From: a virus
Lineage: Duplodnaviria > Caudoviricetes
IMG/VR virus record: IMGVR_UViG_3300020045_006775
Span: 1 to 51,759 of that record
DNA: 51,759 bases
Reading direction: 5' to 3' (one strand)
Part shown: positions 1 through 51,759 of the stretch, piece by piece
Position numbering within the stretch: the first letter of the stretch is position 1
How the letters are laid out: every line of letters begins with the position of its first letter
The notes under the pieces: model-generated
Database searches by the model: none
What the model saw: only the letters and a program-made list of their open reading frames with translations
What the model was told of the DNA's origin: nothing
Position numbers and translations under genes: made by a program

Positions 1-90
1 CGGGTCAAAAGGTGAGTAGTCATTTTGGACTTTAAAGTGGAGTTAAGGAGTACCCATGCTAACCGGGTTTTCGGCTGCATGGGAAATTTA

Positions 91-109
91 TTTCAACTGA
101 TTGGTGAAA
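91..109. promoter_or_regulatory. Operator-like dyad TTTCAAC-TGATT-GGTGAAA
   Basis: Matches the recurrent CAAC-N5-GTTG box; part of a 29-bp segment repeated at 1787-1815. Confidence 0.6.
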
Positions 110-119
110 ATGCAACAGA

Positions 120-326
120 TTAGGTGTTGTCAGCGGCAGGTTCGCTTTTGATCACCAGAAAAAGGGCGACAGCTTGAAAAATAAGCCAGCCCCAGCTTGC
201 CTGAGGGTGGTTGGTGAGGATCAGGCCGATATTCACGTCAAGCGGGAAGCAGGATGCCAGTACAGAGAATTTCCAGAATCCCCGTGAGATGTCACATTGG
301 GATTTTGGTGTGGCGGGTTTTGACAT
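120..326 (-). CDS. Small putative membrane protein
   Basis: 68-aa ORF co-oriented directly downstream of 346..702, with two hydrophobic stretches; no clear RBS. Confidence 0.4.
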   Translation of the reverse strand: MSKPATPKSQCDISRGFWKFSVLASCFPLDVNIGLILTNHPQASWGWLIFQAVALFLVIKSEPAADNT

Positions 327-345
327 AGGGAGCTTTGAAGTGAAG

Positions 346-702
346 TTAGGCGTTGTTGGATGCGCGCCAGGCTTGAAGGTGCATTCCGACAGTTACAACG
401 CCGCGAGATTTAAACTCCCCGTTAGCAACGAAGTTACCCTCAGCGATTTGGTCTTTAGTCGGTGTCAGCCGACCAGCTCGCCTGTACATGTAGCCCTTAT
501 CGACAAGGAATTTGCTAAAAACACGCTCGGACACTCGGAAAAGCTTTGCAGTAAGCCTAAAGCACTGAGTTCCGGGGGCTTCCCTGAGCGCATTGACAAT
601 TGCAACCTTTTCGTTAGAAATCTTGAGCTTTTCTTCAAGCTCTGCGTTTTTGAGGATGAGATCGGCGAGGATGGGGTTTGTGAAAGTTGTAGGTGTGGTC
701 AT
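346..702 (-). CDS. Antirepressor KilA-C (ANT) domain protein
   Basis: Short coiled coil followed by 'GTQCFRLTAKLFRVSERVFSKFLVDKGYMYR..LTP....EGNF', the pattern of phage antirepressor C-terminal domains. Confidence 0.7.
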   Translation of the reverse strand: MTTPTTFTNPILADLILKNAELEEKLKISNEKVAIVNALREAPGTQCFRLTAKLFRVSERVFSKFLVDKGYMYRRAGRLTPTKDQIAEGNFVANGEFKSRGVVTVGMHLQAWRASNNA

Positions 703-805
703 TTGGAATAGACGTGCAGTTGAAGAAGACCTAATGGTAGTGCAGAAGGTGCGAAAAACTTTGATTTAATGTGTTACGCTTTGTAAAAGTTCATCAGATG
801 GCAAT

Positions 806-827
806 AAAAAACCCGCTCAAGGCGGGT
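806..827 (-). terminator. Rho-independent terminator after KilA-N gene
   Basis: ACCCGC-loop-GCGGGT hairpin with a U-tract on the minus strand. Confidence 0.75.
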
Positions 828-848
828 CTGTGGACAGTTAGCTGGGTT

Positions 849-1721
849 TTATCCGATCAAGTCCTCATCATCGATCCCCTGTGCTGAGGCTCCCACAACA
901 AGCTTCAGCTTGGTCTTTGCTTTACGCGCAAGCAGCGATGTCAGTTGCTTGCGGGCAAGTTCATTGAGCATTACAACACGTTCATTTTTCGGCATGTGCT
1001 GTTGTATCAACAAAGCGTTCTGGCTTTCGAGACTTGACAGCACAATCAGTTGTTCAATTGTTGCGGCATCTCGGATGTTGCCGATTGAATTAGGGTTTTT
1101 CATCCCCCACTCTTTCGCCGTGACCCCAAAAAGAGCCTTGTTAAGTACATCTGCCTCTGCGGCATAGATGTAGGACGATTGCGCGGCACTAATGTCAGGC
1201 GGGATCAGATTTTCTTTGATTGCATCAGTTTGAACCCTGTACTTATCTTTCGACAGCATCCGGTGCATGTATTTTTGGGGGTCACCAGCCTCTGTTGCCT
1301 CCAGGGCTTTCAGACGTTGAAATTCCTTGATCATGTAGAGTTTGAACTCCGGGCTGATCCACGACCCGAACTCAAAGGCTATGTCCTTATGGGCGAAGGT
1401 TCCGCCGCCGTAGCGTCCTGATTTGGCCATAAGACCAATTCCGCCTGTGCGCTCCACCCACTGCTTTGCGGACATTACAAACCTGCTCAGCCCTGCATCA
1501 TTTTTAACATGGTGGAATTCCACCATGTTAAAACTCGGGTTGTTTAGTTGCTCCCAAACCCCTAAGAAACCGATGGTGGTCTTGTTCTGGAGCCAGTTCT
1601 TGATGAGCTGGTCGGAACCAGCAAAACCAGTAGTCATATCCGTGAGGCTGATGTAATCCTCATCAGCCTTTGTGGTTAGGTGAACCTCGACACCCTGCAC
1701 AACCATAATTTTTGTAGCCAT
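849..1721 (-). CDS. KilA-N domain DNA-binding protein
   Basis: 'DYISLTDM...IKNWLQNKTTIGFLGVWEQLNNPSF...GRYGGGTFAHKDIAFEFGSWISPEFKLY' is typical of KilA-N; start moved to ATG 1721, which has an AGGA RBS. Confidence 0.9.
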   Translation of the reverse strand: MATKIMVVQGVEVHLTTKADEDYISLTDMTTGFAGSDQLIKNWLQNKTTIGFLGVWEQLNNPSFNMVEFHHVKNDAGLSRFVMSAKQWVERTGGIGLMAKSGRYGGGTFAHKDIAFEFGSWISPEFKLYMIKEFQRLKALEATEAGDPQKYMHRMLSKDKYRVQTDAIKENLIPPDISAAQSSYIYAAEADVLNKALFGVTAKEWGMKNPNSIGNIRDAATIEQLIVLSSLESQNALLIQQHMPKNERVVMLNELARKQLTSLLARKAKTKLKLVVGASAQGIDDEDLIG

Positions 1722-1786
1722 ATATTTCCTGTAAAAGTTGAAGAAGCCCAAAGTTTAGCTGGATTTCGGGCATCCGCTGAACTATT

Positions 1787-1805
1787 TTTCAACTGTTTGG
1801 TGAAA
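1787..1805. promoter_or_regulatory. Operator-like dyad between the divergent KilA-N and spanin genes
   Basis: TTTCAAC-TGTTT-GGTGAAA. Confidence 0.6.
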
Positions 1806-1829
1806 ATGCAACAGAAAGCCCGAATTCCC

Positions 1830-2183
1830 ATGAAAACAATCATCACAATCGCCGCCACGCTGGCATTCCTGCTGGGGCTGGTGGGCTTTCTGTTGATCGG
1901 ACAGATCGAAGCTACCCAGACGGCACGAAACGCGGCCCAGGGCTGGCAGGACGCGGCGGCGGATGCTCTGCGCCAGGTTGATGCTGCCCGTGGCCGGGAA
2001 AGGGCGCTGGACGCGGCTGTCGGCGCGCTTGAGGGCAGTCGGATAGTCCGGGAGCAGGAAGCCTTGGAACGTGATGCCCGGATCGCCGCGCTGTCTGTCC
2101 CAGTCCCAGCGGCAGAGGCTTCGCCCGCGTGTCTCGATCAGCCGGTGCCGCACGAACTTGGGGGACTTCTCAATGCCCGGTAA
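1830..2183 (+). CDS. Inner-membrane spanin (Rz-like)
   Basis: N-terminal TM helix (MKTIITIAATLAFLLGLVGFLLIG), Ala-rich coiled coil, C-terminal 'CLDQPVP'; overlaps a downstream lipoprotein gene. Confidence 0.75.
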   Translation: MKTIITIAATLAFLLGLVGFLLIGQIEATQTARNAAQGWQDAAADALRQVDAARGRERALDAAVGALEGSRIVREQEALERDARIAALSVPVPAAEASPACLDQPVPHELGGLLNAR

Positions 2184-2439
2184 CCTCGCCAGGATTTTTG
2201 CCGCGCTGACCCTGATAACGCTGGGTGCATGTTCGTCAGCCCCGGTAACCGTCACGCGTTCGGTTTACGTGAGCATCCCGGAATCCCTGCTGGCCAGATG
2301 CCGGGTGCCACGGTGGTCGGATGGGACATTTCGGGATTTGGCGAGGCTTGCGGTTTCGCGGGAGCGGGCGTTACTCGATTGCAATGACCAGATCGAGGCG
2401 GTGAAAGCCTATCAGAAGGCGATATTGGCAGAAAACTAA
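2173..2439 (+). CDS. Outer-membrane spanin lipoprotein (Rz1-like)
   Basis: Signal peptide with lipobox LGA-C, then 'IPESLLARC..P...ALLDCNDQIEAV'. Confidence 0.8.
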   Translation: MPGNLARIFAALTLITLGACSSAPVTVTRSVYVSIPESLLARCRVPRWSDGTFRDLARLAVSRERALLDCNDQIEAVKAYQKAILAEN

Positions 2440-2482
2440 GCATTGGCGGGGTTATGGGGATTCCCATAACTGAGTTGGGTAT

Positions 2483-2811
2483 CAATTTCATGGGCAAAAC
2501 CCCAATTTCATGGCTAACCCACCAATTTCATGCCTGAAAAAACCAATTTCATGGGCAAAAAAACCAAGTAATGCCCGAAGTTTTTAACCCCTCACCATGA
2601 AATAGGGTGTTTTTTTACCAAGTCGCACCCATTGGAAAAAACGTTTTAGGTTGGAAGGTTCCTACTAAAAACGTTTTTCTCACGTATAGCTACTTGGTTT
2701 TAAAACACCCTATTTCATGGTAAGGGGTCTGAATCAAAGCAGCTGCTTGGTTTTTTTGCCCATGAAATTGGTTTTTTTGCCCATGAAATTGGGGTTTTGC
2801 CCATGAAATTG
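2483..2811. repeat. Large imperfect palindrome of inverted iterons; candidate replication origin
   Basis: 4 x CAATTTCATG at 20-21-bp period on the left, 3 inverted copies on the right, and a perfect inner 20-bp IR at 2594-2613/2702-2721; non-coding and adjacent to the primase-helicase. Confidence 0.85.
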
Positions 2812-2902
2812 AGAAACTAAGCAGCTGCTTGGTTTTTTGCACATCGGCCCGGATAGGTGCTTTTTTCGATCATTTTTCGATCATTTTTCACCATTTACAA
2901 CG

Positions 2903-2923
2903 AAAAAACCCGCCGAAGCGGGT
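2903..2923 (-). terminator. Rho-independent terminator after primase-helicase
   Basis: Minus strand reads ACCCGCTTCGGCGGGTTTTTT. Confidence 0.8.
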
Positions 2924-2951
2924 GTGTTGCGGAAACCGACAGTGGGAAAAA

Positions 2952-5678
2952 TCAGACCAGATCGTCCCCTGCAACCTCAAACGGGTCAGCTGGCAAATTG
3001 ATCTTGAGCCCCCGGAACCAGAGCGCCCCGCCCCGCATCTGCCGCGAAACACCCTTTGCCGTGGCAATCTCATCGTAGAACGTATGCCTGCCCATCTTGA
3101 GCCCTGCGTTTTCTTCCTGAACCCATCCCTGGAATTCGTCCCACAATTGTTTTGCGGAAACCCGATCAGACGCCACCCCGGTAACAGTAAGCCTCTCAGT
3201 CAGGAATCCTGCCAGGGTGTTGCGCTTACCCTTCCAGACATCAAGCGCCTCTTTACACGATTCAGACTGCTTGAAGCACCCGCGTTTCAAAACCCGTTCC
3301 CAGCCCGCGATCAGGTGATTCAGAATTCCGGCAAGTTCTTTGTCGCGGATTCTCCCCTGCAGCGTGTGGTCGGTTTCCTCATCCGAGATTGTGTTTTTGA
3401 ACCAAAAAATCTGAGCCCGGCGAGTCATGCCATAGCTGTTGTCAACGGTCTTAGGCCAGCTATTCGTCAAGATGAGCGGCACAGCCCTGGAAATAAAATT
3501 CACTTCACCCGCAAATTTGGGGTTGGCCGTCATGCCCTTTTCCTCTGACAGCTTTTTGAGCATGCCGTCAGGGAGCATCGCGCCTTTTTCAAAATCGTCG
3601 TCAACAAGCAACATTTTTCCGATCAGCCCGGCTTCCATGTGTGCATTTCCACTGGTGCCCAATTTAGACAGTTCTTTTCGGACAATCGCGTCTTCACCCA
3701 TAATCGATTGCAGCGTTGACGAAATCATTGACTTACCGTTCGATCCTGAGCCGTAAAACATTACCCATGTAGCCAATGAGCGTTTTGTCTGCAGGATGTA
3801 GCCCATGACTTCGTAGAGGTGGCGGATCGTTTCTTCTGAGTCTTTCGCACCGCCCAGCAATTTTGCAATGGCCCTATCCCACAACGGGCACGTTGCATCC
3901 GGGTCATATTCCGTGGAGAACTGGCACGTTAGGCGACTTTCGGGGTTGTGGTCACGAAACTCTGTGCGAACCTTGAACTGGCCGTCAGCTCCGCGATCAT
4001 GCCCAGCGGTGAACACAAGCTCGCCATTCGTGCAATTCATGATCGACTCTTTGGCATGTGATGCAAGGCGCATAGGGTCTTTGACGCCGCCCTCTGCAAG
4101 CTTCTTTCCGAGGATTCCGCAGATTGCATTGCTGAGAGCGTTAAGCGTGTCGTTGCGGCCTGAATCTTTCAGGGCTGCAGCTAATTGCGGGTTGTCAGTA
4201 CCCTGGGCGATCTGGCCAATGATTTTGCAGATCACACCGCCAATTGTTTCGTCACTGATGACTGACCAGACGCCAGAGCGGAAATGCCAGAATTGTTTTG
4301 CATGGCGAAGCAGATGCTTACCGCCTTTGTAGCGGACCCGAAGAGTTTCCTCAGCAATCCAGTCTTCGAGGCTGACCATCGCCCGAGCCTGGTTCGATCC
4401 ATCAAGTTCCGACTTTTCGGCTTTGATGGATTTTTTGATCACACCTTTGCTGAGCTTGGCACCGTTTGGGCCACCGAATGCCATCAACAGCGGCATTACC
4501 GATTCCATCTCAATTTCAGTCAGGTCGTAACCCGCGACAACAGTGATCGCCTCAGTAATATTTTTGCAGCCTTTCAGCTTTTCGGAGCATTGCGTGAACG
4601 CGCCGCCTGAAACTTTGCCAAGTTTGATGATGCTGGCCATCGTTTTTGACAGCCCGCCCCGGCCTAATGCGAACGAAGTCCATGCGCTATCAAGGTCACC
4701 CTGGTTGAACAGTTCCGAGCGCTTTGAAAACTCTTCCCAGATCGCTTTACCATCATCTTTGCCGTCGAATTCGTGGTGAAGGGCCATGCCGACTTCAATC
4801 CACTTCGGCCTAGACCCCTTTGCGTTGCAATATTCTTCAAAGTCCAGCGCCATGACTGCATCACGGGCTTTTTCGACGCTCAGGCCCACTGGGGGCTGGC
4901 GAACAGCGTTAAGCAGGAAATCGCTGTCCTCATCCTCGCTTTGCGTGACAACCGAGCGCTCAGCAATGGTTATATCGACAGCTTCTGAAACCATGCCGCA
5001 GAATCGGCCAAGGCGCACAGCCACCGGGTCAGCAATACCGTCGAAAACCGGGCTGGCTGTGTAGTGGACGCGAACGCGCCCGAACATTGATGAATCGAGC
5101 AGACTGGCTTTGTTATCGTGCAGCAGGGCATCCGCCCATGACTTGATAGACTCTTTCGCCACTGGCGTTTCGAGCCAAAACCAGACGTGTACGCGAAGCC
5201 CCTTTTTGCCGGGCATGCCAGCACTTGAGGACAACTGCCACACGTAATCCACACCCCAGAACGAGCGTGGCAGGTAGAGCGTAATCCACTCATTCACGGC
5301 GTTTTCAACGTCACGCACAGGGTCAAATGAGCCCAGTTCCCATGAGTCGATGTCGAGGCAGATCAGGTTCTGCTTGGCGTCCTGGAACGCCTCACGAACC
5401 CGGCGAACCCGCTGCAGTTCCTGGTGATAAACAGGTTCGTCTTTGTGTTTTGCACGGATAGCGATGTATTCACCGGCAAATTTGTCGATCAGCAGCGCTT
5501 TATTCGGTTGTTTGCTGAGTTCCCCCAGCAGTTCTTCAACATCATCGAGAGAGTGGACTTGCCTCTCTGAGAATTCAAACCATTTTGCTGATCCGTAGCT
5601 TTCCGTTCCTGTGGTTGTGTGTTTTTTGGTCAGCAGAATGCCATCTGCGCTCTGGAGAACGGTCAAGTAAGTCGTCAT
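2952..5678 (-). CDS. Primase-helicase (AEP-like primase, PriCT-2, D5/P4-type SF3 helicase)
   Basis: 'ICLDID' and 'RVHVWFWL' primase motifs; PriCT-like 'KWIEVGMALHHEF..WEEFSK'; Walker A 'GSGSNGKS', Walker B 'LLVDDD', motif C 'LILTN'. Confidence 0.9.
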   Translation of the reverse strand: MTTYLTVLQSADGILLTKKHTTTGTESYGSAKWFEFSERQVHSLDDVEELLGELSKQPNKALLIDKFAGEYIAIRAKHKDEPVYHQELQRVRRVREAFQDAKQNLICLDIDSWELGSFDPVRDVENAVNEWITLYLPRSFWGVDYVWQLSSSAGMPGKKGLRVHVWFWLETPVAKESIKSWADALLHDNKASLLDSSMFGRVRVHYTASPVFDGIADPVAVRLGRFCGMVSEAVDITIAERSVVTQSEDEDSDFLLNAVRQPPVGLSVEKARDAVMALDFEEYCNAKGSRPKWIEVGMALHHEFDGKDDGKAIWEEFSKRSELFNQGDLDSAWTSFALGRGGLSKTMASIIKLGKVSGGAFTQCSEKLKGCKNITEAITVVAGYDLTEIEMESVMPLLMAFGGPNGAKLSKGVIKKSIKAEKSELDGSNQARAMVSLEDWIAEETLRVRYKGGKHLLRHAKQFWHFRSGVWSVISDETIGGVICKIIGQIAQGTDNPQLAAALKDSGRNDTLNALSNAICGILGKKLAEGGVKDPMRLASHAKESIMNCTNGELVFTAGHDRGADGQFKVRTEFRDHNPESRLTCQFSTEYDPDATCPLWDRAIAKLLGGAKDSEETIRHLYEVMGYILQTKRSLATWVMFYGSGSNGKSMISSTLQSIMGEDAIVRKELSKLGTSGNAHMEAGLIGKMLLVDDDFEKGAMLPDGMLKKLSEEKGMTANPKFAGEVNFISRAVPLILTNSWPKTVDNSYGMTRRAQIFWFKNTISDEETDHTLQGRIRDKELAGILNHLIAGWERVLKRGCFKQSESCKEALDVWKGKRNTLAGFLTERLTVTGVASDRVSAKQLWDEFQGWVQEENAGLKMGRHTFYDEIATAKGVSRQMRGGALWFRGLKINLPADPFEVAGDDLV

Positions 5679-5725
5679 ATAGTGCCTAAAAAATGAATTT
5701 AAAATTTGGTTGGAAAGGGTGCCAA

Positions 5726-6010
5726 TTACGCCCCGATAACGAACGGCAGAACACGGTCAAGGGTGATGCGACCCTCGGACACATCGACCAGCTGACGGGC
5801 GCGGTTGGCAGGAACACGGCCAGTTTCGATCCAACGGTACACTGCCCAATTGGACAGCTTCATAGCCTCGGACAGAATGACGATGCTGACAGCGCCCTCT
5901 GCGTTTGGTGGGCAGGCGTCAAGCAGCATGGCTTGGAGCGGGCCACGGTCGGTAAGGCGGCGGACGCAAGTTGCAGAGGCGTGAGTGGGGTGCGGTGGGA
6001 GATTTGACAT
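5726..6010 (-). CDS. Cro-like HTH regulator
   Basis: 'LSEAMKLSNWAVYRWIETGRVPANRARQLV' HTH; lies upstream of the primase, divergent from the replication operon. Confidence 0.7.
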   Translation of the reverse strand: MSNLPPHPTHASATCVRRLTDRGPLQAMLLDACPPNAEGAVSIVILSEAMKLSNWAVYRWIETGRVPANRARQLVDVSEGRITLDRVLPFVIGA

Positions 6011-6109
6011 TTGGGGATTCCAAAAAGTTTAAGGAGCGCCAATTGTACATCTCAAAAAGCCCGTGCGGCAAGACAATCCAAAATATATTTTTGATGTTTT
6101 TTTGCAAAA

Positions 6110-6128
6110 ATCCAACAGGGGGTTGTTT
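6110..6128. promoter_or_regulatory. Operator-like dyad in the divergent replication promoter region
   Basis: CAAC-AGGGG-GTTG. Confidence 0.55.
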
Positions 6129-6208
6129 TTCTATCGGTTTTTGTGGTCTAATTTGGGCTCAAGTGGTGTTGGACCACAAAAAACCCTGAAATCAACTTTG
6201 GAAACACT

Positions 6209-7474
6209 ATGTCTATTGAACTGGCCCTCGCAAACCACGCTGCAGCACTGAACAACAACGCTGCTGCCATGAACAACCACGCTGCAGCACTTATCCGCGC
6301 CGCTGAACTGATGGCGTACTCGACTGGCACGAACTTCACTGCCACCGTTGGCACGATCATTCAGGGCGCGGTGCTGCCAGAATCGGTTGCAGCTCCTGCC
6401 GCCCCTGCCCAGAGCGATACTGCCGCCCAAGAGCTGCAGCAGCTCGCCGCGATCACTGACGCCACCCTGGCAGAAATTGACGCTCAGATCGCCGCTCGCC
6501 AAGCCCAATCCAAGGCCCGCCAGCAAGAGGTGGAAGACGCCGAAATCGAGGCTGAAGAGGCTGCAGAAGCCGCCGCCAAGCTCGCCGCTGAACAAGCCGC
6601 TGCCAGTGCCGCCGCTGAACAACGCGCCCTTGAACAAGCCGCTGCAGAACAGCTCGCCGCCGAACACGCTGCTGCAGAGAAAGCTGCCAAGGCCGAACGC
6701 GCCGCTGCCCGCAAGGCCGCAAAGCTCGCCACCGAACAGAAGCTGGCCGAACTGGAAGCTGCTACCGCCAAGCTCGCCGCTGAACAAGCTGCTGAGGCAG
6801 AAGCCGCCGCAATCGCCGCTGCCTACAAATCATCTACTGACGCCGCCGAACAACTCTCGGCTCAAGCGGCGCTGAATGTGATCGCAGCATACGAATCCGC
6901 TGCAGAGGATGATGATCAGTTTTCCGACATCGCTGCCCCAGCCCCGGTTTACCCCACAGCCGACGCCCTGGTTGACGTGTTCCGCCCATTCATCGACAAA
7001 GCCAACCCTGACTCCGCCGCCAACAAGGTGTTTGTCCGGGCGATCCTGACGCAATTGTCTGCTGAACGTATCAGCGCAATCGCCCCGGAATCCCGCCAAC
7101 AGGCGCTCGACTGGGTTGCCGCCCGTACTGCCAACCCAGACTTCCTGATCCCCGGAATGGCCCCTGCCGCCGCCCCTGCGCCTGTCGCAAAGCCAGCCCC
7201 TGTAACCCCTGCACCCGTGGTTGCAGAGCCTGCCAAAAAAGCACCGACATCCGTTGATGCAGAACTGCTCCTTAGCGATACGATGTCGCTGTATGTCGAT
7301 CTGCTGGACACTGAAAACCCAAACATGATCGAAAACCGCAAGTTCGTGCGATCCGTGCTGACGGCCCTTGGTGCTGTCCGCATCAACAAAGTGGCACCAG
7401 CCGATCTGCCTCAGGCGATGGCATGGGCAAAGGCCCGCAAGGCTGACCCTACGTTTGAAATCACCACTGCGTAA
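6209..7474 (+). CDS. Ala/Glu-rich coiled-coil protein with duplicated C-terminal helical domain
   Basis: 421-aa ORF with strong codon bias; two similar ~65-aa domains; occupies the usual position upstream of DUF2800 genes. Confidence 0.8.
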   Translation: MSIELALANHAAALNNNAAAMNNHAAALIRAAELMAYSTGTNFTATVGTIIQGAVLPESVAAPAAPAQSDTAAQELQQLAAITDATLAEIDAQIAARQAQSKARQQEVEDAEIEAEEAAEAAAKLAAEQAAASAAAEQRALEQAAAEQLAAEHAAAEKAAKAERAAARKAAKLATEQKLAELEAATAKLAAEQAAEAEAAAIAAAYKSSTDAAEQLSAQAALNVIAAYESAAEDDDQFSDIAAPAPVYPTADALVDVFRPFIDKANPDSAANKVFVRAILTQLSAERISAIAPESRQQALDWVAARTANPDFLIPGMAPAAAPAPVAKPAPVTPAPVVAEPAKKAPTSVDAELLLSDTMSLYVDLLDTENPNMIENRKFVRSVLTALGAVRINKVAPADLPQAMAWAKARKADPTFEITTA

Positions 7475-7487
7475 TCGCCGCTGACCC

Positions 7488-7522
7488 CAACGAAGCCCCT
7501 GTAAAATGGGGTTTCGTCGTTT
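7488..7522 (+). terminator. Putative terminator/attenuator hairpin
   Basis: ACGAAGCCCC...GGGGTTTCGT followed by CGTTT. Confidence 0.5.
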
Positions 7523-7550
7523 CAGAATCCAATTTTCTAAAAGGTTACCT

Positions 7551-8801
7551 GTGTCATCTGCCCACGCCTCAAAGTCCCCCTCAAAAGCCGCAATGTGGAT
7601 GAATTGCGCAAAGGCACTGTCTGCAAACCGGGGTCAAACGGACCTTGGCGACCCGTCAGCCCGCAACCAGGGGTCTGCTCTGCACACGTTCAGAGAACGC
7701 GCCCTGACGGGCAACCTTGACCCGCTGGAGCTGGTTGGAACGATCACCACAATCGAGGGCGACGAATACGAACTGACTGAGGATCAAGCCCTGTCGATGA
7801 CACCGGGCATTGAGGCTATACGGGCGTTCGGTGGTGAGCTGCATGTGGAGCTACGCGTGTCGCTTGAGCCGTGGCTTGGTGAGGATCAGTTTGGGACGCT
7901 GGACACTGGCGTAATCACTGATGAGCTGATCTGCATCCAAGATTACAAGAGCGGGTTTGACCCGGTTAGCCCCGTGGACAATGAACAGTTGCAGTTGTAC
8001 GCCCTGGGTTTTTGGCATGGCATTGCCCGCCATCGCACTAAGGCGACTGAATTTCTGCTGATGATCGACCAGCCAAATAATTACAAAGGTGGGCCGTCAG
8101 AATGGTCAGTTAGCCTTGAAGAGCTGCTGGCGTTCGGTGAGCGCGCACGTGTGGCCGCTGGTGTGGCCGAAGACCCCGATGCTGTTGGTACACCTGGCGT
8201 AAAGACCTGCCGCTGGTGCCTGGCCAAAGCAAAGTGTGGTGAGTTGGCAACATTCGCACTCGATATGATCGGTATTTCTAAAACCGCAATGGACGACGCT
8301 ATGAATGACCTAATCGGTAACAACTGCACACCAAATCTTTCGATTGTTGAAGACCTTACGCCCGAACAACGGGTTTTTATCGTCGATAATGCTGGTCTGG
8401 TTCGGAATTGGCTTGATGCTGTTGCAGCTCAGACCCTGGCAGACGCTATCCACGGCAACCCCACCCCCGGCAAAAAGGCCGTTTTGGGCAAAGCCGGAAA
8501 CCGCAAATGGTCGGATACACAAACTGTTACAGAATATCTTTCTGACAGGTACGCAAAAGAGGATGTTTTCAACATAAAATTGAAAGGACCGGCACAGATT
8601 GAGAAGGTGCTGGGAAAGAAGAATTGGCCTGCACTGATGCCCTTTATTGTGCGCAGTGATCCAAAAGCAATCTTGGTTGACGAAAATGATCCCCGCGACG
8701 GGCTAGCCCCTGTTGCAGACAAGTTCGATGACCTTGAAACCGATGATGGGGCGGCTTCCCCATCTGCAACCGCGATCTTCGTTGAAGACGATTTACTGTA
8801 A
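7551..8801 (+). CDS. DUF2800 / Cas4-like PD-(D/E)XK exonuclease
   Basis: 'SPS.A.MWMNC', 'QGSALH', 'FGTLD...IQDYKSG', 'QLQLYALG', 'CRWC.....C' (four Cys); GTG start assumed. Confidence 0.85.
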   Translation: MSSAHASKSPSKAAMWMNCAKALSANRGQTDLGDPSARNQGSALHTFRERALTGNLDPLELVGTITTIEGDEYELTEDQALSMTPGIEAIRAFGGELHVELRVSLEPWLGEDQFGTLDTGVITDELICIQDYKSGFDPVSPVDNEQLQLYALGFWHGIARHRTKATEFLLMIDQPNNYKGGPSEWSVSLEELLAFGERARVAAGVAEDPDAVGTPGVKTCRWCLAKAKCGELATFALDMIGISKTAMDDAMNDLIGNNCTPNLSIVEDLTPEQRVFIVDNAGLVRNWLDAVAAQTLADAIHGNPTPGKKAVLGKAGNRKWSDTQTVTEYLSDRYAKEDVFNIKLKGPAQIEKVLGKKNWPALMPFIVRSDPKAILVDENDPRDGLAPVADKFDDLETDDGAASPSATAIFVEDDLL

Positions 8802-8813
8802 AGCGAGAAAATC

Positions 8814-9443
8814 ATGGCAACATCCCCGAAACCCGCCCGCCTTGGCGAAGTCATGCTGCGCGACGTGCGCCTTTCCTACCCCCATTTGTTCGTGCCATCG
8901 GCAAGTGTTGATGGGGGCGCACTTAAGTTCCGCTCGAACTTTTTGATTGATAAAACCGAAGAGTTTGGCGCGAAGAACTATGCAGCATGCGAAGCGGCAC
9001 TTGATGCCCTGATCAAGGAAACCTGGAAGGGTAAAGTCCCACCAATTAAGTCAGATCGCAAGTCATTCCGCCCTGGCGACACGTTTGCCAATGCTGAGAC
9101 TGGTGAAATCTACACTGGCTATGAGGGGCAGCACGTTGTTAGCGCAAGCAAAAGCGCTGCAAAGAGTTCTGATCCCGATGACCGTGCCCACGCACGTTTC
9201 CGCCCTACGATGTTTACCCGTTCCAAGGAAAAGATCGAAGAGGATGACGGCACGTTGTACGCCGGTTGCCGCGTTGACGCTGTTGTCCGTTTCTACACGG
9301 AAACCCGCAAGGAAAAGGGGGGTAACGGCATTTTCGCCACGCTTGAAGCTGTTCGTTTCCGCCGTGACGACGCTCCGTTTGGTGCTGCTGCAGTTGGTGC
9401 GGATGCGTTTGACGATCTGGAGGACGAAGACGACATGATGTAA
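8814..9443 (+). CDS. DUF2815 family ssDNA-binding protein
   Basis: 'VRLSYPHLF', 'LYAGCRVDAVV', 'GIFATLEAVRF..D..PFG', acidic tail. Confidence 0.85.
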   Translation: MATSPKPARLGEVMLRDVRLSYPHLFVPSASVDGGALKFRSNFLIDKTEEFGAKNYAACEAALDALIKETWKGKVPPIKSDRKSFRPGDTFANAETGEIYTGYEGQHVVSASKSAAKSSDPDDRAHARFRPTMFTRSKEKIEEDDGTLYAGCRVDAVVRFYTETRKEKGGNGIFATLEAVRFRRDDAPFGAAAVGADAFDDLEDEDDMM

Positions 9444-9555
9444 TCGTCTTTGGACTGGCACCCCTAAGGTGCCACTTTAACTAAAGCCGCCTGAAAATGA
9501 CGGCTTCACTTAGAGGGTTGAACCCCAAATTCCCGAAACCAACGAAAACGACCTT

Positions 9556-11388
9556 ATGCCAAAACTTGTTTCTTCAACACGCCCGCTTTGCATCATGGAT
9601 TTGGAGTGCTACCGAAACTATTTCCTGTTCAAGGCTCGCCGTGCTGACACTGGCCAGACTGTTTCAATCGAAATGTACGATGGTCAGCCACTCGACACTG
9701 AGCGTATTCGCAACATCCTGGACCGTTACGAACTGGTCACGTTCAACGGGCGCGATTTTGACGTTCCACTGCTGTATTGCGCACTCAAAGGCTACAACTG
9801 CAGCAAACTCAAGGATATTTGCAACGACATTATCGGAAACCGCCTCAAGTCGTGGGACGTTGAACGCAAGTACGCTGTCAAGATTCCCAGAAACTTGAAG
9901 CACATTGACCTGATCGAAGTAGCCCCTGGCACCGGATCACTAAAGATTTACGGCGGACGCATTCACAGCCCCAAGATGCAAGACCTGCCCATCGAACATG
10001 AGGCAATTCTGACCCGCGAACAAATGGGCATCATCAACGTGTACTGCGGTAACGACCTTGAGGTTACCGGGCTGCTGCTTGAAGAGCTTACCCCTCAGCT
10101 TGAGTTGCGCAGGGCTATGAGTGAGAAGTACGGCGAAGACATGATGAGTAAGTCTGATGCCCAGATCGCAGAAGCCATCATCAAAACGCAGATGTATGAG
10201 TTGACCGGGATCGTTCCGACAAAACCAAGCTCGCAGATCGGTAAAAAGTTCAAGTTCAAAACACCGGATTGGGTTAAATATCAAAGCCAGATGATGCGCG
10301 ATGTTCTGAAAGTCGTTGAAGAAACTGAGTTTGTCGTTGCCCCATCGGGTAAAGTTTTGCTGCCCAAGGTGCTTGAAAACCTTGTGATCAAGCTCGGCGT
10401 TGGCAAATATACGCTCAGAATGGGCGGGCTGCATAGCTCGGAAAAGCACCAGACCGTTTTTGCCGATGACGAAACCCTGGTTATCGACCGTGACGTTACA
10501 AGCTACTACCCGTTCATTATTTTGAACAACGGCCTATACCCTGAGGGACTTGGCCCTGAATTCCTGACAATCTACGGCAAGATCATTTTTGACCGTGTTG
10601 CTGCAAAGCGCGCTGGTGATGATGTCACCGCTGGGACATATAAGATCGTTTTGAACGGTACGTTCGGGAAGCTGGGTAGCCCGTATTCCATCATGTACTC
10701 GCCGAACCTGCTTATCCAAGTGACACTGATCGGACAGCTTGGGCTGTTGATGTTCATTGAGCGACTGGTGGCAGAGGGTTTCGATGTTGTCAGCGCAAAC
10801 ACTGACGGTATTGTCATCAAATGCCCCAAGCATAGGAAGGATGACCTGTCAAAAATCGTCGCCTGGTGGGAATCGGTTACCGGATTTGGCACGGAAGATA
10901 CGAATTACAAGGCCGTCTATAGCCGTGATGTGAACAACTACATCGCACTGACAATTGACGGCAAAGTTAAGCGCAAAGGCGAATACGCAAAGCCCGGACT
11001 TCAGAAAAACCCGGCAACTGAGATATGCGTTGATGCCGCGATTTCCTACATCATCAACGGCACACCCATTGAGGCTACGATTGGTAGCTGCCGCGATGTT
11101 ACGAAATTCCTTGCAATCCGAAACGTGACTGGTGGCGGTACACAAGAAGGTGAGTATTTGGGCAAAGCTGTTCGCTGGGTGTACTCGACAAAATCAAAAG
11201 GGCCGATCACGTACAAAGAAAACGGAAATAAAGTGGCAAAATCGGACGGTGCATATCCTCTGATGCAGCTGCCAGACCGCCTGCCATCACATATTGATTA
11301 CGATTGGTACGTGAAAGAGGCGAATTCGATGCTTGTTGACATGGGGCATGCGCCCGACACGTCAAAGTGGCTTGATAACTTACTGTAA
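9556..11388 (+). CDS. DNA polymerase, family B, with 3'-5' exonuclease
   Basis: ExoI DLECY, ExoII FNGRDFD, ExoIII YCGND; polymerase motifs DVTSYYP, KIVLNGTFGKLG, SANTDG. Confidence 0.9.
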   Translation: MPKLVSSTRPLCIMDLECYRNYFLFKARRADTGQTVSIEMYDGQPLDTERIRNILDRYELVTFNGRDFDVPLLYCALKGYNCSKLKDICNDIIGNRLKSWDVERKYAVKIPRNLKHIDLIEVAPGTGSLKIYGGRIHSPKMQDLPIEHEAILTREQMGIINVYCGNDLEVTGLLLEELTPQLELRRAMSEKYGEDMMSKSDAQIAEAIIKTQMYELTGIVPTKPSSQIGKKFKFKTPDWVKYQSQMMRDVLKVVEETEFVVAPSGKVLLPKVLENLVIKLGVGKYTLRMGGLHSSEKHQTVFADDETLVIDRDVTSYYPFIILNNGLYPEGLGPEFLTIYGKIIFDRVAAKRAGDDVTAGTYKIVLNGTFGKLGSPYSIMYSPNLLIQVTLIGQLGLLMFIERLVAEGFDVVSANTDGIVIKCPKHRKDDLSKIVAWWESVTGFGTEDTNYKAVYSRDVNNYIALTIDGKVKRKGEYAKPGLQKNPATEICVDAAISYIINGTPIEATIGSCRDVTKFLAIRNVTGGGTQEGEYLGKAVRWVYSTKSKGPITYKENGNKVAKSDGAYPLMQLPDRLPSHIDYDWYVKEANSMLVDMGHAPDTSKWLDNLL

Positions 11389-11396
11389 TTTCAAAA

Positions 11397-11687
11397 ATGA
11401 CTAAAAATTCCGTAACCGAATCCCCCATTGAGGGGGTTGTCTGCAAACTGGCGGAAGAAGCTGGTTGGCTTGTCCGCAAAGTGTCATGGCTTGGTCGCAG
11501 GGCCGCCCCAGACCGCCTTTTTGCCAAAGGGGGCAGGGTGGTGCTGATTGAGTTTAAGCGCCCTGGAACGGCATTTGCCACGCTCCAGCAACAGCTGGAA
11601 CACAAGCGCCTGACAAGTTCGGGGATTGAGGTCCACGTTTGCGACAGCATTAGCTCTGGCCTGAGCGCCCTGGGGGTGGCCCTATGA
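11397..11687 (+). CDS. VRR-NUC domain nuclease
   Basis: 'ESPIE...APDRLF....VVLIEFKRPG....LQQ..H..L'. Confidence 0.85.
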   Translation: MTKNSVTESPIEGVVCKLAEEAGWLVRKVSWLGRRAAPDRLFAKGGRVVLIEFKRPGTAFATLQQQLEHKRLTSSGIEVHVCDSISSGLSALGVAL

Positions 11688-13225
11688 GGCGGGAAGCCGA
11701 CTTGCGCGGCTATCAAGAGTGGATGGCGGGTAAAGCCGAAGAGCTGAAATACATTGCCCTGTGGGCCGAACCTGGGCTCGGCAAAACCGCTGCCAGCCTG
11801 ACAGCTATGGTTCGCCTGATGCGCCAGGGCGTTGCAAAACGATGGCTGATTGTTGCCCCGCTGCTGGTGGCCGAAACCACTTGGCCCGATGAAATCGCCG
11901 AATGGGAGCATACCGTTGGCCTGCATTACAGCGTGATTACGGGTACAGCCGCCCAGCGCAAGATCGCCGCTGCATCCCGCGCCCAGGTGCATATCATCAA
12001 CCGGGAAAACCTGATGTGGCTCTACCACCTGCACGATGGGAAGCTGCCATATGATGGGCTGATCTACGATGAGGCAAGCCGCTTGAAGGAGGGTAAGGTG
12101 AAAACCAAGCCCCCCATCGCAAAAATCCAAGCCGAAATCCAAACGATCTGGGCCGATATTGTGGCCGAAGAATCAAAACCCGATAAAAATCCAAACCTGG
12201 ATGATGAGTCGAACGACCTGATTGGCGGTACGGTTGCCCAATGCCGGATAATCGCTGCACTTAAAGCAAAAATTGATACCTGCCAGGATAGGTTGATACC
12301 CCGTATAACAGAATACGGGGTTATCAATAAGTTGCGGGCTTCTCTGAAATCCGCGATTCTGCTGACCGGAACACCGTCTCCCAATGGGATCGTTGACCTA
12401 TGGGGGCCAATTTACATCCTTGATCGTGGAAAAAGGCTGCACACATCAAAATATCAATTTCTATCGCATTGGTTTGAGCGCAATCAATATTCGTTCAAGG
12501 TCACACCCCATAAAACTGCGCTGGTAGAAATAACTGATAGGTTGAAGGACATTGCATTTAGCCTTAGGACTGAGGACTACCTTACGCTACCCGATGTGAT
12601 ACATAACATAGTTAGGGTTAAGCTATCCGCACCTATTATGAAAATGTACAAAGATTTTGAACGTGAATTTGTACTTGAGGAACATGACATCGAGGCAGTG
12701 AATTCGGGCGTCTTGGCTGGGAAATTATTGCAAATCTCGAACGGTGCTTGTTACCGTGGTCCTGAAAAGGAGGTCATACCCATCCATAATTACAAAGTCG
12801 AAGCCCTTGAAATGATTGTTGCGGAGTCAGGGGACTCGCCGGTACTTGTGGCCTACGAATTCCAATTTGATTTGGACCGGATAAAGGCGAAGTTCCCCCA
12901 CGCTGTTGTCCTAAACCAGGAAGCGGACGTTGTTAAAAAGTGGAACGCTGGAAAGATCAAACTGCTCATTACCCATCCGGCGAGTGCGGCCCACGGGTTA
13001 AACCTCCAGCATGGCGGGCACATTTGCGTTTGGTTTGGCCTAACGTGGTCACTTGAGCTTTATCAGCAGTTCAATAAGCGACTGCACCGCAGCGGCCAGA
13101 AAAACAACGTCATCATTCACCACATCGTTGCTGAGGACACATTTGACGAAGTGCAGTTAGCGGCACTCACGTCAAAAGGCGCGACTCAGGATTCTGTGAC
13201 AGCCGCAGTTCGCATAAATGTTTGA
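11684..13225 (+). CDS. SNF2-family (SF2) helicase
   Basis: 'EPGLGKT', 'YDEAS', 'LTGTP', 'HGLNLQ', 'RLHRSGQ'. Confidence 0.9.
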   Translation: MRREADLRGYQEWMAGKAEELKYIALWAEPGLGKTAASLTAMVRLMRQGVAKRWLIVAPLLVAETTWPDEIAEWEHTVGLHYSVITGTAAQRKIAAASRAQVHIINRENLMWLYHLHDGKLPYDGLIYDEASRLKEGKVKTKPPIAKIQAEIQTIWADIVAEESKPDKNPNLDDESNDLIGGTVAQCRIIAALKAKIDTCQDRLIPRITEYGVINKLRASLKSAILLTGTPSPNGIVDLWGPIYILDRGKRLHTSKYQFLSHWFERNQYSFKVTPHKTALVEITDRLKDIAFSLRTEDYLTLPDVIHNIVRVKLSAPIMKMYKDFEREFVLEEHDIEAVNSGVLAGKLLQISNGACYRGPEKEVIPIHNYKVEALEMIVAESGDSPVLVAYEFQFDLDRIKAKFPHAVVLNQEADVVKKWNAGKIKLLITHPASAAHGLNLQHGGHICVWFGLTWSLELYQQFNKRLHRSGQKNNVIIHHIVAEDTFDEVQLAALTSKGATQDSVTAAVRINV

Positions 13226-13228
13226 CGA

Positions 13229-13274
13229 TTGACCCTGCAACCGGGGGTTGATACGATTCAACTTCTGGTTGTAT
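13229..13274 (+). promoter_or_regulatory. Sigma70-type promoter with two tandem operators
   Basis: TTGACC-17 bp-TACGAT; CAAC-CGGGG-GTTG (13235-13253) fills the spacer and CAAC-TTCTG-GTTG (13256-13274) covers the start region. Confidence 0.7.
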
Positions 13275-13947
13275 GGGGTTACAAATGGATCGAGCTTTTG
13301 CACAGCGGCTGAACTTGGCTTGTGATGGGCATCCGCATATCCCGGCTTACGGCGCTGGCCGTCAGACCTGGATCAAGGAAAATATGGGCGTCAGCCATGA
13401 GGCGGTGCGCAAGTGGTTTGTAGGGGAGGCTCGCCCACGCCCCGCCATGATGCGCAAATTGAAAACGCTGCTTGAGGTTGATGAGGCGTGGTTATCACTC
13501 GGCATAGCCCCTGATGTCGAACCAAAAGAGCGCAAAGCCCGCAATGCTGTGGCGGACGGTGCTGTAAACGCTTTGGCCGGAATAATTCAGATCAATGGGG
13601 GTCACTGCGCATTCCCGGATGAGCGTGATCCCCGCGCTGCCTACGTTGACATGTACACCATAATCCGAGGTTCCCAGTTTTCAATCCACGTGGCGCTCGG
13701 GCTTAAGCTCTCTGAGAACGTGTACAAATTCAGTGTACCCAGAGAGTTCGACCAGTGTTCGGTTGTGGGGGCGATCCATGCTTACCCGATGCGGATGCAC
13801 TGGATCAGCTTGAGCCACGATCTTATTGACCGGCACAAGGTTCGCCGTGGTGGCTTCTACGAACTGACGATCCAGCGAAATTCCGGCGACTACACGACAG
13901 GTAGCGACACCTGGCCCCGCATCAACTCACTGCAGGATAGAATCTGA
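13273..13947 (+). CDS. XRE-family HTH regulator (candidate repressor)
   Basis: 'RQTWIKENMGVSHEAVRKWFVGEARPR..MMRKLKTLLEVDEAWLSLG'; no S24 autopeptidase motif recognised. Confidence 0.8.
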   Translation: MGLQMDRAFAQRLNLACDGHPHIPAYGAGRQTWIKENMGVSHEAVRKWFVGEARPRPAMMRKLKTLLEVDEAWLSLGIAPDVEPKERKARNAVADGAVNALAGIIQINGGHCAFPDERDPRAAYVDMYTIIRGSQFSIHVALGLKLSENVYKFSVPREFDQCSVVGAIHAYPMRMHWISLSHDLIDRHKVRRGGFYELTIQRNSGDYTTGSDTWPRINSLQDRI

Positions 13948-14171
13948 TGATCGAATGCCCGTGGTACGCCCTACGCGATGTCGTTCACCTGTTCGGCGTC
14001 AGCTATGAGACAGCGAAGAACCGGATTTACGCGAAAACTTTCCCCGTGCCAGTCAGGCGAGAAGGGAAGCTGTTGGTAGTAGATAAGGCTGTGATGCAGG
14101 CGTACTTCGATGCCCGGAGACAAGATGACTTGGGGAAACTTACGCTGCCAAAAATTTCGACCGTTGGTTGA
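13947..14171 (+). CDS. Small winged-helix/excisionase-like DNA-binding protein
   Basis: 'ALRDVVHLFGVSYETAKNRIYAKTFPVPVRREGK.LVVD'. Confidence 0.7.
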   Translation: MIECPWYALRDVVHLFGVSYETAKNRIYAKTFPVPVRREGKLLVVDKAVMQAYFDARRQDDLGKLTLPKISTVG

Positions 14172-14197
14172 AATTACAACCGTTTGGGGGCTATACT
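14155..14197 (+). promoter_or_regulatory. Endolysin promoter overlapped by operator
   Basis: TTGAAA-18 bp-TATACT; dyad TTTCGAC-CGTTG-GTTGAAA at 14155-14173. Confidence 0.6.
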
Positions 14198-14225
14198 CAC
14201 AGCTCCTAATCAACCGGACACCAAC

Positions 14226-14840
14226 ATGACAAACCCCGTGAGACTCACCGAATCCGACTACGCCGCTGCAGCAACAGCCCTTGAAACTGACATTGCCGCA
14301 ATCAAGGCGTTCGCCGAAGTTGAAAGCGCTGGCGACGGGTTCCTGCCTGACGGTAGGCCCAGGATTTTGTTTGAGCGACACATCATGCGCCGGGAGCTGT
14401 ACAGGCTCGGCTGGTCGGCGGAAAAGGTTGCCGGTGCCTACACCCGCAATCCGAACCTCGTAAACCCGGCAACCGGGGGCTACAAAGGCGGGTCAGCTGA
14501 GTGGCTACGCATGGACCTTGCGGCGTTCCTAAGCCGTGAAGCCGCGCTGAAGTCCGCAAGCTGGGGCAAGTTTCAGATCATGGGGTTCAACCACGCGCTT
14601 GTGGGCTTCGATAGCGTGCAGGCATTCGTCAACGCCATGTACGCGAATGAGGCAAACCATCTGGCCGCGTTTGTCCAGTTCGTGAAGGGTGACGCGGTTA
14701 TGTGCAACGCCATCAAGACGCATGACTGGCGCACCTTGGCCAGACGATACAACGGCGTCGGATATGCCATTAATGAGTACGATAAGAAGCTGGCAAACGC
14801 TTACGCGAAGTTTTCCACAGCTAGGGTCGTCGCCGCATAG
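14226..14840 (+). CDS. Endolysin, N-acetylmuramidase (DUF3380-like)
   Basis: 'AIKAFAEVES.G.GF...GRPRILFERH', 'SASWGKFQIMGFN', 'W..LARRYNG.GY....YD.KL..AY'. Confidence 0.9.
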   Translation: MTNPVRLTESDYAAAATALETDIAAIKAFAEVESAGDGFLPDGRPRILFERHIMRRELYRLGWSAEKVAGAYTRNPNLVNPATGGYKGGSAEWLRMDLAAFLSREAALKSASWGKFQIMGFNHALVGFDSVQAFVNAMYANEANHLAAFVQFVKGDAVMCNAIKTHDWRTLARRYNGVGYAINEYDKKLANAYAKFSTARVVAA

Positions 14841-14858
14841 CATCCCCCTGCGTCCCAC

Positions 14859-14886
14859 AAAAGCCCAGCCGTGTGTTGGGCTTTTT
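14859..14886 (+). terminator. Terminator after endolysin (possibly bidirectional)
   Basis: AAAAGCCCAGC...GTTGGGCTTTTT. Confidence 0.75.
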
Positions 14887-14950
14887 GTTGGTCTATTTAC
14901 TGAACATGTATAGAAAACCCTGATTTTTGAACATGTTGCGGGGAAACTAC

Positions 14951-14969
14951 AATCCTGTCCCCGCAACCA
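14951..14969 (+). mobile_element. attP: attP core matching the 3' end of initiator tRNA-Met
   Basis: AATCCTGTCCCCGCAACCA corresponds to the T-arm 3' side, acceptor strand and ACCA of tRNA-fMet; lies 160 bp upstream of the integrase and is flanked by TGTTGG/CCAAC arm-like repeats. Confidence 0.8.
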
Positions 14970-15129
14970 ACCCTTATTCCCATGTCGTCCCAGACCGCCC
15001 CGGCCAACCCGGAAACCCTTGTTTTCCAGGCATTTGTTGTCCCATTGCGTCTAACGGCGACCTTGCACAGCCTCTGAAAATGTTGGTTTGTCGGTTGGTG
15101 CGCAACCAACCAACGGCGATAAACCAACA

Positions 15130-16302
15130 ATGGCTCTCACTGACATTGGCATTCGTGCCCTCAAGCCCCGCCCGGTAAACGCTAAACTTAGCGACGGCGG
15201 CGGATTGCATCTGCTGCTAACCCCCGCTGGTGGGAAGCTCTGGAAGCTCGCCTACCGTTTCGGCGGAAAACAAAAGACCCTGAGCCTCGGTGCATACCCG
15301 GCAATCGGACTACTTGACGCCCGGCGCAAGCGTGATGCGGCAAAAGCCGACTTGGCTGCAGGTGTTGACCCTGGTGCAAAAGCCAAGCCTGCCGCTGAAC
15401 CTGACACATTCGAGGTTCTAGCGCGTGAGTGGTACGCAAGCCAGATCGGCGATTGGGCGGAATCTCACGCACAGCGCATAATGGCGCGATTCGAGGCTGA
15501 CGTTTTCCCGGCTATCGGATCAAGCCCGCTGGCAGACATAGCCCCGCTGGCCGTCCTCGAAATGCTGCGCACCGTGGAAGCCCGTGGTGCCCTGGACGTG
15601 GCAAAGCGCATTCGGCAGACCTGTAGCCAAGTGTTCAGGTACGCGATAGCCACAGGGCGCGCTGACCGTGATCCCAGCGGCGATTTGCGCGGCGCTATGA
15701 AGCGCTCCCCCAAGGTGAAACATTTCGCAGCTCTGCAGGCGCATGACATCCGGGAATTCCTATCAACCCTTGCCCTGTATGACGGCGAGCCGGGAACACG
15801 TTTTGCGATTTATTTCACGCTGTTGACGTTCGTGCGTACAAGCGAAACCCGCCTGGCACGTTGGTCAGAGTTTGAATGCCTTGATGGATCAGCCCCGATA
15901 TGGCGCATTCCCGGCGAACGCATGAAGGCTGGGCGTGAGCATGTTGTCCCGCTTTCCCGGCAGTGTGTGGAGCTGCTGGGAAAGATTAAAGAGCTATCGG
16001 GCAAGCGCCCTGTCCTGTTCCCCTCGCACGGGCGTGAGGGGGTTCTATCGCAAAACGCTATGATCTTTGCGCTCTACCGGATGGGCTATCACTCCCGCCT
16101 GACGATCCACGGGTTCCGGGGTACTGCATCCACGATTTTGAATGAACACGGGTGCAACTCGGACCACATCGAATTGCAACTGGCTCATGTCGAACGTGAC
16201 GATGTTCGAGGGGCGTACAACTCTGCGCAATGGATCGAACCTCGCCGCGTGATGATGCAGTGGTGGGCAGACTACATTGCTGCACAAGGTGAACCATTCT
16301 GA
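15130..16302 (+). CDS. int: Tyrosine integrase, P4 family
   Basis: Arm-binding N-terminus 'LSDGGGLHL...GGKLW..AYRFGGKQKTLSLGAYP'; catalytic R(TSE), K, H(GF)R, H and Y (AYN). Confidence 0.95.
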   Translation: MALTDIGIRALKPRPVNAKLSDGGGLHLLLTPAGGKLWKLAYRFGGKQKTLSLGAYPAIGLLDARRKRDAAKADLAAGVDPGAKAKPAAEPDTFEVLAREWYASQIGDWAESHAQRIMARFEADVFPAIGSSPLADIAPLAVLEMLRTVEARGALDVAKRIRQTCSQVFRYAIATGRADRDPSGDLRGAMKRSPKVKHFAALQAHDIREFLSTLALYDGEPGTRFAIYFTLLTFVRTSETRLARWSEFECLDGSAPIWRIPGERMKAGREHVVPLSRQCVELLGKIKELSGKRPVLFPSHGREGVLSQNAMIFALYRMGYHSRLTIHGFRGTASTILNEHGCNSDHIELQLAHVERDDVRGAYNSAQWIEPRRVMMQWWADYIAAQGEPF

Positions 16303-16322
16303 GCCATTACAAACAGTTAGAT

Positions 16323-16341
16323 TTTCAACCAATGGTTGACT
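16323..16341. promoter_or_regulatory. Operator-like dyad upstream of alpA
   Basis: TTTCAAC-CAATG-GTTGAC. Confidence 0.6.
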
Positions 16342-16357
16342 AGGCTGGTCCCGCAAA

Positions 16358-16561
16358 GTGGAGGGCCAGCCTTTGACGTTTTTACGCCTGCCTGACGTGT
16401 TGAAGCTAGTCGGGGTTTCCCGAAGCCAAATTTACAGAATGATCCAAGCGGGGGAGTTTCCAAAGCCTGTTAAAATAGGGGCACGCGTATCCGTGTGGAC
16501 TGACGCCGCCTTACGCCAGTGGCAGGAATTGCAGATTTCCGCGAATTCACAGCAGACGTGA
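16358..16561 (+). CDS. alpA: AlpA-family excisionase/regulator
   Basis: 'FLRLPDVLKLVGVSRSQIYRMIQAGEFPKPVKIGARVSVW'. Confidence 0.9.
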   Translation: MEGQPLTFLRLPDVLKLVGVSRSQIYRMIQAGEFPKPVKIGARVSVWTDAALRQWQELQISANSQQT

Positions 16562-16589
16562 TAGTATCCAACTTTTAATTGACACAATA

Positions 16590-17366
16590 ATGACCACGCC
16601 GAAACCACCTAAATTGCGGAAAGACGGGCAACCGAAGCGCTCAGGAAGACCCTCGAAAGACGCGGCACCTACGCCAGATCGTGACGATGACGATCTGCTT
16701 GGTGTTGCTAAGCCCGTCAAAACCAAGGTGGGTGCGCCCGCTAAAAAGGCGACTGTCGCAAAGCCACTTGAGGTTGATTTCTCAGGATCGGGCGAGGTTG
16801 ACACAAATGTTTTCGCTGGTGTCAGCGTGACGTGGCTGGCAGAGGTTTTTCGCATGGACCCCACAACCGTTAAGAAGCGGCTGGCGCAGTGCGTGATTAA
16901 GGGTAAGCGCCGGAATGCCCCAATTTACGACCTGCTGACGGCGGCGCAATTTCTTGTTCCCCCGAAGGTTGACGTGTCGGCTTATATCCAGGGGATGCGC
17001 CCTACCGATTTGCCGCCCCTGCTTCAGAGCGCCTATTGGGATGCCATGAAGAAAAAGCAGGATTGGGAAATCCGCGCCAAATTACTCTGGGATACTGACA
17101 AAGTAATCGAGGTTTTCGGCGAGACGTTCAAGCACATCAAAAATACCGTCAGTCTCTGGGCTGACACACTGGAACAGGAACAGTCTCTTGATGAGCGGCA
17201 GCGCGAGGCACTAAGGGCCATGTCGGATTCACTCATGTCCGACATACACGCAAGCCTTGTTGAACAGTCCCGCGCATCACATACACCGAACCAGTACGCG
17301 CAATTGGCCGTGATGGAACATGACGCTGCAGAGAATGCGGCTGCAAAGGTTTCCGACAATGGCTAA
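16590..17366 (+). CDS. terS: Terminase small subunit (Nu1/DUF1441-like)
   Basis: wHTH 'VSVTWLAEVFRMDPTTVKKRL'; overlaps the start of the large terminase. Confidence 0.8.
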   Translation: MTTPKPPKLRKDGQPKRSGRPSKDAAPTPDRDDDDLLGVAKPVKTKVGAPAKKATVAKPLEVDFSGSGEVDTNVFAGVSVTWLAEVFRMDPTTVKKRLAQCVIKGKRRNAPIYDLLTAAQFLVPPKVDVSAYIQGMRPTDLPPLLQSAYWDAMKKKQDWEIRAKLLWDTDKVIEVFGETFKHIKNTVSLWADTLEQEQSLDERQREALRAMSDSLMSDIHASLVEQSRASHTPNQYAQLAVMEHDAAENAAAKVSDNG

Positions 17367-19497
17367 TTACAACTCTTTAGAAGAAATCCTGCTCAGTACC
17401 GCTGACATGGTGCGCCCGCCTGAGCGGCTTACTGTGCATGAGGCTGCAGCGCGTTACGTTTACATCAATTACCCCGGCGCTTACGTTGGTTTTTACAGCA
17501 ACTCGACAGCCCCGTACATGACTGAGCCCCAGGAAATCCTGACATCACGTGATTACACATCGATGGCTTTTGTCGGGCCTGCACGGGCTGGTAAAACCCA
17601 ATTGCTGCTGAACTGGATCGGCTACAGCGCCATTTGTGATCCCGGCGATATGCTCATGGCGCAACCGTCCAAAGATTCAAGCCGGGACTTTTCGATGCGC
17701 GATCTTGACCGGATGATCCGATATTCGCCTGAGGTCAAAAGCCGGATGGTGCAGCGCTTGGACGCTGATAATACGTTCGACAAACATTTTTCGTCGGGCA
17801 TGATCCTGAAATTGTCCTGGCCATCAATCAATGAGTTTTCAGGTAAAACTGTTGGCAGGGGCTGGTTGGCCGACTATGACCGCTTTCCTGAATCAATTGA
17901 TGGTGAGGGCTCAGGCTTCGATTTGCTGAAACGCCGAACTCAGACGTTCAAGCGCAACGGCATGACGGCTGTTGAATCAAGCCCCGGTTTCCCCGTTGAA
18001 AATCCAAAGTGGCAACCGTCAAGCCCCCATGAAGCCCCACCGGCAAAGGGCATCCTCGCACTCTATAACCGGGGTGATCGCAGGCGCTATTACTGGCGCT
18101 GCCCGCATTGCCAAGAGGTTTTCGAGGGTGATTTCAAACATCTGAGCTACCCGAAGACCAAGGATTATGGTGACGCGGCTGCGCAGGCTGTGATGGTTTG
18201 CCCGCATAACGGCTGCATCATTACCCATGATGGTGACGATAAGAACGGCATCCCCGGAAAAAATGAACTAAACCGCCGTGGAAAATGGTTACGTGAGCGC
18301 CAGATTTGGCTACCCGATGGAACGACTAGCGGCGGGATCAAGTCTGATGACATGGCTAGCTTTTGGCTAAAAGGCACAGCGGCAGCGTTCAACACGTGGG
18401 AAAAACTGGTGTTGGACTACCTTAAGGCTGAGGACGAATACGAACGAACGGGTTCCGAAGAAGCTCTTAAAGTCACGATCAACACAGGGCAGGGTTTGCC
18501 GTATTTCTCAAAATTGAACCACGTTGAACGCCTGCCGGAAGAGCTGAAAGCCCGCGCAAAAGATATTGGCGTGCAGGTTGTTCCTGCGGGTGTTCGTTGG
18601 CTAGAGGCTACCGTTGACGTTCAGAAGTCCCGTTTTGTTGTGCAAGTTCACGGGTTCGGCGTCGGCGGTGAAGTGTGGATTGTTGATCGGTTCGACATTC
18701 GGAAATCAAAACGACTTGATGAGGATGGTCACCCGATGGCCGTCAACCCAGCAGCATACCCCGAAGACTGGTTGCTGCTGATCCCGATGATGCAGAAAAC
18801 CTACCCCCTGGCAGATAAGAGTGGGCGTCGAATGATGATCAAACTCACAGCATGCGATTCTGGCGGTGCAGCAAACACTAAAGATAAGACTACGCAAGAG
18901 GGTAGCATTGCGGCAGTCGGTGGTGTTACTGCAAATGCTTACAACTTTTACCGCTACTTACGGAACAACCCTGATGGTGAGCATGACGCAAACTTGTTCC
19001 GCAGGTTCCAGCTTGTGAAGGGGGACAGTAGCAATTCGGCCCCGCGTGTCTCACTGCGCTACCCGGATTCCGAACGCAAGGATCGTCACGCTGGCGCACG
19101 TGGCGAAATTCCAGTGCTGTTTATCAATGGCACAATCCTGAAGGATATGGTTTCGGCTAAACTAGACAGGTCGGACAAAGCTGGATCGGCTGTAAATTTC
19201 CCGGATTGGTTGCCCGATACGTTCTACGCCGAACTGACTGCTGAGGTCCGCACAAACAAAGGCTGGGAAAACCCAAGGAAGCTACGCAATGAGTCCCTGG
19301 ACTTGCTGTGCTATGCTCTAGCCTTGACGCTCACTCATCACATCAATATTGAGCGCCTAGACTGGGACAACCCCCCAAGCTGGGCTGCTGAGTGGGATAA
19401 TAACGATTTAGTTCTGGTTGACGATTCAACCAACAGGTTTGCATCGAAACCAAAAGTTGAATATGATTTACGCGCCCTTGCATCAAAACTTGCATGA
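17359..19497 (+). CDS. terL: Terminase large subunit, lambda gpA family
   Basis: Walker A 'GPARAGKT', 'DYDR', 'ESSP', Zn motif 'CPHC', nuclease 'TVDVQ' and 'RNESLDL..Y'. Confidence 0.95.
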   Translation: MANYNSLEEILLSTADMVRPPERLTVHEAAARYVYINYPGAYVGFYSNSTAPYMTEPQEILTSRDYTSMAFVGPARAGKTQLLLNWIGYSAICDPGDMLMAQPSKDSSRDFSMRDLDRMIRYSPEVKSRMVQRLDADNTFDKHFSSGMILKLSWPSINEFSGKTVGRGWLADYDRFPESIDGEGSGFDLLKRRTQTFKRNGMTAVESSPGFPVENPKWQPSSPHEAPPAKGILALYNRGDRRRYYWRCPHCQEVFEGDFKHLSYPKTKDYGDAAAQAVMVCPHNGCIITHDGDDKNGIPGKNELNRRGKWLRERQIWLPDGTTSGGIKSDDMASFWLKGTAAAFNTWEKLVLDYLKAEDEYERTGSEEALKVTINTGQGLPYFSKLNHVERLPEELKARAKDIGVQVVPAGVRWLEATVDVQKSRFVVQVHGFGVGGEVWIVDRFDIRKSKRLDEDGHPMAVNPAAYPEDWLLLIPMMQKTYPLADKSGRRMMIKLTACDSGGAANTKDKTTQEGSIAAVGGVTANAYNFYRYLRNNPDGEHDANLFRRFQLVKGDSSNSAPRVSLRYPDSERKDRHAGARGEIPVLFINGTILKDMVSAKLDRSDKAGSAVNFPDWLPDTFYAELTAEVRTNKGWENPRKLRNESLDLLCYALALTLTHHINIERLDWDNPPSWAAEWDNNDLVLVDDSTNRFASKPKVEYDLRALASKLA

Positions 19498-19506
19498 AAT
19501 GACAAT

Positions 19507-19734
19507 ATGCCAACACCATCTGAAATCGTAATACTGCAACAGCAACTGCAACAGGCTGCAGCTGCCTACCACAATTTAATGCTGGGTACTCAAGCACGGG
19601 TAATTGTTGATCAGAACGGCGAGCGGGCTGAATTTACTCCCGCCAATGCTGGCCGTTTGATGGCCTATATCCAATCCCTAAAACTGCAACTCGGCCTTGT
19701 TTCAAATCCCGGCCCTATGCGCGTGTGGATGTAA
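19507..19734 (+). CDS. Head-tail joining protein, gpW-like
   Basis: 'AYHNLMLG....IVDQNGERAEFT.AN...L.AYI..L'; lies between terL and portal. Confidence 0.85.
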   Translation: MPTPSEIVILQQQLQQAAAAYHNLMLGTQARVIVDQNGERAEFTPANAGRLMAYIQSLKLQLGLVSNPGPMRVWM

Positions 19735-19736
19735 TC

Positions 19737-21377
19737 ATGGCACTCGATACTGACGCAATTGACCTGCTGGGAGATGCTGCCCAGCCCCAAGCTATCGGTG
19801 GCGCGTTTGAGGGCGCAAGCCGGTATGACCGTGACCTGGCGATGTGGGCACCCGCTTTGCGCTCTGCCGACTTAGACATCTTGCCCGAAAAAGGCCGGAT
19901 GGAAGCCCGTACCCGCGATATTGCCCGGAATGACGCCTATGTTCAGTCTGGGACTGACATCAATCGCGACGGCATCATTGGTGGTGCCTACCTGCTGAAC
20001 GCAAAGCCCGCATTCAAAATTCTCGGATTGGATAGTGAGTGGGCCGAAGCATTCTCAGAAGAAGTCGAGGAAAAATTCACGCTTTATGCGGAGTCGCCGT
20101 CAAATTGGATTGACGCCAGCCGCATGAATACGCTCACCGAATTGCTGCGCTTGGCGATTGGAGTCCACACCATTTCCGGTGAAATCCTCGCCACTGCAGA
20201 ATGGATGCGTGAGACAAACCGCTCATACGCAACCGCAATCCAAATGGTTGATCTTGACCGCCTGAGTAACCCGAACGGGCAGGCCGACGATCAGTTTATG
20301 CGCGGTGGCATTGAGCGTAACAAATTCGGTGCGCCGGTTGCTGCCCATATCCAAATGGCGCACCCAAGTGATTACACCGCTGGCGCAGATTCCTACACGT
20401 GGAAGCGTGTCCCAATGACGAAGCCTTGGGGCCGTCAGCAGGTGATCCACATTTTTGAACAGAATCGCCCGGATCAAAGCCGTGGGATCAGCTCAATGGT
20501 GGCCGCTCTCAAGGAAATGAAAATCACGAAAAAGTTCCGTGACGTTACGTTGCAGAACGCCGTGGTCAACGCGACTTATGCCGCCAGTATCGAATCTGAT
20601 TTGCCGCCTGAAGTGGCTATGGCGGCTATGGGTGGTGGGCAGGTTGACCCCCGCGCCATCACGAATTACGCGGCGTCATACCTGGGGGCTGTATCCGAAT
20701 ACTCAGGCAACAGCCGGAACATGCACATTGACGGGGTAAAAATCCCCCACTTCTTTCCTGGAACACGCTTGCAACTTCGCCCCGCTGGCACTCCTGGCGG
20801 TGTAGGTACTGAATTTGAAACATCACTCTTGCGCTACATCGCGGCGTCCCTTGGTGTGTCATATGAAGAGCTGAGCCGGGATTTTTCCAAGACGAATTAC
20901 TCTAGCGCCCGCGCTGCGATGAATAATACTTGGAAGCACCTATCTGCCAAAAAGAAAGTGGTTGCCGATAAAATGGCATCACTGGCTTACCGGCTTTGGC
21001 TGGAAGAGGCTTTGAATAAGGGCACGATTAAATCCGCCCCGAAGAACGCCGTTGACCTTTGGTACGCCTCACCCGAAAACGCTGATGCCCTGGCACGCTG
21101 CGAATGGCTTGGCGCAAACCGTGGTCAGATTGACGAACTCAAAGAGACGCAAGCCGCCGTTCTGCGCCTCAAGTACAATCTAAGCACCAAAGAAGACGAA
21201 TTGGGACGCCTTGGGAAAGATTGGCGCAAAGTCGCACTGCAACGTCAGCGCGAAAACAGATTAGATGCAGAATACGGCTTGGTGAATGAGGAATCAAACG
21301 CCATAAATGCTGCATCTGGGGCTGTGCAAGAGCGCAGTGCCAAGGGTACAAAGAATGACGGAACAAGCGGAAATTAA
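19737..21377 (+). CDS. Portal protein, lambda family
   Basis: 'R.RD..RND', 'RPDQSRGIS', 'LGVSYEELSRDFSKTNYSSARA', 'ID.LKE'. Confidence 0.95.
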   Translation: MALDTDAIDLLGDAAQPQAIGGAFEGASRYDRDLAMWAPALRSADLDILPEKGRMEARTRDIARNDAYVQSGTDINRDGIIGGAYLLNAKPAFKILGLDSEWAEAFSEEVEEKFTLYAESPSNWIDASRMNTLTELLRLAIGVHTISGEILATAEWMRETNRSYATAIQMVDLDRLSNPNGQADDQFMRGGIERNKFGAPVAAHIQMAHPSDYTAGADSYTWKRVPMTKPWGRQQVIHIFEQNRPDQSRGISSMVAALKEMKITKKFRDVTLQNAVVNATYAASIESDLPPEVAMAAMGGGQVDPRAITNYAASYLGAVSEYSGNSRNMHIDGVKIPHFFPGTRLQLRPAGTPGGVGTEFETSLLRYIAASLGVSYEELSRDFSKTNYSSARAAMNNTWKHLSAKKKVVADKMASLAYRLWLEEALNKGTIKSAPKNAVDLWYASPENADALARCEWLGANRGQIDELKETQAAVLRLKYNLSTKEDELGRLGKDWRKVALQRQRENRLDAEYGLVNEESNAINAASGAVQERSAKGTKNDGTSGN

Positions 21378-21379
21378 AA

Positions 21380-22660
21380 ATGAGTGATCCACTTTTGGCC
21401 CGGTTTTCGGGCGTACCAGTAATTGCATGCCAAGACCACGCTGAATTATTCTCGGCGTCTCTGCAGGGTGCGGTTGCGCATATTGATTACCCCAAGCTGC
21501 AGGCAAATCAGGCTTGCGGGGATGATGATTTCTGGCCCACCGATGAGGACGATTACATGTCCCGCTTCCGCCCGTATGTGGTGAAAGATGGCATCCTGGT
21601 TATCCCGGTGAAGGGCGCTCTGATCCACAATTTCGGCTACACGTTTTACGGGTATGTGACGGGCTACGAATACATCAAGCGGGCGTTTGAGCGCGGCATG
21701 GCCGATTACAACGTCCGAGGTATTGCCCTTGATGTCGAAAGCCCTGGCGGCGAGGTTGCCGGGAATTTCGATCTTGTTGACCTGATGTATTCCTACCGTG
21801 GGCAGAAGCCGATTGCCGGGTTTGCCAATGAGTATGCTTACTCTGCCGCCTATAGCATCCTGTCTGTCGCCGACAAAATCTATGTCAGCAGGACGGGCGG
21901 CGTCGGCAGTATCGGGGTTGTAACCTCACATTGCGATGCAAGTAAGGCTATGGAACAGCGCGGGCTTGCAATCACCTTTGTTTTCGCAGGAAAGCACAAG
22001 GTTGACGGCAATCAGTATGAGCCCCTTGCACCAGGGGTTAAGAGCCGGATTCAAAGCCGCATTGATGCGTTGTACAATATATTCGTCTCAATCGTCGCAC
22101 GTAACCGTGGGATAGATGAGAAAGCCGTTCGGGATACGGAGGCGTTGACCTACACGGCTGACGAATCAATTTCCGTGGGGTTGGCGGATGCTGTCGCATC
22201 TTATGACAGTGCTATGATTGAGTTTTCAACCGAAGTTAAAAAGTCGAAAGGACTTGAAATGAGTAGTAATAAACCCGCTGAGCCAGCAGCAGAATCCTTC
22301 TCTAAGGGTGATGTTGACGCGGCTCGTTCTGCCGGTCAGGCCGCTGGTGCCACCGCCGAACGCGAGCGCATCAAGGGTATTTGCGGCTCCGATGCTGGCA
22401 AAACCCGTGCTGCAACCGCTTTCCACCTTGCGATGAATACCAACCTGTCGGTTGAAGAAGCCGCTGGAATTCTGGCTATCATGCCCGAAGAAAAGCCTGC
22501 TGCGTCTGCCGCTGGTAACGGTGCATTCGCCGCTGCAATGGCAAAGGGCAATCCTGAAGTCGGTTCTGGTGCAAGCGCCAAGTCCGATGCGCCTGAAGCA
22601 TCAACGTCTGCCAGCATCCTGGCCGATTTCCGCGCCGCTGGTGGCGCTTCCAAGAAGTAA
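21380..22660 (+). CDS. Prohead protease S49 with C-terminal scaffold (gpC/Nu3-like)
   Basis: 'LDVESPGG', 'AYSAAY', 'GSIGVV', 'GKHK'; possible internal scaffold start 'MSSNK' at 22259 behind AAAGGA. Confidence 0.9.
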   Translation: MSDPLLARFSGVPVIACQDHAELFSASLQGAVAHIDYPKLQANQACGDDDFWPTDEDDYMSRFRPYVVKDGILVIPVKGALIHNFGYTFYGYVTGYEYIKRAFERGMADYNVRGIALDVESPGGEVAGNFDLVDLMYSYRGQKPIAGFANEYAYSAAYSILSVADKIYVSRTGGVGSIGVVTSHCDASKAMEQRGLAITFVFAGKHKVDGNQYEPLAPGVKSRIQSRIDALYNIFVSIVARNRGIDEKAVRDTEALTYTADESISVGLADAVASYDSAMIEFSTEVKKSKGLEMSSNKPAEPAAESFSKGDVDAARSAGQAAGATAERERIKGICGSDAGKTRAATAFHLAMNTNLSVEEAAGILAIMPEEKPAASAAGNGAFAAAMAKGNPEVGSGASAKSDAPEASTSASILADFRAAGGASKK

Positions 22661-22675
22661 TCGAGGGTTCCGAAA

Positions 22676-23062
22676 ATGAACATTTCTTTTGATGATGTGG
22701 GTTTGGCATCTGTTGCCGTTGACTCATATACGGTTGTCCAGTTTGTAACTGGCGACACCCCTCCCGCTGTGACGACTCCCGAAGTCGCTGCAGTTGCCCT
22801 GGCCGCTCGCACCGTGGTCGCCCGCGATGGCGCAGGTCTGCTGATCGCAGCTTCTGTCACCGCTGGCGTTTCTAATGCGATTGGCTTCACTTCGGTGGCT
22901 GTCGATCCCGCTGTCGGCACTGGCAAAGTGAGCGTGGTCCGCGCTGGGACGTATAATCCTGCAGCATTGGTGTGGGACGCGTCTTTCACGACTGATGCAC
23001 TCAAGCGTACCGCGTTTGAGCCAAAGGGCGTGCAGATTTTCATGCGCAAGCCCTTGTTCTAA
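22676..23062 (+). CDS. Head decoration protein (gpD-like)
   Basis: 'GTYNPAALVW'; lies between protease and capsid genes. Confidence 0.8.
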   Translation: MNISFDDVGLASVAVDSYTVVQFVTGDTPPAVTTPEVAAVALAARTVVARDGAGLLIAASVTAGVSNAIGFTSVAVDPAVGTGKVSVVRAGTYNPAALVWDASFTTDALKRTAFEPKGVQIFMRKPLF

Positions 23063-23088
23063 ACCCTTGAAAATTAGGAGTATTCAAA

Positions 23089-24129
23089 ATGACGATTGTT
23101 CACCAGCTCTATGACACTGCCACCCTGCTTGGCGTGTACAAAGAGATGCCCGAAGCCAGCAACTATTGGCTCACTCTGCTGTTTCCCACAGCAGTCACGT
23201 TTGACAGCGAATTCATTGATTTTGAAAAGCTGTCAAAGGGCCGCAAGTTGGCCCCGTTCGTGGCACCGACTGCGCAGGGTCGGCCCATCTATTCTGAAGG
23301 CTCAAATGTTACGCGATTCAAACCCGCTTACATCAAGCCCAAGGATGCTGTGAGCCCCTCCCGCGTGTTCAAACGCCTGCCCGGCCAGATGCTTGACCCT
23401 ACCGCTGGTAGCCCCCTTGCGCGTTACAACGCAATCGTGGCTGACATCCTGGCCGAACATCGCTCTGCCATCGAACGTCGCTGGGAATGGCTCGCCGCTC
23501 AAGCCGCGATCAATGGCACTGTGACAATCGAAGACGAAGACTCCCCTGCCCGTGTCGTCGATTTCCAGCGCGATAGCGGCCACACGGTTGTGCTGTCTGG
23601 AACGGCCCGCTGGGGTCAGTCGGCATGCGACATTATGGGGAACATCGAAGCCTGGCGCACCAAGGTTCGTCTGGCCAAGTTTGGTGGTCCTACCAACCGC
23701 CTGACCGTCTCCCCAGACGTGTGGGACATCATGCGCAAAGATGCAGGCGTGCTGAAGCAGTTGGACACCACTCTGCGCGGATCGACCGCCAACCTGAACA
23801 CGGGTGTGCGTGAAGGTGATCTGGTTGAATACGTGGGCATGCTTTCGGGCACCCTGGCCGTGTACGTGTACAGCGACTACTACGAACTGCCTAACGGCAC
23901 CGCAGTGCCGTACATGCCCGCTGGCACGGTTGTTCTGTCTGGCCCCAATGTGCAGGGTGTTCGCGCTTTCGGTGCAATCGTTGATAAGAAAGCCAATTTT
24001 GCGGCTGTCAGCGTGTTCCCGAAAATGTGGGAACAGGAAGACCCTTCTGCCACGTTCGTGATGTCGCAGTCTGCACCTCTGATGGTGCCTGTGAATCCGA
24101 ACAACACGCTGAAAGCCTCAGTCCTGTAA
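23089..24129 (+). CDS. Major capsid protein, lambda gpE family
   Basis: 'LAPFVAP', 'FKPAYIKPK', 'RRWEWLAAQA', 'MSQSAPL'; strong AGGAG RBS. Confidence 0.95.
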   Translation: MTIVHQLYDTATLLGVYKEMPEASNYWLTLLFPTAVTFDSEFIDFEKLSKGRKLAPFVAPTAQGRPIYSEGSNVTRFKPAYIKPKDAVSPSRVFKRLPGQMLDPTAGSPLARYNAIVADILAEHRSAIERRWEWLAAQAAINGTVTIEDEDSPARVVDFQRDSGHTVVLSGTARWGQSACDIMGNIEAWRTKVRLAKFGGPTNRLTVSPDVWDIMRKDAGVLKQLDTTLRGSTANLNTGVREGDLVEYVGMLSGTLAVYVYSDYYELPNGTAVPYMPAGTVVLSGPNVQGVRAFGAIVDKKANFAAVSVFPKMWEQEDPSATFVMSQSAPLMVPVNPNNTLKASVL

Positions 24130-24149
24130 TCGCAGACTGAGTTAGAATC

Positions 24150-24187
24150 AAAGCCCCTGAATCCGGTAATCGGACCAGGGGCTTTTT
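24150..24187 (+). terminator. Terminator after capsid gene
   Basis: AAAGCCCCTG...CAGGGGCTTTTT. Confidence 0.75.
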
Positions 24188-24208
24188 AACGTCAAAGGAA
24201 TTTACAAA

Positions 24209-24436
24209 ATGGCACTCGTCAAAGCGCTTTGCACCGTCATCAAACCCGGCAAATCCGGGAAACTCGACACCATCAACCCCGGCGAAGAGTTCGAGTCGTT
24301 TGAAGCCGAACTGGCTGATCTGATCAAGCTCAATGCCGTAACGGTGTTGTCGGAAGACTCACCCGAACCTGTTGCTACGAAACGCGGACGGCCAGCCAAG
24401 GTTGACGCCGATCTGGTCCAAGAGCCCCTGGTGTAA
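24209..24436 (+). CDS. Small capsid-adjacent protein (gpFI position)
   Basis: 75 aa, AAGGA RBS, AT-hook-like 'KRGRP'. Confidence 0.7.
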   Translation: MALVKALCTVIKPGKSGKLDTINPGEEFESFEAELADLIKLNAVTVLSEDSPEPVATKRGRPAKVDADLVQEPLV

Positions 24437-24438
24437 TC

Positions 24439-24840
24439 ATGGGCTGGCGTGATCAAAAGCGCGTGGCACGAAATGCCGTGCATGACACGATGGCGCTGCC
24501 GTGCTGGCATATCCCGTTCTCGCCAGCCCCGCCCGCATTAAAACGTGGGCGGCTGCACACCATTCGGGTGACACCGAAAAATTCAGCTATCGGCGATCTG
24601 GACAGCCAAGGCTACGCGCAAATCGAAACCGACCAGCTAAGGTTAGTGTTTATGCGCGCCGAAGTTGACCCGAAGCGGAATGATGTTTTCATTTTTGCCC
24701 AGGATGAGGCGTATCGGGTTCAACCTGAGCGTCCTTTCGATGATCAGACGGTCACCGTGAAGGTCGTGAAACTGGACCAATCTGATCTGGTGCAGTTGCT
24801 GGCCACGATTGTCCCAGCTTTAGAGTTCTTCCCGATATGA
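24439..24840 (+). CDS. Head-tail joining protein (gpFII position)
   Basis: Synteny and size; beta-rich sequence. Confidence 0.6.
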   Translation: MGWRDQKRVARNAVHDTMALPCWHIPFSPAPPALKRGRLHTIRVTPKNSAIGDLDSQGYAQIETDQLRLVFMRAEVDPKRNDVFIFAQDEAYRVQPERPFDDQTVTVKVVKLDQSDLVQLLATIVPALEFFPI

Positions 24841-25487
24841 ACGATTATGAATTTGAAATTGGGAACCCTGATGCCGGTGGTGTTGGGAAGCTGATCAGTA
24901 TTGGCGGCTCGGGCGGGTCAGCTAAAGATGCTGTCGATAAGTGGATTTCGATGGCTCTGAACAAAGCCGCTGACCGGGCTAGAACGCTCGCCGCTCGCCA
25001 AATTGCCGCCGAAGTGAACCTGGCACCATCCTACATCAACGACAAACTTAAGGTCACCCAGCGGGCGACGAAAACAAACCCTGAAGCCCACATCAAGGGG
25101 AGCTATCGGCCAACGTCATTGGCTCGATATGCAACCTCGAAAGACGTTGAGCGATCCCGTAAATCGGGAGGGGTGTCGGTTCAGGTTCAACCTGGAAGCG
25201 CAAAATTCATAAAAGGGGCATTCCTTATCCCGTTAAAATCTGGGCAAGGCCCGGACGCCGGGATGGGGAATATCGGCTTGGCGATTAGACTCAAGCCGGG
25301 CAGCGCGGTGAAAAATAAAAAGAAGTACATGGCGAAGTTGGCGGGCGACCTATACCTGCTTTACGGCCCATCTGTGCAGCAGACTTTCATCAACAACGCC
25401 GGTTCTGGGGCCGGTCAAGATATAAGCCAACGGGCGCTTGATATACTTGCCGAAGAATTCTTACGACTATCCGCACTGGAACTGTAA
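24837..25487 (+). CDS. Minor tail/neck protein, gpZ-like
   Basis: 'ALNKAA.RART', 'LLYGPSVQQ'. Confidence 0.75.
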   Translation: MNDYEFEIGNPDAGGVGKLISIGGSGGSAKDAVDKWISMALNKAADRARTLAARQIAAEVNLAPSYINDKLKVTQRATKTNPEAHIKGSYRPTSLARYATSKDVERSRKSGGVSVQVQPGSAKFIKGAFLIPLKSGQGPDAGMGNIGLAIRLKPGSAVKNKKKYMAKLAGDLYLLYGPSVQQTFINNAGSGAGQDISQRALDILAEEFLRLSALEL

Positions 25488-25987
25488 TGACATACGACAA
25501 ACCTTTCAAATTGCGCGTAATGCATGCGCTAACCGACGCACTCAAGCAAATCACTCCGGCAAACGGTTACAAGCACGATCTTTCTGCCAGTGTTTTCCGT
25601 GGCAGAAAGTTGTTTGGGGAGGACGACCCTATACCAATGGTGTCGATCCTTGAAGCTGAGTTGCCTGTCGCAACATCTGCCCCTGGCCGGGATAGCGGGT
25701 TGCAAAAGGGTTCCTGGCCGTTGCTAATTCAGGGGTTTACTCACGATGACCATGTGAATCCGACTGATCCGGCATACCTTTTGATGGCGGATGTGCAGCA
25801 ACGACTCGCCGGGCTTCGCAGGCCAGCACGGGGCAGTGCTATACTCGACATGCAGGGACGGGTCACGGAAATAAAGATTGGGCAGGGCATCGTTCGACCC
25901 CCCGATAATGGCGAGTCAGACAAGGCATATTTTTGGCTGACGTTAACGCTTGACCTTGCCGAAAACCTCGAAACGCCATACGAATGA
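25487..25987 (+). CDS. Tail terminator-like protein
   Basis: 'LK.ITPANGY..DL...VFRGR..FG..DP.P'; directly precedes the tail tube gene. Confidence 0.7.
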   Translation: MTYDKPFKLRVMHALTDALKQITPANGYKHDLSASVFRGRKLFGEDDPIPMVSILEAELPVATSAPGRDSGLQKGSWPLLIQGFTHDDHVNPTDPAYLLMADVQQRLAGLRRPARGSAILDMQGRVTEIKIGQGIVRPPDNGESDKAYFWLTLTLDLAENLETPYE

Positions 25988-25996
25988 TGGCTGGCG

Positions 25997-26015
25997 TTTC
26001 AACCTGCAGATGAAA
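25997..26015. promoter_or_regulatory. Operator-like dyad upstream of tail tube gene
   Basis: TTTCAAC-CTGCA-GATGAAA followed by another TTTCAAC half-site. Confidence 0.5.
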
Positions 26016-26037
26016 TTTCAACTTTTAGGAGTCATGC

Positions 26038-26823
26038 ATGTCGGACAATAATTACACCCTTGGGCGTGGTGAGCTTTTCTTCGGGAAGTTCAAGACGGGA
26101 ACCCAAGCCTCCGTTGGCGAATATTACTTTGGTGACACCAAGGAACTGTCGCTGACGACTTCAAGCGAAACCTTGGACCATTTTTCCAGTGATTATGGAA
26201 TGAAGGAGAAGGACGCGACGGTAACGCTGCAGACTACCCGCTCTGGTGCATTCAAGACGGAATCGATCAAGCCTGAAAACCTGTCGTTTTTCTTCTTGGG
26301 GACCAAGGAAATCGTTGCAACGGTGGCTGCTGCTTCCCAAACTTCGATTATCGCGCCAGCCGACGTTGTGCAGGGTTACACCTACCAGCTGGGTGTTTCC
26401 GCCGCCAATCCCTCGGGCATCAACAAGGTGGATACTGTCGTTGTCAAAAACACGATCACCCCTACCACGATTTATGCTTTGAATGTGGATTACTCTGTTG
26501 ATCCCGGTACTGGCCGCGTCACGGTGCTTGAGGGTGGGGCCATCACGGACGGCACTGGTATCACGATTGGATTCGGAATCGCTGCCAGTTCCCGTAGTCG
26601 CATCATTTCGGGCAATCAGGTGATTGAAGGCGCTCTGCGCTACATTTCACACAATGCCCAGGGTGAGCAGCGCAACTATTTCATGCCCCGCGTCAAGATT
26701 ACCCCGGATGGCGATTTCGCACTCAAGGGGGATACCTGGCAGGAACTCGGATTCAAGATTGAAATCTTGAAGAAGACTGGCCTGGAAGCCATTTATTGCG
26801 ATGGCGCTCCTTACACCCCTTAA
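26038..26823 (+). CDS. Major tail (tube) protein
   Basis: 'NYTLGRGELFF', 'GALRYIS.N..G', 'GDFALKGD.WQ'; AGGAG RBS; synteny. Confidence 0.85.
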   Translation: MSDNNYTLGRGELFFGKFKTGTQASVGEYYFGDTKELSLTTSSETLDHFSSDYGMKEKDATVTLQTTRSGAFKTESIKPENLSFFFLGTKEIVATVAAASQTSIIAPADVVQGYTYQLGVSAANPSGINKVDTVVVKNTITPTTIYALNVDYSVDPGTGRVTVLEGGAITDGTGITIGFGIAASSRSRIISGNQVIEGALRYISHNAQGEQRNYFMPRVKITPDGDFALKGDTWQELGFKIEILKKTGLEAIYCDGAPYTP

Positions 26824-26840
26824 CCTGATCGGACGGACAA

Positions 26841-27266
26841 ATGAGTAAATTTTTTGTCCCGTCCCTGACGCTTGAAGTCCCTGGTACGGACTTCAAGCTT
26901 AAGGTTCGCGGGTTATCCTTTAATCACATGGTTGCGTTGGTTGCTGATCATAAGGCTCTGCTGATTGATCTGTATAAGCAGCTCACCGAAAAACAGACTT
27001 TCTCGGACGGCGATATTGGATCGCTTATGAGTGAGCTGATTTGCGAGGCACCCGGATTGGTGGCTCATGCGATTGCCCTGTCTGCGGGCATGCCTGATGA
27101 GAAGAAAGAGTTTGAAGACCTTCCGTTTACCGTGCAGCTTGAAGCTCTTGAAGCCATTTTTACCCTGACTTTCGGGCGGGCAGGTGGCGGAAAAAAATTC
27201 GTGGAAATGGCAACCAGGATAGCAAACAGCCTGACGGCTCAGGTGAAGAACCTGACGAAAGCCTAA
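26841..27266 (+). CDS. Tail assembly chaperone (gpG-like)
   Basis: Lies between tail tube and tape measure; slippery A7 run at 27191-27197. Confidence 0.8.
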   Translation: MSKFFVPSLTLEVPGTDFKLKVRGLSFNHMVALVADHKALLIDLYKQLTEKQTFSDGDIGSLMSELICEAPGLVAHAIALSAGMPDEKKEFEDLPFTVQLEALEAIFTLTFGRAGGGKKFVEMATRIANSLTAQVKNLTKA

Positions 27267-27505
27267 ACGGTTGGATGTGGGCGTTCCGGCGCAAGATTAG
27301 CTTGCTGCTGGAACACGGCCATCCCGAAGCCCGCGACTATCCTGCGGGTATGGTTACAGATGAGGTTGAATTGATTGTTGATAGAATCAATCAATCGACG
27401 GTGACAAATACCGTTTTAATGCAGCTCGCCGTTGGCTCAATTCTGTCGAAAGAAGCCGGTGCTGCACTTTCCAAAGTGATCAAGGGTTTGCAGGATGGCC
27501 AATAA
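27191..27505 (+). CDS. Frameshift extension of tail chaperone (gpT-like)
   Basis: The -1 frame is open without stops from the A AAA AAA site through ORF 27275..27505. Confidence 0.75.
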   Translation, partial: KKIRGNGNQDSKQPDGSGEEPDESLNGWMWAFRRKISLLLEHGHPEARDYPAGMVTDEVELIVDRINQSTVTNTVLMQLAVGSILSKEAGAALSKVIKGLQDGQ

Positions 27506-30500
27506 TCGTGACGTAACGCTCGTAGTCCGGGCAAAAGACCAAGCCAGCAAGGAGCTGGGTAATGTCAACAGCGCCCTGAAAAAGCTGGCAGAGGCTCAAA
27601 CCGCCGCTGCCGCTAGTTCGGGGTCCGCCGCTGGGACAATGGGCAAACTTGCGGCTGAGTCTAAAAAGCTCGCCGCTGAAGTTGAGGGGCTCGCATCCCT
27701 GCAAAAGGTGGCCGGTCAAATCGACAAAGCCGCCGCCGCTGTAACTCGCCTTGAGGCTGGTGTTGCGAAATCACGCGAAGAACTCCAGCGGCTATCTGGC
27801 ACACAAGCTGACGCGGCATCAAAGGTCGCGCAGCTTACCACAACTGCAGGGCAGGCTACCGCCGCGCTCAATGCTCAGAAAGCCGCTGTTGCCGCTGCAA
27901 AGCTGGAGCAGAAAGCCGCTGGTGAGGAAGTAGCGAAAGCCTCTGAGCGTTACCGCACGTTGATGGCGGCTGTGAAGGCCGCGAAAAACCCGTCTGATGA
28001 GCTGAAGCAAAGTCTTAGGGATCAGCGTGACGCGCTTGTTGCACTGACGATCAAACAGGAACAGTCTGTTGCGGCTACTCAAACCGCTGTTGCCCAGCAA
28101 AAAGCGCTGGCTACTGCCGCGACAGCACTCGGATCAAGCCTTAAAACTGCACGTGACGCTGAAGCCGGGCTTACGTCTGATGTTGACAAAGCCGCTGGCG
28201 CATTGGCCCGGCAAAAGGCTGACCTGGCAGGATCGACGGCGAACCTGGGTACGATGCAGGCCGGGGCTAATGCCGCTGCTGCCGGGTTGCGTCAAACCAC
28301 AATGGCGGAAAACGAACTCGCCGCCGCTGCAAAGAAAGCCGCTGAAGACCTTGCCCGCGTGAACGCGGCTTTGGCTCGCCAATCCCAGCCCAGCGCCCCA
28401 GGTGCCCGCCCCATCACCAATGGTGGGCCTGCTATTGGAACAGCCCCGGCATCCCCATCCTCCCCTTCTGCCGACTCTGCAAACGCATACCGCGCCCAGG
28501 TCAAGGCGATTAGCGACACTGGAGCGGCATACGCTGCTGCCCGTGCTGAGGCGTCACGTCTCGGGGCTGAAATGGCCCGCACGGCTGCGCCAACCCGCGA
28601 ACTGGAAACCTCATTCCAACTTGCCAAGGCCGCATCCGCTGCAGCAAAGGCCGAATGGCTCGCCGCTGGTCAAGCACTAAGCAACACCCGCAACGCCATG
28701 TTGGCAGCGGCAGAAGCTGCCCGGAAAAAGGCTGAAGCGGATCGTGTCGCCGCCGCTGCCGCCGCTGCAGAAGCTGCTGCCGTTGCTGAGGCTAAGGCGA
28801 AAAAGCTGGCAGAGGCCGAAGCCTCAAAAGCCGCTGCAGAAGCCAAAAGGGCGGAAGCGAAAGCCCGCAAAGAAGCTGCCGCCGCATTACGGGCTGAGGA
28901 AGCCGGTCGCCGGGCAACCCTTGATGTTGGTCAGCGCATGATCAGCCAAGTCCGGGCGATGGTTACGGCCTACGTTGGTCTGGGGCAGGCTATTGCCCAA
29001 ATCGGGAAGGTTATTGCCGCCTACCAACAAATCGAAGCTGCCCAATCCCGGATTAATGTCGCCACTGGTGCGGATTCTGGTAAGACCGCGCAAGAGTTGG
29101 ATTTTATTCGACGTAATGCTGACCGGCTTGGTATTTCCTACGGCACACTCGCCAGTGAGTACGGTAAATTTCTAATCGCTACCAAGGGCACCAACCTTGA
29201 GGGTGCAAAGTCCAGGCAGTTATTTATTGCGATTTCTGAGGCTGGCCGGGTAAATAAGCTGACGACTGAACAAATGACCGGGGCATACCTGGCATTTACT
29301 CAGATGATCAGTAAATCCAAAATTATGAGTGAAGAGCTGAAAGGGCAGCTCGCGGAGCGACTTCCGGGCGCGATGAGATTATTTGCTGATGCGATTGGGA
29401 TTAGCGTCAGCGAACTGGAAAAGCAACTCCAGAAGGGGTTATCTGCTGACGTTCTGGATAAAGTTGCTGTCCAGTTGCAGAAAACCTACGGCCCAGCGTT
29501 GGCCGCGTCTTTGCTTACAACGACTACGGCGATGGGCCAGTTTGAAAACGCCGTTCTGCAGAGCCGCGTGGCGTTTGCTGAGGGTGGGTTTATTGAACCA
29601 TTCACTCAAGCCCTGCGCTCAATGACGGAATACCTGAATAGCCCAGAGGGTGTTCAGGGTATGGTCAGCTTGGGCAAGGCCGCTGGTGGTGTCGTGACGG
29701 CATTGGTGGCTGTTGCTGAACAGTTCAGGTACATCGCAGTTGCGGCTTCCACTTTTGCAGGTATGAAAATCGGGGTATATATTACCCAGGCATTTGTTGC
29801 AGTTCGGACTGCCATAATCGCCGCTGCAGCAACTTTGGCCACGTTCGGTGCCGCCGCTCAGGGCGCAGCTGTCGCTGTCAGCGCTATGACCGGGGGATTA
29901 TCAATCGTACTCGGATTGGCTGCAGCAGGGTTGGCATATTGGGCAACATCGACTGACGACGCCACAAAAGCAATGGTCGAACATAAGCAGATCGTTGACC
30001 AAGTTAAAAATGCATACGACGCAGCCGGTGGTAAAACAGAAGAGTTTAAGAAAGCAATTTCAGGAATCACAACTGGAGACGTTGAAGCCAATTTAACTGA
30101 ACTCAGGAAAGTTGCCGTCGAAAAGTTTTCTGACATGAGCGAGGCGGCGTCCACTTTTAAGGGGAAGCTTGATAAACTCGCCCAGAGAAACCCTGCACTT
30201 ACTGGAAATATAAATGACCTGAAAGCATCTGCTGACGAATTGCAGGCGGGCTCGCTTAGCGTAGAACAATTCCGGGTTCGCGTCGATAATGCCGCACGGG
30301 CGATGGGTAACCCTGCCATCCGCAAGTGGGGTAATGAGGTTGCTGCCGCCGCAAAGGAAAGCAACGGGGCATCAAAGTCAGTCGGCGAAATGAAGCTGGT
30401 GCTTGATGCTGTCAGCGGGTCTGCGGACGTTGCTGCAACAGCCCTTGCAAAACTAAATGGCACTGTTGGGGACAATGGGGCGAAGTTTAAAGAGTCTGCC

Positions 30501-32522
30501 GCTGCTGCCGAAAAGTATGCCAAGGCGATTGACGACATCAAAAGCAATGTCCCTGCGCTGAAGGCTGAATCAGACCGTGATAAAAAGCTCAGGGAGCTTG
30601 AAGACACGGCCAAGCAGCTTGAGATTGACGCAAAAGTTGGTGGTAAGCCGTTCGGCGAAGCTGAAAAGAAGCTGATCGAACAAGCCAAACAGGCCGTGCT
30701 TGACCAGTACAGCGCAACCCAGATTACCAATCTGCCGGGTGTAACCCCCGGTTACTACAGCCGCGTTATTCAAAATGAAAGCGGCGGGAACACATCTGCT
30801 AAAGCCCCTGGGAAAGGCATGACAGCTTCCGGGCTGGCAGGGTTCACGGATGGCACGTGGCTGGGGTTGTTTGACAGGGTTTTCCCAGACCTGGCTAACT
30901 TGGAAAAGGCCGCGAAGCTTGCCCTCAAGTCAAACGCGGAATCGTCCAAGAAAATGCTGGAAAGGCTGACCAAGGAGAATGAGAGCGACATAATCCGCTA
31001 CGGTAATGGTGTGCCTGTCAACGATACATCACTTTACGCGATGCATCATTTTGGTGGCGGTCGCGATGGTGGCGGGCTGAAACTCTTACGGGCAGACCCG
31101 AATACCCAGGTTAGCGGGCTACTTTCCGACGCGGCAATAAAGGGTAATAAGGGTGTAATTTCATCTGGGGAAATGACTGCTGGCCAGCTCATCGCAAAAC
31201 TCGCAAAAATGATGGGTGGGGCAGGCGGTCAAGGTGGTGTTTCCACTGTTCAATCGGGCGATCTGACTGACAACGGTAGAACGACTGAGGAAAACGACGC
31301 CAACGCCAAGGCGAAACAGCGCGAAAAAGAAAAGCAGGATTACCAGGAAAAATTTGATCTGCAAAAGCAGACCTGGGCAGCTGAAGAAGAAACCCTAACT
31401 GCCAAGACCCTCGAAACCCGTGTTGCATTTGAAGTCGAGAAAGAGCGGCTGAAGCAGCAGGCTATCGGGTTGACGATGAGCAAGGAAGACCTGGAGGTTG
31501 TTCGCCAGCATGCTGAATTGTCACTGAAGAAAAAATATGACGACGCTGCTGCTGCTGCTGCAACTGCCGCTGCCGCTGAAGTGACGAAAAAACAGAACGC
31601 GATGAATAAAGATTTGTCGCATCTGAAAGACTTGCGGGGTGACCTTAACGCCCTCAAGGAAATCGCTCAGAACAACGGTGATATGGCTGGCGTAGCTGAA
31701 ATTGACGGCAAACTTGTTGCGCTTGATGCTCGGTTCAAAGAGGTTATCGCCACTGCCCGCGAATACTGGAAAGCTGTCGGCGGGGATGAGGCCGATAAGC
31801 GTCTGGCAGAATTGGATTTGGTCGATGCCTCACTTGCAAAGCAGAAAAACAAGTTTGACGACAAAGCCTCCGAAATCAATTCGTCATTTATGTCGTCGGT
31901 TTCGGGCGCGTTTAATACACTGGCAGAATCCCTGGCCAATGGCGAAAACGCTCTTGAGTCATTCGGTAATTTCTTCAGAAAAATCGCTTCCGATTTCTTG
32001 ATGCAAATTGCCCAGATGATCCTGAAACAGGCTCTGCTGAATGCTATGACGGCGGCTTTCGGCGCACCTAATCCAAACGGATCGGGTAGCCTTGGGGGTA
32101 TCATCATGTCTGCAGTTGGGGGTGCCCTTGGTGGCGGCTCCGGCACAACTGCCGTGTTGCACGACGGTGGTATTGCTGGGTCAGCTGGTGGTGTTAGCCG
32201 GGGTGGCGTAAGCAACAGCATTTTTGCAAGTGCAAGACGGTTCCACTCAGGGGGTTTGCCCGGCTTAGACAGCACTGAAGTCCCTGCAATCCTGCAAAAA
32301 GGGGAAGAGGTTCTTACCAGGAATGATCCCCGCAATATCCTGAACGGCGGCGGCGCTGGTGGGATGGGCGGCGGCGCTTCTCCCGCAAATGTTAAGATCG
32401 TGAATACGTTCGATGCGGGTAGTTTCGTGTCCGAGGGCTTGAACAGCGCTGTCGGCGAACAGTCGTTCCTCAATTTTGTCCGGGCGAATTCAGGTAGTGT
32501 GCGCTCAGCGCTTGGTGTTTAA
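27495..32522 (+). CDS. Tape measure protein with lytic transglycosylase-like domain
   Basis: 1675 aa, Ala-rich helical; tape-measure core 'SEELKGQLAERLPGA'; SLT-like 'IQNESGG...ASGLAGFT..TW...YAMH'; C-terminal 'FHSGG...EVPAILQKGEEVL'. Confidence 0.95.
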   Translation: MANNRDVTLVVRAKDQASKELGNVNSALKKLAEAQTAAAASSGSAAGTMGKLAAESKKLAAEVEGLASLQKVAGQIDKAAAAVTRLEAGVAKSREELQRLSGTQADAASKVAQLTTTAGQATAALNAQKAAVAAAKLEQKAAGEEVAKASERYRTLMAAVKAAKNPSDELKQSLRDQRDALVALTIKQEQSVAATQTAVAQQKALATAATALGSSLKTARDAEAGLTSDVDKAAGALARQKADLAGSTANLGTMQAGANAAAAGLRQTTMAENELAAAAKKAAEDLARVNAALARQSQPSAPGARPITNGGPAIGTAPASPSSPSADSANAYRAQVKAISDTGAAYAAARAEASRLGAEMARTAAPTRELETSFQLAKAASAAAKAEWLAAGQALSNTRNAMLAAAEAARKKAEADRVAAAAAAAEAAAVAEAKAKKLAEAEASKAAAEAKRAEAKARKEAAAALRAEEAGRRATLDVGQRMISQVRAMVTAYVGLGQAIAQIGKVIAAYQQIEAAQSRINVATGADSGKTAQELDFIRRNADRLGISYGTLASEYGKFLIATKGTNLEGAKSRQLFIAISEAGRVNKLTTEQMTGAYLAFTQMISKSKIMSEELKGQLAERLPGAMRLFADAIGISVSELEKQLQKGLSADVLDKVAVQLQKTYGPALAASLLTTTTAMGQFENAVLQSRVAFAEGGFIEPFTQALRSMTEYLNSPEGVQGMVSLGKAAGGVVTALVAVAEQFRYIAVAASTFAGMKIGVYITQAFVAVRTAIIAAAATLATFGAAAQGAAVAVSAMTGGLSIVLGLAAAGLAYWATSTDDATKAMVEHKQIVDQVKNAYDAAGGKTEEFKKAISGITTGDVEANLTELRKVAVEKFSDMSEAASTFKGKLDKLAQRNPALTGNINDLKASADELQAGSLSVEQFRVRVDNAARAMGNPAIRKWGNEVAAAAKESNGASKSVGEMKLVLDAVSGSADVAATALAKLNGTVGDNGAKFKESAAAAEKYAKAIDDIKSNVPALKAESDRDKKLRELEDTAKQLEIDAKVGGKPFGEAEKKLIEQAKQAVLDQYSATQITNLPGVTPGYYSRVIQNESGGNTSAKAPGKGMTASGLAGFTDGTWLGLFDRVFPDLANLEKAAKLALKSNAESSKKMLERLTKENESDIIRYGNGVPVNDTSLYAMHHFGGGRDGGGLKLLRADPNTQVSGLLSDAAIKGNKGVISSGEMTAGQLIAKLAKMMGGAGGQGGVSTVQSGDLTDNGRTTEENDANAKAKQREKEKQDYQEKFDLQKQTWAAEEETLTAKTLETRVAFEVEKERLKQQAIGLTMSKEDLEVVRQHAELSLKKKYDDAAAAAATAAAAEVTKKQNAMNKDLSHLKDLRGDLNALKEIAQNNGDMAGVAEIDGKLVALDARFKEVIATAREYWKAVGGDEADKRLAELDLVDASLAKQKNKFDDKASEINSSFMSSVSGAFNTLAESLANGENALESFGNFFRKIASDFLMQIAQMILKQALLNAMTAAFGAPNPNGSGSLGGIIMSAVGGALGGGSGTTAVLHDGGIAGSAGGVSRGGVSNSIFASARRFHSGGLPGLDSTEVPAILQKGEEVLTRNDPRNILNGGGAGGMGGGASPANVKIVNTFDAGSFVSEGLNSAVGEQSFLNFVRANSGSVRSALGV

Positions 32523-32531
32523 AAGGTTTAT

Positions 32532-33605
32532 ATGGCTTATCTAACTGGAACGGCGACGAATGCCGCCGATCTTTGGACGAAATTACTGGCATTCCTGACC
32601 ACGAATACCGCACTTGTGGCGGCAGGTCAGGCTTGGCAGACGGTTTGGACGGCACCCGGTGGTGCCCCCAATTCGACTGACGTGATGCTCAAAGGGCCGG
32701 GGCTGGCGGGCGGCGATGCGGTTTATGTGGGACTGCGCAGGACTGATAACACTCTGACGCTGAACGAAAGCCTCATTTGGCTGTCCGGTGCCACGGGTTA
32801 CAGCTCATCTGCAACCCAGTTTAACGGGCACGTGAATAGCCTCGGCAACACCCCGGCGATGTTTATCGACAACGCGGCTATGACGTACTGGTTTGTCGCT
32901 AACGGTCGCAGGTTCGTTGTCGTGACGAAAATGTCAACCGTGTATAACGCCATGTACGCGGGGCTCTATCACCCGTATGCCGTGCCTTCTGAATATCCAT
33001 ATCCGTTGTTTATCGGAGGATCGCGTGGGTTCAGTGCGCTAGGCGGCTCATTCCCGGTTCCGACTACATGGCGGGCGGCTCAGAGCCTGCAGTATTCGGC
33101 ATTCCCCTATGCGCAGGGTAATTATTTCTCAGCCTCAAGCTGGTCAGACACGCAGGCGCTGTTCCTCGCACCAGATGCAACCTGGATGGGGGTCACATCA
33201 AGCGCAAGCCCGAGTTTTGCTGCCGGTATCATGCCAACCGCGTATCTCGCGCCACGGGCTGTTCCGGGGGCGATGGGATCAACGGTGATCGGTGATACCA
33301 ACGTGCTTGTTCCAGAAGTCGGAAATTCGGCGAATGGCCCGAATTTCGGCACTCAAACTGTACTCGGGCGCACGATTCCCGGACTGGACAGCGAATACCC
33401 GCTCACGAATTTGACGATCATGGGCTGGACAGCTGGCACATCACTGAATCCTGTAACATACGGGGCGCTAGATGGTGTTTACGGGGCGTCGGTTGTCGGC
33501 GCATCTGCTGAGACTGTCGTAACAATCGGCGGCGTCAACCACATGATTTTCCAGAATATCCAACGCACTTCCAGCACCGATTATTGGGCATTAGCCCTGG
33601 AGTAA
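32532..33605 (+). CDS. Virion structural (tail) protein
   Basis: 'MAYLTGTA', 'YWFVANGRRF', 'EYPYPLFIGG', 'GALDGVY'; follows the tape measure. Confidence 0.75.
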   Translation: MAYLTGTATNAADLWTKLLAFLTTNTALVAAGQAWQTVWTAPGGAPNSTDVMLKGPGLAGGDAVYVGLRRTDNTLTLNESLIWLSGATGYSSSATQFNGHVNSLGNTPAMFIDNAAMTYWFVANGRRFVVVTKMSTVYNAMYAGLYHPYAVPSEYPYPLFIGGSRGFSALGGSFPVPTTWRAAQSLQYSAFPYAQGNYFSASSWSDTQALFLAPDATWMGVTSSASPSFAAGIMPTAYLAPRAVPGAMGSTVIGDTNVLVPEVGNSANGPNFGTQTVLGRTIPGLDSEYPLTNLTIMGWTAGTSLNPVTYGALDGVYGASVVGASAETVVTIGGVNHMIFQNIQRTSSTDYWALALE

Positions 33606-33609
33606 CACT

Positions 33610-34617
33610 GTGTCATATCAAGTTTCTACGATTACCGCGATTGCGGAAATTCCAGCATTGTTTGCTGCATTTGCCCTGGCGAACGGGTTCACTGTCAACA
33701 ACACCGTAACGACTGCCCCCACTGTCAAGCACCCCACTCAATCCGACGCCGAAGCATTTAAGCTCACCACGGGCATTTCGGGGCTGAACCATGACGTAAC
33801 CCTGTCGTCTGTGAGCGCCGTTGCAACGTCAACTGCAATCACCCGATCCCCGATCCTTAGATCAAGTGGGACTGTTGACGCGGTTGTATTGCCGACAAAG
33901 CTACATCTCATTGGTGGGCAACTGCCAAAACCGTTTATCGCTGGTGTGATCGAGTACGGTTACAACCTGTATCGTCATTTTTATTACGGCTATGCTGAGC
34001 AGCTTTCGACATACGGCGGTGGCGAAATAATTACGGGAAGTCTGCAGGGCACATCAACGACCTACACGTCCTACCCGATGCATTTCAATAACGCGGCCCA
34101 GCGGGCATTCCCATTCGGGGCATTGTGTCTTCACGCTGCCCCAGGTTTTAACGGTGGTATGAGATTGGTGCATGCTCAAAACGCCGTCACGTGGCGCACG
34201 TTCAAGCATAACCGCACGATGACAGCCGGTAATATCGACACCACGTTTGCAACTGACGGCGCTAATATCGTGCTTGGCGGGCTTGGTGATTCTGTGAATT
34301 CGGGCTTCCCGCTTGCCGGAAAATCAGCATTCTCGGGTGCAAATATCCTGTCCCCGATCAATCTGTATATCGGAAAACGGGTTTCGTCTGTCCAGTATTT
34401 TCAGGCCATTGGTCGGCCATCCGGGGTGCGCCTGGTCAACATGGAAGACCTTGAACCAGGGGCTCAGATAACAATCGGCTCTAGTGTTTGGCGAGTATTC
34501 CCGATCTTTGCAAAAAACTCGGACATGTATCTGCGCACAATTGCCACTTCCGGCAATGCGTATCCGACCTATAACACTAGCTGGTTTTACGGCCATGCTT
34601 ATCTGGTAACTCCATAA
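33610..34617 (+). CDS. Virion structural (tail) protein
   Basis: 'YRHFYYG', 'VNM..LEPG..ITIG...WRVFP'; synteny. Confidence 0.7.
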   Translation: MSYQVSTITAIAEIPALFAAFALANGFTVNNTVTTAPTVKHPTQSDAEAFKLTTGISGLNHDVTLSSVSAVATSTAITRSPILRSSGTVDAVVLPTKLHLIGGQLPKPFIAGVIEYGYNLYRHFYYGYAEQLSTYGGGEIITGSLQGTSTTYTSYPMHFNNAAQRAFPFGALCLHAAPGFNGGMRLVHAQNAVTWRTFKHNRTMTAGNIDTTFATDGANIVLGGLGDSVNSGFPLAGKSAFSGANILSPINLYIGKRVSSVQYFQAIGRPSGVRLVNMEDLEPGAQITIGSSVWRVFPIFAKNSDMYLRTIATSGNAYPTYNTSWFYGHAYLVTP

Positions 34618-36350
34618 TGCCAACCGGCGTAATTCTCCAAGGGTACGAACCCGTATGGTTCGCGTTGCCGGAACTCGGATCGTCCAGCCCCAATGGTATT
34701 GCTGCACACGCAACGCGGGGGCTATACGAACCCGGCACGTCGATTGTTGCAGGATCATACGTCGATAACCGTCCGACCGCCGTGGCGGGGGCTGTGAATG
34801 TCGGGGGGGCCATTGTCCCAGGGTTCAAAGAGGATTTCTACAACCGCATTTACGTGATTCCAACGACCATTGATCTTGGGGCTGTGAGCGGCGCGGTTGT
34901 CAGGGGTGTGACAATCTGGAACGCCCATTTGCGCTATAACGCTAATCTTGTCGGCGTGACTGTCGGCAATGCGAGTGGGACATATTTATCGTCCGGTGCA
35001 ACGACAAACGTATTCAAGCCGCTCAGGCTGGAAACTTACGCGATTACGGCAAATGCCGATGGCCCGCCCACGATTGACGCCCTATACAGCTTTAACTTCA
35101 GCGTTAACAGCGTGTACTCAAGCTATGGGGTTACCGTGACCGGGAATCGGGCGAAATCATTGCCGTTCCAGCCAAACTGGAGTGCTGGCTACAAAATCAA
35201 CTATGACTATGCCACTGAAATTATCACATCTAGGTCTGGCCGTGAGCAGAGGATTGCCCAGCGGATTACCCCCCGGAAATCCATCGAATTCAAAATCATG
35301 GCAACGGGCGGCGAGGCAACGCGCTTTCGTCAAATCCTGCAATCCTGGCAACATCGCCCGTTCGTTTTGCCCGAAGTTACGCGCCGTATTGATACGACAG
35401 CCCCGGTCTTGGCTGGCGCAACATCAATAGTTATCCCGGCTGCAGTCGAGTGGATCAGGCCGAAACAACCCGTGTTGGTCGGTGTGAATCAAGACATAAA
35501 CGAAGTTGTTTCAGTAACGCCAACGGGTGTTGGTACGACGCAAACCGTTGTTCTGAAAACGGCTGTCACGTTCGCTTACCCCGATGGTCTGAGCATCTGG
35601 TACGCGGTTTCCGGCTATTTCCAAGCCGCGCAAAATGTCCAGATGCACACCAGTGCAACCCTGGAAGCCTCAATTAAATTCGGCGTTACCGTGGCATCCG
35701 AGGATTACCTATCGCCCGGTGAAGCGCCAACCATGTTCAACGGGCGTGAGGTTTTCACGAAAACGCCAAACTGGTCTTCGCCGATTGACAGCGTATTCAA
35801 CAGGAATGTTGAAGAACTGGATTACGCCCGTGGGATAACAACCCGGTTCAATCCCCAGGTTTTCGGCACTGAAACCAAACAGCTGACATTCTTAGCCCGA
35901 ACCTCAGAAGAAGCCGACGAAGCGCGCCGTTTCTACGACCGCCAACGCGGTCGGCAGGGTGAGTTTTACATGTCAACCGGCCTACCCGATATTGTGCTGC
36001 AAAGTGCCACGGTACAGGCGTCCTATGGATTACGGATTGCCGGGCGTGAGTTTTTCGACACCTACACCGACAGCACGGTTTTCAAAGCTGTCTGCATTCG
36101 CCTGGTCACGGGTGAGACGATTTACAATAAGGTTTTGTCGGTTGATCTGGTTGTCGGCGATACTGGTTTTGACTCACTGATCACGTGCGAAGAAATGTTT
36201 TTCGTAAACATTGAGCCGGAAAACGTGATTATGATTTCGTGGATGCCAGTATGCAGGCTAGGCTCTGACAGCATGACCATTGAATACCTTACCCGGACTG
36301 TTGCACAGTTCCAACTTTCTATCCAAACTCTTGAGGACTGGCCTGTATGA
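34617..36350 (+). CDS. Distal-tail-like structural protein
   Basis: 'DFYNRI', 'PNW......Y...T.II.SRSG.EQR....PR', 'RGRQGEF'. Confidence 0.75.
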   Translation: MPTGVILQGYEPVWFALPELGSSSPNGIAAHATRGLYEPGTSIVAGSYVDNRPTAVAGAVNVGGAIVPGFKEDFYNRIYVIPTTIDLGAVSGAVVRGVTIWNAHLRYNANLVGVTVGNASGTYLSSGATTNVFKPLRLETYAITANADGPPTIDALYSFNFSVNSVYSSYGVTVTGNRAKSLPFQPNWSAGYKINYDYATEIITSRSGREQRIAQRITPRKSIEFKIMATGGEATRFRQILQSWQHRPFVLPEVTRRIDTTAPVLAGATSIVIPAAVEWIRPKQPVLVGVNQDINEVVSVTPTGVGTTQTVVLKTAVTFAYPDGLSIWYAVSGYFQAAQNVQMHTSATLEASIKFGVTVASEDYLSPGEAPTMFNGREVFTKTPNWSSPIDSVFNRNVEELDYARGITTRFNPQVFGTETKQLTFLARTSEEADEARRFYDRQRGRQGEFYMSTGLPDIVLQSATVQASYGLRIAGREFFDTYTDSTVFKAVCIRLVTGETIYNKVLSVDLVVGDTGFDSLITCEEMFFVNIEPENVIMISWMPVCRLGSDSMTIEYLTRTVAQFQLSIQTLEDWPV

Positions 36351-37177
36351 CATTTTCGTTTTTTGAAACAAGCATGGCGAAAGGTCTTCCGCTTAACCTA
36401 TATTTTTTCAAGACTGGCACGGGTGCTGCAGATTATCTGGCGTACACGGATGGCGAGCGCGAAATCACGGTTGCCGGGATTACCTACACGCCCCAGCAGA
36501 TTGCCCGTGGAAAAATTGCGTCATCCGGCTCACTTGATAAAGCCAACCTCGATATTCGCATGCCTCGGACAAACCCGCTGGTTGAACTGTTCCGGGTCTA
36601 TCCACCGAACTACGTTGTGACGCTGGTTGTGAGCCAAGGGCATTACGGTGATCCCGATAATCAGTTTATGGCGATCTGGTCTGGCCGGATTCTGACGTTC
36701 GACATCCAGGTCAACGAAGCCGCATTCGGTTGTGAGCCGGTTGGAACGTCGATCAAGCGCCCAGGTCTTCGCCGCAATTACCAATATGGCTGTCCGCATG
36801 CCCTGTACGGCGATCAGTGCCGGGCTACGAAAACCGCTCATCCCGCTACTGTCTTAGCAATAGACAATGCCGTAATCACAGTGCCCGAGGGGTGGTTTGG
36901 CGGTGTTCCAGCTGCAAAATATCTGAGCGGGCTAGTCGAGTGGTCACCGCCATCCGGCCCAGGAGCAGCACGTACAATCCTGCGAATTGACGGCAACATG
37001 ATCAGCATAGCCGGGTCAACCGTTGGGCTGTTTGTGGGTGCCAGCATCAACCTGTTTCCGGGGTGCAATCACCAGATTCAGGACTGTGAGACAATCCACA
37101 ACAACATCCTAAACTTTGGCGGGTGCCCTTGGATTCCAATTCAGAATCCCGTGGGATCGGCCAATCAATACTATTGA
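36347..37177 (+). CDS. DUF2163/BR0599-type tail hub protein
   Basis: 'YQYGCPHALYG.QC', 'PGCNH....C....NN..NFGG.PWIP..NP'. Confidence 0.85.
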   Translation: MTFSFFETSMAKGLPLNLYFFKTGTGAADYLAYTDGEREITVAGITYTPQQIARGKIASSGSLDKANLDIRMPRTNPLVELFRVYPPNYVVTLVVSQGHYGDPDNQFMAIWSGRILTFDIQVNEAAFGCEPVGTSIKRPGLRRNYQYGCPHALYGDQCRATKTAHPATVLAIDNAVITVPEGWFGGVPAAKYLSGLVEWSPPSGPGAARTILRIDGNMISIAGSTVGLFVGASINLFPGCNHQIQDCETIHNNILNFGGCPWIPIQNPVGSANQYY

Positions 37178-37186
37178 GCGTGAAAA

Positions 37187-37417
37187 ATGCCCGTTTGGCT
37201 AATACAATTTGCAATCGCGCTGGCAATGGCTGTCCTCAGCTACCTGCTTGCGCCAAAACCCAAACAGCCCAAACCCGAGGCTGCAAAAGACCTGGAAAAT
37301 CCGACTGCTGAAGCCGGGTTACCGATCCCCGTTGTGTTCGGGACTGTCACGCTTAAATCCCCGAACTGCCTATGGTACGGGCAAAAAAGCATCAACGAAT
37401 ATAAGGTTGAAGAATGA
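37187..37417 (+). CDS. Small tail assembly protein
   Basis: 'PTAEAG.PIPVVFGT.....PN..WYG'. Confidence 0.8.
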   Translation: MPVWLIQFAIALAMAVLSYLLAPKPKQPKPEAAKDLENPTAEAGLPIPVVFGTVTLKSPNCLWYGQKSINEYKVEE

Positions 37418-37641
37418 TCATTACTGCCGACGATGTTTTCAAAGCTGGTCACTGCATAATCCCAGGGCTGAGGGATTGGTGCGCCACCAATGACTTGAAT
37501 TTCAGAACATTCATTCGAGAGGGTTGCCCGGTTGATGTGTTTTTGTCCACTGGCGATGCACTGGCAGAACGTGTTGTCAGATTGAAAATTGAGCGCGAAG
37601 GCTTGAATACTGTAACCGGAACGGAACCCGATAATGTCTAA
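37414..37641 (+). CDS. Small tail assembly protein
   Basis: 'C..G.R.W....L....F...G......TGDALA'. Confidence 0.75.
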   Translation: MIITADDVFKAGHCIIPGLRDWCATNDLNFRTFIREGCPVDVFLSTGDALAERVVRLKIEREGLNTVTGTEPDNV

Positions 37642-40429
37642 AAGTAAAAAAGGGAAAACCCAAGTAGCCGATTACCACATGAGCATGCACGTGGGGTTAT
37701 GCTCCAGTGCTGACGCCATCACAAAACTGTATTATGGCGAGAAGGAATTCTTCAGCGGGAACATCACGGCTAATACGGCTTTCCGTGCATCCAATGTTGG
37801 GCTGCACGGTGGTCCGAAAAAGGAGGGTGGCATTGACGGGATTATCACGTGTCTCTTTGGCCGAACAGATCAAGTGCTGCCCGACACACTGGCAACCCGG
37901 CTCGGGCGTGCCTCAGGTGCAACCTGCCCTGGTTACCGTGGTATCACCAGCCTGTTTTTGACTGACGGCACCAACGGGGGCTCAGCACCGGGGTTTTATT
38001 GGGGGTCAAACACGCCCTATCTCAAGCCGCTCTGGGCAACTGTGCAGCGCGCCCCCAAGGGTTTAACCGCTGAAAACGCTATGATTAGTGTTTCGGGCAG
38101 GGAAATCAGCGGCCTTGGGCCGAATGGCTGGAGCTATCTGATCAAATACAGCAATGAGCCGGATTACATGGACTCAGTTATCTATAACCAGATGATCAAC
38201 GATGTCGTTCCCCCTGTGCCGATGTTTACGGGCAGTATGCCATTCGGCAATGGCTCACCCTACGATTTGCCAGCGGGGTTTTCGTCATTCCCGCAAACCG
38301 GCTGGGCAGTCGATTCGACCAATGACAGCTCCCTTTATCTGCGCAAAACATTCGACCTTGAGGCCGTCAGCGATGTCACGTTCCGGTTTTACGGCTCAGG
38401 ATCAAGTGGGCCGTCCGTATTTGTAAATCAAATGGGCGTGGACGTGTCAGTAGTTTGGGAATACGCGGGGGCGCGATACCTGGAATGTACGATACCCGCT
38501 GCCAATTTGAGGGCTACCGGGAATATCATTTTTATTTGCGATTGGTATGACGCTGAAGAAGTGTCATCGAACTATCCCGCGCTCTGGTCCTACGCCGCAA
38601 TGACAACTCCAACATTTTCGGGGTTGAAAGACCAGGCAAATCCTGCCCACATTATTTATGAGTGCCTGACGAATACCGATTGGGGCATGGGTGAGTCCTC
38701 AGATTTAATCGACGTTGCAAGTTTTGAGGATTGCGGCGTTGCCCTTGTTACTGAAAAGCTCGGGCTGTCGATGATCTGGACTCGGCAGTCAACAGTCGAG
38801 GACTTTATCAACGAAGTGTTGAAACACATCAACGGGATGTTGTTCACAAGCCCGCGCACTGGAAAACACACGCTGCGTCTAATTCGTGGGGACTATTCAA
38901 CTGTTGGATTACGTGAGGTCAACCCCGATAACGGCACGATCACAAAGTTTTCTCGCCGGGTGTGGGGCGAAACGACTAACGAAATTGTCGTCACATGGAC
39001 CAATCCCATCACTAGCGCAGAGGAAACCGTCAGTCTGCAAGACCTGGGTAATATCGCAATGCAGGGCGCGATTGTGTCGGCATCCCGGAATTATCATGGC
39101 GTCCGCTCTGCGTCACTGGCAATGCAACTTGCCGCCCGTGAGCTGCGCATTGCTGCCAGCCCTGTTTGCACAGTTACCGTCGAGCTTGGGCGGTACGCGT
39201 GGGATATTCTGCCAGCCGATGTTGTGTCAGTGACCTGGCCCGAATATGGGATTGACGCTCTCCCCATGCGCGTTGGTGCAGTCGATTACGGGCGTCCGGG
39301 TGATTCCAAAATCATCGTCACGCTCACTGAGGATATTTTCTCACTCAGCTCATCACATTATGAGCCGCCCCCATCGTCAAACTGGCAAACAGAAACAACA
39401 TCGGCAACCCCGGTTATGACATCGCGGGTTTACACGCTGCCAGCGTATGCCGTGGCGTCGAACCTGGACGGCGGGCTGGCGTCATTGCCGTACCCGTCTG
39501 CGCTGGCCGGAATACTTGCTGCAGCGCCCTCATCGAATGCCCTGAACTATGAGCTAACAAGCCAATCGACCAACGCGGTCGGTGATCTGGTCTGGTCTGG
39601 CCGTGGAACGAAAGGGTTCTGCAGCTACGGGGCGTTGGTTGCACCACTTGCATCTGAGGCTGTCAGCACGGTTAGCGCACTGAGCGGTATTTATCCCTCT
39701 GTCGCGTCGTTTGCGTGGATCGGAAACGGTGCTGATGAGGATTGCGAGTTCGTGATTTTTACCGCTGTGGGCGCTACGTTCACGATGCGGAGGGGTGTGT
39801 TGGACACAACCCCGAAAGCCTGGCCAGCAGGGACGCCGATTTGGCTTATGCCAGCCGTGTTGCCGTATGACACAACGACATTAGCGGCGTCTGTCACACA
39901 GCAATACAAGCTGTTAACAAATACCAGTGGCGGACAGCTGCTTGAGTCTGCAGCGCCCATCATTTCGACAGCGCTCACTGAGCGGCCACATCTGCCAATT
40001 CGCCCGGCTAACGTGCAGGCAAACGGCGTTGGTTTTGGTGATGTTGACGCAACAGGGCTAACGATTTTGCCGATAACCTGGGCGACTCGGAACCGGCTCA
40101 CAGAAGAGGCTATCGTACTGCCGTGGACTGATGGCTCTACCCCTGGCGAAAGCGGCCAAACCGTCAGTTTGAAAATAACCAACGACGCTGGTGTGGCGAT
40201 TACTGAAATACCAAACTTAGTTGGATCGTCATACGATCTAAATCTGAGTGCATACTATGCTACTGAAACTATCAGAATTAGAGCATATGCTGAGCGCGAT
40301 GGTATGTTATCGCTGCAAGCGCATGAGTTGCGCGTGATCAACATTGATCCGGGCATGCCGCGTGTAACGAGTTCCGGCGATGTGCGCGTTACCGACACGG
40401 GCGCACGGCGGGTTAGCGTTTTGGCATAG
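37634..40429 (+). CDS. Tail tip / central tail protein
   Basis: 'YHMSMHVGLC', 'PGYRG', 'ANPAHIIYECLTN.DWGMG', 'RP..P..P.NV..NG', 'WA.RNRL'. Confidence 0.85.
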   Translation: MSKSKKGKTQVADYHMSMHVGLCSSADAITKLYYGEKEFFSGNITANTAFRASNVGLHGGPKKEGGIDGIITCLFGRTDQVLPDTLATRLGRASGATCPGYRGITSLFLTDGTNGGSAPGFYWGSNTPYLKPLWATVQRAPKGLTAENAMISVSGREISGLGPNGWSYLIKYSNEPDYMDSVIYNQMINDVVPPVPMFTGSMPFGNGSPYDLPAGFSSFPQTGWAVDSTNDSSLYLRKTFDLEAVSDVTFRFYGSGSSGPSVFVNQMGVDVSVVWEYAGARYLECTIPAANLRATGNIIFICDWYDAEEVSSNYPALWSYAAMTTPTFSGLKDQANPAHIIYECLTNTDWGMGESSDLIDVASFEDCGVALVTEKLGLSMIWTRQSTVEDFINEVLKHINGMLFTSPRTGKHTLRLIRGDYSTVGLREVNPDNGTITKFSRRVWGETTNEIVVTWTNPITSAEETVSLQDLGNIAMQGAIVSASRNYHGVRSASLAMQLAARELRIAASPVCTVTVELGRYAWDILPADVVSVTWPEYGIDALPMRVGAVDYGRPGDSKIIVTLTEDIFSLSSSHYEPPPSSNWQTETTSATPVMTSRVYTLPAYAVASNLDGGLASLPYPSALAGILAAAPSSNALNYELTSQSTNAVGDLVWSGRGTKGFCSYGALVAPLASEAVSTVSALSGIYPSVASFAWIGNGADEDCEFVIFTAVGATFTMRRGVLDTTPKAWPAGTPIWLMPAVLPYDTTTLAASVTQQYKLLTNTSGGQLLESAAPIISTALTERPHLPIRPANVQANGVGFGDVDATGLTILPITWATRNRLTEEAIVLPWTDGSTPGESGQTVSLKITNDAGVAITEIPNLVGSSYDLNLSAYYATETIRIRAYAERDGMLSLQAHELRVINIDPGMPRVTSSGDVRVTDTGARRVSVLA

Positions 40430-40435
40430 CGACGG

Positions 40436-40473
40436 TTTCAACCAGCGGTTACAATAGCGACCAGTGGTTGAAA
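40436..40473. promoter_or_regulatory. Tandem operator-like dyads upstream of holin
   Basis: TTTCAAC-CAGCG-GTTACAA directly followed by TAGCGAC-CAGTG-GTTGAAA. Confidence 0.6.
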
Positions 40474-40527
40474 CTGCCGGGGATCACAGCAGTGGCTAAA
40501 AACAAACGGATACGACTGGATTTAGAA

Positions 40528-40884
40528 ATGATTGATCAAAAAGATGGATTAGAGGGGTTCGGGCGATGGTTTGCCGCAAACGGCGCGACGATTTATGCCG
40601 TGTGCCTCTCTGTAGGTATTGCAGGTTTGCGCATTGCATATAGCCAGTCGCGGGGCGGCGAGAAACGCACTCGACTACAAACAGCGATTGAATGCGCGCT
40701 GTGCGGCGCGATCACATTGAGCCTATCCAGTGCCCTCGAATTATTCGGATTACCGTCAACCGCTGGAACTGCCGTTGGCGGGTCAGTCGGGTTTCTGGGT
40801 GTCGAGAAAATCAGGATTTTGGCAGAGCGCTATATTGATACCAAGCTCAAGCCGACCGAAACAAAAACCGATAAGGCCGAATAA
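40528..40884 (+). CDS. Holin, lambda S-like
   Basis: Three hydrophobic segments, 'IAGLRIAY', 'IE.ALCG', 'GG.VGFLGVEKIR', charged C-terminus. Confidence 0.85.
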   Translation: MIDQKDGLEGFGRWFAANGATIYAVCLSVGIAGLRIAYSQSRGGEKRTRLQTAIECALCGAITLSLSSALELFGLPSTAGTAVGGSVGFLGVEKIRILAERYIDTKLKPTETKTDKAE

Positions 40885-41945
40885 TGGCAAACGTAAATAT
40901 TCCCGATCTGTCGGCTGGTGCCCCGTTAGATGAGGCTGATTTGCTTGAGGTTGTTCAGGGCGGCGTGAATAAAAAGCTGACTGGCGCGCAACTCAAGCCT
41001 AATCTTGTTGTCAATGCCCAAACCGGGGCAACGTACACGTATGTGGCCGCAGATAAAGGCAAGTTGGTTACGCATACCAGAGCCACTGCTGTTGCCGCAA
41101 CGCTTCCCACTGCCGCAACTATGCTCGCCGGGTTTTCAGTTTCTGTCACGAATCTAGGGGCCGGGTTGGTAACGATTACCAGTGCTAGCAATATCAACGG
41201 TGAGACTACGCTAGCCCTGGCTACCGGGCACACTGTAAAACTCGCCTCGGATGGCGCAAACTGGTTTATCGCAAGCCGCTTCAGCACTGGCTACGGGACC
41301 ACGGGCGAGACTGCCCTTCCAGTGGCCGCTGATGCTGACTCAGTGCTTGAATCAGGTCTGTACACGCTCAGCACGTCTAGCCAGCACGGGCCACTGTCTG
41401 CTGAGGAATACACACTGATCAACCTGCCCGTTTCGGGCGCTGTGATCACTCAGATTGCAACAAAAACCTCTGGAACTGGGGCTGGAAAACTGTACACGCG
41501 CTATCTCGCCAGCGGCGTTTGGAGCGCGTGGGCTGAAATCGGGGCTGGATCGGGTGGATCGGGCAGTACGACATTACCCCTGGCACCAACCCCGCCCAGA
41601 ATTGATGTCTATTCTGCTGGCAGACGACTGGACGGGGTAGAGGTCACATCTGGAATACTGATGTGCCACACCTACAACGGCACACCCGATCTACAATTTA
41701 ATAGCGCAATACAGATCGAGACTGCACTTGGGACACCGCCTGTAAATAGTTATTTTGACATGGTTGTGCAAAATATTCAGGAAGACGGCCTTGCCGGGGC
41801 ACCTATGATACTCAGCATGTTTCCGGGTAGCAATAATGGGTATGTGACACTTGTTGGCAACATGCTGATCCCAATTAATACAAGTGCTGAGTTCCGCCTG
41901 ATCAAAACCGCGTATGGCGAATGGACCGCATACAGAATATCGTAA
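40884..41945 (+). CDS. Tail fibre-like protein
   Basis: 'NIPDL....L...DLLEVVQGG.NKK', 'NAQTGATYT...D.GKLV', 'SDGANW', knob-like 'Y.R....WSAW'. Confidence 0.7.
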   Translation: MANVNIPDLSAGAPLDEADLLEVVQGGVNKKLTGAQLKPNLVVNAQTGATYTYVAADKGKLVTHTRATAVAATLPTAATMLAGFSVSVTNLGAGLVTITSASNINGETTLALATGHTVKLASDGANWFIASRFSTGYGTTGETALPVAADADSVLESGLYTLSTSSQHGPLSAEEYTLINLPVSGAVITQIATKTSGTGAGKLYTRYLASGVWSAWAEIGAGSGGSGSTTLPLAPTPPRIDVYSAGRRLDGVEVTSGILMCHTYNGTPDLQFNSAIQIETALGTPPVNSYFDMVVQNIQEDGLAGAPMILSMFPGSNNGYVTLVGNMLIPINTSAEFRLIKTAYGEWTAYRIS

Positions 41946-41964
41946 CTTTCCCAAGGAAATTAAA

Positions 41965-42393
41965 ATGACTACTCAAGACAGCGCAACCGGCGCACTCAAA
42001 TACCCTAAATCAACTGATGGTGCCATGCATGTCGCCATAATGAGCGGTGGCTCTGGTGGCAGCAGCAGCGGGTTAACCGACGCAGAATTGAGAGCGTCGG
42101 CTGTTGCTGTTGAAATCCTCGGGATGCCCTCAGTCGCAAGGCAAGTCGCTGTGGCTGTTGCCAGTACGAACATCGCATTGACAGCCACTTGCCGCAGAGT
42201 GAGCATTAAAGCCGTCGGTGGTAACGCCAGATACAGCGTCGGTGCTGTCGCCCAAACTGCAACCGTGACATCCCATTATATTGAGGCATCTGAGCGCCTG
42301 GATATTGCCGTTCCGCTCAATGCCAACATCGCCGCAATTCGGGAAACCGGGGTTACGACTGACAGCGTTATCCACATCACTGAGCTGGTGTAA
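41965..42393 (+). CDS. Tail-fibre-associated protein
   Basis: AAGGA RBS; 'GLTDAELRAS.V' and a beta-rich C-terminus; lies in the fibre cluster. Confidence 0.65.
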   Translation: MTTQDSATGALKYPKSTDGAMHVAIMSGGSGGSSSGLTDAELRASAVAVEILGMPSVARQVAVAVASTNIALTATCRRVSIKAVGGNARYSVGAVAQTATVTSHYIEASERLDIAVPLNANIAAIRETGVTTDSVIHITELV

Positions 42394-42395
42394 TC

Positions 42396-44093
42396 ATGAG
42401 GTTACGTGCAACGCGCATGTCTGTTATTGCGCAGGCTGTCCGCAAGGCATTCTCGCCGCTGGATTATTTCCGCTTCGGTGAGCCCGGAGTTTGGTATGAC
42501 CCTAGTGATTTCAGTACGCTATTTCAAGATGCCTCTGCAACTACCCCAGTAACCGCCCTTGAACAACCTGTTGGGTTGATGCTCGATAAGCGGCTAGGGA
42601 AGGGCTCGATTATACTGAGTGGATTCCAGTCAATGATTACCCGTAATGACAAGGGGACGGTAGTTGTTGGCGGGAATAGTGTTACTTGCACATGCATCGG
42701 GGATGGGTATTTCGGTGTAAAAACCAGTGACGCGATAATCTCAGCACCAAACTCCTACATCATGACATTTTCTTGGTCTGGGAATACAAAGCATAGCCTA
42801 ATATATTTTGGGGCCGGGAGCGGTGGGGGTTTTGCGGGAAGTAATGAATCTGGGACATCAACCGCCTTTATAACCCCAGGGATCGGGGGTGTGGTGGAGA
42901 TTTATATGGGACCGGGTAGTATTGGTGATACAGTTACATTCACTAATATTTCGGTAAAACAGATTCCAGGTAACCACGCCAAACAGACAACGGCAACATC
43001 GAGGCCAGTGCTTAGTGCGCGGGTTAATTTGCTTACGAAAACTGATCAATTTGCATCATGGAGCGCACAGACAAGCGGGGACACCGTATCAGGCACCAAG
43101 CTAATCCCATCCACGACAAATACAACGCACGGTAGGCAACTCCCCTTCACATATGCAAAGGGTAATGTCCTCTCTGTAAAAGCATCTGCTGCCGGGTATT
43201 CGTTTTTGCATTTGGGGGTTGGAGGTCTTCAGGCGTCGGACGGTGTAAGCTACTGCACAACATTTAATTTGACGCTTGGGACGATTGTCAAGCGCGGGAC
43301 ATGGGGGGCAAGTGAATCTATTGTAGATAATAACGACGGGACGTACACTTGCACGGTAGTTTCACTATATGATTCCGGAAATGCCGTAATTGACTACAGC
43401 CCAACAGCAGCAACCAATGTGTATTCTGGAGACGGTGTATCAGGTGTTAATGTGTTCTGGGCGTCACTGGTTCCGTCGGGTATGGGTTCCTTGCCTTACC
43501 AGCGCGTAAACACCGCAAGCGATTATGACACAGCAGGTTTCCCGATCTATTTGAAATTCAATGGCATCGAATCATTTATGGTGACGAATGTAATTAATTT
43601 CAGTGGGACAGACAAAATGACGGTTTGGGCCGGGGTTAGGAAGTTGAGCGATAGCTCATACGGCTGTATTGCAGAACTTTCATCATCTGCTGATGCTACT
43701 GCCGGTGGATTTGCAGTTCTTGGGGCAAATTCGGCTGGTTACTATTTGCAAAATGGGGCACCCCCAAACAGAACATATGGGACCATTCCTGGAGGTGCCG
43801 CAGCCCCAATTACAGATGTGTTTTTGGCAATATTTGACAGGGCATTACTGGATACCAGTGAGTCCCAAGGGAGCCGCAACGGTGGTGCGTGGTTTAGCGC
43901 GCCTGTATTGGAGGGATGGTCAGCCACAGGCAACTTTGTCAATGCCCAGATGTATATCGGGAGACGCGGCGGCACATCGCTACCATTCAACGGAAACATT
44001 TACCAGCTAATCGTCCGTGGCGCGAAAACCTCAGCCGCAGATATTGGCTACGGTGGAAAGTTTATTGCGACAAAAACGGGGGTTACACTATGA
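42396..44093 (+). CDS. Putative receptor-binding protein with lectin/LamG-like domains
   Basis: 'GVWYDPSD.STLFQD..TTPV...QPVGLMLDK', 'GNHA.Q.T...RP', 'YIGRRGG.SLPFNG.IYQLIVRG'. Confidence 0.7.
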   Translation: MRLRATRMSVIAQAVRKAFSPLDYFRFGEPGVWYDPSDFSTLFQDASATTPVTALEQPVGLMLDKRLGKGSIILSGFQSMITRNDKGTVVVGGNSVTCTCIGDGYFGVKTSDAIISAPNSYIMTFSWSGNTKHSLIYFGAGSGGGFAGSNESGTSTAFITPGIGGVVEIYMGPGSIGDTVTFTNISVKQIPGNHAKQTTATSRPVLSARVNLLTKTDQFASWSAQTSGDTVSGTKLIPSTTNTTHGRQLPFTYAKGNVLSVKASAAGYSFLHLGVGGLQASDGVSYCTTFNLTLGTIVKRGTWGASESIVDNNDGTYTCTVVSLYDSGNAVIDYSPTAATNVYSGDGVSGVNVFWASLVPSGMGSLPYQRVNTASDYDTAGFPIYLKFNGIESFMVTNVINFSGTDKMTVWAGVRKLSDSSYGCIAELSSSADATAGGFAVLGANSAGYYLQNGAPPNRTYGTIPGGAAAPITDVFLAIFDRALLDTSESQGSRNGGAWFSAPVLEGWSATGNFVNAQMYIGRRGGTSLPFNGNIYQLIVRGAKTSAADIGYGGKFIATKTGVTL

Positions 44094-44290
44094 TCCACAC
44101 TCATGCCGATGGCTCAGTAACAATGAGCGCCAATAAAGTCTGGCGTCCGGGCGTGTTTGAAAATGCCAGGACTGCCCGAATTGCACAACGTCTTGATGAC
44201 TCGGAAATCCGAATTCTCCAGGCCGCTGCTAACGTGCGTGGGGATTCGATTATAATAGAAGCCGATATTAAACAAAGGAAGTTACCATGA
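44090..44290 (+). CDS. Hypothetical protein
   Basis: ATGA overlaps with both neighbours. Confidence 0.55.
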   Translation: MIHTHADGSVTMSANKVWRPGVFENARTARIAQRLDDSEIRILQAAANVRGDSIIIEADIKQRKLP

Positions 44291-44643
44291 GCGATAGCGT
44301 AATTATGACGATGATTGTTACTGACGCCAATGCCCCGGTGGCACGGCGGTTGGCTGAGGCTATGGCCGGAGAAGCGGGGGCTGGAATGTGGACGGTGCCC
44401 TGCACGTCGAATGCCGTCGATGTGTCGCACTGGATTAGCTCTGGGCCTATCAGCGCTGAATTTGCGGCGGTAATGAGTGGGCCTGATGTGCTATTTGCGG
44501 CATGTAGTGCTGCCGGGATCGATGTCACCGCCGATCAGTGTTCCGCGCTGCTGGAAACGTCGGATGTCAGCGACGATGACCCCTTTTACGCGATGTTTCG
44601 CCTTGGTATTTTGATGCACCGACCCGAAATAGGCGGAGTTTGA
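44287..44643 (+). CDS. Hypothetical protein (possible fibre chaperone)
   Basis: Last gene of the late operon, followed by a terminator. Confidence 0.7.
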   Translation: MSDSVIMTMIVTDANAPVARRLAEAMAGEAGAGMWTVPCTSNAVDVSHWISSGPISAEFAAVMSGPDVLFAACSAAGIDVTADQCSALLETSDVSDDDPFYAMFRLGILMHRPEIGGV

Positions 44644-44650
44644 TAAACAG

Positions 44651-44676
44651 AAAAGCCCCGAAATTCGGGGCTTTTT
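44651..44676. terminator. Bidirectional terminator
   Basis: AAAAGCCCCGAAATTCGGGGCTTTTT between convergent operons. Confidence 0.9.
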
Positions 44677-44795
44677 CATGGGGCTGGCAGTTTACTTAGC
44701 CGTCAAGATAATCCTCTTTGCAGATCAAATCGCAGAACAGGCTTTTGCCGGAAACCGGGCAGTTGCAGTTGTGGCAAAAACCACATGGGACAAGT

Positions 44796-45212
44796 TTAGG
44801 CATTTGCTTTTTCCTCTTTCAAAATGAGTTGCTGAATATCGACTTCCAGTGCATTTCCACGAACAAAAACAAGGCTGTGGGGGATGTCGGTGTTAACCCA
44901 CTCATGCAGGGCCAGCAGGATCGACGCGTCTTCGCCGGTAATCGAGTTTGCCTTGATATACCTGCGCATCGAAATGTGGTCATGCACTGGATTTTCTGCC
45001 AAGCGAATGCGCTCCAGCAGTTCGACCCTCAGCTGTACAAAATGCAGGGCTTTGCGCAAATCCTGAACCCCGTTTTTGTTGCGCCAGCGGCTCATGTATT
45101 TGAGGATTGCGAACGCTGCAGGATCGTAGCTGTTGACTGTCGCAAACATCAGCGGTTGCATGCCAAGGTTTTTATAGTGGTCCCCGCCAACCTGGGAATT
45201 AAACGCGCTCAT
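44796..45212 (-). CDS. DUF3310 (SaV / T7 gp1.7-like) protein
   Basis: 'QVGGDHYK...QP..F......F...KY..RWR.KNG..DLRKA..F'. Confidence 0.85.
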   Translation of the reverse strand: MSAFNSQVGGDHYKNLGMQPLMFATVNSYDPAAFAILKYMSRWRNKNGVQDLRKALHFVQLRVELLERIRLAENPVHDHISMRRYIKANSITGEDASILLALHEWVNTDIPHSLVFVRGNALEVDIQQLILKEEKANA

Positions 45213-45352
45213 TAGTATTTCTTTCCACCGGCTTTGGCGCGGTTTTCCGGTTTGTGATCAGCGCGGGTCCGATTCAGCATCGGATTGTGATTGACGGTGA
45301 CGGCGTTCTGGTAATCCTCGGCGGATTGGTCCAGTTCAGTGAGTTTTTGCAT
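45212..45352 (-). CDS. Small hypothetical protein
   Basis: Fills the operon gap; its stop overlaps the next start. Confidence 0.4.
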   Translation of the reverse strand: MQKLTELDQSAEDYQNAVTVNHNPMLNRTRADHKPENRAKAGGKKY

Positions 45353-45369
45353 AGTCAAACTTTCAAAAA

Positions 45370-45600
45370 TTACTTGGTTTTGTCTTGGGCAAAGGCGGCT
45401 AACAGATTGGCCCTTGCCGACTCGCGTTTGCGAGCCCATTCACTCGCCAACTCGCCGTTTTGAGCGGCTTTGCGGGCGTATTTTGCCTGTAGCCGCAAGT
45501 GCAATTCGTTGCGGCGTTCGGATTTGTGGAAAAGATAAAGCGCAGATTCACGTGGTGTAAATTTGCGCCAGATCGCCATGAGGTAGATGAGTGTATGCAT
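45370..45600 (-). CDS. Hypothetical protein
   Basis: Co-oriented ORF in the leftward cluster. Confidence 0.5.
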   Translation of the reverse strand: MHTLIYLMAIWRKFTPRESALYLFHKSERRNELHLRLQAKYARKAAQNGELASEWARKRESARANLLAAFAQDKTK

Positions 45601-45671
45601 ATTCAGATTTTAGACCTGGGTTTGCACTTGCATCAACTATTCGCGGCGATCTGTAGCATTTCAACGACAGA

Positions 45672-45989
45672 TCAGATGAATTTGGCTTTGGGGTTGCTTC
45701 TGATCGCGGCTGCAACAACAGGGGCTGTACGGTATGCGCGGGGGATGTGTTCCAGGGCAAGGCCGTCGAGGTTCACGGCTTCGAGGCACAATTCCTCAGT
45801 CAAAGCGCGAACGTGGCCAATCGCATTGGGGTTGCTACGAACAGCGGCGAGGCACAATGCTGGCGTCTGCTCAGTGACGTTTGCGAGGTAACTGCTATCA
45901 CCACGGCTCAGGCGGATGTGGATGTCTGACATCATTTTGCGCATCGACAGGTTTGCTGAAATCATGTGTGAATTTGGAAGGTTGGACAT
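45672..45989 (-). CDS. DUF4116-like helical repeat protein
   Basis: Repeats 'QTPALCLAAVRSNPNAIGHV' and 'LTEELCLEAVNLDGLALEHI'. Confidence 0.75.
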   Translation of the reverse strand: MSNLPNSHMISANLSMRKMMSDIHIRLSRGDSSYLANVTEQTPALCLAAVRSNPNAIGHVRALTEELCLEAVNLDGLALEHIPRAYRTAPVVAAAIRSNPKAKFI

Positions 45990-46014
45990 TTTGGTTTTCC
46001 GTTCAGTTAACTAT

Positions 46015-46308
46015 TTACAGCAGCGTCTCATCGACATCGTTCACCGCGTTTTTTGAGGCGGTGGCGGGTGTGAATTTCATAACTTGCCGGGGTGCCAGGG
46101 TAATAATCCCACCAGTTGCTGCGCATTTTAAATTGCGCTCAAGGTATTCCCGGCGATCAAACACCCCGAAATTCGTGAGCTTGACAGCCTCACCATTGGC
46201 GACAGCCGTTTGAATTTGCGTGAATGCGTCTTCAAGCAACAGTTTTGTAGCAGCAATAGAAAGACCGTGCTTTTTTGCGACCGTCTTTGCGAGTTTTTCA
46301 AAGTTCAT
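46015..46308 (-). CDS. HU/IHF-family DNA-binding protein
   Basis: 'MN..KL...VA....LS......L......I...V..GE.VKL.NFG.F...TG..I......MKF'; GGAG RBS. Confidence 0.85.
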   Translation of the reverse strand: MNFEKLAKTVAKKHGLSIAATKLLLEDAFTQIQTAVANGEAVKLTNFGVFDRREYLERNLKCAATGGIITLAPRQVMKFTPATASKNAVNDVDETLL

Positions 46309-46348
46309 TTTCTACTCCAGTTGTGGGGCCGTAGCCCCGGTTTTGTGA

Positions 46349-47095
46349 TTAGTCAGCGGCGTTGCAGATGGCGATCAGGCAATCACGTTGTGCGCCACGT
46401 GCAGCGTCGTATGCAGCGGCGGCAGCGGCGAATGACTCGGGGCTTGATGAGTCACCGGCATCGCGGCTGATAGCCCGTGCGGCGGCATTCGCGGTGGCTC
46501 TCGCCGATCTTGCATAGGCCCAGCAGCTCGAATGGCGCAGGTCCAGCGGGTTTTCGGGCATGTCCCAAGTTGCGGCAGCGGCGGCGACTGCAGTTGCAGC
46601 GTCATACCCGGCAACAGCGGTTTTTGCGTACCCAACCCTCAAATAGTTCAGGCGGCGGCTACGGTCGGAAACACTAAGCGTAGTGTCGGTTGCTGCAGCA
46701 ATCGTTGCAGCGTTGTATTCTTGCCTGTGCTTTTCTTCGTAGTCACCGACTGCCCTGCGAGCCTCTGCCCATGCTGTTGACAGGTTTTTCCGGCTAATAA
46801 CGCCGTACAAATACAGGTCAATCGCCTCAAGTGCTGCAATTGAGCGGGAATCTGTAAGCTGTCGTTCGACTTGGCGGGCGCAGAACAGTGCAAATTTGCG
46901 GATTTTGGGTTCGTGGCCCTTGATCGTTCGCAGGGCCAGCAGGGCGGCGTCCATGTCATGTGTTGCCAGGTAGGCGATTTCCACGGGCGTTTTGTTGCTG
47001 ACCATAATGCCGTCGCGCTGGAGGGCAGCGGTGAGCTTGGGGATCATGTAAGCGCAGTCGGGGCGCGAAAGAATGTTGCGAATTGAGGTTTTCAT
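46349..47095 (-). CDS. Ala-rich phage protein (Imm5-like domain)
   Basis: 'R.FALFCARQV...LTD.RS..A......Y..G' and C-terminal 'AAR.AQ...L...C'. Confidence 0.65.
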   Translation of the reverse strand: MKTSIRNILSRPDCAYMIPKLTAALQRDGIMVSNKTPVEIAYLATHDMDAALLALRTIKGHEPKIRKFALFCARQVERQLTDSRSIAALEAIDLYLYGVISRKNLSTAWAEARRAVGDYEEKHRQEYNAATIAAATDTTLSVSDRSRRLNYLRVGYAKTAVAGYDAATAVAAAAATWDMPENPLDLRHSSCWAYARSARATANAAARAISRDAGDSSSPESFAAAAAAYDAARGAQRDCLIAICNAAD

Positions 47096-47130
47096 GGTGT
47101 TTAAAACAGGTTAGGAGTTTGTGAGCTTGT

Positions 47131-47199
47131 ATTGTAACCCCGGAAATTCAGCATTTGCCGCTATTTTCCGGGTATTACACACTGTTACGTGTCGGTTAC
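47131..47199 (-). promoter_or_regulatory. GTAA-phased promoter
   Basis: On the minus strand: 3 x GTAA at 10-11-bp period, then 38 bp, then TACAAT; aligns with 49635-49692. Confidence 0.55.
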
Positions 47200-47604
47200 T
47201 TAGAGCAGATCATCGTCATCAATTTCGAGGGCGAGCGCGTCGAGTGCTGCCATTGCGTCGATAGCGGGTGCCACGGGGGCGGGCTTGGCGGCGTTGGGGT
47301 TATCGGCTTGCGGGTCAGGGTCAACCCAGCCCGCGAATGGCGTCTGGGGCTGCAAATCATTGGCCTGCATAAATGCACAGCGGTAGAGTTTGTCAGCGTT
47401 GTACGTGATGTGTGACGGCTGCAGGTCCAGCATTTTTTGCAGATCAGCGCGTGAGTTAGCAAACAGCACGTACTCAATATTGATTTTGCTGTCATAGACC
47501 ATCGCGGCCATGCCCAGGTAGGTTGATGCACCGGGCGTTACAGCTGCGGCGGCTGTGCGCTGCAGGACTTGAGGGCGGATCGGTTGCACGTTCGTTGTTT
47601 TCAT
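47200..47604 (-). CDS. Hypothetical protein
   Basis: 134-aa ORF ending in 'IDDDDLL'. Confidence 0.7.
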   Translation of the reverse strand: MKTTNVQPIRPQVLQRTAAAAVTPGASTYLGMAAMVYDSKINIEYVLFANSRADLQKMLDLQPSHITYNADKLYRCAFMQANDLQPQTPFAGWVDPDPQADNPNAAKPAPVAPAIDAMAALDALALEIDDDDLL

Positions 47605-47623
47605 TTTCGGCTTTCGGAGTTGA

Positions 47624-48016
47624 TTATTTGCGCTTGAGAAGGTTCATTGGGACGGGCATAGATTGGGGCGTGCCCAGGGGCATCGGTGCGACGAATGCGC
47701 TAATTTGCGCAGCCGGGGCTGGTGCAGATGCACGGGCTGGCTGGACTGCTGGCTGTACAACAGTGCCTCTGACGCAATATCCAGCAGTCGCTGCTGCGCG
47801 CTGCATGCAATCGAGGTCGCGGCTCATGCCAGCGTATTCTGTGCATGCTGCGCCCACAGCGGCGGAAAACACCAGCGCAGTGATCAGACCTGCCTTTTCG
47901 AGGCGGCTGAAGCGGGGGGTAGGGGTGAGGGAGGGTTTGGTGAAATCGAGTGTGTCAGTCATGATATTGGGGCGGGGGTCGCTTATGTTTTGGGGCTGGT
48001 GGAAATTGAAAAGCAT
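47624..48016 (-). CDS. Hypothetical membrane-anchored protein
   Basis: One TM segment and a Pro/Ala-rich tail; start uncertain. Confidence 0.55.
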   Translation of the reverse strand: MLFNFHQPQNISDPRPNIMTDTLDFTKPSLTPTPRFSRLEKAGLITALVFSAAVGAACTEYAGMSRDLDCMQRAAATAGYCVRGTVVQPAVQPARASAPAPAAQISAFVAPMPLGTPQSMPVPMNLLKRK

Positions 48017-48026
48017 TTAGATAAAA

Positions 48027-48509
48027 CTATTTTGCCGCCGTGCGTGAGCCGCGAAAGCGGAAATGTGTGACACCGGCTTTGGCGCTCAGGTCAACGAATT
48101 GCAGGCACTCAATGCTGAGCCAAGCTGTTTCTGCGCCACCGGGCAGCGAATATTGAAACTCAGACGCCAGTTTGAGCTGTTTGTATGCAGCGGCGTCGTT
48201 GACTGAGTTCCAGGCGGGTTCTGCCGCCTGCATTGGCATTGCAGGGGCGACTGACACCAGCGGCGTATAAACTGCTGTGCGATCCGTGCCAGCGGTTGCG
48301 GGAATGCCCGAGAACGCGGCCAGCGCGCCTGCCAGGGAGCGGATTGCTGTCGATGATGCACTGGCGGCTTGTGTCGTCTTGGCGAACGCCTGGGCGGTGC
48401 CAGTGAGCGTTTGGGAACGGGTTGCGGCAACTGGAGCTGCGGGTTTGGCTGATACCAGGGCGCAGGCTTTACTGGCAATGCGGCTGATGAATGATGCTGG
48501 TGATTTCAT
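48027..48509 (-). CDS. Hypothetical protein
   Basis: AGGA RBS; first gene of the leftward cluster. Confidence 0.65.
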   Translation of the reverse strand: MKSPASFISRIASKACALVSAKPAAPVAATRSQTLTGTAQAFAKTTQAASASSTAIRSLAGALAAFSGIPATAGTDRTAVYTPLVSVAPAMPMQAAEPAWNSVNDAAAYKQLKLASEFQYSLPGGAETAWLSIECLQFVDLSAKAGVTHFRFRGSRTAAK

Positions 48510-48577
48510 GATTTCCTATCTGCCCTGATCCGGGCTTTTGATTGCTGAGAACTGTAGTATGCACCAGTTTTTGAGCG

Positions 48578-48596
48578 TTTCAACTGTTTGTTGAAA
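48578..48596. promoter_or_regulatory. Perfect operator dyad upstream of the leftward accessory operon
   Basis: TTTCAAC-TGTTT-GTTGAAA. Confidence 0.7.
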
Positions 48597-49001
48597 AATA
48601 AATTGTTTGTTGTCGAAATGGTACGTTTCGGGTGTTGTTTTTATGAGAATTCTGGCGTGTCTTTGGGCTGAGACTTCCCGGAATTCGGGCTGGCGTCATT
48701 GGGTAAATGCTGAAATCTGCCCAGGATTGGCTGGCCGAAAATCAAAAAAATTTTTTTCTCGAAATGGCCAGAAAAACTGGAATCGAACTGCGATTTCGTT
48801 GTTTTTGGCGAGGGGAACCGGCTCACTTGCCATAAATTAGGGATTTTTGACCCGCCCCTTTTCGGCCTTTGCCGGGGCTGGGAGAATTCTGTTTTCGGCC
48901 TGGCCGGGATTTGTGAACCGGAAATCAGCGATAGCTCTGGGCTACCGGCTTGCGGGAATCTATAGGGAAAAACTATCGAATACTTGGGCGGGCGTCAAGA
49001 T

Positions 49002-49078
49002 GTAAGTATCCTGTTACACGTGTAATATATTTGTAAAGGTCAAAAAAGGCGGTGGATACTAGGTTTTTGAGCTATACT
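49002..49078 (+). promoter_or_regulatory. GTAA-phased promoter
   Basis: GTAA/GTTA at 49002, 49013, 49022 and 49033, then 36 bp, then TATACT. Confidence 0.55.
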
Positions 49079-49146
49079 TGATGCATCAACCGGCAAAGAT
49101 GCTTGTTGACCAGGGCGTTTTGCCCGGAAAAACCTTAGGACTCAAA

Positions 49147-49632
49147 ATGACATACATCTGGACCGACCCCCAAGCCGGGCTTAGCAAAGCCCAAATCGAA
49201 ATTGACCATCACGCCCGCATTTTTGGAAGCTCATACTTAAGGCTTTCGCGGGGTGAACTCCAGGATTTTGTTGTTGCAATGCGTGACTATAAATATCAAC
49301 TGATGCGCGTCGGAGAAGACCCCGCATTTTTAGAGGGGGTTTTGCAACAATCAGAATCACTATGCATTGCGGCGGTAACGAAAAACCCGTGGGCGCTGGC
49401 ATATTGCAAAAATATGACTGAAAAAATTTGCATGATTGCGCTGATTGGTGACCCCGGAGTTGCGCGCTTGATCCCCGAAAAATCTATGACCGCCCCAATT
49501 GTTGATGTGATCGACGCCCGCAAAAAGGTGGAGGCGGCGGAACGTGAATACAACGACGCGGTCAATCGAAGCGTTTTGCAAATACCTGGACTGGCCGAAA
49601 TCCTCGGATTGACCGAAATGATTGATGACTGA
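49147..49632 (+). CDS. DUF4116-like helical repeat protein
   Basis: 'QSESLCIAAVTKNPWALAY' and 'MTEKICMIAL..DP.V..LI'; AGGA RBS. Confidence 0.7.
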   Translation: MTYIWTDPQAGLSKAQIEIDHHARIFGSSYLRLSRGELQDFVVAMRDYKYQLMRVGEDPAFLEGVLQQSESLCIAAVTKNPWALAYCKNMTEKICMIALIGDPGVARLIPEKSMTAPIVDVIDARKKVEAAEREYNDAVNRSVLQIPGLAEILGLTEMIDD

Positions 49633-49634
49633 AT

Positions 49635-49812
49635 TGTAAAAGATTGTAAAGACCTGAAAAACCCCGAAAATGCTTAGTTTTTGGGTTATACTAAAGGCTA
49701 AGGCGGGCTGATGAGTAAAGCGGCTCTTACCGGGCCGCATCTTAGATAATCTTGGATTTACCAGGGCTATCTAAGATGCTGATTTAGCATCATTTCAATC
49801 AATTTTTTAGGA
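49635..49812 (+). repeat. Intergenic promoter/structured-leader repeat, copy 1
   Basis: Close direct repeat of 50193-50372. Confidence 0.9.
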
Positions 49813-49819
49813 AATCAAA

Positions 49820-50188
49820 ATGGCAAAAATTATCAACGCGGTTAACAATATGAGCATGCATGCAATCATTGCGGAACATGGACTTGTTAGCGTCAACCGT
49901 GACGAACTTGGTGATGCGCTGGCCGGGGTGAATGATCGTGGTATAGCATACTCATTAGAGTTTTTTAGAGCGTCGAAAACAACGCTAGTTGTGCCCGGCG
50001 TCGAATTTACCGCAAATGCGGTTAAAAAAATCAATGCCGCCGTGATTTCGGCGGGTTGCAAGAGCGCTCATGACGCGCTTACTGTTGTACTCAAAATGGT
50101 TAAACCCGGTGATGGCGTTACTTTTTTCGACGCGGGAAAGGTTGATACATACAAAATGCTCATCAACGGAAGGCTTGACTGGTCATAA
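49820..50188 (+). CDS. Hypothetical protein
   Basis: AGGA RBS at the end of repeat copy 1. Confidence 0.75.
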   Translation: MAKIINAVNNMSMHAIIAEHGLVSVNRDELGDALAGVNDRGIAYSLEFFRASKTTLVVPGVEFTANAVKKINAAVISAGCKSAHDALTVVLKMVKPGDGVTFFDAGKVDTYKMLINGRLDWS

Positions 50189-50192
50189 TAGA

Positions 50193-50372
50193 TGTAAAAG
50201 ATTGTAAAGACACGAAAAACCCCGAAAATACTTAGTTTTTGGGTTATACTAGAGGCTAAGGCGGGGGGATAGGAAAAGAGGCTCTTACCGGGCCGCATCT
50301 TAGATAGTCAAGGGCTTACCAGGGCTATCTAAGATGCTGATTTAGCATCATTTTTCAATCAATTTTTTAGGA
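50193..50372 (+). repeat. Intergenic promoter/structured-leader repeat, copy 2
   Basis: Close direct repeat of 49635-49812. Confidence 0.9.
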
Positions 50373-50380
50373 TAATCATC

Positions 50381-50896
50381 ATGGCTACTCAAAAATTTTA
50401 CGCCGCTTTTGACATCACCCGCGAAAGCGCCATTGACGCGGGTTACATTTTTGGATCAGGCGTTGATGCAATCAGCGCAAAAGTTGACGCCGCTGGCCGG
50501 GATTATGGTAGCAAAAACGTCGATGATTATGTTGTTGCAAGGATGGCCGTTGACCTGGCTACCAGCGTTGATGCAAGCGGGGGCGCTGGGAATTTGGGTT
50601 ACGTCATCATTCAGCCGGGCATTATTGGATCATTTTCCGATAAGGACCGGCATGACGATTTCACCGCCTCTTTGGAAAAATCATCATCAAATCCAGCGGC
50701 GGTTTATGTTTTCCGTGATGTTTTTGATGATCAATTGCGTCATATCGCAACAATCACTGGAAAAAATGAACGTGTGTGCATGACCGAGGCTATGCGCCGC
50801 TATCCTGGAATTGATTACCTGATTTCCGTCGATGATATTTCCGGGGCGGATTCAATGCTCAAAACCTCCAGCCGCTCAATTATGATCAACCTCTAA
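50381..50896 (+). CDS. Hypothetical protein
   Basis: AGGA RBS at the end of repeat copy 2. Confidence 0.75.
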   Translation: MATQKFYAAFDITRESAIDAGYIFGSGVDAISAKVDAAGRDYGSKNVDDYVVARMAVDLATSVDASGGAGNLGYVIIQPGIIGSFSDKDRHDDFTASLEKSSSNPAAVYVFRDVFDDQLRHIATITGKNERVCMTEAMRRYPGIDYLISVDDISGADSMLKTSSRSIMINL

Positions 50897-50903
50897 TTTT
50901 CTT

Positions 50904-50984
50904 GCGGCTCTTACCGGGGCCGCATCTTAAATAGCCTGATCGACGGGTTATTTAAGATGCAATCAAGCATCATTTTTTCAAGGA
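50904..50984 (+). repeat. Structured-leader repeat, copy 3 (hairpin part only)
   Basis: GCGGCTCTTACCGGGGCCGCATCTTAAATAG...TTATTTAAGATGC...GCATC. Confidence 0.85.
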
Positions 50985-50989
50985 TTTTT

Positions 50990-51295
50990 ATGAGTGCTTT
51001 TAATGCAATTGGGGCGTTAACCTGGGTGTGGCCCGCCGCGCTTTATGAGGTTCAATTTCCGGGTATCGAATTCACCGCCGAAGAAAAAGCCGCGCTGGAT
51101 TCGCGGGCGGCTATCGGCATTGTTTTCCGCCTGGCGGCTATGATCAATGTATTTTATGGCGTTTACGCGCTGATCGAAAACGGGTCGATTGCAACGCTGA
51201 TCATAGCGTTGATTATTAGCGTGGTCTTTTGGATTGCTGTGCCAACCGAACCATCTAGCGTGATCAACGCTAGAATCAAAATGTTAGAATTTTAA
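50990..51295 (+). CDS. Hypothetical membrane protein
   Basis: Two TM segments; AAGGA RBS at the end of repeat copy 3. Confidence 0.7.
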   Translation: MSAFNAIGALTWVWPAALYEVQFPGIEFTAEEKAALDSRAAIGIVFRLAAMINVFYGVYALIENGSIATLIIALIISVVFWIAVPTEPSSVINARIKMLEF

Positions 51296-51316
51296 ACCGT
51301 TATTTTTGGAGCTATT

Positions 51317-51559
51317 ATGATTGATAAAAAACTGATTCAGAAAATCCTGGGCTATGCTCAAATGGGCGTGATGCCTTGCCACAATGTTGTTTATTCGGCG
51401 CTCCAGGGTGTTGACGCTGGTGCAATCAGGGGGGCGTTGATGGTGATTTTGGCCGGTGATCAACCTTCTGATGCTGCCCTTACCGCCGCCCGCGCTGAAC
51501 TTTTTGCGATTGAACACCACGCGCCTGAAATTCAACGGCGCTGGTTGACTACCGTCTAA
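51317..51559 (+). CDS. Hypothetical protein
   Basis: GGAG RBS; followed by a terminator. Confidence 0.7.
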   Translation: MIDKKLIQKILGYAQMGVMPCHNVVYSALQGVDAGAIRGALMVILAGDQPSDAALTAARAELFAIEHHAPEIQRRWLTTV

Positions 51560-51583
51560 GCGTCCAGCCCTCGATCTCACCAT

Positions 51584-51609
51584 AGCCCGCCTTACCAGCG
51601 GGCTTTTTT
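51584..51609 (+). terminator. Rho-independent terminator with CTTACCA loop
   Basis: AGCCCGC-CTTACCA-GCGGGCT-TTTTT. Confidence 0.85.
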
Positions 51610-51625
51610 ACGTCTGGTGTTTGTG

Positions 51626-51686
51626 ATGGTGAGCATGGTGAGCATGGTGAGCATGGTGAGCATGGTGATGGTGGATGGTGGATGGT
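51626..51686. repeat. Short tandem repeat with ATGGT(G) core
   Basis: (ATGGTGAGC)x4, ATGGTG, (ATGGTGG)x2, ATGGT. Confidence 0.9.
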
Positions 51687-51759
51687 CCCACGCTTGACCA
51701 GGCTCGGCTTCGCCCCGAATGCTATCAATATCATAGCGCCGAGGTTCTAGCGCTGGATT

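Follow-up and report, generated by a model that had tools for sequence, protein, structure and literature searches.

Three consecutive accessory genes near the end of a 51,759-base viral contig, which was analysed over its whole length (the window), are each preceded by a copy of one leader element, and each copy is probably a processing site at which the host RNase III would cut a long stem (H2), after which the hairpins H3 and H1 would cap the new RNA ends. This reading is based on the sequence, on three overlapping folds obtained in silico, on the place of the element before the ribosome-binding site (RBS) and on the fit of H2 to RNase III rules at one register.

The window encodes, among others, a primase, a DNA polymerase, a helicase, an integrase, a terminase and capsid and tail proteins, and the phage is Casjensviridae-like and temperate. 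Among 454 records the best match to its capsid protein is the one from Achromobacter phage AchV4 (Casjensviridae), with 66.5% identity, and the gene order of both phages is similar; the + strand cluster at 49147-51559 diverges from a group of small genes on the − strand, an arrangement also shown by AchV4_0062-0064. No close relative was present in the collections (top capsid identity in IMG/VR 63%), blastn of 49600-51000 against 50,697 phage records returned no match, and the ORFs at 49820 and 50381 matched only themselves in the collections and gave no usable Atlas match. A KilA-N protein, with 73-74% to its best matches, and an HU-like DNA-binding protein are encoded at 852-1724 and 46018-46308 (both − strand). 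Hints as to the host point to Betaproteobacteria, and the top named matches of the KilA-N protein are from Polaromonas, Bordetella/Pseudomonas and Gallionella.

Other repeats were also observed in the window. The palindrome TTCAAC-N5-GTTGAA, with one mismatch allowed, occurs at nine places (92, 1788, 8568, 13257, 14156, 16324, 25998, 38807 and 48579; 0.1 strand-hits expected) and at 16 places in the 39.5 kb of AchV4, and at none in seven other related records; these are likely repressor operators spread across the genome. Short tandem 9-mer repeats lie near the contig end (51625-51680), and TTGCCCATGAAA-type tandem repeats at 2530-2830, downstream of the primase gene, mark a possible origin.

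The gene cluster and its leaders comprise the following features.

49022..49078, + strand: promoter-like block P0 of presumed function (GTAAH repeat, RATRCT box, TATACT at 49073), with no leader element after it
49147..49632, + strand: upstream accessory ORF, 161 aa
49636..49692, + strand: promoter-like block P1 (GTAAA-N5-GTAAA at 49636-49650, poor -35, TATACT at 49687-49692)
49720..49738, + strand: copy 1, hairpin H1, expected to cap the upstream cleavage product at its 3' end
49737..49779, + strand: copy 1, stem H2, 19 positions with one A.C mismatch
49743/49744 and 49774/49775, + strand: copy 1, predicted RNase III cuts
49775..49791, + strand: copy 1, hairpin H3, expected to cap the cut mRNA at its 5' terminus
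49820..50188, + strand: ORFan, 122 aa
50194..50250, + strand: promoter-like block P2, duplicate of P1
50280..50294, + strand: copy 2, hairpin H1, 5-pair core only
50295..50337, + strand: copy 2, stem H2, predicted cuts 50301/50302 and 50332/50333
50333..50349, + strand: copy 2, hairpin H3
50381..50896, + strand: ORFan, 171 aa
50904..50923, + strand: copy 3, hairpin H1, 7 nt past the upstream stop codon, without promoter block
50922..50960, + strand: copy 3, stem H2, 17 pairs, fully paired, U-G at pair 16
50928/50929 and 50955/50956, + strand: copy 3, predicted cuts
50956..50971, + strand: copy 3, hairpin H3
50990..51295, + strand: ORF, 101 aa, from an ATG behind an AAGGA site
51317..51559, + strand: last ORF of the cluster, 80 aa, without leader element in front
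51584..51604, + strand: intrinsic-terminator-like hairpin ending the cluster, -12.4 kcal/mol, T5 tail

The first-pass annotation had described one element in front of the genes at 49820, 50381 and 50990, and all three copies were recovered there, with H2 stems starting at 49737, 50295 and 50922; nhmmer and a covariance model each found exactly three copies in the 51.8 kb genome. All six segments compared with shuffled sequences were unusually stable (z of -3.6 to -6.1, with none of 200 shuffles as stable in each case). H1 overlaps H2 by the first 2 nt of H2 and is not identical in all copies, as had been assumed, for copy 2 begins with GAGGC and copy 3 carries one extra G. The compensatory change reported for H2 of copy 3 is present (pair 9, G-C to A-U), yet the conclusion drawn from it, that pairing rather than sequence is conserved, asks too much of three copies: one of 21 pairs is changed on both sides, which 276 of 500 shuffles equalled. 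The suggested Rfam check gave no match at the gathering threshold in the window (best E 0.08 in 48500-51759). The motif TTACC recurs at 49726, 49756, 50284, 50313, 50910 and 51591, that is, in all H1 loops, in the H2 loops of copies 1 and 2 and in the loop of the end terminator. For the 101-aa ORF an additional in-frame ATG is found at 50957, within the GATGC box.

Copies 1 and 2 are embedded in a longer repeat of ~197 nt (49635-49831 versus 50193-50397, 180 of 197 aligned bases identical), which runs from just past the upstream stop codon into the next start, thereby spanning the whole intergenic gap, and includes the promoter-like block. Copy 3 consists of the leader only and starts 7 nt after a stop codon, from which we infer that the leader must act within a longer transcript; no terminator-like site was called in the terminator scan between the 161-aa ORF and copy 1. 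The promoter-like motif occurs at four sites of the genome (49022, 49636 and 50194 on the + strand, 47188 on the − strand), with GTAAH-N5/6-GTAAH near -56, RATRCT 11-12 nt before a TAYAMT -10 box and a poor -35, and was absent from AchV4 (L303) and seven relatives; P1 was not called by the sigma-70 scan. Its GTAAA-N5-GTAAA part presumably resembles a CpxR box. The TGCTT Mot-box likeness of the family rests on the accessible part of PMC4122927.

A repeat that fills a whole intergenic gap (180/197) and flanks an ORFan could also represent a recombining promoter-leader cassette of the T4-type PeSL kind, by which accessory genes are gained and lost and whose hairpins merely stabilise the 5' end; such behaviour is reported for PeSLs in the accessible text of PMC4122927. 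As the explanation of the element this is quite unlikely. Copy 3 lacks the promoter, the element and its genes were found in no relative, recombination leaves the fixed stem length and pair pattern unexplained, and the PeSL criterion places the stem-loop upstream of the promoter, whereas here the -10 box comes before the stem-loops. Where copies 1 and 2 are concerned a cassette is plausible, and it can coexist with RNase III processing.

For RNase III processing we propose the following course. Host RNase III would cut H2; the downstream mRNA would then refold with H3 closing its new 5' end, H1 would close the 3' end of the upstream piece, and both caps may slow decay by RNase E and 3' exonuclease. 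GCAUC/GAUGC would serve as the lower proximal box, a third copy of which would pair with the strand that cutting releases. As a predicted outcome each message would be separate and protected at its ends, its 5' leader measuring 34-48 nt. For the copies we presume from these features that they are transcribed and cleaved, that the RNA refolds in vivo and that the caps slow its decay.

The folding calculations are consistent with this course. Full pairing of H2 predicts a double cut. For the first base of the predicted cut mRNA the pairing probability was 0.96-1.0 in 10 of 11 elements (the three copies together with eight look-alikes described below), and 0.72-0.96 in copy 3, depending on the folded length. 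The predicted products fold best apart, and the upstream piece would terminate with H1 and a few further bases. From the predicted cut to the ATG the distance is 32-48 nt. Five look-alikes had been searched for with a pattern that included H3, so that the cap test is free only in the three that were found as neighbours. The first-pass annotation had regarded H2 and H3 as mutually exclusive through a common GATGC. The shared GATGC is confirmed, and the two hairpins are better read as the folds before and after the cut than as a ligand switch. H3 had furthermore been placed just ahead of the RBS; it ends 28, 31 and 18 nt before the ATG and hence, in copies 1 and 2, at some distance from the RBS. 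A translational switch is disfavoured by this distance of 18-31 nt and by the small and inconsistent shift in predicted RBS accessibility from the uncut to the cut state (0.59 to 0.69, 0.64 to 0.59 and 0.71 to 0.57).

The same folds bear on an attenuator, in which H3 and its U-rich tail would terminate, the full H2 would be the antiterminator and H1 would shift the balance. The terminator scan flags H3 of copies 2 and 3, 4-6 T occur within the first 8 bases after H3, and H1 plus H3 is the minimum-energy fold in short segments of copies 1 and 3. Nevertheless we consider an attenuator very unlikely, given that H3 reaches -5.1 to -6.2 kcal/mol compared with -12.4 for the terminator ending the cluster, that equilibrium folding of RNA ending at H3 gave its closing pair P values of 0.01, 0.01 and 0.09, that an A separates the stem from the U run, that H1 and H2 share just 2 nt, and that none of the eight look-alikes has four U in a row directly after H3.

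Antitermination was likewise part of the earlier proposal, and GCTCTTAC presumably resembles lambda boxA. That GCTCTTAC acts as the boxA of a lambda-type nut site and recruits Nus factors is nonetheless highly improbable: half of the motif is buried in H1 (in copy 1 the pairing probability of its bases 1-4 is 0.98-0.99), no look-alike has it, no N-like protein was found among the 49 ORFs scanned, and only six of the 10 specified positions match, even if the first six bases fit the consensus in the accessible part of PMC5725501. Readings at the DNA level were tried and rejected as well. A DNA operator does not fit the variable spacing of the H2 arms, the inner stem that pairs despite changed sequence and the deviations from a perfect palindrome that are mostly G-U on the + strand; a restriction site was dismissed on the grounds that GCATC occurs 162 times versus 170 expected.

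The register geometry was taken from the accessible parts of three sources. PMC1540722 describes a minimal RNase III helix of 11 pairs with a 4-pair proximal box at the cut and a U-A/U-G distal box, PMC3867540 gives 22 pairs from one distal box to the other, and Table S4 of PMC6212723 contains the pair counts of 85 in-vivo RNase III sites. With numbering from the base of H2, pair 7 corresponds to position A, pairs 8-11 to the proximal box and pairs 16-17 to the distal box, and the tested register cuts after GCAUCUU (nucleotide 7) and before the G of GAUGC. Copy 1 carries U-G at pair 16 and U-A at pair 17, and this combination was found at precisely these pairs in L114, L374a, L623 and L651e3 as well; copy 3 and L651e2 have the U-G alone of the distal box, and copy 2 is mismatched at pairs 16 and 17 (A.G, A.A). 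Pairs 3 and 10 (D' and D) are A-U or U-A in all three copies and all 11 elements, pair 3 being fixed by the search pattern in most of them.

Scored by log-odds over paired positions (Table S4 counts), the tested register was the best of nine in 3/3 copies and in 8/9 elements, the exception being L183 (3.8 versus 3.9). For pairs 9-18 alone, which no search pattern fixed, it was best in 7/9 elements, and after shuffling of these pairs the observed sum, with one element per lineage, was reached once in 20,000 (~5 × 10−4 after multiplication by nine registers). As controls, 163 hairpins with the same 8-pair base were collected, and the 29 with at least six of pairs 9-17 formed were scored. U-G at pair 16 was present in 7/11 elements and 1/29 controls, and A-U/U-A at pair 10 in 11/11 and 15/29, where the elements are not all independent; U-G/U-A at pairs 16-17 occurred in 0/29 controls, and inner log-odds of at least 2.3 in 6/9 elements versus 0/29 controls. 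Furthermore, a scan of the window blind to sequence examined 279 stem registers, of which 21 had a cap and 14 had log-odds of at least 3; both were combined in three registers, and these are the three copies. Pair pattern, register fit and blind scan thus support the predicted RNA processing at an RNase III-type stem, which the earlier annotation had listed among its options. Among other long stems of the window, those at 6136-6187 (+), 20327-20369 (+), 26864-26904 and 40434-40474 (approximate coordinates) have log-odds of 3.1-6.8 and neither cap nor RBS, and the last one includes operator-like arms.

Several findings point the other way. The register rules come from E. coli and may not hold in the host of this phage; according to the accessible text of PMC3867540 the distal-box sequence is not conserved across species. 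Copy 2, mismatched at pairs 16 and 17, has lost its entire distal box. H2 comprises 17-19 pairs, 10-12 positions of which lie above the predicted cut, compared with an ideal of ~22 in total and a minimum of 11 to one side of the cut in the accessible parts of PMC3867540 and PMC1540722, respectively. The pairs around the cuts are C-G, U-A, U-A and A-U in all three copies (S-W-W-W), not the in-vivo preference W-S-S-W given in the available part of PMC6212723, with G-C/C-G between the cuts and A-U beside them; in its Table S4 the four central pairs of the copies occur 15, 15, 10 and 23 times out of 85. A C-G beside the 3'-arm cut is moreover a catalytic antideterminant in vitro (PMC1540722, accessible part), and in the precursor of copy 1 the base of H2 forms with a P of just 0.49. 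The full score, an approximation whose values may shift with the gap handling of the authors of PMC6212723 (seen in part), was -21.6, -22.3 and -24.0 for the copies and thus above the authors' cut-off of -25.5, which 16/29 controls pass too and 5/8 look-alikes miss; by this score the tested register was best in only 4/9 elements. On pairs 9-18, L152 and L183 fit the neighbouring register at least as well. Similar inner log-odds (2.1-3.7) were obtained for the reverse strand of the copies, and assignment to the + strand depends on its G-U pairs and RBS and on the cap, which this strand alone can form.

Some of these points would suit a stem that is bound or cut by another factor, or that RNase III only binds or nicks, with the same net effect on RNA ends or translation. 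GCAUC/GAUGC is more conserved than usual RNase III sites, whose proximal boxes are degenerate in the accessible text of PMC3867540; the C-G beside the 3'-arm cut may block catalysis and not binding (PMC1540722, in part); and the mismatch that two look-alikes have at position A would make a single nick more likely. Such an alternative is unlikely, since the conserved positions and the length of 17-19 pairs match RNase III contacts, and no protein common to the window and the five look-alike contigs was found.

Beyond the window, eight look-alikes with the same layout were obtained in five phage-like contigs unrelated to it, which together with the three copies makes 11 elements in four lineages. 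The pattern scans combined the H2 arms with a third GCATC and returned mostly chance hairpins: the scan giving three look-alikes had 78 loci (47 distinct, three kept), a further one 94 loci (67 distinct, one new element), one over 13/64 parts at least 119 loci (one kept), one over 27/64 parts at least 120 loci (one of 15 strong stems passing the filter), a control scan 115 loci, and another just two loci, neither similar to the element. L114, L152, L183 (3/47 distinct matches), L374 and L623 showed features outside the pattern, in that a hairpin overlaps their 5' arm and an RBS and an ATG follow shortly after the element; among strong stems this H1 plus RBS layout was found in 3/14 versus 2/42, an enrichment that is not significant (p 0.09). 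The other three look-alikes, of which G045 has one and G044 two, emerged from reading the neighbourhoods and not via the pattern. L114/L651 and L152/L183 are related pairs. No DNA or protein similarity was detected between the window and the five contigs, all of which resemble phage early regions (DUF932, DUF3150, DUF2201 and terminase-like genes). L623 had no Rfam match at the gathering threshold, and for the look-alikes none was relevant.

In G044 five consecutive genes are preceded by three elements (genes 2909, 4010 and 4875) and two hammerhead-like cores (genes 3411 and 3653), and G045 contains two elements and two such cores. The cores lie in gene gaps (L651, G044, at 3340 and 3581; L652, G045, reverse strand, at 1076 and 1999), and we took them to be hammerhead-like from a core motif plus folding; none of the four gave an Rfam hammerhead match. 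L114 (1680-2200) and L651 (2520-2900) each show a strong sigma-70-like promoter, then 300-480 nt without clear ORF and then the first element, and have a short GTCCGAATTGACGG-like hairpin in common.

Searches of relatives and collections were otherwise negative, and no sequencing runs were found. The H1 pattern matched 27 loci in IMG/VR, none of which continues into H2, and model R1 found the element in none of 44 records with a related capsid protein (0/13 near-complete ones). The sequence-blind scan of 417,236 bases from seven capsid-related records (three of them scanned with gaps of 0.4-1.5 kb) and of the 39.5 kb of AchV4 gave one of 2,890 registers with cap and score, of different sequence. 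None of nine DUF932 relatives of L183 has the element behind the gene, and the search for relatives of the L651 gene returned itself only. As side observations, L659 (G010) has, near 19382 on the − strand, a single long stem with an overlapping 3' hairpin before a gene (log-odds 6.5, AAGGC/GCCTT boxes, C-G at D'). L116, L117, L125, L143, L154 and L159 carry tandem palindromes TAAGATGC-N4-8-GCATCTTA, matched on both strands, which resemble paired protein or recombinase binding sites and are distinct from the leader element; the same pattern occurs in L108 (3001-3051), L119 and L141 upstream of a gene that, judged by eye, resembles a type I restriction-modification M subunit.

We offer only tentatively, at somewhat less than an even chance, the wider interpretation that unrelated phages converged on one portable, self-capping RNase III cassette absent from Rfam, in which the proximal box is repeated three to four times in alternating orientation, cutting drives strand exchange, product release and sealing of both ends, and the unit is an insulator interchangeable with hammerheads in early operons. 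RNase III cuts in leaders often destabilise the downstream message owing to its unstructured monophosphate end (accessible parts of PMC3867540 and PMC5371410); the self-capping layout would make such a cut stabilising, and its predictions are base-exact. If true, processing sites of uncultured phages could be searched for by this signature, synthetic operons would gain a compact part that keeps genes separate, and sequence common to unrelated phages would be explained as convergence on an enzyme preference.

Parts of this scheme are already known, namely RNase III sites between early T7 genes and the protective hairpins proposed to follow cleavage in E. coli; the literature search, largely outside subscription journals, found no account of a repeated element capped by a freed proximal-box strand. 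The PeSL/PmSL units of T4-like phages are similar in that promoter, stem-loop and Shine-Dalgarno sequence are repeated before ORFans in variable regions, and PmSLs have a TGCTT box before the -10, where P1 has ATGCTT 11 nt before TATACT; PeSL stem-loops are described as terminators, in contrast to the three overlapping hairpins in a presumably transcribed leader here (PMC4122927, accessible text). Hammerhead ribozymes near phage genes are suggested to process polycistronic transcripts (PMC6765202, accessible part), and similar cores fill equivalent gaps in G044 and G045; hammerheads self-cleave, however, and no hammerhead-like core was found in the window. At the E. coli sites in ahpC-ahpF, pflB and yajQ RNase III stabilises transcripts, and in the proposal of Gordon et al. 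the new 3' or 5' ends made by cleavage carry protective hairpins (PMC5371410, accessible text). Those are single chromosomal sites and not a repeated cassette, and a cap from the stem's own proximal-box strand is not described in the accessible part of that paper. The early polycistronic mRNA of T7, a precursor of ~7,000 nt with five RNase III signals (PMC3867540, in part), likewise has stem-loops between early phage genes, and its R1.1 signal shares the 11-pair upper helix and the proximal and distal boxes, including the U-G/U-A distal box of copy 1 (PMC1540722, accessible part). In T7, cleavage of a single strand leaves the stem itself as the 3' hairpin, as far as the accessible text of PMC1540722 and PMC3867540 goes, whereas in the window a double cut is predicted, the strands set free would fold into separate overlapping hairpins, H1 and H3, and the signals are repeats of one unit.
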